Shown: positions 1-64,000 of the stretch, one piece after another
How the letters are laid out: every line of letters starts with the position of its first letter
How positions within the stretch are numbered: the first letter of the stretch is position 1
Source: Perkinsus olseni
Taxonomy: Eukaryota
DNA length: 64,000 nt
NCBI GenBank assembly: GCA_013115125.1
Contig: JABANN010000065.1
Coordinates: 1-64,000 of the forward strand
Reading direction: 5' to 3'
Notes under the pieces: generated by a model
What the model was told of the DNA's origin: nothing
The model's database searches: none
Seen by the model: only the letters and a program-made list of their open reading frames with translations
Position numbers and translations under genes: made by a program

Positions 1-330
1 CCTGAGACCACGGTCGTCCCGAGCAATCTCCCTGAGACCACGGTCGTCCCGAGCAATCTCCCTGAGACCACGGTCGTCCCGAGCAATCTCCCTGAGACCA
101 CGGTCGTCCCGAGCAATCTCCCTGAGACCACGGTCGTCCCGAGCAATCTCCCTGAGACCACGGTCGTCCCGAGCAATCTCCCTGAGACCACGGCCGTCCC
201 GACCAATCTCCCTGAGACCACGGCCGTCCCGACCAATCTCCCTGAGACCACGGTCGTCCCGACCAACCTGCCTGAGACCACGGTTGTTCCGAGCAATCTG
301 CCTGAGACCACGGTTGTCCCGACTAACCTC
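1..330 (+). repeat. 30-bp coding tandem repeat, 11 units visible
   Basis: cctgagaccacggtcgtcccgagcaatctc is repeated; the first 6 units are identical and later ones diverge (PSNL/PTNL). Confidence 0.97.
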
Positions 331-612
331 CCTACTAACGAAGATCTGGCCGGTGACTGGTGCGGTGAGACTCCCCTTGGTCCTATCAAGGTGACACCGG
401 AGGTCTCTGGGGCGGTTAATCTCTTCGTTGCTGGTGAGACTTTCACCGCGGAATACTACCTGGATGGTTTTGAGATTGTGTTCACCAATCCGGATGAGGA
501 TTTGGCGACGTTGCTCCAACAGTTGGACTCTAGCTTGTATGCTATCTATACTGATGAAGGTGTCTACGTCGAGCTAGTTAATGTCTTCAGCACTACTATA
601 ACGAGATGTTAG
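1..612 (+). CDS. 3' part of a mucin-like Pro/Thr-rich repeat protein (PETTVVPSNL repeats followed by a ~90-aa globular C-terminal domain)
   Basis: Frame +1 is open from base 1 to TAG at 610-612 and contains ORF 391..612. The 5' end lies outside the window. Confidence 0.85.
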   Translation, partial: PETTVVPSNLPETTVVPSNLPETTVVPSNLPETTVVPSNLPETTVVPSNLPETTVVPSNLPETTAVPTNLPETTAVPTNLPETTVVPTNLPETTVVPSNLPETTVVPTNLPTNEDLAGDWCGETPLGPIKVTPEVSGAVNLFVAGETFTAEYYLDGFEIVFTNPDEDLATLLQQLDSSLYAIYTDEGVYVELVNVFSTTITRC

Positions 613-784
613 TTAGTATGATTCAGAAGTTGTTGATCGCATCTGTCTTGCTCCTTTCTTCTGTACTTACATCGGCTATTGGCTAGAACTGTTATTCTAA
701 ATTGATTTCAAATGAGACAGCTACGAGTATTGATCAAAGAATATGATAGTGGGTACAGGTGCTATCGCTATCTAACAACGACGG

Positions 785-1115
785 TGTTGAGTTAGAGTTA
801 CGAGGTTAATTGAGGGTATTGTTAGATGGAAGTCATAACGTCACGGTGTCAACCCTGGCCGGTTTTGGCACGCTACCAGATCGTCAGTGCTCGCTTGGCA
901 GGGAAAGACAAATGAAGAATGGTGGAGACTCTCCACCACTGGAGAGACACTTAGTTATGATATCCCACGTTATGCGTGTAGCGAGTCGTTCGCGTGGCAC
1001 GTGTTTGCACTCTCGTGCTATAGTTGTCGTACACGACTCAACAGAGCTTGGAAGTCATCCCATGCATACTAAATAAACACAATACTCAAGCAGCAGAATG
1101 AGACCATGATCAACA
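785..1115 (+). mobile_element. Possible solo LTR
   Basis: Begins TGTTGA and ends TCAACA (6-bp inverted termini). AATAAA at 1072-1077. Non-coding. Flanks ACGG/CCGG give only an imperfect TSD. Confidence 0.4.
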
Positions 1116-1249
1116 CCGGATTGATCATTCGAATTGCTCAATGTTGAACTCTTCGAGCTTGGCCAAGTATAACGTATCATCTGAGGGAAGAGCTATGAGG
1201 CCGACGAGCTGATTTTAATGCACGTGAATAACTGCAGCGAGCAGTGTCA

Positions 1250-3050
1250 CTTCATCACTGATCGATCATCAATGGCTCGGTCACATAGGCTGCGTAGAGC
1301 CGGAGAAAGACTACGCGACCCTGGTCGCAGAAGTGATTCTTCGCACAACCACGAGGAGGCGTTTCTGGCGCTGGTTTCCCAAGTGTTCACTCTGAGCCTT
1401 CGACTCGCCGATGTCTTTGGACTTCGCCTGATTGAATTCCGCCACAGTAGCATCCAACTGCCGCCGTAGAGTCGTGAGCGTCTCGGACATCATATCGGCG
1501 AACTCGTTTGCCATGTTATCCATCCTAACTCTCACCCATTAAGAATGCTATTGACGCTGGTTACCTTTCTCTAAGTTCGTCGATTGCAGCGTCCTTCACG
1601 GCGATCTCATCCTCGTTTTCTCGTACCATCTCTTGGCATTCATGTGTGCAGATATCCAACTCTTCTTTCTACACAACACCTCATTACGGTAGCCCCACTC
1701 ACTGCTGCTATGTGCTTCATGAAGTTGACCTCAACTGCGGTGCGCCGTCAGCTCAACATCCCCACTTGTTCGGTAAGGAAGGTCTCCAGCCTATTGATCT
1801 CGAAAATGAAACCTTCTTGGGACCCTTTGTATTCCCGGGCGACATCAGAGGTGATGGCGAAAGTGGCGTGCTGAGTCCTGAGAGGCTGAGGAGCTCCACA
1901 GATGCTCAACCCCATGCTACGCGTCGCTGAGAAAACAGTATGGATAATCTAGCATGGCCTCGTCAGCCCTACTCCTGATACCCCGGATTCTCGACAGGCG
2001 TGTGTGAACTTGAACGGCGGCGGCTGGTGATGCGGGGAGCTCACTCGAGGTGTTCCTTCTCCATCTCCTTCATTGCCAGTCGGTCCTCTCTCGTTCGTTT
2101 ACTTATCTCATCCGCTTCCACAGACTTGTTAAAGAGCTCCTAGGGATAACACCGTCCCCGACCCGCGAGGAGCTCGAAGCTCCACCTTCTCCATCGACTC
2201 ATACTCTCTCTGCAGGTATTCAAACAGGGCAGGTGGTGGTATTGGCACCTGTCAATCGAAACGGTCTTTCGGCTTCCGCCTTTCCAGGAACAATCAGTTG
2301 ACGTCGAAAGGGAGAAAAGTCCTCCGCTCGCAGACTCACAACTGCACCGAGTTGATAACCCCATACAACAATGGCCACTCGGATCAGACCAAAGAACGAC
2401 TACCCCTATCGGCGCATCAGCCTTCTTCTTGCCCTTCTTTCCCTTGCCACCTTTCTTTGGCATGTGGAACCGAAACCGAACCTCACCCAGGAACAAGCTC
2501 GGCTAGGGAAGGTATCGCGATCCAGAGACATCCACCATTATGGAGTCCCATATATTAACCATGACTCAACGACAAGCCGCCAAGTGGTGACAGGGAATGG
2601 TAGAATGGTACGAGGCTGGTGAGGGCTGCGGTGACGCTGCTATCGCCGACTCTGAGGAAGGGGTACACTTCACAATGGCCATCATGGAGATCACGTCGAT
2701 CGCGTCAGGTAGTGCTATCAATACCAATAGTGCTGTAGACGGGCCTACCGTCTTTCCCCTTTTAGCAGGTCGTGGAGACGGGCCGGAGCTGGGCCGGGAT
2801 GATTTCCCTCGCCCGCTTGTCTTCGTACCGCTTGAAGCAGCTCCAGCCGGGGCGTGTGTCACCCGACTTGAGCGGCGATACTGAGTTGAGAGTCATCCTC
2901 AGGGTGAGCTGAGTGGCAGTACCAATGCTTACCGTTGTCGTTGCCGGCTCCCTTTTCACCTGACTCCTTGTCACTGGCCCCTCTGTGTTCGGGTCTCGCG
3001 CCAGCGGGACAATCTAAGGCAATCGTCATCATACGGAGGATCCATAGGCA
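1250..3050 (-). pseudogene. Degenerate coding-like relic, possibly retroelement (gag-like) derived
   Basis: Interrupted minus-strand frames (coiled-coil MDNMANEFADMM..., basic KKGGKGKKGKKK, Cys/His patches) with stops and frameshifts and no clear intron signals. It lies next to the LTR-like element. Confidence 0.25.
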
Positions 3051-3134
3051 CGACACTCGAGACAAGACGATGCCACGGATGAGCGCGGAAGCGCTACGGT
3101 GGACGAGTGGTCGGATACGAGCCCGCGGAAGGCG

Positions 3135-3894
3135 TCAATTGTAGTATACGGCGAGGCGTGAAGAGCGAGATGCCGAGGCGCGAGTCACCACTACCTTATC
3201 CTTCGTGTCTATGTTTTGCGCAACGGTCCCGTCCACCTCCAATGAGAAAAGCTCATCCAGTATGCCACCTGACGCAGTCATCATGTTCCGAGGCATCCTA
3301 GTTTGCGTCCACCAAAGAATGGATAGACATCGATCGATGTATTCCACCACCACGCTACTGTTCGAGTCATGCTAATTCCAACGAGGGAGGCTGGCGTACG
3401 GATATGGACAATCGGAGGGCGTCACTGAGCGAATCACAGAGAATCATTCAGCGCTTCGAAAGTTTGCATCCTCGACGTTCACGAGTAGAACTATCAGCAC
3501 GCAAGGAGTATTGGCTCCACCAAAGCCGAGGAAGGCTACGCATGAGGACATTGCTCACTGAGCAGCAGCGACGGCCGTATGAAACAAGTGAAAACGACCT
3601 GACCAATCCCTTACGGCTGGGTTTAACGTCAGCCAATTCCAGCCAATGGCTGCGGACAGCTTTAATCACGTCCTCTTCCTTCATGTCCGATGACTCCAGG
3701 AGACCGAAGTAGGTCTGAGAATGATGTTCGGGATGGTCAACGGTGGACTCCAGCAAGACCTCGCTTATTACAGCGTATCCCATTATCCCCAAGAAGCCCG
3801 ATTCACATATCATATTCCTTATGAAATCGCAGCCATCCAGCGCGAACTTGGGTCCACTACTTCTGCTGCTGCTACTACTTTCCATTGACAGCAC
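3135..3894 (-). CDS. Hypothetical protein (spliced; 3' end uncertain)
   Basis: ORFs 3448..3894 and 3135..3353 read as protein-like exons. No recognisable domain. Confidence 0.4.
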
Positions 3895-3930
3895 GAGAGC
3901 AGAAACTGCGCAAGCTGTAATTTTTCCAGA

Positions 3931-3962
3931 ATAAACCAGCCGGGGATCGAACTCGCGACCTC
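3931..3962 (-). promoter_or_regulatory. Extended B-box upstream of the minus-strand gene at 3894
   Basis: + strand reads ATAaaccagccgGGGATCGAACTcgcGACCTC. No complete cloverleaf around it. Confidence 0.55.
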
Positions 3963-4064
3963 GGCATGACCAGATCTACCCCTAGAATGATCTTAACGCA
4001 ACGCCTTCTCAGCACAGCCAAATGAGATGGTTCCGATGATACAAATATAATCGTAAAGATACGC

Positions 4065-6631
4065 TCATTGCGGAGGCCCCTCCTGAGGAATGCTCGCTGT
4101 CTCCTCACCCCCTCCGCCACGCTGTTGTCGCTCCGCCTCCATCTCCATCACCACCACTGCTGCTACAGCCTCCGCGGCCCGCTGCTCATCGGTGAACACG
4201 TTATTCGGCCCGGCAGAGGAGAAGAATGGCGTTGACGACACATTGCTGCTCTCAACCGGCGGTATCACGAGAGAGCTTTCGCCGATGCTGTCCAATGGCT
4301 GCTGTTGCCCTGATGACGGGGCCTTACTAGCTTCAACCTGGAACAACCGGAGTTTCATAGCCCGACAACGACGAATCACCACTGAACTCACAGTTTCCTC
4401 TCGCTGCGTGTCTGGGCCGACGACGTTGTCAACGACCGTTGTAGCATCACGCTCAGAAGCGGTGGCGTTGCCGTCCTCAATCGCAGCGTGCGAATGATTG
4501 ATTCCTATGGATGCTTCATTGCTCGCCATGGCGTTCGATGCCACGACCAAATCCTGATGCCTGACGCAGTAGCCCTCATGATAGGATGCCCTCATACACC
4601 CTCCTGCTCGGCACATGTCATGTCGACGGCATCTGAAGAAATACGAAGTAGAGCGGCCAAGGGGAACGCGCAGTTGCTTATTACTTTCCAGTGCCAGAGG
4701 TGGATGGAACTTGTTTGTTGCAGCCTTCCACTGAGCACACTCGCCGCTCCACACTGCCATCGGAGCTTCGACGCGGCGGCCTTGACGGCGCAGAGAGACA
4801 CAGGACCTACGATGTCTTATGCAAAGAAACGGATATCGACCGCGGTCTGGTAGTACCTCCCCTTGCATGCTCTCCATATGGTGTTTAGCGCACATGCCAG
4901 CAGAATCATCACTCAGCATTCTGGCCTTCATACATCCCTTAACGATGCACCGACGGCTATACTCCGGCCCGAGGTGCATTCGACACTTGTCCGGCAAAGT
5001 GGTGTCTCCACTTACACGACGATTCGCCACTGGTTGGATGCAACCCGGCACCGAGCATTGAGACCGACCGCCACCGTGGGCCACACAGAGTCCGTATTCG
5101 CGAGCCGGTCGTTGGCACATAAGATGGGAGCATCTCTGGACGAGCGTGGTGACACCATCCCAATGGATGGGACACACCCGCTGGCCACCCGGGCCGCTTG
5201 GAAGAGCCAGGTTGCTGCACCCGGGTGTGGAGCATGTCGCTGGCTCCGGTTGACCACCGTGAGCACGGCAGAGGCCTGTATTCCCCACAGGACGACGCCG
5301 ACAAGAAGACGAGCCGTGGCACTGAGGGACGGTGCCATGGGTGCCACAGTAGATACCTGAGGAAGGACCCGCGGTGAAGGACCACACTAGTCAACAGAAG
5401 CCCTACTTGGCTTCTTAGCGAGCTTGAAGCAGTTTAAGTCTTGGCACATGCCAACTGCAGTATACCCTCCATGGTCGTGGCATCGGCCGCCAGCAACCAC
5501 TAGACATCGCCGACCACACCCAGGGACATCACAGGCCTGAGAGATGACAAAGGGGCGGATGATGATAGGGTCCTGGGGTGATCGCTCCTACTGTATACGA
5601 GCTGGGCATCGCACCGTGAGCATGGCATAGGGGAGTTGGGTGTCGGCAAGGCTGGCCACAGCCAGGATGCCTGCATTTCGCCCCTCCACCGTGACGAAGG
5701 CAGAAATTGCCGCCGTGGCGGACTGACGTACAGCCTTCGACCTGATCTCCGAATGGTGCGGTATGGAGTTGGTTACCGTAAGGGACTACCTTGCAAGGGA
5801 GAGGTTTCTTTTTCTTCTTCAACTGGTTGGCGCCGTGCTTGAGACAGATGCCTCTCGCCTGTGCCACGTTTGTACATCCTTCGACGAGGCACAACTAACG
5901 AAGGGCGAATTGATGGGCACGTGCCACTCCATCCCGTCTTACCGATGCTGATGGTCTCTTTTTCCGGTGGCGTGCGGCCTCTTCGACTGGCTGACCGTAT
6001 CTACTCAAATTCGTCAGTCAATCCCATGACCGATACCGGACCCACCTCGGTGGTGTAGGCTCGCCGCCATGAGCTGTGCATCGTCCACTGTCCGGCCATG
6101 GTTTCTTATTGCATCCTCTCACAGCACAGACATAGCCGTCACCACCATCAACGTCGGCCTCAGGGGTCGAGGGCGCCACTGGTATCCCTTCAGGCGTGGA
6201 GGGAGGCCCCGCAGAGAAGCCGTGGGCGCCCGACACTGACAGGGGCGGCACCACACTGTCGCGCAGTAACTGAGAGCATCCCGCGTCCGACCCAGGCCAA
6301 GCTGTCGGGGAGACGACCAACCTCGGCAGCGACAATCCCAACGACTCCTGCATCGTCATCAGGATGGTCTTGCACGTGCCCCGATGTGCCTAGAAGCCAA
6401 CCGTCTCACAAAAGCGAACAATGCTACTTCGCAGAAGCATTCTGCTCAGTTCCTAGCGGAGCGATGCACCCGACGGAGAAGGTCACGACGATACGGTCGG
6501 TCAAGGGCCAATTTTGTGCTGGCCCTAGCGGTCGCGCTCACGTGCAACGCGAGGGAGAACGATGCCAAGGATGCCGATAACGCCACTGGACTTACCGATG
6601 ACATTTCCTTGATTTCCGGACGAAACCGCAT
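4065..6631 (-). CDS. WRKY19-like zinc-finger repeat protein (C-x4-C-x8/10-C-x2-H-G repeats), multi-exon
   Basis: Repeated CAVRGCNKK..CTAHGG, CLVEGCTNVAQARGICLKHG, CRHPGCGQ..CHAHG and CSHLMCQRPAREYGLCVAHGGG in ORFs 6018..6359, 5529..5894 and 4065..5387. Start is approximate. Confidence 0.8.
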
Positions 6632-7247
6632 TTAGTGCTTCCGCCAGCACCGCTTCGTTTATAGTTGGCGGAGCGGTGACGGTCGGATACATCTTTTCCC
6701 TACGGCCAACACAAATCGATTGCCCTGGCGCGCGCACTCTGCATCACGTGCTGACCGAACGACAGTTTCTCCGCGTGCAGCATAGGTGAGATCCTAGTGA
6801 TTTGAACTTGGGGCGATAAACATTTCTAGGAGCAGTTTAGGAGGAGCAGAAAATGGTGCGGCAGGAGCTTCTTACCTACTCGATCCAGTGAGGGCGACGA
6901 GCCGCAGGCTACGAGCGAGAAGAAGTTGTCGAAAGGTAGTAATGGAATGGGTTTCCGACCGACACCTCGGGAAAACAGTGCAGCTAAGACGACATCGTTA
7001 TCAGTTGATCGGGATGCACCAGGCTTATACTTGTGTGCGTTCTGTTGCATTACCCGTCACATGCATGGCAACAGAATTCTACGATTTCCATGTGAACTAC
7101 CGAGCTCAGTTTCTACAATATTTTTCGATAAGTCTCGTCTAGTTTCACTCACAACAACAACTCAACGCAATCACTATGACTAGTGAGAGACTTCCACTCT
7201 ACTAGGAATCATTACTTCCAAATAAAAATGAAAATCAAAAATATCTT

Positions 7248-7655
7248 CTAACAATAATAGGGCTCTCCTTCGCAATCCTCATCAGTGGGAGCAAAGCAAA
7301 GGGTATCATCAGACTTCTTGATGATCCCGGAGCACACGTGAGGATCCTGCCAGGTCTTGCAGTACGAACCCCACTTAGAGTCACGACACTGGGGCATATC
7401 ATTGCAGACATCTTGGCAAGTAGGCTGAGGCTCAGGACAGGCGACAGGCTCGAGGACATAATCGTCACAATCATCTTGCTCGGTCGGCTGGAAGCAATAA
7501 CCATCATCCTTGTGGTAGAGGCCGAAGCATAGACCGTTACCCTTGCAGTAGGAACCATACTTGGAGTCGGCGCAGGGCGAGTGAGCGTCGCAGATATCCT
7601 GGCAGTACTCAGCAACGACCATGGAAAGAGCGGAGACGGCGAAGGCGAACTTCAT
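7248..7655 (-). CDS. Small secreted cysteine-rich protein with two tandem 6-Cys domains (intronless)
   Basis: Signal peptide MKFAFAVSALSMVVA, then two copies of CQD(I/V)C...C.DSK(Y/W)GSYCK...C.G...CF.PT...C. Confidence 0.9.
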   Translation of the reverse strand: MKFAFAVSALSMVVAEYCQDICDAHSPCADSKYGSYCKGNGLCFGLYHKDDGYCFQPTEQDDCDDYVLEPVACPEPQPTCQDVCNDMPQCRDSKWGSYCKTWQDPHVCSGIIKKSDDTLCFAPTDEDCEGEPYYC

Positions 7656-8713
7656 GATGCAAAAATCAGAGTCAACTGCAGATTGAAAGTAACTTAGTGC
7701 GTGTAGGCCTCGTACACAAATTAGAGTAATGCATGAGACGACAGTTTCTCTGTCCCATCACGAGATTGAACGACTTTGCTGAAGCACCACACTGCAGCAC
7801 TCGCGTTAGCACGCTGGCGTTGTGCGCCCACGGCAACTTCCCCAAAGACTTGGGGCTTCGGGATTGAGAACTCAACACTGCATGGGTTCCATTGAACTTT
7901 CACGAGTATACCCAAGCAAACCGGAGGGTCCTACCAGAACTTTCAAGACAAGGCGGTAGCCGGGTTGCGGCAGCTCGCTGAAGCCGCATGCACCTCATCA
8001 CAACACCATCCAGTGGTGGAAGTTGGAGGCATGCCAACGCACTTGATAGGAGGTCAACGTCGTTTTAGCGTCATCGCCATTCACGTCGCCGCGTTGTTAC
8101 TAGGCACAGGCGTTGTTGCAACGCAAACCATTCTCCTCACAATCGTCGCCACCGCAGTCCTGGTAGCCGGGCAGAAGTTATTCCGTCAATCCGTAGCCGC
8201 ACTGATGGCTAAAGAGCATATACGAGCACCTGCCAAGCTTTTGGTAGAGGGTTAATCACAAAACACTCACGAGATGAGCTCGAGGTTGCGGCCTGCAGCA
8301 TCAGGCGAGCGGTGAATATCCGTAGCCCGTTTCAGTTGCGGAAACCGCTGTGTTGCCGACGGTTTCAGGCGCGTAGTATTTTACGTAGACACCAAAAACA
8401 GTTTTATTCCTGCTGAGTGGAGGTGACCTTCGTGCCCTCGTGGACACAAATCTCTGCTCCGACCTTACGATTGCGCTGGACTCAGCTTCCTCGCTCTCAG
8501 TAAAACAACCGGCCTCCCTTCGGGTTGTCTTTCTTTAGCTCAGACTAGACATTGACTGTGCGTTGCACATGCGCGGTGTGCATTTCCTCCACGAGGCCTC
8601 GCCTCTGTGTGCCATCAGTGTGTCCGAAGGTGTCGCTCTGGTGGCCCCCTCTTCTGTGCTTCTAGTATGTTGCGTTATCCAGTAGACTCAGCAGAGTCCA
8701 ACCTCACTGGCCG

Positions 8714-10751
8714 TTGGGATTCCACTCTCCTCCCCACTATGTTCGCCTCGTCTTGCGTATCGAAGAAGGACATCGGGGCCCGGCAGCTGAACGAGAAAAC
8801 GGAGGGAAAATTGGTACTAACAGGGGCAGTACTACCAGTAGTGATCGCGGGCTCGCTGCTCCTCGGCTGGAACGTCGGCTCGCGATTCAACCCAACGAAA
8901 TCAAGAATACTGCTGATCTTATTGTCGAATCAGCAGTTAGCGGAAATGTGGTATGGGAGTTGCGTCAGATTGAGGATATGCTGCCGAGGAGCTTTTTCTC
9001 TGTGAAAGGTCGTTGTCAGCAGCGGCCGTGCGCACTCGCGGAGGCTCGTACCAGCCATGGTGTTGATGGCATGATGATGTCGATTCCTTGTCAGGTTGAG
9101 CGACTAAAGCGAACAATGTGGGATCTGTGCAAGTGGGGGAGGGAGACCTTTCCAGGATCGCAGCCGATTAGTTTTGGCCGTCGCAATCTGCGAGATGTCA
9201 GTACGTACTAATACGATCCGCGATGAGAACCATCCGTCGTTTTCCTCACGGTCACTGTTGACTCCACTACCGTGTGTACTCCCTTCCTCCGCTCAGCGCA
9301 ACGGCCCTATGTTATTGGTGAGAAGTCCGATGGTGAGCGGCATATGCTCATCACTGACAACGAGTCACGAGGAGTTTACTTAGTCGATAGACGCTTCAAC
9401 TTCTACCGAATTGAACTGTAATATTCGACGGAAAACCGCGGCCGGAGAACACCCCGTCAAAGCAGACACTTGCCTAATAAGAACCACACTGGCTTGGTCG
9501 ACACCACTCTGCTCGATGGGGAGGTCGTGGAGGATGGTCATGACACCGATCAGAAGACCGTCCGGTAAGGCCCCGTGCTATTGAGTTTCCTCGGGACTGA
9601 TGATCGGTCAGGTTCTTGGTATATGATGCTGTAGCTGTGGACGGCCAGTGTGTCCGAGACTTCAACCTTATGCGACGGTTGCAGGCGGTGAGAACACGCT
9701 CGGCTGCCATGGTTCATCTACTGTCGCTTAGTTTCTGGAAGGAGTACTCATGCCGAGACGGCAGCTCCCACCTGAGAAAGGAGCTCACGATGCATTCCAG
9801 GTTTATCTAAAAGATTTCTTCGAGGTTAGACTGGCCGCTGAGGTCCGTGTGAAAGCCACACAGGTTGTGAACAGGTTACTGACTGTGACACGGTGATGAA
9901 CTTCGGCGAACGACTGCCTCACGAGTGCGATGGTCTCATATTCACACCGGTCATGCCACCGTACATTGCCGGTAATAGCGTCGCTCGGGTGGCCCACGAC
10001 GTGCTCGACCTCAGGGACCTGCCGCCAGTTGTTGAAGTGGAAGCCAGCTCATATGAATACTGCCGATTTCGCAGTGGAATTGGTGATGGGGAATACTATG
10101 CAGGAATTCCATGTCAAGCTGTTGGCAGCCAGCGAGGGTGTATGCATTTTCGACGGAATATCTAACACACCGGTGGGATGGTCAGGTGCAAGTGTTCCAA
10201 GGAATCTGGTTGTCTCGCAGTGGTCCACATTGGCAGTGGCTAACGGAGAATACTCGGCAAGTCAATGGTGCCATCATTGAGTGCAACTGGGACCCCAACA
10301 CTTACACCTTCGTAAGCTTGGTGGTAACAGGTTGGTGACACATCATGAGATGATCAGGTCCCCTCCGACCCTATCCACTACGTTGAGACCGGTGATTGGG
10401 TGCCGGGCGGATGGCAATTCCAAAGGGTAAGATTGTTATTCTTATTCATTCCAAAGTTGTTCATAAGTGAGTCGGGTAGATACGAACTGACAGAACATCA
10501 CCGAATGACGAGAGGGTGGTCGGTCGAGTGAAAAAGTCCATTGCGGATTCTGTGACCTTCGAGGAGCTCAGCGAGTACATTCACAAAAATGCCCGGCCTC
10601 AGAAAGTAGGCTCCGTGAGATCAGTTTTCCGAGCTCCCGTTTACCTCATTGCGAGTAGGTCGCTGAGATGTGCAAGATGCCAGGCTGGTGGGGTAAGAGC
10701 AGCGGCGGCGGTGACGATGATGACGATTCGAAACGGCGGAAGAAGGAATGA
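8714..10751 (+). CDS. mRNA-capping enzyme, guanylyltransferase (multi-exon; 5' end uncertain)
   Basis: Spliced motifs FPGSQPISF, EKSDGERH (motif I KxDG), TLLDGEVV (III), LVYDAV (IIIa), ECDGLIFTP (IV), LLKWKP (V), RTDRTSPN (VI). Stop TGA at 10749-10751. Confidence 0.93.
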
Positions 10752-10959
10752 TACGTCTGACCTTGCTTTGTGTTTCGGTGAATGATTTGGGCTGGCAAAC
10801 AGGAGGACTACCACTTTTTACTGCTTTTTACTACTTTTTACTACTTCACTACGCCGTTACTTTCTATTACTTTACTACGTTGCTAAATTTAACGTACAAT
10901 TGCTTCCTCGCAGTGGATTTCGGACTCCGAAATCGCCCCGAAATTCGGAGGGATGCCCT

Positions 10960-12888
10960 TTAGCGATGATATGTCATTGCCCACCGTGCTGCAAGCGACC
11001 CGGTTCACGCCGGAGGACAGTGCCCCCCGCAGGTGATGTCATGCGTGTCCATGGTGGTCAGCCAGCTACCTCGGCATCCCTTCAATCTTCACACAAGAAG
11101 CATCGATTAGTACAAGCACAGCCACATGAACATCAACATACTTGATCACTGGCCCCGATCATCCTCGCCAGGGATCTGTTCTATGAACAACATCAAAATG
11201 CCAACAAAAACCAGAAACGAAACCCGAACAACATCAAACAATGATCGTATTTTCTTCGTCGCTGCCGCCTTTCTTCTTGCCAACATTTTCGGAGGCGGTA
11301 ACATACGCGTGAATGACAGCCGGGACACTCTCGTCTCCTCCATGGGTGGTGGCACTCTCGGGAAGATATTTGGCAACACTTTCGATATGCTTCAAGACCA
11401 GGGCGACATAGCGTAGATATCTTCGGCATCTCGAAGGGGCCTTATTGCCACCGTCTAGCGAACGGTTTATTTCATCGGTGGCCGTCCCCTCGTTGCGCAG
11501 ATTAAGAACGAGCAGCGGGCGTTGATGGGCGGCCGGACTCCCCCAAATCACCGAGTTGAGTCTCTCGATCTTGTCGCTGTTGGCGCGTGTGGAAGTCCTA
11601 AGACAATCACCTCGTGCCAATGTAACACGATGGCTGCCCCCCCCGTGTATTACCCCTGTTCGTCAGTGGCGATGAAGCTGCTGATCTCGAATCTTCCCTT
11701 CTGTCCACTCCAAGCTGCCTCCACAGCGACTCCCGATTGAGAGCCATCATCAGGCGTAAAAGATTCGGAAATCTTGCAGACGGGGTCCTGAAGATGTGAA
11801 CCTGCTTCAGGGTTTCCAGACGTCATTTTCACCTCAGATTCTTTCTTTTCCGTGAATTGTCTGACGAAGTCCCTGTGCAGTAGTAGACTCCCGATGGCCC
11901 ACGGCACAAGGCAACCCTTATTCTTAATACCATTCTCTTGCGAGAAATCCGCCGCGTAGAACTGATTCTTCCGGGCTATGATGTATCCTATAGCATCCAA
12001 TTCATTTTCACAGCTGATCGGCCCCACTTTGCTCGAGGGCAGCCCCTGGTCGGTCGCCACACGAGGGCTCGTCGACCCCAAGCGCAGTACCTGGGCGGGG
12101 TAGGGCCCCACGCCAAGCTCAGGAAGGACGTCTCCGAGCAAGTCCTCGTGGGAGAGAGTCTCCACTCCCGCCCTGAGAGGAAGGCGTCCTATTCATAGTT
12201 GAAGGCCGCTACACACAAAGCTGACTAACGACATCACCGATGGCGATGTACGACCGACATCAGGATGTAGATGATTCTAGCAGAGACGCTGAGGGTCACT
12301 GAGACGCTGACTTATGGATACTAGTGCTACTAATCTCAGCCACTGAGAATTGATGATAGTGAATTATGTCGTGAATTACCTGTTAGGAGTCCGAGAATTG
12401 GCCACGAAAGTGAAACGAAACGGAGAATCTGGATCACTGGTATTCACTTTTCTGCCGCTGATAACCGATGAGTAGCCTCCTGGGGGATGATCCTTAGAGA
12501 AGCTGCATGAACACGGCTCGGTGTCAAATCCCGCGATAACTCCATCCACATTGTTATTGGGTGTTAGCGTTGATGGTGGTAGCCCGTCCCCCTCGTCGTC
12601 GAGAGCCGTGCCGTCTGCTGCTGCTGCTGCTGCTGGCGGTTCATCATCCAAATCCATTCTGTTCATTGCTACTAGCTGGACCTGTTTCCCAAATGAGTCT
12701 GGCAGGTGGGCCGATTTAACTTTACGGTCGTTCAGCTTCTTTTTCCTCCGCATGAAAGCGGCCATGGCGGAGGGCAGCAGCAGATCCATCATCAATAGCA
12801 CCAACGCGACCATTACGACACTGTGAGATCTGCGGGGAGAGCTGAGACGAGACATAGCTGGTCTAATGCCTGTATCATGGAGCTCCAT
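10960..12888 (-). CDS. Hypothetical protein with N-terminal hydrophobic/signal segment and probable C-terminal TM (spliced)
   Basis: Collinear minus ORFs 12376..12888 (VVMVALVLLMMDLLL), 11650..12165 and 11146..11379 (VSFLVFVGILMLFI). Joins not verified. Confidence 0.5.
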
Positions 12889-12986
12889 AGGAAGACGTCA
12901 CCCGATGGTGTTGAACGCAAGTCGTCGGCAGTCATTGGAATGATAATAATGTTACACTTCCCGATGCCTCCAGAGTGCATGAGCAG

Positions 12987-15900
12987 TCATGATATTGACC
13001 TGACGGCATCCAGCCGGGCAGCTCCGAGCCTACAGTGAACGCCCTCTGAAGGGTCCGGGCAGGGGAGACTGGGTCGAGTCTCTGAGCTCCGTTGTCGTAC
13101 AGGAGACCCACTGCTTTTCACGGGAACTCCACGGAGGCGATACCGCTGCCTAGGCTAAGATACGGTATGAGATCCATCCCTTCGCCGTCGGGGAACGGAA
13201 ACTCTCCTGTGACCGAGCGGGCGAGGATGAAGTTGTCGTTGAGACGCACCACTCTGAAAGGAAGACTCGCACGCGCAGAGCTGAGCGGTCAGTTACTACA
13301 TCTCGCGGGGTGCCGGCCGGGCCACTGCAACAACTGTTATGACATCGCCGACCTCCCATCGAATTCTGGTGGTTATCGGCTCGCTCCAGAGGATATCTTC
13401 TGAGTTGCCCAAGCCCACCCTCAGGAAGCCTCCTGTCCATCGATAGTCGCATGCAGTAACTCTTGCCCGATAAGCGTATACTAAGTGATTGTTGCCTCTG
13501 ACTGTTGTTACTTTAGGCTTCACTGGAGGACCCGACACGACCTCCCGATTCTCTGACCTTGCCATCTCCTTGGCACTGCGGGTCAGTTTGGATGCACCAA
13601 TAGACGGCTGCCGTGGAGGCGAACTCTCCCCTGGTGAGATATTTCCCCCATGGCCGACAGGTGGATCGGTTTCACGGTTATAAGATACGATCTTGCCATC
13701 CACCAAGACCAGCTCTTCCCTATTACCACCACCCGTTGCCACAGCTACTGATCGCCATAGTCTGTCCCGTAAAACCTCGTGGTAGGGCTTATCCGAGACA
13801 TACTCGGTTTCCAGCGGGCTCACCTGTGGCCTTTCAGTGGACTCCGTAGTAACCTCAGCTCTAGTCGATTCTATCGGCGCTGTTTGTGTCTCAACAGTGG
13901 AGACCGTTATCGGATGGTCACCCGTAGACCGGTCTTCAGTTGGGCGTCGCATAGGGCTCACAGCCTCAACTTGGCTGGGCCTCTCCGAGGGCGCCACTTC
14001 TCCGTGACTAGCCGTGTAAGCTCCACTGTGCGGTAAAGTACTACCTGTTGGCAGGGGTAGGGACGGCACCGGCGGGTGAAATTTGGACGGGGACTCTTCG
14101 ACGACTATCGGGTCCTCACGAAAGATGACCGGTACTCTCGTAGCCGCTGGCCAGATATAAGGTGTCCCTTCTTGCGCTGAGTCTGTTGCCGGGGTTGGCG
14201 GCAGGGGAGGTGTGCAAGGCTTCCTATCGATAGTGTTGGCCCCCGGAGAAGCCTCTGCTGCCCTAACATACAAAGAGCTCTCCTTAATAGGGGTGCTTCC
14301 TCGCGTTATCGGGCGGGCGGCAGAAGCAACCGGCGACCCACAGGCCCGACACACAGTAGCTTCCGAAGGCTTGGTGGCGTGCACCAAAGCCGACCAATCA
14401 GCATCAACCTTGGCCACATGGACCACCGGTCTGGGCGCATCAGTTGTCCTCGTCGCCGAATCCTTCTCAGTGGCCACCAGCGGGGAACCTTCATTACTAG
14501 CGGACCGTACTCGACCGGCTTCGAGGCGCCTCGTCATCTCCCTGGCGTTCTCAATATCCTGCATCAACTGCCTGACGGATGTCTTGGGCTCCTCTCTGGC
14601 CGAGAGCCTGCCCAGACCTTGCCGTTTCAGCGGACTAAGTTGCCGCAGCACCGCTTCCTCCAAGGCTAGCTCTTTCTCGAAGGCCCGACGTGGCGCCTTG
14701 CCCTTATGGTCCTTGGCGGCGCTCTCTGATCTACCGAGTCCGTGGTCAGGATAGACATGATAGTCGTCGTCGTACTGTTGACCACCACTAAAGTCGGTGT
14801 CCACCAGAACATCATCAGTACCGACGGGGACTTGCTCCTCCAGCCTGCCATCCTGCCATGTTTCGCTGCTCTCGTCGATGCTCCCTCGCTGATCGGTCCA
14901 GCTCCCGAGCCGGTGGACATTCCCCTGGGGCTTATCCACTGGCTGCATGGCCGTCAACCTTATCTGGTCGGATTGCGCCGTCATGCTGCTGTGGCTATCC
15001 CGATGGCGTCTCCGATACGTCGTGTTGCTATCGGGCTGCGCGAGCGACTTCCGCAAACTCTCCAGTGCTTTCTTCAACTCTGCATCTCGCTCTTTAAGAG
15101 ACTTCCTGGTCGTCCCTTCTGGGCTGGGGGCGTCCAACGAAAGACTCACACGAGGCTCGATGAGCCTATCATCGGTAGTAGTGCTAGACCACTCGCCATT
15201 AAGACGAGGTTGGAGGGCCCCACTACCGGTGACAGTGCTGCGCCGCTCGGGACTGAGACGGGGTTGGAAGGCCCCACTACCAGTAACAGTGCTACGCCGC
15301 TCGGGACTGAGACGAGGTTGGAGGGCCCTACTACCGGTGACAGTGCTGCGCCGCTCGGGACTGAGACGAGGTTGGAGGGCCCCACTACCAGTAACAGTGC
15401 TACGCCGCTCGGGACTGAGACGAGGTTGGAGGGCCCCATCGTCAGCAGTAATCCTAGGGCGCTCGCCACGTGCAGTCTCGGCACTCATTATATCGCTGTC
15501 AGTAGGAGGGGCAGCCTCTGACCCAACCCGTGGACTCTCATCGGGGCTGCCAGCTATCGATGGCGATGCAGATGTATTGATCACCATCCCGGTGAGGTTG
15601 TCTCTTGTGAGCTCCAATGCCTCCGGCCCTCCATCAAAATCCGCCGTCTTCTGATCATCTTCGGACAAGCTAAGGATTCTATCCAACCTCTGCAGGATGG
15701 TGTCCGGCCCCCCCTGCTGAGCGACCGACGCTGACGAATCTACACTTGTTGCTTGAGCTTCGTGGCCACTTGGGGTCACTTCCGCAATCTCGAGAGGAAG
15801 CTCAGGAGCCACCTGGCCATTGTCATTCGCGTCGCTTGTCTTCTCAACTACGCGGGCCATAGGGATTAACGGCGATTTGGTTGAACCTCCCGTCACAGCA

Positions 15901-16260
15901 CTCTCTTGGCGAGCAGAGGGCAGTTTGCCTGCCGTGTGCAGATCGTGCGAGCGTGGCCGGGTGACGCCGACACGGCTCATCAGGGAGCTCTCGGAAACCT
16001 CAGCATCTCCGTCCCCCGACCGTTTCTGAGTTGGCGACACTAACACTAACTCTCCATCTGAGTCGTACCTGTGATGAGCGGACAAGTCAGGCCCGAAGCA
16101 TAGCCCAGGCACGCACCCGAACATCGGGACGTAGCCTTCACCCTCAGGCAGCGTCAACCGTCTCCTCCCTTCTCTGCGATTGTCTGCATCTGCGAAAACG
16201 CCGACGAAGAATAGCGGCCGACGTTACCACCCTACCCGCACTCTCCATCATATCTCCACC
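12987..16260 (-). CDS. Large low-complexity Ser/Pro/Thr-rich hypothetical protein
   Basis: 953-aa open frame 13296..16157 plus short flanking exons. Ends are approximate. Confidence 0.75.
15202..15438 (-). repeat. 54-bp coding tandem repeat (~4.3 units; GALQPRLSPERRSTVTGS)
   Basis: The 54-nt period is visible in the DNA (gacg(a/g)ggttgg at 15203, 15257, 15311, 15365 and 15419). Confidence 0.93.
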
Positions 16261-17074
16261 CTCACCGGAGAGCTCGATACAGTACACATTTGATAGACAA
16301 ACAGACGCTGACGCATAACTCAGTTTCGCCTCTCCATTGACAACACAATAGCACGCTGTCTTCGGCACTTGATATAATACACTTTGTGGTGATTTTGATG
16401 ATGACAGAAACGCCGCCGCTCAACGTAGAACCGGTGGATGATCGATCAGCGCTGGAGTGGCGCTGTTCGGGGACCGGCCATCAGTGTCGATCCCGATGCA
16501 TCTTGCGACAACGGCAAACAGGGTAGAAGACTCGGAGGCAACATATGAGAACGATGCTACTCAGACTCGCGAGACTCGTGCAAGAATGGCTCGACTGATA
16601 ACGAGTACTTCCATGAAGAAGTGGGAAGAGACGAGCCATTGTAACCAGCAATAGGTACGGCGTGGTCTGAGTAACGCGTTCACAATAAGAAGCTCCCTTC
16701 ATATGGCGACGCCGGTAGTAGTAGTAATGTGCTGAGTTACGATTTAGTATAGAGACTAGTGATGATGATGATGATAGTGATGGTAGAACGTTAGGGCAGC
16801 GAGACAAGGAGAATAAATGACGATCACCAAGGTAGTAGTAGTTGAAGAAGCCACAGAAAAGAAGAATGGACGGTAAATACGTAACCTTGCCAAAGAGCGA
16901 TTTCGCGGGCTCGGGTACTTAGATACACGCCCTTTATCAAAATATGGCCAACAGAGCTAAGTGATAATAGTAGCAGGAATGATAGTCCTGCCACAACAGA
17001 GAGTAGCAACAGTAGCAGCAGTGGCACTCCGCAGTCAGTAAATTCTCACTTCGAAGCGAGAGAAATTGGTTCCC

Positions 17075-17735
17075 TCAGGATCGACGAATATACTGGTGCA
17101 GTGTGCAGCAGGAGCGGCTTATCTCAATCATACGACAATAGGGAGCTCGTAGTAAACGACGAGAACGGAGACGGCTGAATAGTTACACAATAGATACGAC
17201 CAGGGGGCACAAAATCTCCTATGGGTAGTGCAGATGGCAACTTTATGATGAGCTTGTGGGAAGCCTCACTTATTTTGTGGGCAAAAATGTGTCAGATGAT
17301 ACTACTAAGGAGACTAAACCATGGAGTGCCATGGAAGTGTTGCTCAACAACACGACGAAGACTCTTCTGTTCACACCAGCATCCACACAGAAGCAGACTT
17401 CTGAGGGGAATGCGAAGGCGCGAAGCAGACAACTAGCCTCAGCAGCATGTAGTTAGAACAACAAAGCAGGCCAGCAGTCAGCGGCAGTGCCAAGAGCCGA
17501 TGTCGTCCCGCGGAAGCGGGCGATCTCGAAAGGGCCCACGTTTACGTGATATATTAATCCCAGACCGAGATCTCATCCAGGCTTGAGTGGCAGTAAAGCA
17601 ACCAACGGTTGTGAGGCCTGTGGCAACAGCAGCAGCAGCAGACATAGCAAAGTCTCCGATATAGAAGTGGTAGAAGATCCAAGTGCTCAGCGGTTCGAGA
17701 CCATTGATCGGACGATTGAGAAGCGGGCAGTACAT
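17075..17735 (-). CDS. Small membrane protein, possibly a degenerate DHHC-palmitoyltransferase-like protein
   Basis: RPINGLEPLSTW...TM; CFCVDAGVNRRVFVVLL resembles DHHC NCVGxxNYRxFxxFL; TLHQYI resembles the TTxE region. No DHHC tetrapeptide seen. Confidence 0.35.
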
Positions 17736-18398
17736 GCAGTAAAAATGGTGACAGCTAGTAAGCGCTAGTGGATAGAGCAGCGGACAGAAGTAGATGGACT
17801 TAAAGAGCAGACAATATTAGCGGATACAACTGTTAACGACGACGATGACTACTACTGAGTAGGCTGCGACAGCATCGCCTCCATCCCAGGACAAGACGAT
17901 CACACGGCAAAAAAGCTCTGCCACCGCAACCTTCGACGACAGACGGATACCACCTTTACGGCTATTAATACTATTATTATCACCGGTTCAAATGTTGAGG
18001 CTTGTTCATGACGACGACACCGACAAGAACAGTTGACACAGGACCGACAACAGTGGTGATAGTAATGATGACGATGACCCAGCTTCTTCTTCTTCTTCAC
18101 CTACTTCCAGTAAGCCAAACTACGTTCGTAACAGAGTAGTCTCTGGGGGAGGCACACTGTCAACGAAGGGTAGTCCAGGGGGGAACCTTAAATCCTCAGA
18201 TACGAAGCGAAAACCTTGGAAAGGCCATCGACAAGAAGCATGACAGCATCAGCGGTAGAGAGGGTATCAGCAGTAGTACTACTCGCCGAGATGTCCACCT
18301 TCAGAGAGCAGGATCAAACAACAACCAGCGACTTTAACAACAAGGGACCTCCTGCGACATGCTGCGAAGCCCGGGAGAAGTCCTCAGTAGGGAGCAGC

Positions 18399-19637
18399 TT
18401 AGTTTGGTGGGAACGAGGAAGAGACCTCGCGGCGCCCAACAGGACTTGACACGAGGCCAAAAGTCCTCTCCAAAGCGTCGATGAGACCGGCCCATCCCTC
18501 GAACATGCAAGGCAGCTGGTCGCTGGTGGACGCAGTAGTAGCGTTCTTGTAGAGGTCAGGGGCGGCAAAGGAAGCAGCATCACAACGGCCGCCCATAGCG
18601 CTTGACGCAGCTTCAACATAGGACATACCGAAAGGAGTGCCTCTTAGCTTAGGGCTGGGCATCTGGGCTGTCGGCTGCTGCTTCTTCGGATTGTAGGCAT
18701 AACCACCACTAGTGTGGTCAGTGAGCATCGCCGCATGCAAGGGAGAGAGGCCCATAGTGGACGGGTTGGCACTGGCACACCTAACAGGACTTGAGTAAGC
18801 AGTACTGCTTCCACCAGTGGCAGTCGAGTCGGTACTTGCTGGAGAAGATACACTCCCAATAGATGATGAGGAAAGTACAGTGGGACGCGAAGATGCCCTG
18901 CAAGATTCCTCGGACGAAACGAAGTGCTTGCTGTAGTCACCACCAGCAGTGCTCGTAGTTGACGCCACTGCTGTTCTTGCTGCACTCAGGGTTCCGCGAT
19001 CAGGACCATCGTCGACCTTCTGCCTTTCTTCATATTTTTGGGGGATTTCTAGTAACGACTCCTGCAGGTATTTCTTCTCTGTGCACCCGATGCCACCTTC
19101 ATGATCCTCGGGCTCCATCGCGGCCATCTTCTGGGCCAACGCCTTAGAACGCTTCTTCTTGGAAGGTCTCTGACGGGACTTTTCCTTCCGGTTGCGACGC
19201 CTCTGCTCGTCCGCTGGAATCGCACACGCACTGTGGTGACATCTATCACACGCCGCTCCTTCTCGACACCCTCTGCTTGAGTAAGCGAACCAGCATCCTC
19301 TACCACAGTTCAATGTCGTACACGAACCAACAGACAGTTCCCCGAGGATAGTATCATGGGCCACTGCCTCAGCGTAAGAGGCGGGTGACAGAGGCTCTCC
19401 TACGGGATGAACCTTGTGAGAGGTAGTAGACGCACCAGTGGGCGTGTGCTCAGCGGCGACGACCGGAGCAGACGGTAACCGTAGGCTTGTTGGTATTGTT
19501 GTTGTTTCCGCCGATTTTGGAAGTTGTTCCAGAGATCCAGAAGATTGCCTTGGATCGGACTCGGCGCGCAAGGACATAAGGGGATGCGCTTTATTAAGAC
19601 CCGGCAATAAGCAACTAAAAGAATGACAATCTAGCAT
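18399..19637 (-). CDS. C3H-type zinc-finger protein
   Basis: 412-aa ORF with CGRGCWFAYSSRGCREGAACDRCHH, then basic RRRNRKEKSRQRPSKKKR and a Ser-rich tail. Confidence 0.75.
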   Translation of the reverse strand: MLDCHSFSCLLPGLNKAHPLMSLRAESDPRQSSGSLEQLPKSAETTTIPTSLRLPSAPVVAAEHTPTGASTTSHKVHPVGEPLSPASYAEAVAHDTILGELSVGSCTTLNCGRGCWFAYSSRGCREGAACDRCHHSACAIPADEQRRRNRKEKSRQRPSKKKRSKALAQKMAAMEPEDHEGGIGCTEKKYLQESLLEIPQKYEERQKVDDGPDRGTLSAARTAVASTTSTAGGDYSKHFVSSEESCRASSRPTVLSSSSIGSVSSPASTDSTATGGSSTAYSSPVRCASANPSTMGLSPLHAAMLTDHTSGGYAYNPKKQQPTAQMPSPKLRGTPFGMSYVEAASSAMGGRCDAASFAAPDLYKNATTASTSDQLPCMFEGWAGLIDALERTFGLVSSPVGRREVSSSFPPN

Positions 19638-20249
19638 CTATCAGCGCAGAAGTTACTTCTAAAGAATGATGGAGGAATCTTGTGCTAGCGACGAAAGCTA
19701 AAGCGGCTTCACCGCTCCCTCTCCTCCCGGCCAGCTTCCATGGACAACAGGCCTCCCATACGAGCCATAATACTTGCGGCACTCAACCATGGCCCTTAGC
19801 ATGGCGAGGAGCCCACCCATCCGCGAGATTCACTCCAAAGCAGAGACACCAGCACGCGAGAGGGCGTACCAACCTGACCTATTCCGTATCTTGCACGCTT
19901 AACCTCAAGATTCCTCGAAGCCATCCTATCCTCCCGCGATGAGCTTCTCGTCAACATTGCAATCCTCCTCTCGAAAGTCGAATCTCTGCTCCAGCCAGGT
20001 CGCTAGCATAATCGAGAGCTAATACGATAGGACCACCGCAGACGTCGTTGCGGGCGGGCGCCAAAAAAATGGCGGAGCGAAGCTCATCTGCGCAATATTC
20101 AAAGGTCGTGAAGGTGGCAACTGTCGATGACCTGCCTTCAGCCATTACCCCTTAATTTGTTCAATTCAATTCCTTACGACTCTCCTGACGTCCCTAACCA
20201 ATGGTGCTTCGGGTGAGCACTTCTCGTTTTCACCTCGTCCGTCGAAATA

Positions 20250-21850
20250 CCCCCTCAGGTGGCCCTCGTACTTCGATTACTGGGCGAGGCCTCCACCCTA
20301 TGGAATGCTACCATACCGGCAGGCATAAGGCCCGATAAGGAAGTCCCTCAAGGTAGGGCTTTGCCGTCCTCCCTCTCTTTGGCAGGGCTAGTTGTAGGTG
20401 ATGACATCTACCGCTCGTCTGTCGATCTCCATCGTTGGTCCTTGCTGGGCTGCTATGCTCTGGCTGATGGTGATGCTGTGATGAGAGGGGATAAGGGAGA
20501 GGATGTCCTCGATAGGACATGCGTCAAGGCTGGCTGTGACGCCGGTAAAGCGGCAAACGAGATGCCGAAGTAAATCGGGTACTGGGTGGAGGTGGAGTAC
20601 TCCTCACGATCGTCCAATACTCGGCGTGGGACCGTAACAAGCTCGCCTCGCTGATCGGATGGGAGCTGCCTACAGCCCGCGGTCGCCGCTCGAACCTCGA
20701 CAGTATCCGCCGTTCTCGCAGCACTGATGACCATGACGTCGTTGCAGTCGACGGTAATGCGATCTTATACCCCACTACAGGTGCCGTAGCGGCTTCCCCT
20801 TCTATCGCTTCTGGCGGTCTGATAACTGCCTCCAAAGGGACTGTCTCAGTGGGACCTCTTGTAAGCTACAATGCCTGAGCAAAGGCCTTGATGTGGCTGC
20901 TTTGGTGTACGACCAAGTGGATGGGGCTCGAGCTGACGTCCCCAAGGAATGCAGGTCCTCTTCCCTTACCTCCCTCCCCTCAGTCGCATTCAGTCCCTGC
21001 CAGGTGTGGTGCCTCGCAACGGCTGGCTGTCTGGAAGAATTGGCATCAACTTTCTGATCATAGTGTTGAATTTGATACGATACGATATCTACTGCCGCCG
21101 GATAAACTGGAGAAAGATTCCTGGGTGAGGACGTCTGTGGCTTTCGAGATCGGTATATTCGGAACGCTGTCTTCCACTGATGGTTGCGAGGGGCTCTTAT
21201 ACCATCTTCCTCTTCGACGAATCGTCTACCGGTGCTCTCATCGCTTCTCTGCCCCTTCTAAGTACCACTCCCTTCGTCGGTTTGTTGGACCCATCAGACG
21301 TAGTCGGCAGCAGCAGCATCCTCGTCAGGAAGAAGGATGCCAGATCGAAGCATGGCAGTTCGAGGATGAGAGCCCGTTGGACGGCACGCCACCTCTGTCA
21401 CTCCTGGACGTCAACGCTCAGGTCGGCAGTGGTTAGGGGTGGTAGTGCTTACTATCCTCAACTGTGCCAGGACGTCGAGTATCAGCTTGCCATTATTATT
21501 GGGGCTGACGATGTCGGCGAGATCGAAGACAGCGCGCCTGACGATGATGATATGTAAGTCTGCTCCAGCGTGCTTTGGAAGGGGCCGAAAGGAGTAAATA
21601 GTAGCTAGAGGTGTCAGAATCGGCTGAAACTCGTGACGGCTAGAACGAGCGGGGGAACCGTTTCTCAGGACGGTCTCTGTCAGGCGATCAGAGGCTGTGA
21701 GGAGCAGGCGAGATAAATGCCTTATCTTCCGAGAGTTGGGCGGTGGTGTTAGTCTAGCCCTCACAGGTGAGGCCTTTGTCGTGATCTCCACTGTGACTTC
21801 TATTATGGGCTTATCGTGGGCACAGCGATGGCAGTTGTTTGCTCGTATCA
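20250..21850 (-). CDS. Hypothetical protein (spliced)
   Basis: Collinear protein-like minus ORFs 21411..21791, 20524..20835 and 20453..20734. No domain recognised. Confidence 0.35.
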
Positions 21851-21926
21851 GGTCGAAGCCGGATGGCCCGGCGACGGATTCACAGGCGGTTACAGCCGAT
21901 GGAGAAAGATGAGCAAGGAGTGCCGT

Positions 21927-23700
21927 ATGCAGCCAAGGTCGGGGAATCTTTCTACTGCGCTATGGAGTATCTTTTGTGCATGCGTGCAGGGTGAATGTCG
22001 AGGCGTTACTGAGCATATAAGTTGTTGGCAGCGAGCCACAAAAGCTACTGGGTGCGGCGAGACTTGTGGGGTGTTGGAATTCGATGCTAAATACCGAAGA
22101 AGATGGTGCGGACGGCAGGTAATAATGTCGGCTGCCGGGATCGAACCTCCGCGCAATATATGCTCATCGTTGGCTAGGAGACGGACGAGTGCCCTATCAC
22201 CTGTGGTAAATGTCGTCTCTACAATCGCAGCCCTCAGAACGGCGCTGATGTACCTCTGTGGCTGCCCAACAAGGTGGGTCGGGCCTTGCTCTGCCGAGTG
22301 AGACGAGCTCCCTTTAGGGTGCGGATGGGCAAGTATCGATACCGTACATGTTCGACCCTGGTGATACTGCCATCGACTCGAGCAGGAGGACTGTCATGCG
22401 GGAGGCAGCGGCAGCGTGGCGAGAGAAGACTTGTGTAAGTAACGGGGAATCCTCTAGCGGAGCGAAGCGAATCATGGTCTCATGACCTTTCGAGGCCGTC
22501 GTTGTCAGGTTAACTTTTACGAGGCCTCACCGACTACCATTGGCAATAGGGCGCGTGTTGTTGTGAAGGTGATAAGGGCGGCCTTGTTAGCATGCGATAG
22601 GCGAACTGGCTCCAGTCGAGACAACTTCCCTGCCCACAGCACTGTCTCAGTAACTCAGCTCATTTCGTACATTTCTAAAGTTTTTCTGGAGGCAAAGAAA
22701 TTTGAACGGGTCCCATATAACAAGAGATCTCCCATACCGTAGTTGCTGCTCACATTCTACGCTGAGTTGGAGGACTACTGCGAATGAGTACTCTCGCCCC
22801 GTCCAGGTTCTAGTAAAGCGAACTCTCGGCAACTACCCTCCCTTCTCTTATCGCACCCTCCCCTGCATCTCAGGTGCTACGTTCGAGCTCTGGACTGCCG
22901 TCAGGGTGCAGCGCGGGGCCGCTAGGATACCCTTCGGGGGGGCAAGCGTTCATCAATCTTGGCTCCTGCTCCGACCTCTCCAGGCTTGGCAGCGTTATTC
23001 ATGAACTCGGTCACACCCTCGGAAGTAATACAGCAATTTTGTGGCGCGTGACGGAAAGATTTTCCTCCCACTTCGTAGTGGTTCACACGCAAATGCGAGG
23101 AGACCGCAATAAGTACTTGGACATGATCTATGACAACGTAAAGCCGACAACCATGAAGAACTTTGCCATCAGACATTACTCGTAAGTGCTCCCACGAATA
23201 CAAAATCGATCGTCAGGGCGAGCGCCATCACCCCCAGACAGGTACCAGGGAGTTAATGGGCAATACTCCCCTTATGATTATGGTAGTATCATGCACTACA
23301 CGAAAACGCAAGGCATGATTGCCGAGAAGTACGACCCTCGGACTAACCCCGGGGTATTTACGTTAAAGGGACAGTACGAGCCTGGGATCAGCGAGGTCAT
23401 GCACTATGACGGCCAATGCATGACGGCAGCAGCCGCGATATCACCTGTAGGTCGGCCAACGAGAGCACCTGTCGGACCTAGACGTTGCTGAGATCAACGC
23501 CTTGTACTCATGTCGAGTATCGTCCGCTACTACGCCCCCTCCACCGCAGACTGTAGTACGGCAGCAACCCTCCACTACCAGTCGATCGACAAGTAAGCAG
23601 CCACTCTGGTAGCGTCGGTACTCGTCTCGACAGGTGAAGGTGATACCAGATTGGCTGAGCTAGAGGTGGTCGAGCAGAGGCTGAGAGCTGATGAAGGTGA
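21927..23700 (+). CDS. Astacin-family (M12A) zinc metalloprotease
   Basis: Splicing out intron 23025..23078 gives HELGHTLGMVHTQMRGDR. Also IPYMFD, WREKTCVNF, YDYGSIMHY (Met-turn) and VGQREHLSDLDVAEINALYSC. Ends are approximate. Confidence 0.92.
22125..22150 (-). promoter_or_regulatory. Extended Pol III B-box (no tRNA) in astacin intron 22119..22177
   Basis: + strand reads ATGtcggctgccGGGATCGAACC. Confidence 0.65.
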
Positions 23701-24378
23701 GAGCCTGTGCCCCGCACTGTTGGCTTGCTGCGAGTCGAAACAGCGAGTGCTGAGCCATCTTCACCGGAGGCGGGATAACTCAGCATGATACCCCTGTACG
23801 TACTTCCTGTGGCAAGTCATAGAATATACTAAGGGAGCGTTCATGACCCCGGCGAGCATCTCCCACCATCTTGATCGCGGTTCGAGGTCAAGGCTTTAGA
23901 ATGAGAACACCCGACCGAGCGTGGTCCCTTCCCGGCCATGGCTTCTCCATCCTGCTGCGGGTTCTAGTTACCATCGCACAGCGTGTTACGTCAGCCGTAC
24001 AGGAGGCCGCCAACTCGGGTGGAAGGCTGACCACTGCAGCCCGAGACCATTTGCTCTCGGCGATAAGCGGCATAAAGGAGATGTAGCAAGCCTTGATGCT
24101 TGCAGTGTGATCACGCTGACTTCCAGGTATATGAAGATATCGCAGCTTGGGGACCTCGCCAGGTCCCTCCGTTAAGTCGCATGCCACGGTCACTGTTGTG
24201 CCCCTCTACTGTTGCGTCTAGTCAATTCATCCGTGGGGTTCTCGCTTGCACTACAATACTATCAACTGGGCTGTTTCTATCGTGCAGCGACGCCAAGCTG
24301 TGATCCATAAGGGGGGAGCGATGATGATGGCTGTTACTCTGCCTTCCGTGCTTGACTCGCGCGAACAGTGGTGTTGCA

Positions 24379-27300
24379 ATGGACTGGCGGCGGCGCCCAC
24401 CGATCATTACCAATGATACCAACAACGCCGACGGTATCCGGCGCTCTTCCGAGATGCCCGCCGTCTACCATAACATTATCAGAGACGGCTCCGTTCACGT
24501 AAGTCGGCCTCTATTGCCATGGATAAGGAGCAGGCCTAAGTTCAGGGTACAGGGGTGGTCACATCAGCGCCTGTAGAGCTGCGAGCAGGGTGTACCCAGT
24601 GAGTCCTCCGACGGCCGAGGGTGCTCATCACACTACCCTCTCGTAGAGCCGCAGTCACTCGCCGGACCAGCATCCATCGGTCGCCAGTCACGGTAGAGTC
24701 AATGCCGTCCGCTGATCTCTTCAACAGCGGCCCAATACGTTACACGACCGTGCGGCGCTCCCCTGCCGTGCCTACTGATCTGGCCTTGCCGGGGTAAGAG
24801 AGACGGCTCTGCACAAGTAGTGCAATACTCGAGGCCTGCTCCTGGAAGCGGTTACCGTGTGCTGGTGTCCTGAGCTCTTAACCTGAGCAACAAAGTAGTG
24901 ATCTCAGGCATCATCACCATCACAATAGGTCGACATCGCAGTCGAGCAGTGTTGGTACGGCGAAGGAGCAGCAGCAGCAGCAGCAGCCCTTGGGAGGGTA
25001 AACGATAGAGGCCCGCAGCATCATCAGCAGCAGCAGCAGCCAGTGGTACGCACTCCTAGGTCCCTAGGGGCGGCCGAGATGTGTCGCCCATTATCATCAA
25101 CATTGTCATCGACACTGAGCAGCAAGACAGGGGGGAGCAATGGGTAGGAGGGGAGGCCGGATTGGGTCACCCAAACACTCATTGCACCAAGCCCTGTGGT
25201 AGAGGACCTCCTGCCGTTCTTAGTAGCGTCTCGACTCGAGACTCTCGAATGATGTTCTCGGAATGAGAGAGACTTCTACGTGGAGCACGTGCTAATATCG
25301 GCTCACTTCCAACCTGAAGATACCGCATGGACGCTACCGAGAGCGTAGCCAGCACCCAGGCCACAGGACGCTTCGCGGCGTGGAGGGCAGCCGCCGAGGC
25401 TGTACACACCAGCAGCAGCAGCAGCAGCAGCAGGCCTGGTGGAGGGAATGGTCAGCGTTTCAATAATAAAGCCCTTCGTCAGCGACCTAGCAGGCACGAC
25501 CTCTCGGAGCTTCCTCTCGGCGTCGGGCTACTCGGGAGGGCTGGACGCTAGCGCCCCTCACGACGGCAGCCCTGCCTCTACCACTGGAGAGGACAAGCTG
25601 TTCAATGCTGCCTGCAACTGCGGGGCGCGGCATCAACTCCTCAAATGCCGGGTGACTCCTGATCACGTCTGGTCGATGCTGCTCAGGCGTGTGGTCAGGC
25701 ACGACTGGAGCAGTCTGCTCGCGAGATGGAGCGGAAGCTACGAGCAGCGATGCAGCGGAGGGACAGGGCTACTCGAGGGTGGGGGAGGCGGGTCGATGGG
25801 CAAGCCCAGGGTCGTGTTGTAGGCTGGAAGATGTTCAGAGCCTGAGTCGGGAACTGGACTCTGCTCGAAGGGATGCTAGAAGCAAGCATAGTGGATGGGA
25901 CCTCGCCTTAGAGGATGCTCGGAAGACCGCGGGTGAGCCGGGATGGAGAGCGATCGGGGTTGTGGCCGGAGACGATCGGTTTGAACTGCGCAGGAGAGCT
26001 TAAAGAGCAGGACTCCTGGCTCATCACTAGGGAAGGAGCTTTGACGCGGCGACGCGAAGAGGTGAGATGTCGATCGCCGGGATCGAACCCGCGACCTCTT
26101 TCTCTCATCAGACCTCTGACCTACGGCAGCGAGTCCGCTCCAGAGAGCGTCAGGTCGATGAGCTCATAGGGGAGACTAGGAAGGAGTATCGGAGGTTGAA
26201 GGGGGAGCTTTCCGCGGCTAAGACCACTGAGCGAGAGGTCCTTTGACCTTGTCCTCTGACTAGGGTGACATCCGATGACATCCATGACGCTGTACTGTAG
26301 GTGACCTCCATGATGGAGGGTATACGAGAGAGCCTGTCGGAGGTGCGGGAACGTCTAGTGGCTGATGAGGAAGCTCTCGAGGCAGCTGCCCATGATGGGG
26401 AGGTCCTCAAGGGTATACTAGAAGAGGTGAGAAGGGGGCCCGGGAAGTAGTGCCGGCAACGATCGTCACTGCTGGTATCGCTGTTCATATCCTGTCGGCC
26501 ATTCCACGACGAGCGGTGGGTCCATCCTCTCCGTTCACTGACCTCTCTTCTCGCTCCTATGATGATGTTTGCAGCAGGACTCTTTCGAGGACCCCTCAAT
26601 ACCGCGCTCAAACTCGCTAGCGCGGGGTGGCGCTACATGGTAAAGGGGGTCGTTAGAAAGACAGTTCCAGCAACAGTGCGTTTCTTTGGTACTTTATCCA
26701 CTTGCCGTCCTTGCTGTGCTATCTGCACCCTCGGGCAGATAATGCTGACTGTGTCCCTCGTTGTCCGTACGGAGCGACTCTTCTTGGTAACGTCGCCTGT
26801 CGGCAGATACCGTCGATACTGTGCGAGGTGGAATCGAACCGAACCGCAGTCACCGAGGAAGTACTGACCCACAGCGAGAGCTACTCGGGGCCCGGCGTCT
26901 GACGGTATTGCAGATAGCAGCATGTCGAAAGCGCCTCGATAACCACGTCCTGGAGAGGGAAGAGTTGGACGATCAGCGCAAGAGGCTGGAGGGTCGACGT
27001 AGCAAGGTGGCTGCTCGGATGGAGGGCCTTCACGTGGAGAAGCAGGTGAGGGGGCGCTGTCTGCCACCCGCCCAGCTGATGCGCTGTATAGCGGGCCCAG
27101 GCCGTAGGGATCAGTCAGTCTCCGAATCCCGGTAAACGCTATCGGGTTGACAGAGCTCTCTATGAGGAATCATAGCGACAGTCGCCCGGTCTTTTGTGTG
27201 TATCATTCCCTGTAGGATATATCAGCATTGGGCCTGAGGCTTGACGAGCTGCAACGAAAGGTGTGTGCTAGCGAAGGGTCCCGAAGTAGCCGTAGCAGCA

Positions 27301-27693
27301 GTCAGAGCAGCAGGGGGACAGGGAGCGACACAATGGTGGGTGATACAATGTCCCTTCTCGCGGTCACTTCACCACTCAGGACGTACAAGAAAGCGAACTC
27401 ACTGCTCTGGAAAGGGAAGTGAGCGCGAACGATGAAAAGTTGAAAGTGTGGTAGGGAAGCCTTGCACGGTGGTATTGCTGATCGCCTTCAGACTTTCGCT
27501 GAGCAAAACTCCGAATCTAGGAGACACCGAGATCGTTTAGAGTTCAAATTGGAAGTTAGCAAACGGCAACTCGAGGAGGTAGGCGACGATGGTAGCGGAG
27601 TTTTCTGGGCGCGGCACGGTCTTCCGTCATCAGGCTAAAGTAGAAGTACAGAGGTGTCGGAAGGCGGTACCTCGGCCCGGGATGGTGAAGTGA
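24379..27693 (+). CDS. Large multi-exon coiled-coil protein
   Basis: Exons such as LEDVQSLSRELDSARRDAR, LEREELDDQRKRLEGRRSK and LGLRLDELQRK are separated by ~50-nt GT-AG introns. Stop TGA at 27691-27693. Start uncertain. Confidence 0.6.
26067..26098 (-). promoter_or_regulatory. Extended B-box in intron 26062..26111
   Basis: + strand reads ATGtcgatcgccGGGATCGAACCcgcGACCTC. Confidence 0.7.
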
Positions 27694-29922
27694 TCTGAAC
27701 TGCGTTATGTGACGATTGCTTGGCTGTTGGTTTAAGTTGATGGTAGCTGCAAATCGGAATTTAGCTGCAACACTAGCGAGTACACTATGAATCCAGGATG
27801 GTCTTTGAGGGGCTGCACTACGGTGTTGTTGGAAAGAATGAAGTGATGATATTTTAAGTGACCATTGCTTTGCTTGCAGTACATGTTAAAGGGTCTCTAG
27901 ACTGGAAAGGGAGCGTTCAGAGCGCTTCATTAGTATAAAGGTTGTGTTACGTAGTTCTTACAATTTGTATGTTGATAGATAGCCCTTCGCAATTAGTCAA
28001 TTTATGATTGGTCACAGCACCGGGGTGGGGAGTAGAGCCTGCCAGGAAGGAATGAGACGATCTGGTCGTTGTGTAATGCGCGTGTAACTCAATAACGCAA
28101 AAGAGAGGTCGTCGTTAGGGTCCTGACACATCGGCATCAAGCCTAAGCTGGCGAAGGCGTTGGACCTTAAAACTGACACACACCAAGCTGTCAAAACAGC
28201 AATGAAGGGTCGATAAATCTGCCAACGTTGCCTTTATAGGAGCGACTGTGCCACCCTGAGCGATTGCTATTCCTCGAGAAGGATGGGGTCGCTCTTAGCA
28301 ATGACACAAATACTCGTTATTTTCTGGATTGCCCCTAGCTTCGGAAAAGCCCGGTTTCAAGAAGACAGGTCGGAGTCGGTATCCGTTGAGGAGTTATGCA
28401 AGTTGCCGCTGCACGGTACCACGGAAACCCTCACACATCGCAGACATTGGACAGAGCCTTGATAGTAAAACCATCGTGTTTGGGTCACTTTATTTCTGGT
28501 GGTAACTTGCCACTGGTAAGTGCTATAGCAGAACTTCTCGGACGGTGGCATGATCAACGTGGTGCCTCCGCGTGTGCGTGGCCCCTTCTTCGGTTCGGAA
28601 ACGGCAGCGGCACTGGTTGAAGCACATACTGTCGAACTGCCATCATTCATTCTGGCGCAAAGATACACATGACAAAAGAGACACCGATACGGTGTAATAG
28701 GCTCCTATAGCGCCTGACAGGCGCCGTAGTAGCTGGCTCCCGGCTCGGGAGTCCCGGGCTTCCTCCCTTGAACTTTGCGAGCCGACTCCCTCCCCAATGT
28801 TAGCTCTTGTGCCATTCACGCACGCGATTCGAACTGCGGCCGGCGTGTCGCCTTATGCCGCTTACGATCTCACATCGATTGGGCATGGGCCGGGCGTAAA
28901 CCTGTATGCTCACCATAGCAGACAGCCTCTCAACCGTCACGGCATGGGTGCCGTCGACCGGTATGTTAGTACGCATCTCTACGAATCCGTCGGCCTGTGT
29001 TAGCGCAATTGCGAGGTGAGGGAGCAACAGAATGGGCGCCACTCGGGCATAGGGTGTGCCTACAATACTGTAGTTCCCGCGATAACACTAAGATTCGTTC
29101 GAGTTATTGACGATATCTCGCTCTCTTGGGCTCTCCTCAGCCATGCCGCGTGCTCCGCGCTCACAAACTTCTCGCGTTCGTTCTCATCGCAGATGGACTC
29201 GAGCCTGTACAGATTTACAGTGCTAGTGCTTCCTCCACGGTCTACTCGCCGGTAGCTTTAAATGGTGACTGCATTCCGGATGTTGCGACTTACGAGGTCC
29301 CTGATCTCTTCTGGCGGTAGGTGAGCTGAGAGCTGGTCTTTGGTGATCCAGCGAGCCGTCCCAGGCGAACTATACCGATGCCAGAGCGAAGATGAACACT
29401 CGGCCGCAATTTCTGCGGAGGCGCGATTCGATAGAATTTGCAAGGGTGTCGTACAAAGTCGCATACCCTCGTCGACGCGGAACTCAGTGGAAAGTTACCA
29501 TCAGTAGCAACCTGTGGATGGCTGTAACCCGGGATTCGCGAACCAAGACCACTGCTCCGTCAACTCAAAGAGTGGTTAGGGTATGGAATCAGAATGCGTT
29601 ATTCGATACGAAGCCTATCAAGGCAATATGACTATAAAATCTGATGAAAATGCTAGTCCGCATATCTGGTAGAGCCGGCGCTTAAAAAGCCACCGCAATC
29701 CATGTGCGGAGTATGTTAGCGTGTTGAGTCTGATGAACCTACAGCAGCCGTCAGAGAGACAAGTAGTACAATAGTGGTAGATCCAACCTCTCTGAGTAGT
29801 ACGATGACTAAATGAAGGCGGGTGGTAATTGTAAATGACCATTGGTGATACAGCTCATCGGCAGAGACCGGCGCTCGCCTCGAGAGCGGCACAGCCTCTA
29901 ACTTTGCATCCACTCCGAGAAA

Positions 29923-31055
29923 TCAGCATTTAGTCGAGTGTAGTTCATCCATCTCTATGCAGCAGCAGTAGGAAACATCAGGGTCGGCAGGAGCATCGAA
30001 GATGGAGAAGGGAGTCCCATACTTCACCAGGCGACAGTTGCCAAGCCAGTCAGCGTATTCCCAATACTCAGCGACGGCAGAGGAGGACGTGGCGTCGAAA
30101 GGCTTCATCTTCTCACACCCGAGAGTATCCTCTTTCCCCGGAGAGATTCCGAAGTGTTTGCAGAAGGCTTTGTAATACTCCACACGGTTGGCAGCTTGCT
30201 GACTCTGATGACCACATTCGATGCCGTTAGTGATCATGATAGTTGCCCCGAAGCCCGGGATCCTGTTGGCGGCGGTATCGTTCCCATTTGGTTTCCACCA
30301 GCCGGTGACAACATCATGAACAGACGGCTTGGGTGTCTGCGGGGTCATATCGAACCAGATAGCGCTGGCGAAGGACAACCAGCCGCCTTCATTCGTTAAG
30401 ACGCCGTCGGCATTGGCGAGTAAATTAGAACCTTCGGATCGTCGTAGATGACCACTGAGAACGGACCGTAGTTGTAATTCCAACTGATCTGCTTGGCACC
30501 GCGGCCGAAGTACTTTTGACCAGGACGACAAGCGAACCTGTCTTCTACCCATTGCGGGCTACTAGCGCAGTAGTCCCAGCCAGGATTGACTTCGCGGTAG
30601 TAGTATAACCCTTGTTGCCACTGAGGATATTTGCTGCTCGGGTCGTGAGCACCAACCTCCTGGACGAAATGGGCGAACATGGTGGCCAGCTCTCGTAAGC
30701 ATAGTTCATCTTTGTCGGCATTATCCGGTCCAGCGTCATCACAGAACCTCGGCCACTTCGCCACTGCCTTGAGGAAGTTGTGGTAGGTGTAAGGCCCCTG
30801 GCCCATGCCTTTACCCATGTTGGCCAAAGGGAAGAGAGACGAGAAGACAGTCTCATTAACCAGACGCTTGACTCTCTGACAATTGGCAGCATCGGTAATG
30901 TCTTGCTCAGTCGGGACACCATCCAAACGTATGGCCCTTCTTAGCATGCTCTTGGCCTCTGAGGGCAGGGGAGGGCGTTTAGAGGGGTCGCACTTATTCT
31001 GTCCGAACGCCACTTGTAGCAATAACGCGGAGAAGACGAGCAGCGAGAACACCAT
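29923..31055 (-). pseudogene. GH19 chitinase, intronless, with a frameshift near 30420
   Basis: Signal peptide; YTYHNFLKAVAKWPRFC, ELATMFAHFVQEVG, GLYYYRE, YFGRGAKQISWNYNYG; then in another frame SAIWFDMTPQTPKPSVHDV and GFGATIMITNGIECG. Confidence 0.85.
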
Positions 31056-31319
31056 TGCCTGGAAGATCGTAGAAGAACCGTGGAAGAACGTCTCCTGAGC
31101 CCATTGCAGTGTCCCATCACAGAACACAAGCTGGTGATACTACGGAAACGATTGTTTAGAAACGACAGAGGTTATGAGCATGTCGATACTGTAGCCACCA
31201 ACGCCAACATCAACTTCAACACGATGAGGTACCCTCATCATTGTCAGCGCCTGCCCGACTTCACTCTGGCCAGCACTGGGCTTAGGTGCGGAGGACTCCT
31301 TTCGAATAACCGGTGAGTT

Positions 31320-34012
31320 GCAGGCGGGCTTGAATAGGACTCCACAGTGAGCTGCTATGGCCTGAAAAGGCGAGCGACCTTACCAGCGCTACAACAACGA
31401 TCCGGCGCGACCTCTTGAAACTGCATATCCACTGGGCACTCGCTCCTGATTGCTAGGGCATGGGCGAGAGTGTCCAGCACCCGACTATCGCGGAGACTCT
31501 CCCGTCCCAGGATGAGCGAATACGCGGTCTTTATGGACTGAGAAGTGTCCACTAAGTTTGAGTTATGCATTGACGATCAGCTGCTGCGGCTGCCTCACCT
31601 CCATTCTGTTCATTCCAGGCAACTTCCTCCATGCAGAATCAACAACCTCCTCTGGCAAGGGTGTAACGTCGAGTGCCGCCATACCGTGTATACAGAAGGC
31701 GACGCTGGCAGGGTCCATAGCCTCGATTGCAGTGGTCGCAGCATCGACCAGTTGTGCCAGGTTCCACGTGCCGGGATGGTAACTGGTACAGATCCGACAG
31801 CTACTGTTGACGGATGGAGAGGCCCCTGGGGGTCGACACCTACCACATTTTCCCCAAGGCGTGGAAGAGTTGGGCTCGTTCGAGTGGTGTGCGACTGAAC
31901 AGGCCGTCCATGGCCAAGTCAACGACTCGCTGCCAAAAGCCAGCACCTGAGAAAAGGGTCTCCGCAAGAGCATCACCTTCATAACAACCGACCTAAGCGG
32001 ACTTCATTTCTAGCCCGATCGCTCCTATCAGCTTCTCGATCTCCACTGCGGGCTGCTGCCACTGCTACTGTACCGATTTTTGATGATGGGTCGTTCAATG
32101 CCTACAGACATGACATAGCAGACTGACGAGGTACGCCAGCACTCCAGCAAGGGGAGTACAGGAGAGAGGATGAGCGCCCAGAGTGGGAGTAGTCGGGACT
32201 TGAGAACTAGTCCTTGACTTAGCCTCGGACGTCCTGCTTACCTCTTCGCAGAGGCTCTGGTCGGCTTTGAACATGTCGGTCATAACGGACAGGGAATAGT
32301 CCTCCCAGGTAATCGGTCGGAATAGATCCGGGCGTGAAGGCAGCTGACTGAGGGCATGATTGACGATGACCAGCTCGCCTGGCTCAAGTCTGAGGTACAC
32401 AGCCGATGGACCATAGGAGAGACAGACCGCACGGTCATGAGTATTACGACGCAGAGTCACACAAGGATCTCAGTTTAAGAAGGGCCCGCTCGTGCCGCAG
32501 GTGTTGGCCGGCTGTGACGAAGACAGGCAACAACGAGGCTATGGTCGGACCATCAACACGATGGAAGCCGTGAGAAGCTTCTACTATGGCACCACCTGGA
32601 CAGGGTACGCATCCTTGTAGCAACATGGACAGGCAACTCACCGATCTTATCGAATATGCCTTCGAGATTACTGAGGGACATCTGTTCGGCACAGATGGCC
32701 AGGCTCGACATATGATGCGCCGAGCACTCCGCCCAGAGCCCATCTTGCGTAAGGTATCGATCTACACATCTCTCGGCGAAGTCCTTGAGTGAGTACAGCC
32801 TCAACTTAGCCATAGCCCACAGGATGTTGGCCAAGTCGACCGACCTCGGCCCGGCGGCGGCGGCGGCGGCGGCGGCGTTGATGCCTGTACGCCGTTCGAA
32901 AACCTCTGGCGCCATCTCCACTATGCCACAGTCGGCGAGCTGCTGATTATGGGAATCTTTCAGTTTGGCATAACTCCAGGAGAGGTTAGCCCAGTCGGCC
33001 GGTCGGAAGTCAGAAGGGCGTCGAGTGGCCGAGTCGAAGAGTCTATCAGAAGCTTCCTGCACTTCCCGCGGTAAGAGGCTGTCAGCCTCTCTCGAGTAAA
33101 TCCTCGCGATCGCCCAGGTCGTGTTGTTGACGTGTTGGGCTCTGATGTCTCTCGCTCGTGGTTGCAGCGCTTGCTGCAGTACCAAGAGTTCCCTCAACCC
33201 TGCCTCTACTACGACTACATCAGCATCGAGGAGGACCCCAAAGGACCAGACGATGTTGCTGACGTTCTGGGGCTGCAGCTCGGGCCATGACCGCAGACCC
33301 CTCCCTCGCCGCGTCACCTCCTGGGCGATAAACTCGATGATCGCTACTGAAGAGGGGTCGCACCTGAGGCGACCATGAGGGAATCCTGGAGCGCACTCGC
33401 AAGGATACCACCTCTCATGCCGCTGTAACTTCCGCTGTTGATGTACCTTGGCGATGCCCCAGGCTATGTTAGCCAGCAACTGAGGCTTCATAGTGGTGAG
33501 GAGGTGCGGCGTTATCAGCGTTCTCATCGCCGCGATGACCTACTACAACAGCATTTGCGTGAAAGTCCTGATGAGAGCTGACCTCTATTTTCCAGTCCGT
33601 GGATCCACCGACTGATGCGATGGCCCATACTGCATTGGACAAGGACATCGGCCGAAGCTCAGCGATGCCCTCAGGGCCACTCCTGGTCATGAAGGCTGTA
33701 AGTCTATTGGCTAGTCGATAGATGAGAGCTGAAAGAAGCGCTCAACCGCCGAAGCTGCGCACAGCAGTTGTACTCACCAGTGGCTTTCTTGGTATCCTGA
33801 CTGCTGTGTCGAGCAGCACGGTGCATGCAAGTGACCATGTTGACCAGGTTCATAGAGCCCAGGTTACGTTCCACACACTGGGCCACGTCCTCTAGAGTGT
33901 CCATCTTGGCGATGCGGATATTCAGCTGGACGTGCCTATCAACAGCGCCAGCATAAGATGTACGGCAATGTTGTTGCACCGGTCGTAGAAGGGGGGCTAC
34001 GGTACGAAACAT
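31320..34012 (-). CDS. Helical-repeat (HPR/OPR/RAP-associated-like) organellar RNA-binding protein, probably mitochondrion-targeted
   Basis: Repeats LRPMSLSNAVWAIA, MKPQLLANIAWGIAK, LQPQNVSNIVWSFG, FRPADWANLSWSYAKL and SVDLANILWAMAKL. The N-terminus MFRTVAPLLRPVQQHCR resembles a presequence. Confidence 0.8.
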
Positions 34013-34469
34013 GAGTTAATTAGGTTAGTGGGGAGTGGCTGATAGAGAACACCCAGCTGTCCTCTCGACGAGTTTACATCACCCTAGACTGTGCACCTCC
34101 GCCGTGACTGGCAGCCGATAGGAAGATACGACACCACTGAGCAGCACGAGGAGCTAGTATTCGACTGGCGTCAAAGTCACAGGCAGCAGGTGTGGCCTTC
34201 ACGGCAGCATGTCTGTAGGGGTCCCCACTGCCGCTTAGCCCCCTCCCGCTGATAACTAACAACCCAATACGGTTATGGTTGCCAAAGGCGGCGACGGAGG
34301 GAGTTTATGTAAATATAACAATGGTAATAATAGTAGGATGATGCTGCTGCTATCACTAGAAGGAGCCACACGTATGATATCTTTGTCGCTGAAACACAGA
34401 GTCATCTTTGTCGCAGTCTCCACACAACAACATCCTTCTCGAGGTCCGGACGAGCTGTAGTCTGGCATT

Positions 34470-36936
34470 CAGCATTGCACAACTCTACACGACGCTGGGG
34501 TATAGTCTTGATAGGGCCCGAAACCACCGGCTTAGACCGACCTGAACCTACACCCATAAACTACCACAGTCAAGGTAAGATATCTCGCCTGGCCTACCCT
34601 GTGTCATGAGCATGGCGGCTGCTCGCTGACCGGCCTTCACGAAGTCGTTCGGATCCACGATCTCCTCATAGACCTCGAGCGCTACGGGTGGGTTCACAAT
34701 GCCGCCACTCTGCACACTGGAGGTGTCAGTCGGTGACTGACGACAAGGTGACTACTGTCATCACTAGTCCTAGGTTGCCCGACGACTCACCTGGGGAGAA
34801 GACGCTGCTGTCGCCAAGACGTGCTGGGAGGGGTCAATAGGCTGGTACTCGATCCTCGCTGGACGGTAGTCCGGGTGTGTTGGTGGTACCATCGCAGCGA
34901 AATTGCTAGGCCTCCTGAGACGGGGCAGTTGCGAGCCAACTACGTGCTAGTACTACACTTACCGTGAAGCGTTCTGTGATGTACTCCTCCTGAGGGATGG
35001 GCTCCTCGAGGCATCGCTACTGATGCTGCGAGAGCGGCTGGACCTCGAGCGAGATCTGTTGCGATGATGTCTCCTGCGGGACTTCCTTTTCTTTTCTCTT
35101 CTTTCCTTCTTTTTACGTTCCTGTACAGGAAGAACTGCGGCCACAAGCGGGAACTCGAGCGAATCAAGAGACGGGTGCAGAGTAGGCGGCAGAACTATCA
35201 AAAAGCCTCACTCGACACCTAGGCGAATTGAAGTTCACTACAACGAAGGTTAGCTACAACATTCGTCGACACCGCTTTACCAAGCCGATTGCCGAGCGTT
35301 CAGCGTTCCTAGCGATAACATCCTACGATACGCCCGGCATGGACTGGCAGTGAGAGGTAGACTAGTAGTCACCTTCTCTATGAGAAGTAGAGCCAGCTGC
35401 GTCGCTGGGTCCATGTTGTTCAGCTGTTGCGCACTGCCCGGGTTCGTAGCGAAACTCCCGTTGAGGCCGTCACGACCGTTGCCAGCAGCGGCCTCTGACC
35501 CCAAAGGCGTCAGAGGCTTAGAGTTGTTCCTTAAGTCACCTGAGTGCAGGACTGTGCGAAAGGGTTGGGGAGAAGGACAACTCACCAGCGACCATGGCCT
35601 CCCTCAGCTGGTGCCCGACGCTGTACTGTGTTTCTATCATCCTGTTGACACTTGCATGGACCAGAGTTTGAGAGCGGGGACAGAACTCCTTGGCGAGGGA
35701 GTTGGCCTCATTGATGACAACTGTTGTGGGAATATGCTGATGATTGAGAAGCTCGAAGGCAGCCGTCCTGAAGACACAACGGTGAGGCGAGGGAGGGCAG
35801 ATGGCGTAGTGATGGGTTGATGGTGAAGATTATTGACATGGCTAACTAGTGATAGAACTGTAGGGATCAGCAAATGGGCGGAAGATGTGACGAAAGACTC
35901 GAATGCCCGTAATGAGCTGCTCGAACTATGCCCAAGGAAAAGCTAGAGGTGTCAGAATGAGTGAGAACATCAAAGTGCTGCAAAGGTGACGGAGTCTCGA
36001 CAGGCTCGGGAGACTGTCATGTTTAAGAAGAGAGTAAATACACTACTAAAGGGGATCCCTTGACTATCACCCAGAACAGCATAGCACCCGGTCGTGATCC
36101 CGTGTAGGACCTCATTATCGACAGCTCCGATGTGCTGAGTGACTTCTGCAATGATTCGTCCAGTATGCTGATTATCCATCTATCACAATACACCAGGTTA
36201 GGCACCATACCTGTGAGAGAGAAGAAGCAGGAACCTTGCTAGGAATTAAAGTACATAACTACTGGTATTACCAGAGAGAAGCTCCTCAGTAAAAATATAG
36301 TACTCGGGTTCTTTAGGGAGCTTCCGCATGAACTCACTAAGATGCCACAAAGATTCTCTTCCAATGCGACCTTACCCTCGCCTTACTCGATAGCAGCATC
36401 AACCTCCGCTATGGTATGAGGTTTCTTATCGTCCCAGGCCATGAGGAACAGGACCGCCTCGCGTCTATTCTCGTGCCTTTCAATCCTAACTCGTGGTCGG
36501 AAGTCTTTAATAGGGCGGAGGGCTGTAGGGCCATGGTTGCCGCTGGCTGTGTGAGTGTGAAGAACTCTGTCATCGTGTTGATTAGCAGAGGATGATGGTG
36601 GAGGGAAAAATGATCTGGATGCCGACCTCCTTGTGGACGATGCGTCTCGGTACCGCCTCTCGCGCCGTTCACGATCGTACTCCCACTCATCGTCACGAGC
36701 CTGTCATGAGAAGAAGAGATAAACTTCATCAAAATCCTCGTCTTTGCGGACGTGCGACCGTTATTCACGGAAAAATAGGAAAAATCGTCGAAAAAGGCCG
36801 GAAAAAAAGCAGCTCCAGTTGGTACTACCTTCCTGCGCCCTTCTCTGCTCTCATCATGAGAACGCCCCTTAGAAGATCTATGCGAAGACCTGCCCCTCGG
36901 GGACCGCTCACGGGAATTGCTACGGAACGCGTACAT
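34470..36936 (-). CDS. NusB-domain protein with RS/RE-rich N- and C-terminal tails
   Basis: Spliced: MYAFRSNSRERSPRGRSS...|ARDDEWEYDRERRERR...RHENRREAVLFLMAWD...GMVPNLVYCDRWIISIL...SELSIMR|TAAFELLNHQHIPTTVVINEANSLAKEFCPRSQTLVHASVNRMI...RNRSRSRSSRSRS. The 3' end is approximate. Confidence 0.75.
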
Positions 36937-37027
36937 TCTTTATCGATTGCTTGGGCGTGCGCTTCTTACCCCAAGGGTTCCCTTTTCCGTTGTGACCCTC
37001 GCCGGCCCGATCTAGTGTGCGTCGCTG

Positions 37028-38503
37028 ATGGTCACTCTACAGAGTCGATGGCTGCGGGCGGGTACAGCGGGAGTACTGACGAATCTGAGGCGACGATGGG
37101 GGTCCTGGAGGCTCCCCATCCCCATCAAGGTTGCCGTTATAGGGGTATCTTTGCTCGGTGGTTATGCATGGCATACACAGGTTAACCCCAAGATACGGCG
37201 TAATGCCTTGCTCCAGAGCTTTTCATCCCAGGGAGGGTATCTTTCCTTAGCAGATTACTGGTGGTCTAACAGGTCTGCGAAAATAGCAAAGCAGAAGTTC
37301 GGGTTGGATGGTGACCTCTGCCATTTTTACGGTGAGAAGGGGGGCGTGGATTCTGACTTGCAGAACATCAGAAGGGCGGCTAAGGCCCGTGTCGAGTCGG
37401 ATGAGGTTGATCCGTCCTTTGCGATGCACTGGGAGACCGGCGCCTGGCTTCGTTATGGGAATGTGCTCTGGCGGGTTGGGTATTTCCCGTCATCGCGTTT
37501 GCCGTGCGATGACCCCCTTCCAGCGGCCTGCGATAGAGGCTGGTGTCTTGTGATACTTCCGGGTAACGATAGGGGCCTTGAGATGGCACAGAGGATGTCG
37601 GAGGTCACCGATGGAAGGTTTGAAGTGAAAGATTCTTCCGATCGGCCCAGTATGAATCCTGATGGAGAATCTTTATTATCGAGGTTGGACCTGGTAGGGT
37701 TTGGTATCTTAGGTCAATCAAAGATATGCCTCGACCGTTTTATTGATTTTATATTTGCTATGTTCAGCGGCGGAGCGAAGACGCCCCAGACGGTACCGCA
37801 CACGGACGGCTGCCCTCTCGTAGTCTTCCTACCCTCCTTTGCGGAGCACTACGCCTCCCGTCAAGTGCCAATGTCCCTAACACTCGCGAGTCGGGGGATT
37901 TGTGGTATGATACTAATCGAGAACCCTCTCAGGGGTAGGCGGGCCCCTCCACCATCGATGTCCCTCCATGCGGAATGCATGCATAGTGTTGACCAATTCC
38001 TGGCCTTTGCGGCTCGATCAGTATCTGACACCCGAGGGTTGCTGCACTGGATCGACTCCAAGATCCGCCCCGATAGGCTTTGCGTGGGTGGCCTGTCCAT
38101 CGGGGCCTCCATCGCCACTATGAGTGCAGTAACACTGCGGAACCTCGCTGCTGGTCTGTCGTTGTGTGCATTCTTCCCAGCATCATCGGCTAGCTCGACC
38201 TGGACTCACGAGCGCAGTGCTATGCGGCCTTACGTCAATCCCAAGCTTGATAGAGGGTACATCGAGGAAGCGACTGCTGCTACTGACATCACTACCTACC
38301 CTATGCCTACCACCCTTTCTGGCAACAGCAGCCGAGTGGAGCTGCTGGGCGCCCGGCATGACGCTATCATACTGGGGGAGAACACACGAAGGTTGAGTGA
38401 GTATCTTGGCTGCCCCATAAGATGGGTTAGAGGAGGCCATGTTACAGGAGCGCTGCTGCAGCAACATGAATTCATCCAGGCCATCACTCGGGCGGTGTCA
38501 TGA
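37028..38503 (+). CDS. Alpha/beta hydrolase, ABHD18 (DUF2048)-like
   Basis: ENPLRGRRAP, nucleophile elbow GLSIG, HDAII (Asp) and GGHV (His). An in-frame intron around 37618-37767 is possible. Confidence 0.75.
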   Translation: MVTLQSRWLRAGTAGVLTNLRRRWGSWRLPIPIKVAVIGVSLLGGYAWHTQVNPKIRRNALLQSFSSQGGYLSLADYWWSNRSAKIAKQKFGLDGDLCHFYGEKGGVDSDLQNIRRAAKARVESDEVDPSFAMHWETGAWLRYGNVLWRVGYFPSSRLPCDDPLPAACDRGWCLVILPGNDRGLEMAQRMSEVTDGRFEVKDSSDRPSMNPDGESLLSRLDLVGFGILGQSKICLDRFIDFIFAMFSGGAKTPQTVPHTDGCPLVVFLPSFAEHYASRQVPMSLTLASRGICGMILIENPLRGRRAPPPSMSLHAECMHSVDQFLAFAARSVSDTRGLLHWIDSKIRPDRLCVGGLSIGASIATMSAVTLRNLAAGLSLCAFFPASSASSTWTHERSAMRPYVNPKLDRGYIEEATAATDITTYPMPTTLSGNSSRVELLGARHDAIILGENTRRLSEYLGCPIRWVRGGHVTGALLQQHEFIQAITRAVS

Positions 38504-39473
38504 GAGCTGTGTGAGTCGGATTTACTGAGTTTGACTGAGTTTGGTGCGATCTATTTATTAACATGATGGTATCTTTTTTATGCAACAGTTTCAGCTTTCA
38601 TCACTTCTTGTTGTGTATCGAGAACGTGGCTTTGTGGGAGTGTAGGTGTTTTACCATTTTTTAATCAGAATCGTCGCTGGATGTCATCCCGACCGTATCT
38701 TCATACTCATAGCCACTGTAAAGGCCTCAACCTCTGTGCAAGGCATAAGTATCTTGTATGGCAGCAACATATGTTTATGATAGGCCAGGTCCGACATGAG
38801 GATAAGATGAAAGATGTAGTAACTTCGGGGGCGGAGCGAAGCTGGAAGGCTCTGATGAACGGATATCGATGTACTGATGTTATTGATGGTGATAATGGCA
38901 GACACAGTGGACAGCGATGGGAGTGGGTATCTGATGTCGACTCATGATGATGTCAAGTAATTGAGGATTGCGTTGAAGTATCAATAATGACATGAGATGG
39001 AATACCACAGTATTGCAGCATAGCGTTGATGCAGGCGTATCTTGTATTACCAACAGGTGGTGGTTTTCAACTAGTAAGCGAGGGGGGTTTGAGGTGGAAG
39101 AAGAAGTATTATCACGATAGTTGTTGATGACCATCGACATTTATAGCCATTGCTTCTATCACTGTATTATATCAACGTCGCCGGCTCGATACCCGGGTGG
39201 AGAAACTCATGCAATCACTCCGGGTCTCTATTTCTGGTTGCTCGCGTGATGGCCTTTGCAGTCCACATCGTTCGGCAGGGATTCCGCTCTGTTGGCTGCT
39301 ATCGGTCGTGCTGTTCGGTGTAATCTCGGCATTCGTTGTTGGCCGGTCGCCACTGTGTAGCGGTATACTCTTCACTGCAAGAGCTTGGGTTCGCCGTTGT
39401 GAATGCTATATTGTCCTTTTTCCTTGTTGTTGTTTTCCTCTGGTCAATGTTTCCCAACCAGTTCGGCCAGAGG

Positions 39474-40809
39474 ATGTCGGATCGATCCCCGGCGGAGGCA
39501 TCTAGTGATGGTGGGTATGTAACAGCACCCAACGGTGGAGGTAGTACTAGTAGTACTGATGGTAGTGAGGCTGCTGCAGCTGATAAGCAGCAACAACAAC
39601 AACAGGCAGGGGAGAGATGGTGAGCACGCGTTGAGGGGGGCACTCGTGTTGATGCGTTGTACGGTTTTTTACTACTATATCTACCACCAACCGCTCATGC
39701 GGGCCTTCCATAGCATGAGTATGAACAGTATCATTATGGTAACGCTGGAACTGCTGGTTCAACCATGCCAAAGTTATAATTTGGCAGAATTTCTCCCAGC
39801 GTTCGCGGTTTCTGCCGACGAGTATCTTCGTGACTATTATGTGTATCATGCAACAATCGACCTTAAGATACCATCCACAGTACTTCCATAATATCATTAC
39901 TCAGGAACTCCGCCTCGACAGCCTCGGATGCCATGCAGCGTCATGGCTCCTACGCCCAACAAGGCAACGCTCAGCTCGCTACTACTTCCATTGCTGGAGG
40001 GGAGGACATGATGTCCCCTTATGATGAGTATGCGGGAGGATCGTCGTCGTCGATGATGCTGCCACCCATGAATGTTGACGCTGTTATTGTTAGAGAGCAG
40101 GACATTAGAGGTAATACGGCACTTACTCGGTCAGGAGAAGATTCATTCCTTCTCTTCTCTTCTAAGACTTCTCGGTTCATTATGTGCTCATGTTGCCACG
40201 CTCGATCAGATCAAACGCGACGGCAGGTCATAGCTGAACTATCACAGTTTGCCTCGGCCATCAAAACTGAGGGTGAGTCGAGTCTGGCCACTCAGGGCTC
40301 TCCACCCCTTGCTGTAGGTGCTCCGATAACCATCAACAACTTGCATCAGAGCTCTACCAACACTATGATGAACTCACATGGTAACACTGACGCCCCTCCC
40401 GAACGGCCGAAGAGCTCCATTGAGGTCCTCGCTGACTCGTTCAACAGGTTTTTCGAGAGCCCCTTTAATAAGTAGTATCCTTGGATGGGCCCGGTCGCCA
40501 CATCGATGCTGTTGCTGCGGTCAGAGTTTGTTTTGTCGGCATCACAAGCGTGAGCTTGTATTTGGTATACAACTACTACACCCACAAGTGGAGAGAGGAG
40601 GAATTGCAACGAAAAATCGATGCGAACTTCTTACTGAGGTAGGTGTTGGACCAAATCGATCGACTGATCGATTATGTATGGTCCTTCCGGTACTTATCGT
40701 CGGTGGGGAGATAGGTGTTAATGTTAGGGCTACACAGTGGGCCTTCAATGAGGATGTCAGACATGAGCGTCCGTTCTTCGGGGGAGCTTTTTTCAACCAT
40801 AACAAGTGA
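39474..40809 (+). CDS. Hypothetical single-TM protein (5 exons)
   Basis: Introns 39620..39904, ~40111..40209, 40472..40524 and 40640..40727 give a continuous frame ending FFESPFNKVCFVGITSVSLYLVYNYYTHKWREEELQRKIDANFLLRATQW...NHNK*. Confidence 0.75.
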
Positions 40810-40990
40810 TGATGATACTACCACTACAACCGCACTATGTCCACTTTTGCTACCATTTGATGATGTATTCTGTAATAACCGATTGGGAAGGGCGGCGGCA
40901 CAGCACCAACGCTCTCGGTGCTACTGTGATGATTATGTGATGCTCATTCACCTCTTTGCATTGATTTGCGGTGCTTGGTGTTGTTAATAG

Positions 40991-41022
40991 ATGACGTCTG
41001 TAGAGATCGAACCTGGGACCTC
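40991..41022 (-). promoter_or_regulatory. Extended B-box upstream of the CHD gene
   Basis: + strand reads ATGacgtctgtaGAGATCGAACCtggGACCTC. Confidence 0.6.
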
Positions 41023-41101
41023 GGGACTGCGGTTGAGACACCGGGACACTTGTAAGGATTGGAGAGCGCCGCGTTAGCATCGGGAGAGGACTGGCAGGAA
41101 T

Positions 41102-56003
<14,902 letters not shown>

Positions 56004-56433
56004 GACGGTGAGAAGATGCAGGGATCAGCCCCCCACACTGATGTCCTCAAGGCAGCGATACACTCGACTAAGCTTGCCAAGGCCTGGCTGAAGGTTGAGT
56101 CTGCCACCTTGTATCACCGGCTACTACTTGTCGTATTCTTCACCAGCCCTATGCAGTATCGAGTGAGCTGGCCCACTGTAGAAGGATACCAGTATGCACG
56201 CACGAGTACCCTAGCCGGGCCGCAGCACTACCGTTGGCGCTGCTTCAAGGAGGGACGGCTCTCACGCTGCTTCCAAACACTAGCGGTCGTAGGACTGCCG
56301 CCTACCACTCCATGTTTGCTTGAGAATTGTTGTACAATTTCATGTCTATCTTGCTCTCTTGCTCAATCTTGAAGTTCCTTAATTATCTTCCGTGTGGAGA
56401 GCGCATCTACGCTTAGTGAGTGTTGATCCAACA

Positions 56434-56828
56434 ATGGGTTTCATCGGTAGCATCGAGCAGTTTATCAACTTGCGCACTGCGAGGATGTTCATCTATGGTG
56501 GGGTCAGTGCTGTCTTCCTCTACAAGGTAGAACACCCCTGGTGCTGGTGAGGGTATCAATCTCCTCTCAGGCAACACCTTTCATGTACCGCTGGGAGATG
56601 CTGCCTACCTTCTTAGTGAAGACCGAGGCGTATAAATCTAGGGAAGCCATGATAGCATTCGAGTAGTATTGAGAAGTTGGCAGGCTGATGTCAGGCATGC
56701 TACTGTTGCTGTTGTTCAGTAATATGAAGGGCATTGTGTACGGTCCCTACGATAAGGGTGGCCTTGAGGGACCCCCTACCAAGATACCAGAGACCTCGAT
56801 CGGTATGATGAAGGTTGATCCTATGTAG
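56434..56828 (+). CDS. Small 97-aa single-TM protein (3 exons), absent from the ORF track
   Basis: Exons 56434-56526, 56571-56662 and 56720-56828 (294 nt) give MGFIGSIEQFINLRTARMFIYGGVSAVFLYKATPFMYRWEMLPTFLVKTEAYKSREAMIAFDNMKGIVYGPYDKGGLEGPPTKIPETSIGMMKVDPM*. Confidence 0.85.
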
Positions 56829-57130
56829 AGCATGGATAACGATGATGATGATACATTTGAGTATGATGATGCTGATAATAATCTTCGAACACTCCGTGGC
56901 TCCCGTCTAACTGCGGGACAGGCCTCGGACCATTGCTTTGTTATACTATATGATACTGTCGAGTTACCTTAGTCAGAGAAGGGACATACAGTATAGCCAA
57001 CTACGAGCGTAGTGCCGAGAGAAGAGGCAAAGATTCGCGTATTTTACGGTACTCAACACCGTGAAAGTGAAGGCATCATATACTACAGTAAAGCGCGGGG
57101 CGTATTGTTTTGAAGCCGTGCCCTTCTAGG

Positions 57131-60100
57131 ATGGTCGGCCTATGCTCACTACTCCTATGCTGTTCGCTGCTAGCTATCCATCCTGTGGCTGCTGCTGTTG
57201 ATGACGGTGAAGATGATCCTGAATGGGTGTCGAAGCTGTGGAGTGGTAGTTGGGGGTGTTACGGTACTACACTGAGGGACTCCCTGTCCGATGGTCAGGG
57301 TCGATTCAGCATTACCCCAATACTGCTGAGGCTGAGGAGCTGCTTGATAAATTCATGATAGAATGCCCGGGCCAGATGAGAAAGGAGGAGATTGGTAGTA
57401 CCCACAGAGCCTCCCCCTCGGGTAGGGGCAACTGGCTGTAGGTGAATCCTTGGAGCACAGGAAGATCTTCGCTTATGTCCTCACTAAGAAAGATACTCCA
57501 GCAGGGGTAGTGAAGCCTAGGCTTATGGTGACGAGCTTGATGCATAGCAGAGAGCCTGGTAGTATGGTGGTGGGGTGTCTGGGTTGTACTGTTGAGTACT
57601 GCTGTGCAAGACACCTCCCTGAGGTTGGGGCCGCGCGTAGTGGAATCAATAGGGCCAATCTTGCTGTGGTCAACATGTGTGTTGGCGACGTCATTCAGAA
57701 TCTCGCGGGAGGTGAATTGAATTTATTCCAGGACTCGAGAATAGCCAGCGTGTTTGATTTGGAATGGGCAGGGCTGATGCCCAGTGTGGTGTAGACGGCC
57801 GTGTAGAGAGGAGGTGTGAGAGCAGTACAAGAGCTGGTGTGGCCCAACCTCCAGTCGGTGTCCGACGAAATATCAGTGAAATTCTCTGATACTCCGACCA
57901 CTTCGAGTGAGAATTGATTCTTTCTGAGGGGCTGCGCGTGCCTCATCGTAGCTAACTCGATAGCGCAGTCAATCTCGTCTGAACTTCAGAAATGATCTCG
58001 TAAGACGGCGAAAGTGTGGTATTATGAGTGTAGATAGACCTGGCTACATTGCTTGGTGGTATCAGGTGGATTGGCGGTAAGCCTGTATGCTATCGGGAGG
58101 CTGTGTGAGGACTACAAGAAGGGCACGGACCCGCGGACTGTTTATCTACTGGATACTAGAGAGATATGGATCGTGCCAATAGTGAACCCCGACGGGTGAG
58201 CATTATGCGGGTATGGCGGCTTGCTGGGGCGTCGGTCGAATCCCACACACGTGCTGCCACTTACCAGGCTTGCCTGTTACAACGGTAGTATCGAGGCCTT
58301 CCCTGGCGTGTGTCCTCGGGAGACTCGATGCTGGCGACCCTCAGTCCGGTTTCTGTTATTACTGGGATTTATCAAGTCCCCACCTTCGGTGGTCGGAGGG
58401 GTGCTCGAGGAGGGTTCAAACTAGTCGTCTTGAGGAGAAGAGGCCTTAGGCTGTGTCAGGCCTCATTCTCGCTATGCTGTTCTCGGCTCCGGCTGGGAAC
58501 AGCAAGAACGAAATGGAATAGTTACGCTGGTGATCTCTCGAGAATGGTTGACATGGCGTCCTCGGCGAAGAGCTCGATGCCTCCGCCCTGACACAACCCC
58601 TCCTTGTACGGGCTGCTTGGACGTGGCTCGTCAGAAGGCCAACAGCTTGTCTGATCTGCGATATTCATATCGTGATATATTGATCTGTTCCGTAAGCTTT
58701 TGGAGCTCTATCTTCGTACGCAGGTACAAGGTCGTGGAAGATCCCACGATGAGGGATGTCCGGAAGAATCGTCGTGACACCTGTCCTATGAACCCTGTAA
58801 TCCCTCCGTTCACTACTCATCCATTTTTCATACCGTATTTCTCCTACCACTCGGCACCGGCATCGTCACCATCATGCGTAGCGCCTATCGGTGCCCAATC
58901 GTGGAGTGGTCGTGAATGGCAGTGTGTGGTGAGCTGGATCGGGTATCTTTGCTTGTTTAGGTGAAGAGTGGAGTGGACTTGAATCGTAACTTCGGGTACA
59001 AGTGGTCCGGACAGTACCGCAAGTGCAGTGAGGAGTAGCCTGTGTAAGGAGGGAGCCTGCCGGTATTGGTATAACGACAGGTACGCTGGAGAGGGGCCCT
59101 TCAGTGAGCCGGAGACCCAAGCGTTGAAGAGGATGGTGGAGGAGAGGGACTTCAAGATAGCCCTCAATTTCCATTCCTACGGCACGATGCTCACCTATCC
59201 CTTCAATCATGCAAATACGGTGAGGGGTACGGCTGCATGTCCGGCTGCATGTGTGCATCGTGGCCTTCGCCTGGCATAATGATAGCAACTCGTTATGTCA
59301 GGATAAGTCCACCCTCCCGACGGACGATGAAGCTGTCTTCAAGGAGTTGGCTGAGGTCTTCGGCTTCGACCGCTATGGTCCAGCCCATAAACTCTTAGGG
59401 TGAGACAGACTCCGAACCATCATGCAGTGTCCCGGTCGCTATAGTGTTCATGCAGCGACTGCCCTGATACCTCTCTCTGCGATAGGCTAACTACCTTACT
59501 AACATCGGTCAGGGGCTGTCAATAGAATTTGAAGTGTCTTATGATTTGTGTGTGAGGTTGAAATCGAACCTAACATCTTAGTCAGACTTGCAAAAGGCTA
59601 TATTGATTAGAAAAGAGATCAGTCTAGGGAGGTCTATGAAACTAGACGCGTTGCACGTCACCTGTAGCGTTCAGGCACTAGGATTGGAAAAGCCATCATG
59701 CTCTTGCACTGGTCGTCGTCAGGTACACAGCAAGTGGTGAGAGCGATGATTGGTTCTACGGTGCCATGGGAATCATCAGCATGTCGCCTGAGGTGGGGTC
59801 TTGGAGGAGAGAGGGGCAGTTTATTAGAATCTGCTATTCAGATTGGCAGCGAGTCGGGAGGCTTCTATTCGCCTGTCGAAGAGATACCTGGCATAGTAAG
59901 AGATGCGGGGTGCAGGGATCGAACCCAGGACCTCCTTCAGGTTCACCGCAACTATCGTCGAATACGGCATGCTCTGCACAAGACGGGATTGGAGCTACGA
60001 CGCGTGACGTGCAGTCCCGGCTCGTCGGCGGGGATGATGAAAATGACTCTGAAGAATGGCGGCGTGGGTGAGACCCTGTCACTTCTGTCTTTCATGCATC

Positions 60101-61899
60101 ATGGCCATTGCAGCTCCTCCTGCCTGCTAATTTTCCGCTTTCCCGCTGCTACTATTGTACACAGTTGCAGGGCGTTATTTCTTCATAACGCCCTGTATCC
60201 CGGAATGTGGACTTGGGTACGCTACGAAATGTCGCGCGCCACGAAATTGATATCATCGTTTGAAGCCGGGAGATTGGTGTCTAGGTGCGGGTTTCGGCAG
60301 CCACGCAGCAGTGGCTGTAGGAGGATGTGGACCATCTCCAGTGACAGGGAAGATTGCCCAGATAGCCCGACGGAGCGACACAGATTTCGAGGTCAGTGGT
60401 GGGGCTATTCCATTGCTTCCTGCATTCCAATTTCCAAGGCATCCCACCTTGGAGCGCCATCACTCGTACGTTAACGACAAAAAAACTATCATCCTCCGTA
60501 AAGGGCTGGGTACCTCACCTTCGTCAATTCCCGATGTCAGCTCCTTAATTTGTTATACACGGGGCTTTCCTATCGTGTAAGTCCATCGGTTGAAGCCGGG
60601 TGTGGAGGGCATTTGTGATGATCGAAGCATTCTCATCATCATTCATGCTGTAGTCTTGACCAACCGAGTTGGAGTGTAGTGAAAGTTAAACTTTGAAACT
60701 GTGAAACTGAAAGTTTTACTGTGAAACTCAGCCTCCCTCTTTTGCCATCCCCCGGACACGATGTCGCAACCTCTGTCGCCTCGTCTCTATTGCACCGCTT
60801 CGTTCCGAAGCATGTCCCTCGGCTGGACTGGGAAAACATTGTCTAGGGCCGTGACTCCTGAGCTTCCCAGTAGTATTTTTGGTAGCATGTGTCGAACCTT
60901 GTGTAGAGTCGTGGTGGCTTCCTCCGCTGTGGAAGAGATGATTGATGCCCCTCCCGCAGGTGCAGTGTCCAGCTGAGAATATGGCGCCGGGAGAGTCACA
61001 TAAAATATGCATTGTAGAGGAAAGTAGGCGCCAAGAGACCTGTGTCTCCAGTCATTCCTCCTTCTCAGTCCCAGCTAGCGTGACCCCAGCAATATGTCGC
61101 TGTGCAGTAACCAGCATGGGAGGAGAGACTAGCAAGCGGGCCGAATGGGCCACTCCTCTCGAGGACGGTGAGTCTCCCTACGCACCACAGCATCCAGGAC
61201 TGCTATGGAGCTCAGATACATGTCGAGCTGCGGTCAGAAGCCTCACTGACCCGAACACGGAAATCCTGGTGAGTGCCAGGTATAGGATCTTTCTCATTCC
61301 GATATCGATCGATCGGGCGTGCGCGATATGCTTCGCTATCCGCGATTAGTGCAGGGTGTCGTCGCTCAGGTTTCATCAGGAGTAGCGGTCGAAGATGGGA
61401 CGACGTCAGGTGAGTAGGGAGGGCTCAGTTCCACCGACCAGCAGCATCAGTATTAATCTCGGCGTCCTGAGGCATCCTAGGGAATGATAAGTTGTCGTTG
61501 TCGGCAATCTCATCATCATCCTCCGGGCGAGCGAGATTGAGCTCAGAGGCGATTGGAAAATGAAAGATCGTCGACCGTAGCTGGCCAGTGACGACTCTCT
61601 TCTATGTCGTCTATTGTGATGTTATATGCGTTCGCACTTGCGGCGTCATAGGACTTCCCGCGTTGCCGAGCGTGACGGTGGCGTCACACCGGTTTGGGTT
61701 GTCTCCCGAGTGGCAGCGATCTTGGTTGCTGTTGTTCTCAGAAGGTGCAATGCAGCAGTGGGTGATAGTAGCAGGAGTGGTGGTCGGAGTAGCCTGTCTT
61801 TGGCTCTTCATCTACACCCTATGGTGCGCTGGAGCACAGAAGCTACTACTACAACAGACCAACGCTAATGCCGCCAATCAGGTAGAGCCTCACTCTTAG
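57131..61899 (+). CDS. M14 zinc carboxypeptidase (carboxypeptidase T-like) with signal peptide and C-terminal TM anchor
   Basis: HSREP (HxxE), VPIVNPDGY, RKNRR, GVDLNRNF, YAGEGPFSEPET, LNFHSYG. The TM segment is WVIVAGVVVGVACLWLFIYTLW. Confidence 0.92.
58245..58630 (+). ncRNA. Intronic structured RNA, RNase MRP RNA-like candidate
   Basis: Located in intron 58196..58723. CCTGTTACAA (P3-loop-like), AAGTCCCC at 58374-81 (CR-I-like), ATAGTTACGC at 58518-27 (CR-IV-like), TTACCAG/CTGGTGA (P2-like), GGGCT at 58610-14, and UNCG-capped hairpins with G-U pairs. Confidence 0.45.
59903..59934 (-). promoter_or_regulatory. Extended B-box in carboxypeptidase intron 59896..59940
   Basis: + strand reads ATGcggggtgcaGGGATCGAACCcagGACCTC. 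Splicing gives EIPGI|VHRNY. Confidence 0.7.
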
Positions 61900-62480
61900 A
61901 CTAAATATCTTCCGCTAGCTTCCCTCACTACAACGTTAATCCCTCTGCAGTGAAATCCACAGAGGATTCTGAATTCCGAGTATAAGTTTGAATCCTTGCG
62001 GGTATCTTGCGCGCACTTATCAACTTGCGATGGCCTTTGCACGCATGCACAAGATGTCTACATTGCTAGCTGTCGTCGTACTTCTCTCGGCTATTCATCC
62101 CTGCCAGGGGCGATATGCTAACCTGGAGATAGGACCCTATGATATAGAGACCGCGTCACCGAGGAGAGCTGATACTGAGGACGATCGGGAATGATAAAAA
62201 AAGCAGTTTATTGATTGTTAGAGATAATCGATCACGTGATCGATTTGTGGGAAGTCACCTTGTGCGATTTCGTTACGTACGATCTCTGGCTAAACTAACT
62301 CACTTCGCCGAGATCGGCGTTGATCACTACAACACTTACAAGATCGTTTCTGTCATCACCCTCGGCAGCAGGGCTTGCGTTCACGACCTGTGCTACCGTA
62401 GGGACTGCGATGGTGCTATGAAGTCGCATAGCTGAGCATTGCTCATGTCGCCCCCATAGGGAAGGAGTGTTTTCATTGGT

Positions 62481-64000
62481 ATGATACTACGGGAGCGGCG
62501 GAAGCCCCCAGCAGCCGCGTCATCATCCAGCAACTCTGAGGAGGAGTACTGCATCGGTCTTGACGCACTCGAGCAGATGGACAAAGCTTTGGCGAATCTT
62601 GAAGAAGAGCAGGAGGAGCATGAGGAGGAGGATCGGCGGCGGCCCTCCAATGCAGAGGCACGTCCTCGGCGGGTGAGGGCGCCTTACACGCCTTGTTACT
62701 GCTGCTGCTACTGTAGTGTGTGCAGGCCCGGCAGCAGCAGAGCAGTAAGCCTATGAGCGCTGAGGCCACCAGCAGCAGTAGTCCTAGTAGCAGCATAACA
62801 CCTAGCCCATCCCCTTCATCACCATCATCATCACTATCGGATGAGAGCTCAGAAGAGGGCCCTGATCTCGAGGGAGCCACTATCGTTGCACGTACGATGC
62901 GAGACGACGAGTTGTGGTTATTGGTGAAGCCTAAGGATGAGGCGTAAGCCCTATCTGGCCATAGACGCTCCTCCTATCGTCCTATCCCTTGATAGGTGGA
63001 ATAAAGTGCTGTGGGCGCCCTATGAGGTTTGCTGCGAAGAGGACTCCGCCTTCAAGCAGAGGGTGGGTGTCCCAGCAGCAGTTGGGCTCGATCCGTACTC
63101 GTTGTTAGTATTCCAACTTCAAAAGGAAGTATCGTGAATCGGAGGGGCCACATGCTGTGGACTTCGTACCCAATAGGAAGGACAGAAGTGAGCTCACCAG
63201 CATGCTAGTCGAATGCCCTTACTAGACATCAGGTACCAGTACTGGCAGCAGTGCCGATGCTCCTGCTCCTGCTCCTCCTGCTGCTGCCGCTGGGGCTATC
63301 ACTAGATCTACTAGAGCCTCCATGAGTGGATCAGCAGTGATTGATATGCCTCAGAAGGAGCTGCTGGAAGTGCTAGTCGAGCGTGGGGTCATCAATGAGG
63401 AATGGTAAGCCGAGAGCAGTAGCGGTGATGGGGATGGTACCGTCCTTACAGGCTGGCACCCGATCATTTACTGACCTTTAGTAAGGTGGGGGACTCGAAG
63501 GTTTGGTTGGTGCAATGGGGAGGTCTACCAGTCTCTGAGGCTACATGGGAAGATGAGTCCCCGACTGATGTGAGTGGGTGGCATCCTTAGGTTGAGCGTA
63601 AAAGATACAAAATAGGTTGAGCGAGAGTCGTATGTGTATCTTCTCAGACCCCTCAAGAGTTGATCGATGAGTGGAATAAGTGGAATGATGTAGGATTGAC
63701 TTGGGTCGCCCCCCTATCCTCCACCGTACCCCATGCCAGGCCGCACGCAAGCATCGATGGCAGAAAATAGCTGATGACTATATAGCGACGCATGGAGATG
63801 AGATAGAAGATAGAGAGGAGATAGCAGCATCCAAGAGGTCAGTCATAGTCTACAGCGATCACTACCACCACGATGATACTCAATTCTCGCGCGCCTGGAA
63901 ATTCAGAAGCACCGGGCCCCCTCTACTGAATCTCAGGAGCGCTTCCGGCATTGAATTTAGCGTGTTGAGGACGATTCTGAGAGCGCTCTTGTAGCTCAAG
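62481..64000 (+). CDS. 5' part of a second chromodomain protein paralogous to the CHD N-terminus
   Basis: KELLEVLVERGVINEEW...KVWLVQWGGLPVSEATWE...ELIDEW aligns with the CHD segment ALLDELVDRGLIKEEW...QWMVKWKGLQMTHATWE...ELIDAW. The gene appears to run off the window. Confidence 0.7.

What the first reader, a model, noticed from the sequence alone, without database searches (positions are those of the whole stretch)
34470..36936. Bacterial-type NusB domain sandwiched between SR-like RS/RE tails
Seen: manual splicing (introns include 36701..36828 and 35768..36110) yields RHENRREAVLFLMAWD...GMVPNLVYCDRWIISIL...SELSIMRTAAFELLNHQHIPTTVVINEANSLAKEF...VHASVNRMI. This is invisible in the ORF track. 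Known: the NusB family consensus includes R..ARE.alq.Ly, Gv.....iD..I, ILRlA.yEl...dvP..VvINEAveLAK.F and fVNgvL. NusB binds boxA RNA in bacterial antitermination, and the fold also occurs in RsmB. Here the N-terminus is RS/RE-rich (RSNSRERSPRGRSS, DRERRERR) rather than a transit peptide, and the C-terminus carries KKKERREKKRKSRRRHHRNRSRSRSSRSRS. Inference: a horizontally or endosymbiotically acquired RNA-binding domain repurposed as a nuclear SR-like RNA-processing factor.
Basis: partly seen in the sequence, partly recalled or inferred. Interest (0 to 1): 0.75.

Follow-up and report, generated by a model that had tools for sequence, protein, structure and literature searches.

The report
Eukaryotic NusB-domain protein with arginine-rich tails
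A Perkinsus (shellfish parasite) nuclear gene encodes a bacterial-type NusB RNA-binding fold flanked by arginine/serine-rich tails typical of nuclear RNA-processing proteins, and it belongs to a small, apparently undescribed family of eukaryotic proteins.

Summary
Window 34402-36936 (minus strand) is a real, expressed gene with 10 exons, encoding 498 aa. It is 100% identical over 375 aligned residues to a Perkinsus olseni hypothetical protein. Spliced contigs from an RNA-seq run carry every exon in one 1591-nt molecule with no mismatches.

The NusB call is solid:
- Pfam PF01029 scores 42 bits against a cut-off of 23.
- A profile built only from the eukaryotic relatives hits only NusB chains in the PDB.
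- AlphaFold models match NusB crystal structures at TM 0.74-0.80.

The protein is not a working bacterial NusB. It falls below the nusB equivalog cut-off. The aromatic residues that stack on BoxA RNA (F122) and anchor NusE (Y18) are aliphatic in the 40 eukaryotic sequences.

About 45 relatives share the architecture of an arginine-rich tail, a NusB domain, a conserved helix, a K/R/S tract and a C-terminal motif. Only the Perkinsus members are named.

Nuclear localisation and RNA-processing function are inferred, not shown. The bacterial donor is unresolved.

The parts
36829..36936 (-). Exon 1. Start codon at 36934-36936, with an in-frame TAA immediately upstream. Encodes the RS/RE-rich N-terminal tail, residues 1-36.
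   Evidence: Sequence; model; the RNA contig covers 36829-36924; this N-terminus is conserved in P. chesapeaki protein P0003.
36701..36828 (-). Intron 1 (128 nt, GT..AG).
   Evidence: joint 36699->36828, cut +1.
36387..36700 (-). Exon 2. Encodes the rest of the arginine-rich N tail and the start of the NusB domain (the domain begins at 36487, residue 108).
36272..36336 (-). Encodes a NusB helix with the EYYIFTEELLSG motif. Flanked by introns 36337-36386 (50 nt) and 36211-36271 (61 nt).
   Evidence: Joints; present in P0002 and P0003.
36111..36210 (-). Exon 4. Middle of the NusB domain (the DRWI..ILDE..Q segment).
35768..36110 (-). Intron 4 (343 nt). A low-depth contig in run X2 covers part of it, which may be retained intron, pre-mRNA or DNA.
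   Evidence: the joint, and X2 record 2 at 35740-36056 with depth 3.4.
35586..35767 (-). Exon 5. NusB helices alpha5-alpha7 plus the family-specific NRMIETQ extension. The domain ends near 35587, residue 256.
   Evidence: Pfam NusB E=1e-4 for this exon alone.
35373..35539 (-). Exon 6. Disordered linker followed by a conserved helix (D-P-x-x-Q-L-A-L-L-L, residues 299-312, at 35373-35414). Preceded by the 46-nt intron 35540-35585.
   Evidence: helix pLDDT 83-87; 14/14 identical between two Perkinsus species.
34963..35120 (-). Exon 7. K/R cluster (NLS-like) and the RS tract (residues 313-365). Preceded by the 252-nt intron 35121-35372.
   Evidence: Sequence; contig pieces; 40% of residues in RS/SR dipeptides in the best 50-residue window, starting at residue 316.
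34791..34914 (-). Exon 8. Pro-rich, Perkinsus-specific segment. Preceded by the 48-nt intron 34915-34962.
   Evidence: The joint supports this acceptor rather than the one 3 nt downstream that annotation P0002 uses.
34598..34736 (-). Exon 9. Includes a conserved helix (residues 434-450, at 34605-34655). Preceded by the 54-nt intron 34737-34790.
   Evidence: 17/17 identical.
34402..34541 (-). Exon 10. C-terminal family motif (residues 478-495, at 34414-34467) and stop codon at 34402-34404. Preceded by the 56-nt intron 34542-34597. The 3' UTR runs to about 34295.

Best explanation
This is a real, expressed nuclear gene of a Perkinsus olseni-type genome. It encodes a 498-aa protein. A NusB-derived seven-helix bundle (residues 108-256) is embedded in long, disordered arginine-rich tails. 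The N tail is RS/RE-rich. After the domain come a conserved amphipathic helix, a K/R cluster with an RS tract, and a conserved C-terminal motif. It is the Perkinsus member of a small eukaryotic family with this architecture.

Most likely mechanism (inferred): the protein acts in the nucleus on RNA or on RNA-processing machinery. The K/R cluster would serve as the nuclear import signal. The RS or mixed-charge tails would give condensate (speckle or nucleolus) partitioning and non-specific RNA and protein contacts. The NusB-derived domain would be the specific recognition module, using a remodelled version of the alpha6-loop-alpha7 face that binds BoxA RNA in bacteria.

It does not work as a bacterial NusB. 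It lacks the aromatic residues needed for BoxA stacking and NusE anchoring. To my knowledge, which is recalled and not tested here, Perkinsus has no bacterial-type RNA polymerase.

Shown: gene structure, transcription and splicing, domain homology and fold, family conservation, and loss of the key bacterial residues. Inferred: localisation, RNA binding and cellular role.
For: Gene and transcript:
- Ten GT..AG exons give one open frame.
- The model is 100% identical over 375 aligned residues to the P. olseni protein P0002.
- Spliced contigs with 0 mismatches occur in two runs, one of them on record as RNA-Seq. Eight joints are listed and a ninth follows from the contig pieces.

Domain:
- Pfam NusB scores 42.3 and 42.6 bits against a cut-off of 23.1, covering profile positions 2-124 of 133.
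- NCBIfam nusB scores 54.8 bits against 20.8 for RsmB.
- The eukaryote-only profile A1 gives 8 of 8 PDB hits to NusB, best E=2.6e-8.
- The AF2 domain model has pLDDT 91.5. With a eukaryote-only alignment the domain has pLDDT 94-98.
- Foldseek's top 10 hits for both models are all NusB, with TM up to 0.80.

Family:
- The exhaustive phmmer search gives 10 clusters at E<=1e-10, then a gap to bacterial NusB at 1.7e-9.
- 45 members, counting one marginal row at E=6.5e-10 and 57 bits, share the tail-domain-helix-K/R/S-motif order.
- The eukaryotic clade has support 100/97 in the careful tree.

Selection:
- Between two Perkinsus species the domain is 97% identical, the two short helices are 100% identical, and the RS tract is 56% identical.

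Not organellar:
- The first 60 residues have no hydrophobic stretch (maximum KD12 of -1.47) and hold 12 acidic and 20 basic residues. Relatives are even more mixed-charge.

Not a canonical NusB:
- E. coli F122 is replaced by Leu in 40/40 eukaryotic rows, against F/Y in 36/42 bacterial rows. Y18 is replaced by I/M/T in 36 of 40 rows (the other 4 are one Val and non-aromatic or gap entries), against Y/F in 37/42. N124 is His in 40/40 and D128 is Asn in 40/40.
- F122D abolishes BoxA binding and Y18D breaks the NusB-NusE pair (passages of PMC3177189).
Against: - No localisation, RNA-binding or interaction data exist for any member.
- The isolated domain is acidic (net charge -6 here, family median -7), so a protein ligand is as possible as RNA.
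- Enrichment of invariant columns on the former BoxA face is only modest: 15/33 against 27/97 elsewhere.
- Arginine-rich mixed-charge tails also occur in nucleolar proteins, so the nuclear sub-compartment is open.
- The transcript evidence comes from assembled contigs, not raw reads. The two raw-read RNA runs laid 0 reads.
- The RNA contigs stop 10-20 nt short of the proposed ATG, so the 5' end is not directly seen.
Confidence: 0.5

Rival explanations
1. Nucleolar ribosome-biogenesis factor. The NusB-derived domain keeps the ancestral link to rRNA. In bacteria NusB:NusE acts at rrn leaders, and the plant plastid protein NUS1 acts in rRNA maturation. Here the domain would act on pre-rRNA, possibly paired with the eukaryotic S10 homologue (uS10/RPS20). 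The charged tails would drive nucleolar partitioning.
For: The only characterised NusB-domain proteins act on rRNA transcription or maturation (passages of PMC4127815; PMC3177189). E. coli E81, which contacts NusE, is kept as D/E in 39/40 eukaryotic rows, and R86 and E91 are invariant. K/R/D/E/S-rich tails are also typical of nucleolar proteins (recalled).
Against: The NusE-anchoring Y18 is aliphatic, and E75 is A/K/R in 35/40 rows. RS tracts point more to speckles than to nucleoli (recalled).
Confidence: 0.22
2. Protein-protein adaptor. The NusB fold has lost RNA binding and serves as a helical docking domain for a nuclear partner. Any RNA contact comes only from the basic tails.
For: The domain is acidic. 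The BoxA-stacking aromatic is lost in 40/40 rows. There are many family-specific invariant surface residues (D-R-W, Q87, N121, NRMIETQ) with no bacterial counterpart.
Against: The alpha6 segment that contacts BoxA (P, V, I-N-E, K) is shared with bacteria and near-invariant in the family. Bacterial NusB domains are also acidic and still bind RNA (PMC3177189 passages).
Confidence: 0.18
3. Organellar NusB. The protein is imported into the mitochondrion or relic plastid to serve organelle transcription or rRNA maturation, like plant NUS1.
For: The only described eukaryotic NusB-domain protein found in my searches, plant NUS1, is plastid-localised (passage of PMC4127815). Arginine/serine-rich N-termini can superficially resemble presequences.
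Against: There are 12 acidic residues in the first 60 and no hydrophobic signal. Relatives begin with R/D/E repeats of up to about 200 residues. NLS-like K/R clusters and an RS tract are present. Recalled, not tested: the Perkinsus plastid has no known genome, and mitochondria use a phage-type polymerase.
Confidence: 0.06
4. Artefact: bacterial contamination, a pseudogene, or a chance ORF assembled by over-eager manual splicing.
For: None found.
Against: There are nine spliceosomal introns, and spliced RNA contigs carry no mismatches. Orthologues exist in three Perkinsus species. The domain is 97% conserved. Eukaryotic genes flank it.
Confidence: 0.01

Closest known systems
Bacterial NusB (transcription antitermination factor; Pfam PF01029, NCBIfam TIGR01951)
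   Same: The all-helical fold is the same (TM 0.74-0.80 to E. coli, M. tuberculosis and T. maritima NusB). Sequence homology is significant. The N-terminal Arg pair, R86, E91, E81 (as D/E) and the P..V.INE...K segment of helix alpha6 are conserved.
   Different: It is 498 aa rather than about 140 aa, with disordered arginine-rich tails, an extra C-terminal helix and further motifs. It falls below the equivalog cut-off (54.8 against 88.35 bits). F122 is Leu, Y18 is Ile/Met/Thr, N124 is His and D128 is Asn. The gene is spliced, nuclear and eukaryotic.
Plant NUS1 (rice V1), a chloroplast RNA-binding protein with a NusB-like C-terminal region
   Same: It is a eukaryote-encoded protein that re-uses a NusB-type domain with an added N-terminal region (passage of PMC4127815).
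   Different: NUS1 is plastid-targeted and acts on chloroplast rRNA. This family has no targeting peptide and carries nuclear-type RS, mixed-charge and K/R tails.
N-terminal NusB-like domain of RsmB/Fmu and archaeal or eukaryotic NOP2/NSUN-type methyltransferases
   Same: Same fold class. Fmu (1sqf) and PH0851 (2yxl) appear among the fold hits.
   Different: The match is weaker (TMq 0.55-0.58 against 0.65-0.71; RsmB model 20.8 bits against nusB 54.8 bits). There is no methyltransferase domain. None of the 116 phmmer hits is of RsmB length; the longest is 392 aa.
SR and SR-related splicing proteins; arginine-rich mixed-charge domain proteins
   Same: Disordered RS-containing and R/D/E tails flank a folded module. 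There is a weak compositional match to the RS region of U2AF large subunit (TIGR01642, 15.5 bits).
   Different: There is no RRM or other classical RNA-binding domain. RS content only just reaches 40% in one 50-residue window. Relatives have R/D/E rather than RS tails.

Membership tests
Pfam NusB family (PF01029) | HMM score at or above the gathering cut-off of 23.1 bits | tested here: met
   P0002 (the window's own protein, N-terminally truncated) scores 42.3 bits and P0003 scores 42.6 bits. Exon 5 alone scores 23.1 bits.
Pfam NusB family (PF01029) | All-alpha NusB fold | tested here: met
   AF2 pLDDT is 91.5 for the domain model and 94-98 over the domain in the eukaryote-only model. The Foldseek top 10 hits are all NusB, with TMt 0.66-0.80.
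Bacterial NusB antitermination factor (NCBIfam TIGR01951 equivalog) | Score at or above the equivalog cut-off of 88.35 bits | tested here: not met
   54.8 bits for P0003 and 49.2 bits for P0002.
Bacterial NusB antitermination factor | Conserved aromatic in helix alpha7 (E. coli F122) that stacks on BoxA U8 | tested here: not met
   Leu in 40/40 eukaryotic rows against F/Y in 36/42 bacterial rows. Its role is taken from PMC3177189 passages.
Bacterial NusB antitermination factor | NusE(S10)-interface residues Y18, E75 and E81 | tested here: inconclusive
   Y18 is I/M/T, E75 is A/K/R, and E81 is kept as D/E. The interface residues are named in PMC9820117. The interface also varies among bacteria: 6 of 11 residues are shared between A. 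aeolicus and E. coli.
Bacterial NusB antitermination factor | Acts with a bacterial-type RNA polymerase at BoxA elements of rrn operons | not testable with these tools
   No genome is held for this window. The absence of a bacterial-type polymerase in Perkinsus is recalled, not tested.
Canonical SR proteins | One or two N-terminal RRMs | tested here: not met
   No RRM was found in any exon or in P0001-P0003 at E<=1.
Canonical SR proteins and SR-related proteins | RS domain of at least 50 residues with more than 40% RS content (criterion recalled) | tested here: inconclusive
   The best 50-residue window has exactly 0.40 of its residues in RS/SR dipeptides (starting at residue 316). P0003 has 0.32 and the environmental relatives 0.08-0.32.
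Plant NUS1-type plastid NusB-domain proteins | N-terminal organelle-targeting peptide | tested here: not met
   The first 60 residues have maximum hydropathy of -1.47 and 12 acidic residues. No dedicated targeting predictor was available.

The most novel reading that the evidence does not exclude
A bacterial antitermination-factor fold (NusB) was captured by a eukaryote and turned into the recognition module of a new class of nuclear, speckle- or spliceosome-associated RNA-processing proteins. Such a class would be an RS/mixed-charge protein family built on neither an RRM, a KH domain nor a zinc finger. It is conserved from Perkinsus to unidentified protists with compact, intron-poor genomes, and may be tied to lineage-specific RNA processing such as spliced-leader trans-splicing.
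Probability: 0.3. Interest if true: 0.75.

Novelty: new variant of a known kind. Interest (0 to 1): 0.58.

Why it matters
NusB is a textbook bacterial factor that works only with bacterial RNA polymerase and ribosomal protein S10. The only eukaryotic re-use I could find in the searchable literature is organellar: plant NUS1, found. Searches found nothing on a nuclear form.

A conserved eukaryotic family that joins this fold to nuclear-type arginine-rich tails would be a clean example of a prokaryotic RNA-binding module moved into eukaryotic nuclear RNA metabolism. It would add a new folded module to the list of domains that accompany RS or mixed-charge regions.

The question is directly testable, because Perkinsus can be cultured and the domain is small and predicted with confidence. 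The family is also restricted: about 10 clusters at 50% identity among 1.84 billion representatives. That makes it a possible lineage marker for perkinsids and their uncultured relatives.

Tried and rejected
- Raw-read RNA runs X21 and X23 laid 0 reads, so they give no test.
- No whole genome is held for the window. As a result the taxa of the environmental relatives could not be named.
- The viral-contig scan found no relative, so I dropped a giant-virus origin for the compact intronless relatives.
- The metagenome scan gave only two family loci. L001 and L002 are syntenic with a DUF3456/canopy-like gene 58 nt downstream. The Atlas placed that neighbour in all-eukaryote clusters, which supports a eukaryotic origin but names no taxon.
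- The Atlas feature search with P0006 gave no usable hit.
- A search with the second subfamily (P0034) found only one further member, P0151.
- The C-terminal exons gave no credible Pfam hit.
- Weak hits to IHO1, DUF5401, Sema4F_C, RPC4 and U2AF_lg fall in the low-complexity tails and were set aside as compositional.
- The careful 154-row tree did not finish in two runs, so I read only the quick tree.
- The RsmB outgroup segment contained a stop codon and was left out, so neither tree is rooted.
- A Verrucomicrobiota (Opitutia) donor is suggested by the phmmer ranking and by the 62-row tree. The 154-row quick tree contradicts it, and the bacterial rows were pre-selected for similarity to the query. 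I therefore do not claim it.
- No complex-prediction job was sent, because no Perkinsus uS10 sequence was available.
Full report
**1. What is at the locus**

The finding lies on the minus strand of a eukaryotic, intron-rich region of about 53% GC. A search with exon 5 alone returned three proteins, each 100% identical over that exon: hypothetical proteins of Perkinsus marinus (partial), P. olseni (377 aa) and P. chesapeaki (595 aa).

I built a gene model with GT..AG introns throughout and refined it with transcript evidence. The final model has ten exons, a start codon at 36934-36936 with an in-frame TAA directly upstream, and a stop codon at 34402-34404. The protein is 498 aa.

Identity of the model to the database proteins:

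| Protein | Species | Identical / aligned residues | Identity |
|---|---|---|---|
| P0002 | P. olseni | 375 / 375 | 100% |
| P0001 | P. marinus (fragment) | 240 / 276 | 87% |
| P0003 | P. chesapeaki | 402 / 493 | 81.5% |

The window is therefore P. olseni-type nuclear DNA. The neighbouring genes are ordinary eukaryotic genes:
- An ABHD18-like hydrolase lies head-to-head at 37016-38503.
- A GH19 chitinase lies at 29923-31139.
- A chromodomain ORF lies at 41777-42430.

**2. Transcript evidence**

- Of the 24 public runs listed for this stretch, 20 hold it or part of it, and two of those are on record as RNA.
- I laid four runs. The two raw-read RNA runs gave no reads, so they are no test.
- Run X4 is on record as RNA-Seq. 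It holds one 1591-nt contig that covers 34295-36924 in spliced form with no mismatches.
- Run X2, whose RNA status is a guess, holds the same junctions in two contigs.
- Eight joints are listed. They correspond, after the stated cut offsets, to introns 36701-36828, 36337-36386, 36211-36271, 35768-36110, 35540-35585, 34915-34962, 34737-34790 and 34542-34597.
- The ninth intron, 35121-35372, follows from the contig pieces. The joint row was dropped at the low-complexity K/R-coding repeat.
- The arginine-rich exons and the NusB exons therefore belong to one mRNA.
- These are assembled contigs, so ends, strand and expression level are not shown. The contigs stop 10-20 nt short of the ATG.
- A low-depth X2 contig runs into intron 4. 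It could be retained intron, pre-mRNA or DNA.

**3.

Every peptide it quoted is present, and both introns it named are confirmed. Three corrections are needed:
- It missed the 65-nt exon 3 (36272-36336), which encodes a NusB helix.
- The coding region extends 68 nt beyond its left coordinate.
- Two acceptors differ slightly from the database annotation P0002. The RNA contigs support the versions in my model.

**4. Is it NusB?**

Sequence evidence:
- Exon 5 alone reaches the Pfam NusB gathering score (E=1e-4).
- The Perkinsus proteins score 42.3 and 42.6 bits (E about 1e-10), over profile positions 2-124 of 133 in P0003.
- NCBIfam's nusB model scores 54.8 bits against 20.8 bits for the best RsmB model.
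- A profile built only from the eukaryotic relatives (A1, 13 sequences) hits eight distinct PDB sequences at E<=1. All eight are NusB, the best being E. coli NusB residues 8-121 at E=2.6e-8.

Structure evidence:
- An AlphaFold2 model of the domain has mean pLDDT 91.5 and pTM 0.85. Its alignment included bacterial NusBs.
- A second model of full-length P0003 used only 44 eukaryotic sequences. It gives pLDDT 94-98 across the domain.
- Foldseek against the PDB puts NusB structures in all top-10 places for both models. These include the E. coli NusB-S10 complex, M. tuberculosis and T. maritima, with TM by target 0.66-0.80. The RsmB/Fmu N-domain comes lower.

The NusB assignment is secure at the domain and fold level.

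**5. It is not a working bacterial NusB**

The protein scores below the nusB equivalog cut-off of 88.35 bits. I mapped E. coli numbering through the HMMER alignment and compared 40 eukaryotic rows with 42 bacterial rows:

| E. coli position | Eukaryotic rows (of 40) | Bacterial rows (of 42) |
|---|---|---|
| F122 | Leu 40 | F 30, Y 6 |
| Y18 | I 27, M 5, T 4 | Y 29, F 8 |
| N124 | His 40 | Asn 38 |
| D128 | Asn 40 | Asp 37 |
| E75 | A 25, K 6, R 4 | mostly E/N/D |

Features that are kept:
- E81 is kept as D/E in 39/40 eukaryotic rows.
- R86 and E91 are invariant.
- The N-terminal Arg pair is kept.
- The P..V.INE...K segment of helix alpha6 is kept.

From passages of PMC3177189:
- F122 stacks on BoxA U8, and F122D abolishes BoxA binding.
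- Y18D (nusB5) disrupts the NusB-NusE heterodimer.
- The BoxA site is formed by alpha6, the following loop and alpha7.

A passage of PMC9820117 names E81, Y18 and E75 as the NusE-side pocket.

The family also has its own invariants (D-R-W, Q87, N121, N-R-M-I-E-T-Q) and an extra helix after alpha7. Near-invariant columns are somewhat enriched on the former BoxA face: 15 of 33 columns against 27 of 97 in the rest of the domain. Only 6 of those 15 carry the bacterial majority residue. I read this as re-use of the same face with a different ligand, but the enrichment is modest. The isolated domain is acidic (net -6; family median -7; bacterial median -3).

**6. The tails**

- No exon outside the domain has a credible Pfam match.
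- RS/SR dipeptides number 10 in residues 1-110, 1 in residues 111-250 and 15 in the remainder.
- The richest 50-residue window starts at residue 316 and has 40% of its residues in RS/SR dipeptides.
- The first 60 residues have no hydrophobic stretch and contain 12 acidic and 20 basic residues. This does not look like a signal peptide or a presequence.
- The full-length model predicts most of the tails as disordered (pLDDT under 50). The exceptions are a charged helix (residues 28-57 of P0003), a helix covering the conserved D-P-x-x-Q-L-A-L-L-L motif and the K/R cluster (pLDDT 83-87), and a weaker helix at residues 447-462.
- Between P. olseni and P. chesapeaki the domain is 97% identical, the two short helices are 100% identical, the N tail is 80% identical and the K/R/RS tract is 56% identical. 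So the folded parts and short motifs are conserved in sequence, and the RS tract mainly in composition.

**7. A eukaryotic family**

- I ran an exhaustive phmmer search of 1.84 billion representatives with the 160-residue domain. It gave 116 hits at E<=1e-3.
- Ten hits at E<=1e-10 (44-60% identical, apart from the window's own protein P0002 at 96%) are followed by a gap to bacterial NusB from 1.7e-9 downward.
- No hit has RsmB length.
- The ten share the architecture: an arginine-rich N tail (R/D/E repeats of up to about 200 residues), the NusB domain, the extension helix, the L-D-x-x-A-Q-L-A helix, a K/R/S tract, and a C-terminal T-Q-T-V-x-D-P...V-R-I-Y-R-L type motif.
- A profile search listed 45 rows at E<=1e-5. 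The weakest, P0150 (E=6.5e-10, 57 bits, 158 aa), sits far below the rest and may not be a family member. Only the Perkinsus proteins carry organism names. The rest come from metagenome, ENA, JGI or Logan sources, and several are auto-named 'transcription termination factor NusB'.
- A second, more divergent subfamily (P0034 and P0151) joins a NusB domain to a Pro/Met/Gly-rich region and a K/S/R tail.
- In the environmental relatives the tails are mixed-charge (R 0.38-0.48, D+E 0.34-0.42) rather than RS. The RS flavour is therefore a Perkinsus-lineage version of a more general arginine-rich tail.
- Two environmental contigs, L001 and L002, carry intronless copies. A DUF3456/canopy-like gene follows on the same strand only 58 nt downstream. 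The Atlas places that neighbour in all-eukaryote clusters.

**8. Origin**

- In a quick 154-row tree the 41 eukaryotic rows form one side of a branch (SH-aLRT 92), and P0034 joins them (97). The next neighbours are a mixed set of bacterial rows.
- In a careful 62-row tree the 14 eukaryotic rows form a clade (100/97), and P0151 joins them (100/98) on long stems of 1.04 and 1.14 changes per column. This clade sits next to Opitutia-like sequences across short branches.
- The best bacterial phmmer hits are NusB of Verrucomicrobiota (Opitutales and Puniceicoccales). P0014 is 100% identical to a Puniceicoccales MAG.
- The two trees disagree and the stems are long. The bacterial rows were pre-selected for similarity to the query. 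No cyanobacterial, alphaproteobacterial or plant sequences were knowingly included.
- I conclude only that the family has a single origin from a bacterial NusB, not from RsmB, and that the donor is unresolved.

**9. What it most likely does**

Shown: a transcribed, spliced, conserved nuclear gene whose product joins a NusB fold to disordered arginine-rich tails and has lost the residues that define BoxA and NusE recognition.

Inferred: nuclear localisation, from the K/R clusters, the RS and mixed-charge tails, and the lack of a targeting peptide. Also inferred is action on RNA or RNA-processing machinery, with the domain as the specific module and the tails as targeting and avidity elements (confidence 0.5).

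The main rivals are:
- a nucleolar pre-rRNA or uS10-linked role, by analogy with bacterial NusB and plant plastid NUS1;
- a pure protein-docking role;
- an organellar role, which the N-terminal composition makes unlikely;
- an artefact, which is excluded.

**10. Novelty**

The protein is already in sequence databases under automatic names, such as 'NusB/RsmB/TIM44 domain-containing protein' and 'hypothetical protein'. Full-text searches gave the following:
- NusB with Perkinsus: the 12 papers listed matched through author names or unrelated uses. I opened only one of them, as passages.
- NusB with eukaryotes or SR protein.
- NusB with horizontal transfer or protist.
- 'NusB-like': 3 papers, all bacterial by title and abstract.
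- NusB with chloroplast and Arabidopsis.

These found no description of a nuclear-type eukaryotic NusB protein. The only eukaryotic case found was plastid NUS1 (passages of PMC4127815). The library lacks most subscription journals, so the absence is not proof. I rate the finding as a new variant of a known kind.

Noticed in passing
window 37016-38503 (+): An ABHD18-like alpha/beta hydrolase ORF (Pfam PF09752, E=1.3e-15) lies head-to-head with the NusB-domain gene. The two likely start codons are only about 90 nt apart, which suggests a very short shared promoter region.
   Followed up: partly
window 29923-31139 (-): A glycoside hydrolase family 19 (class I chitinase) gene is split over two adjacent ORFs, presumably by an intron (Pfam E=7.8e-28 and 1.3e-15).
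   Followed up: partly
window 41777-42430 (+): An ORF with a weak chromodomain match (24.1 bits, just under the 25.1 cut-off). It could be a chromatin protein or part of a chromovirus-type element.
   Followed up: no
window 42000-53000: A sustained positive GC skew (0.13-0.28 per 2-kb window), with no ORF of 200 aa or more beyond 42430 and no tandem repeats. The cause is unknown.
   Followed up: partly
L001 1048-2948 and L002 3-1344: Two environmental contigs carry intronless family members. The same DUF3456/canopy-like gene follows 58 nt downstream on the same strand. This is conserved synteny in an unidentified eukaryote with extremely short intergenic spacers.
   Followed up: partly
window 34911-34916 and 34542-34550 (-): The database annotation (P0002) uses acceptor sites 3 nt and 6 nt away from those seen in the RNA contigs. 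This means either NAGNAG-type alternative acceptors or annotation errors.
   Followed up: partly
P0053 (bacterial hit): A 245-aa bacterial ORF in which an N-terminal segment that looks like exonuclease VII large subunit (by eye, from memory) is fused to a NusB domain. This may be a gene-calling chimera of neighbouring xseA and nusB.
   Followed up: no
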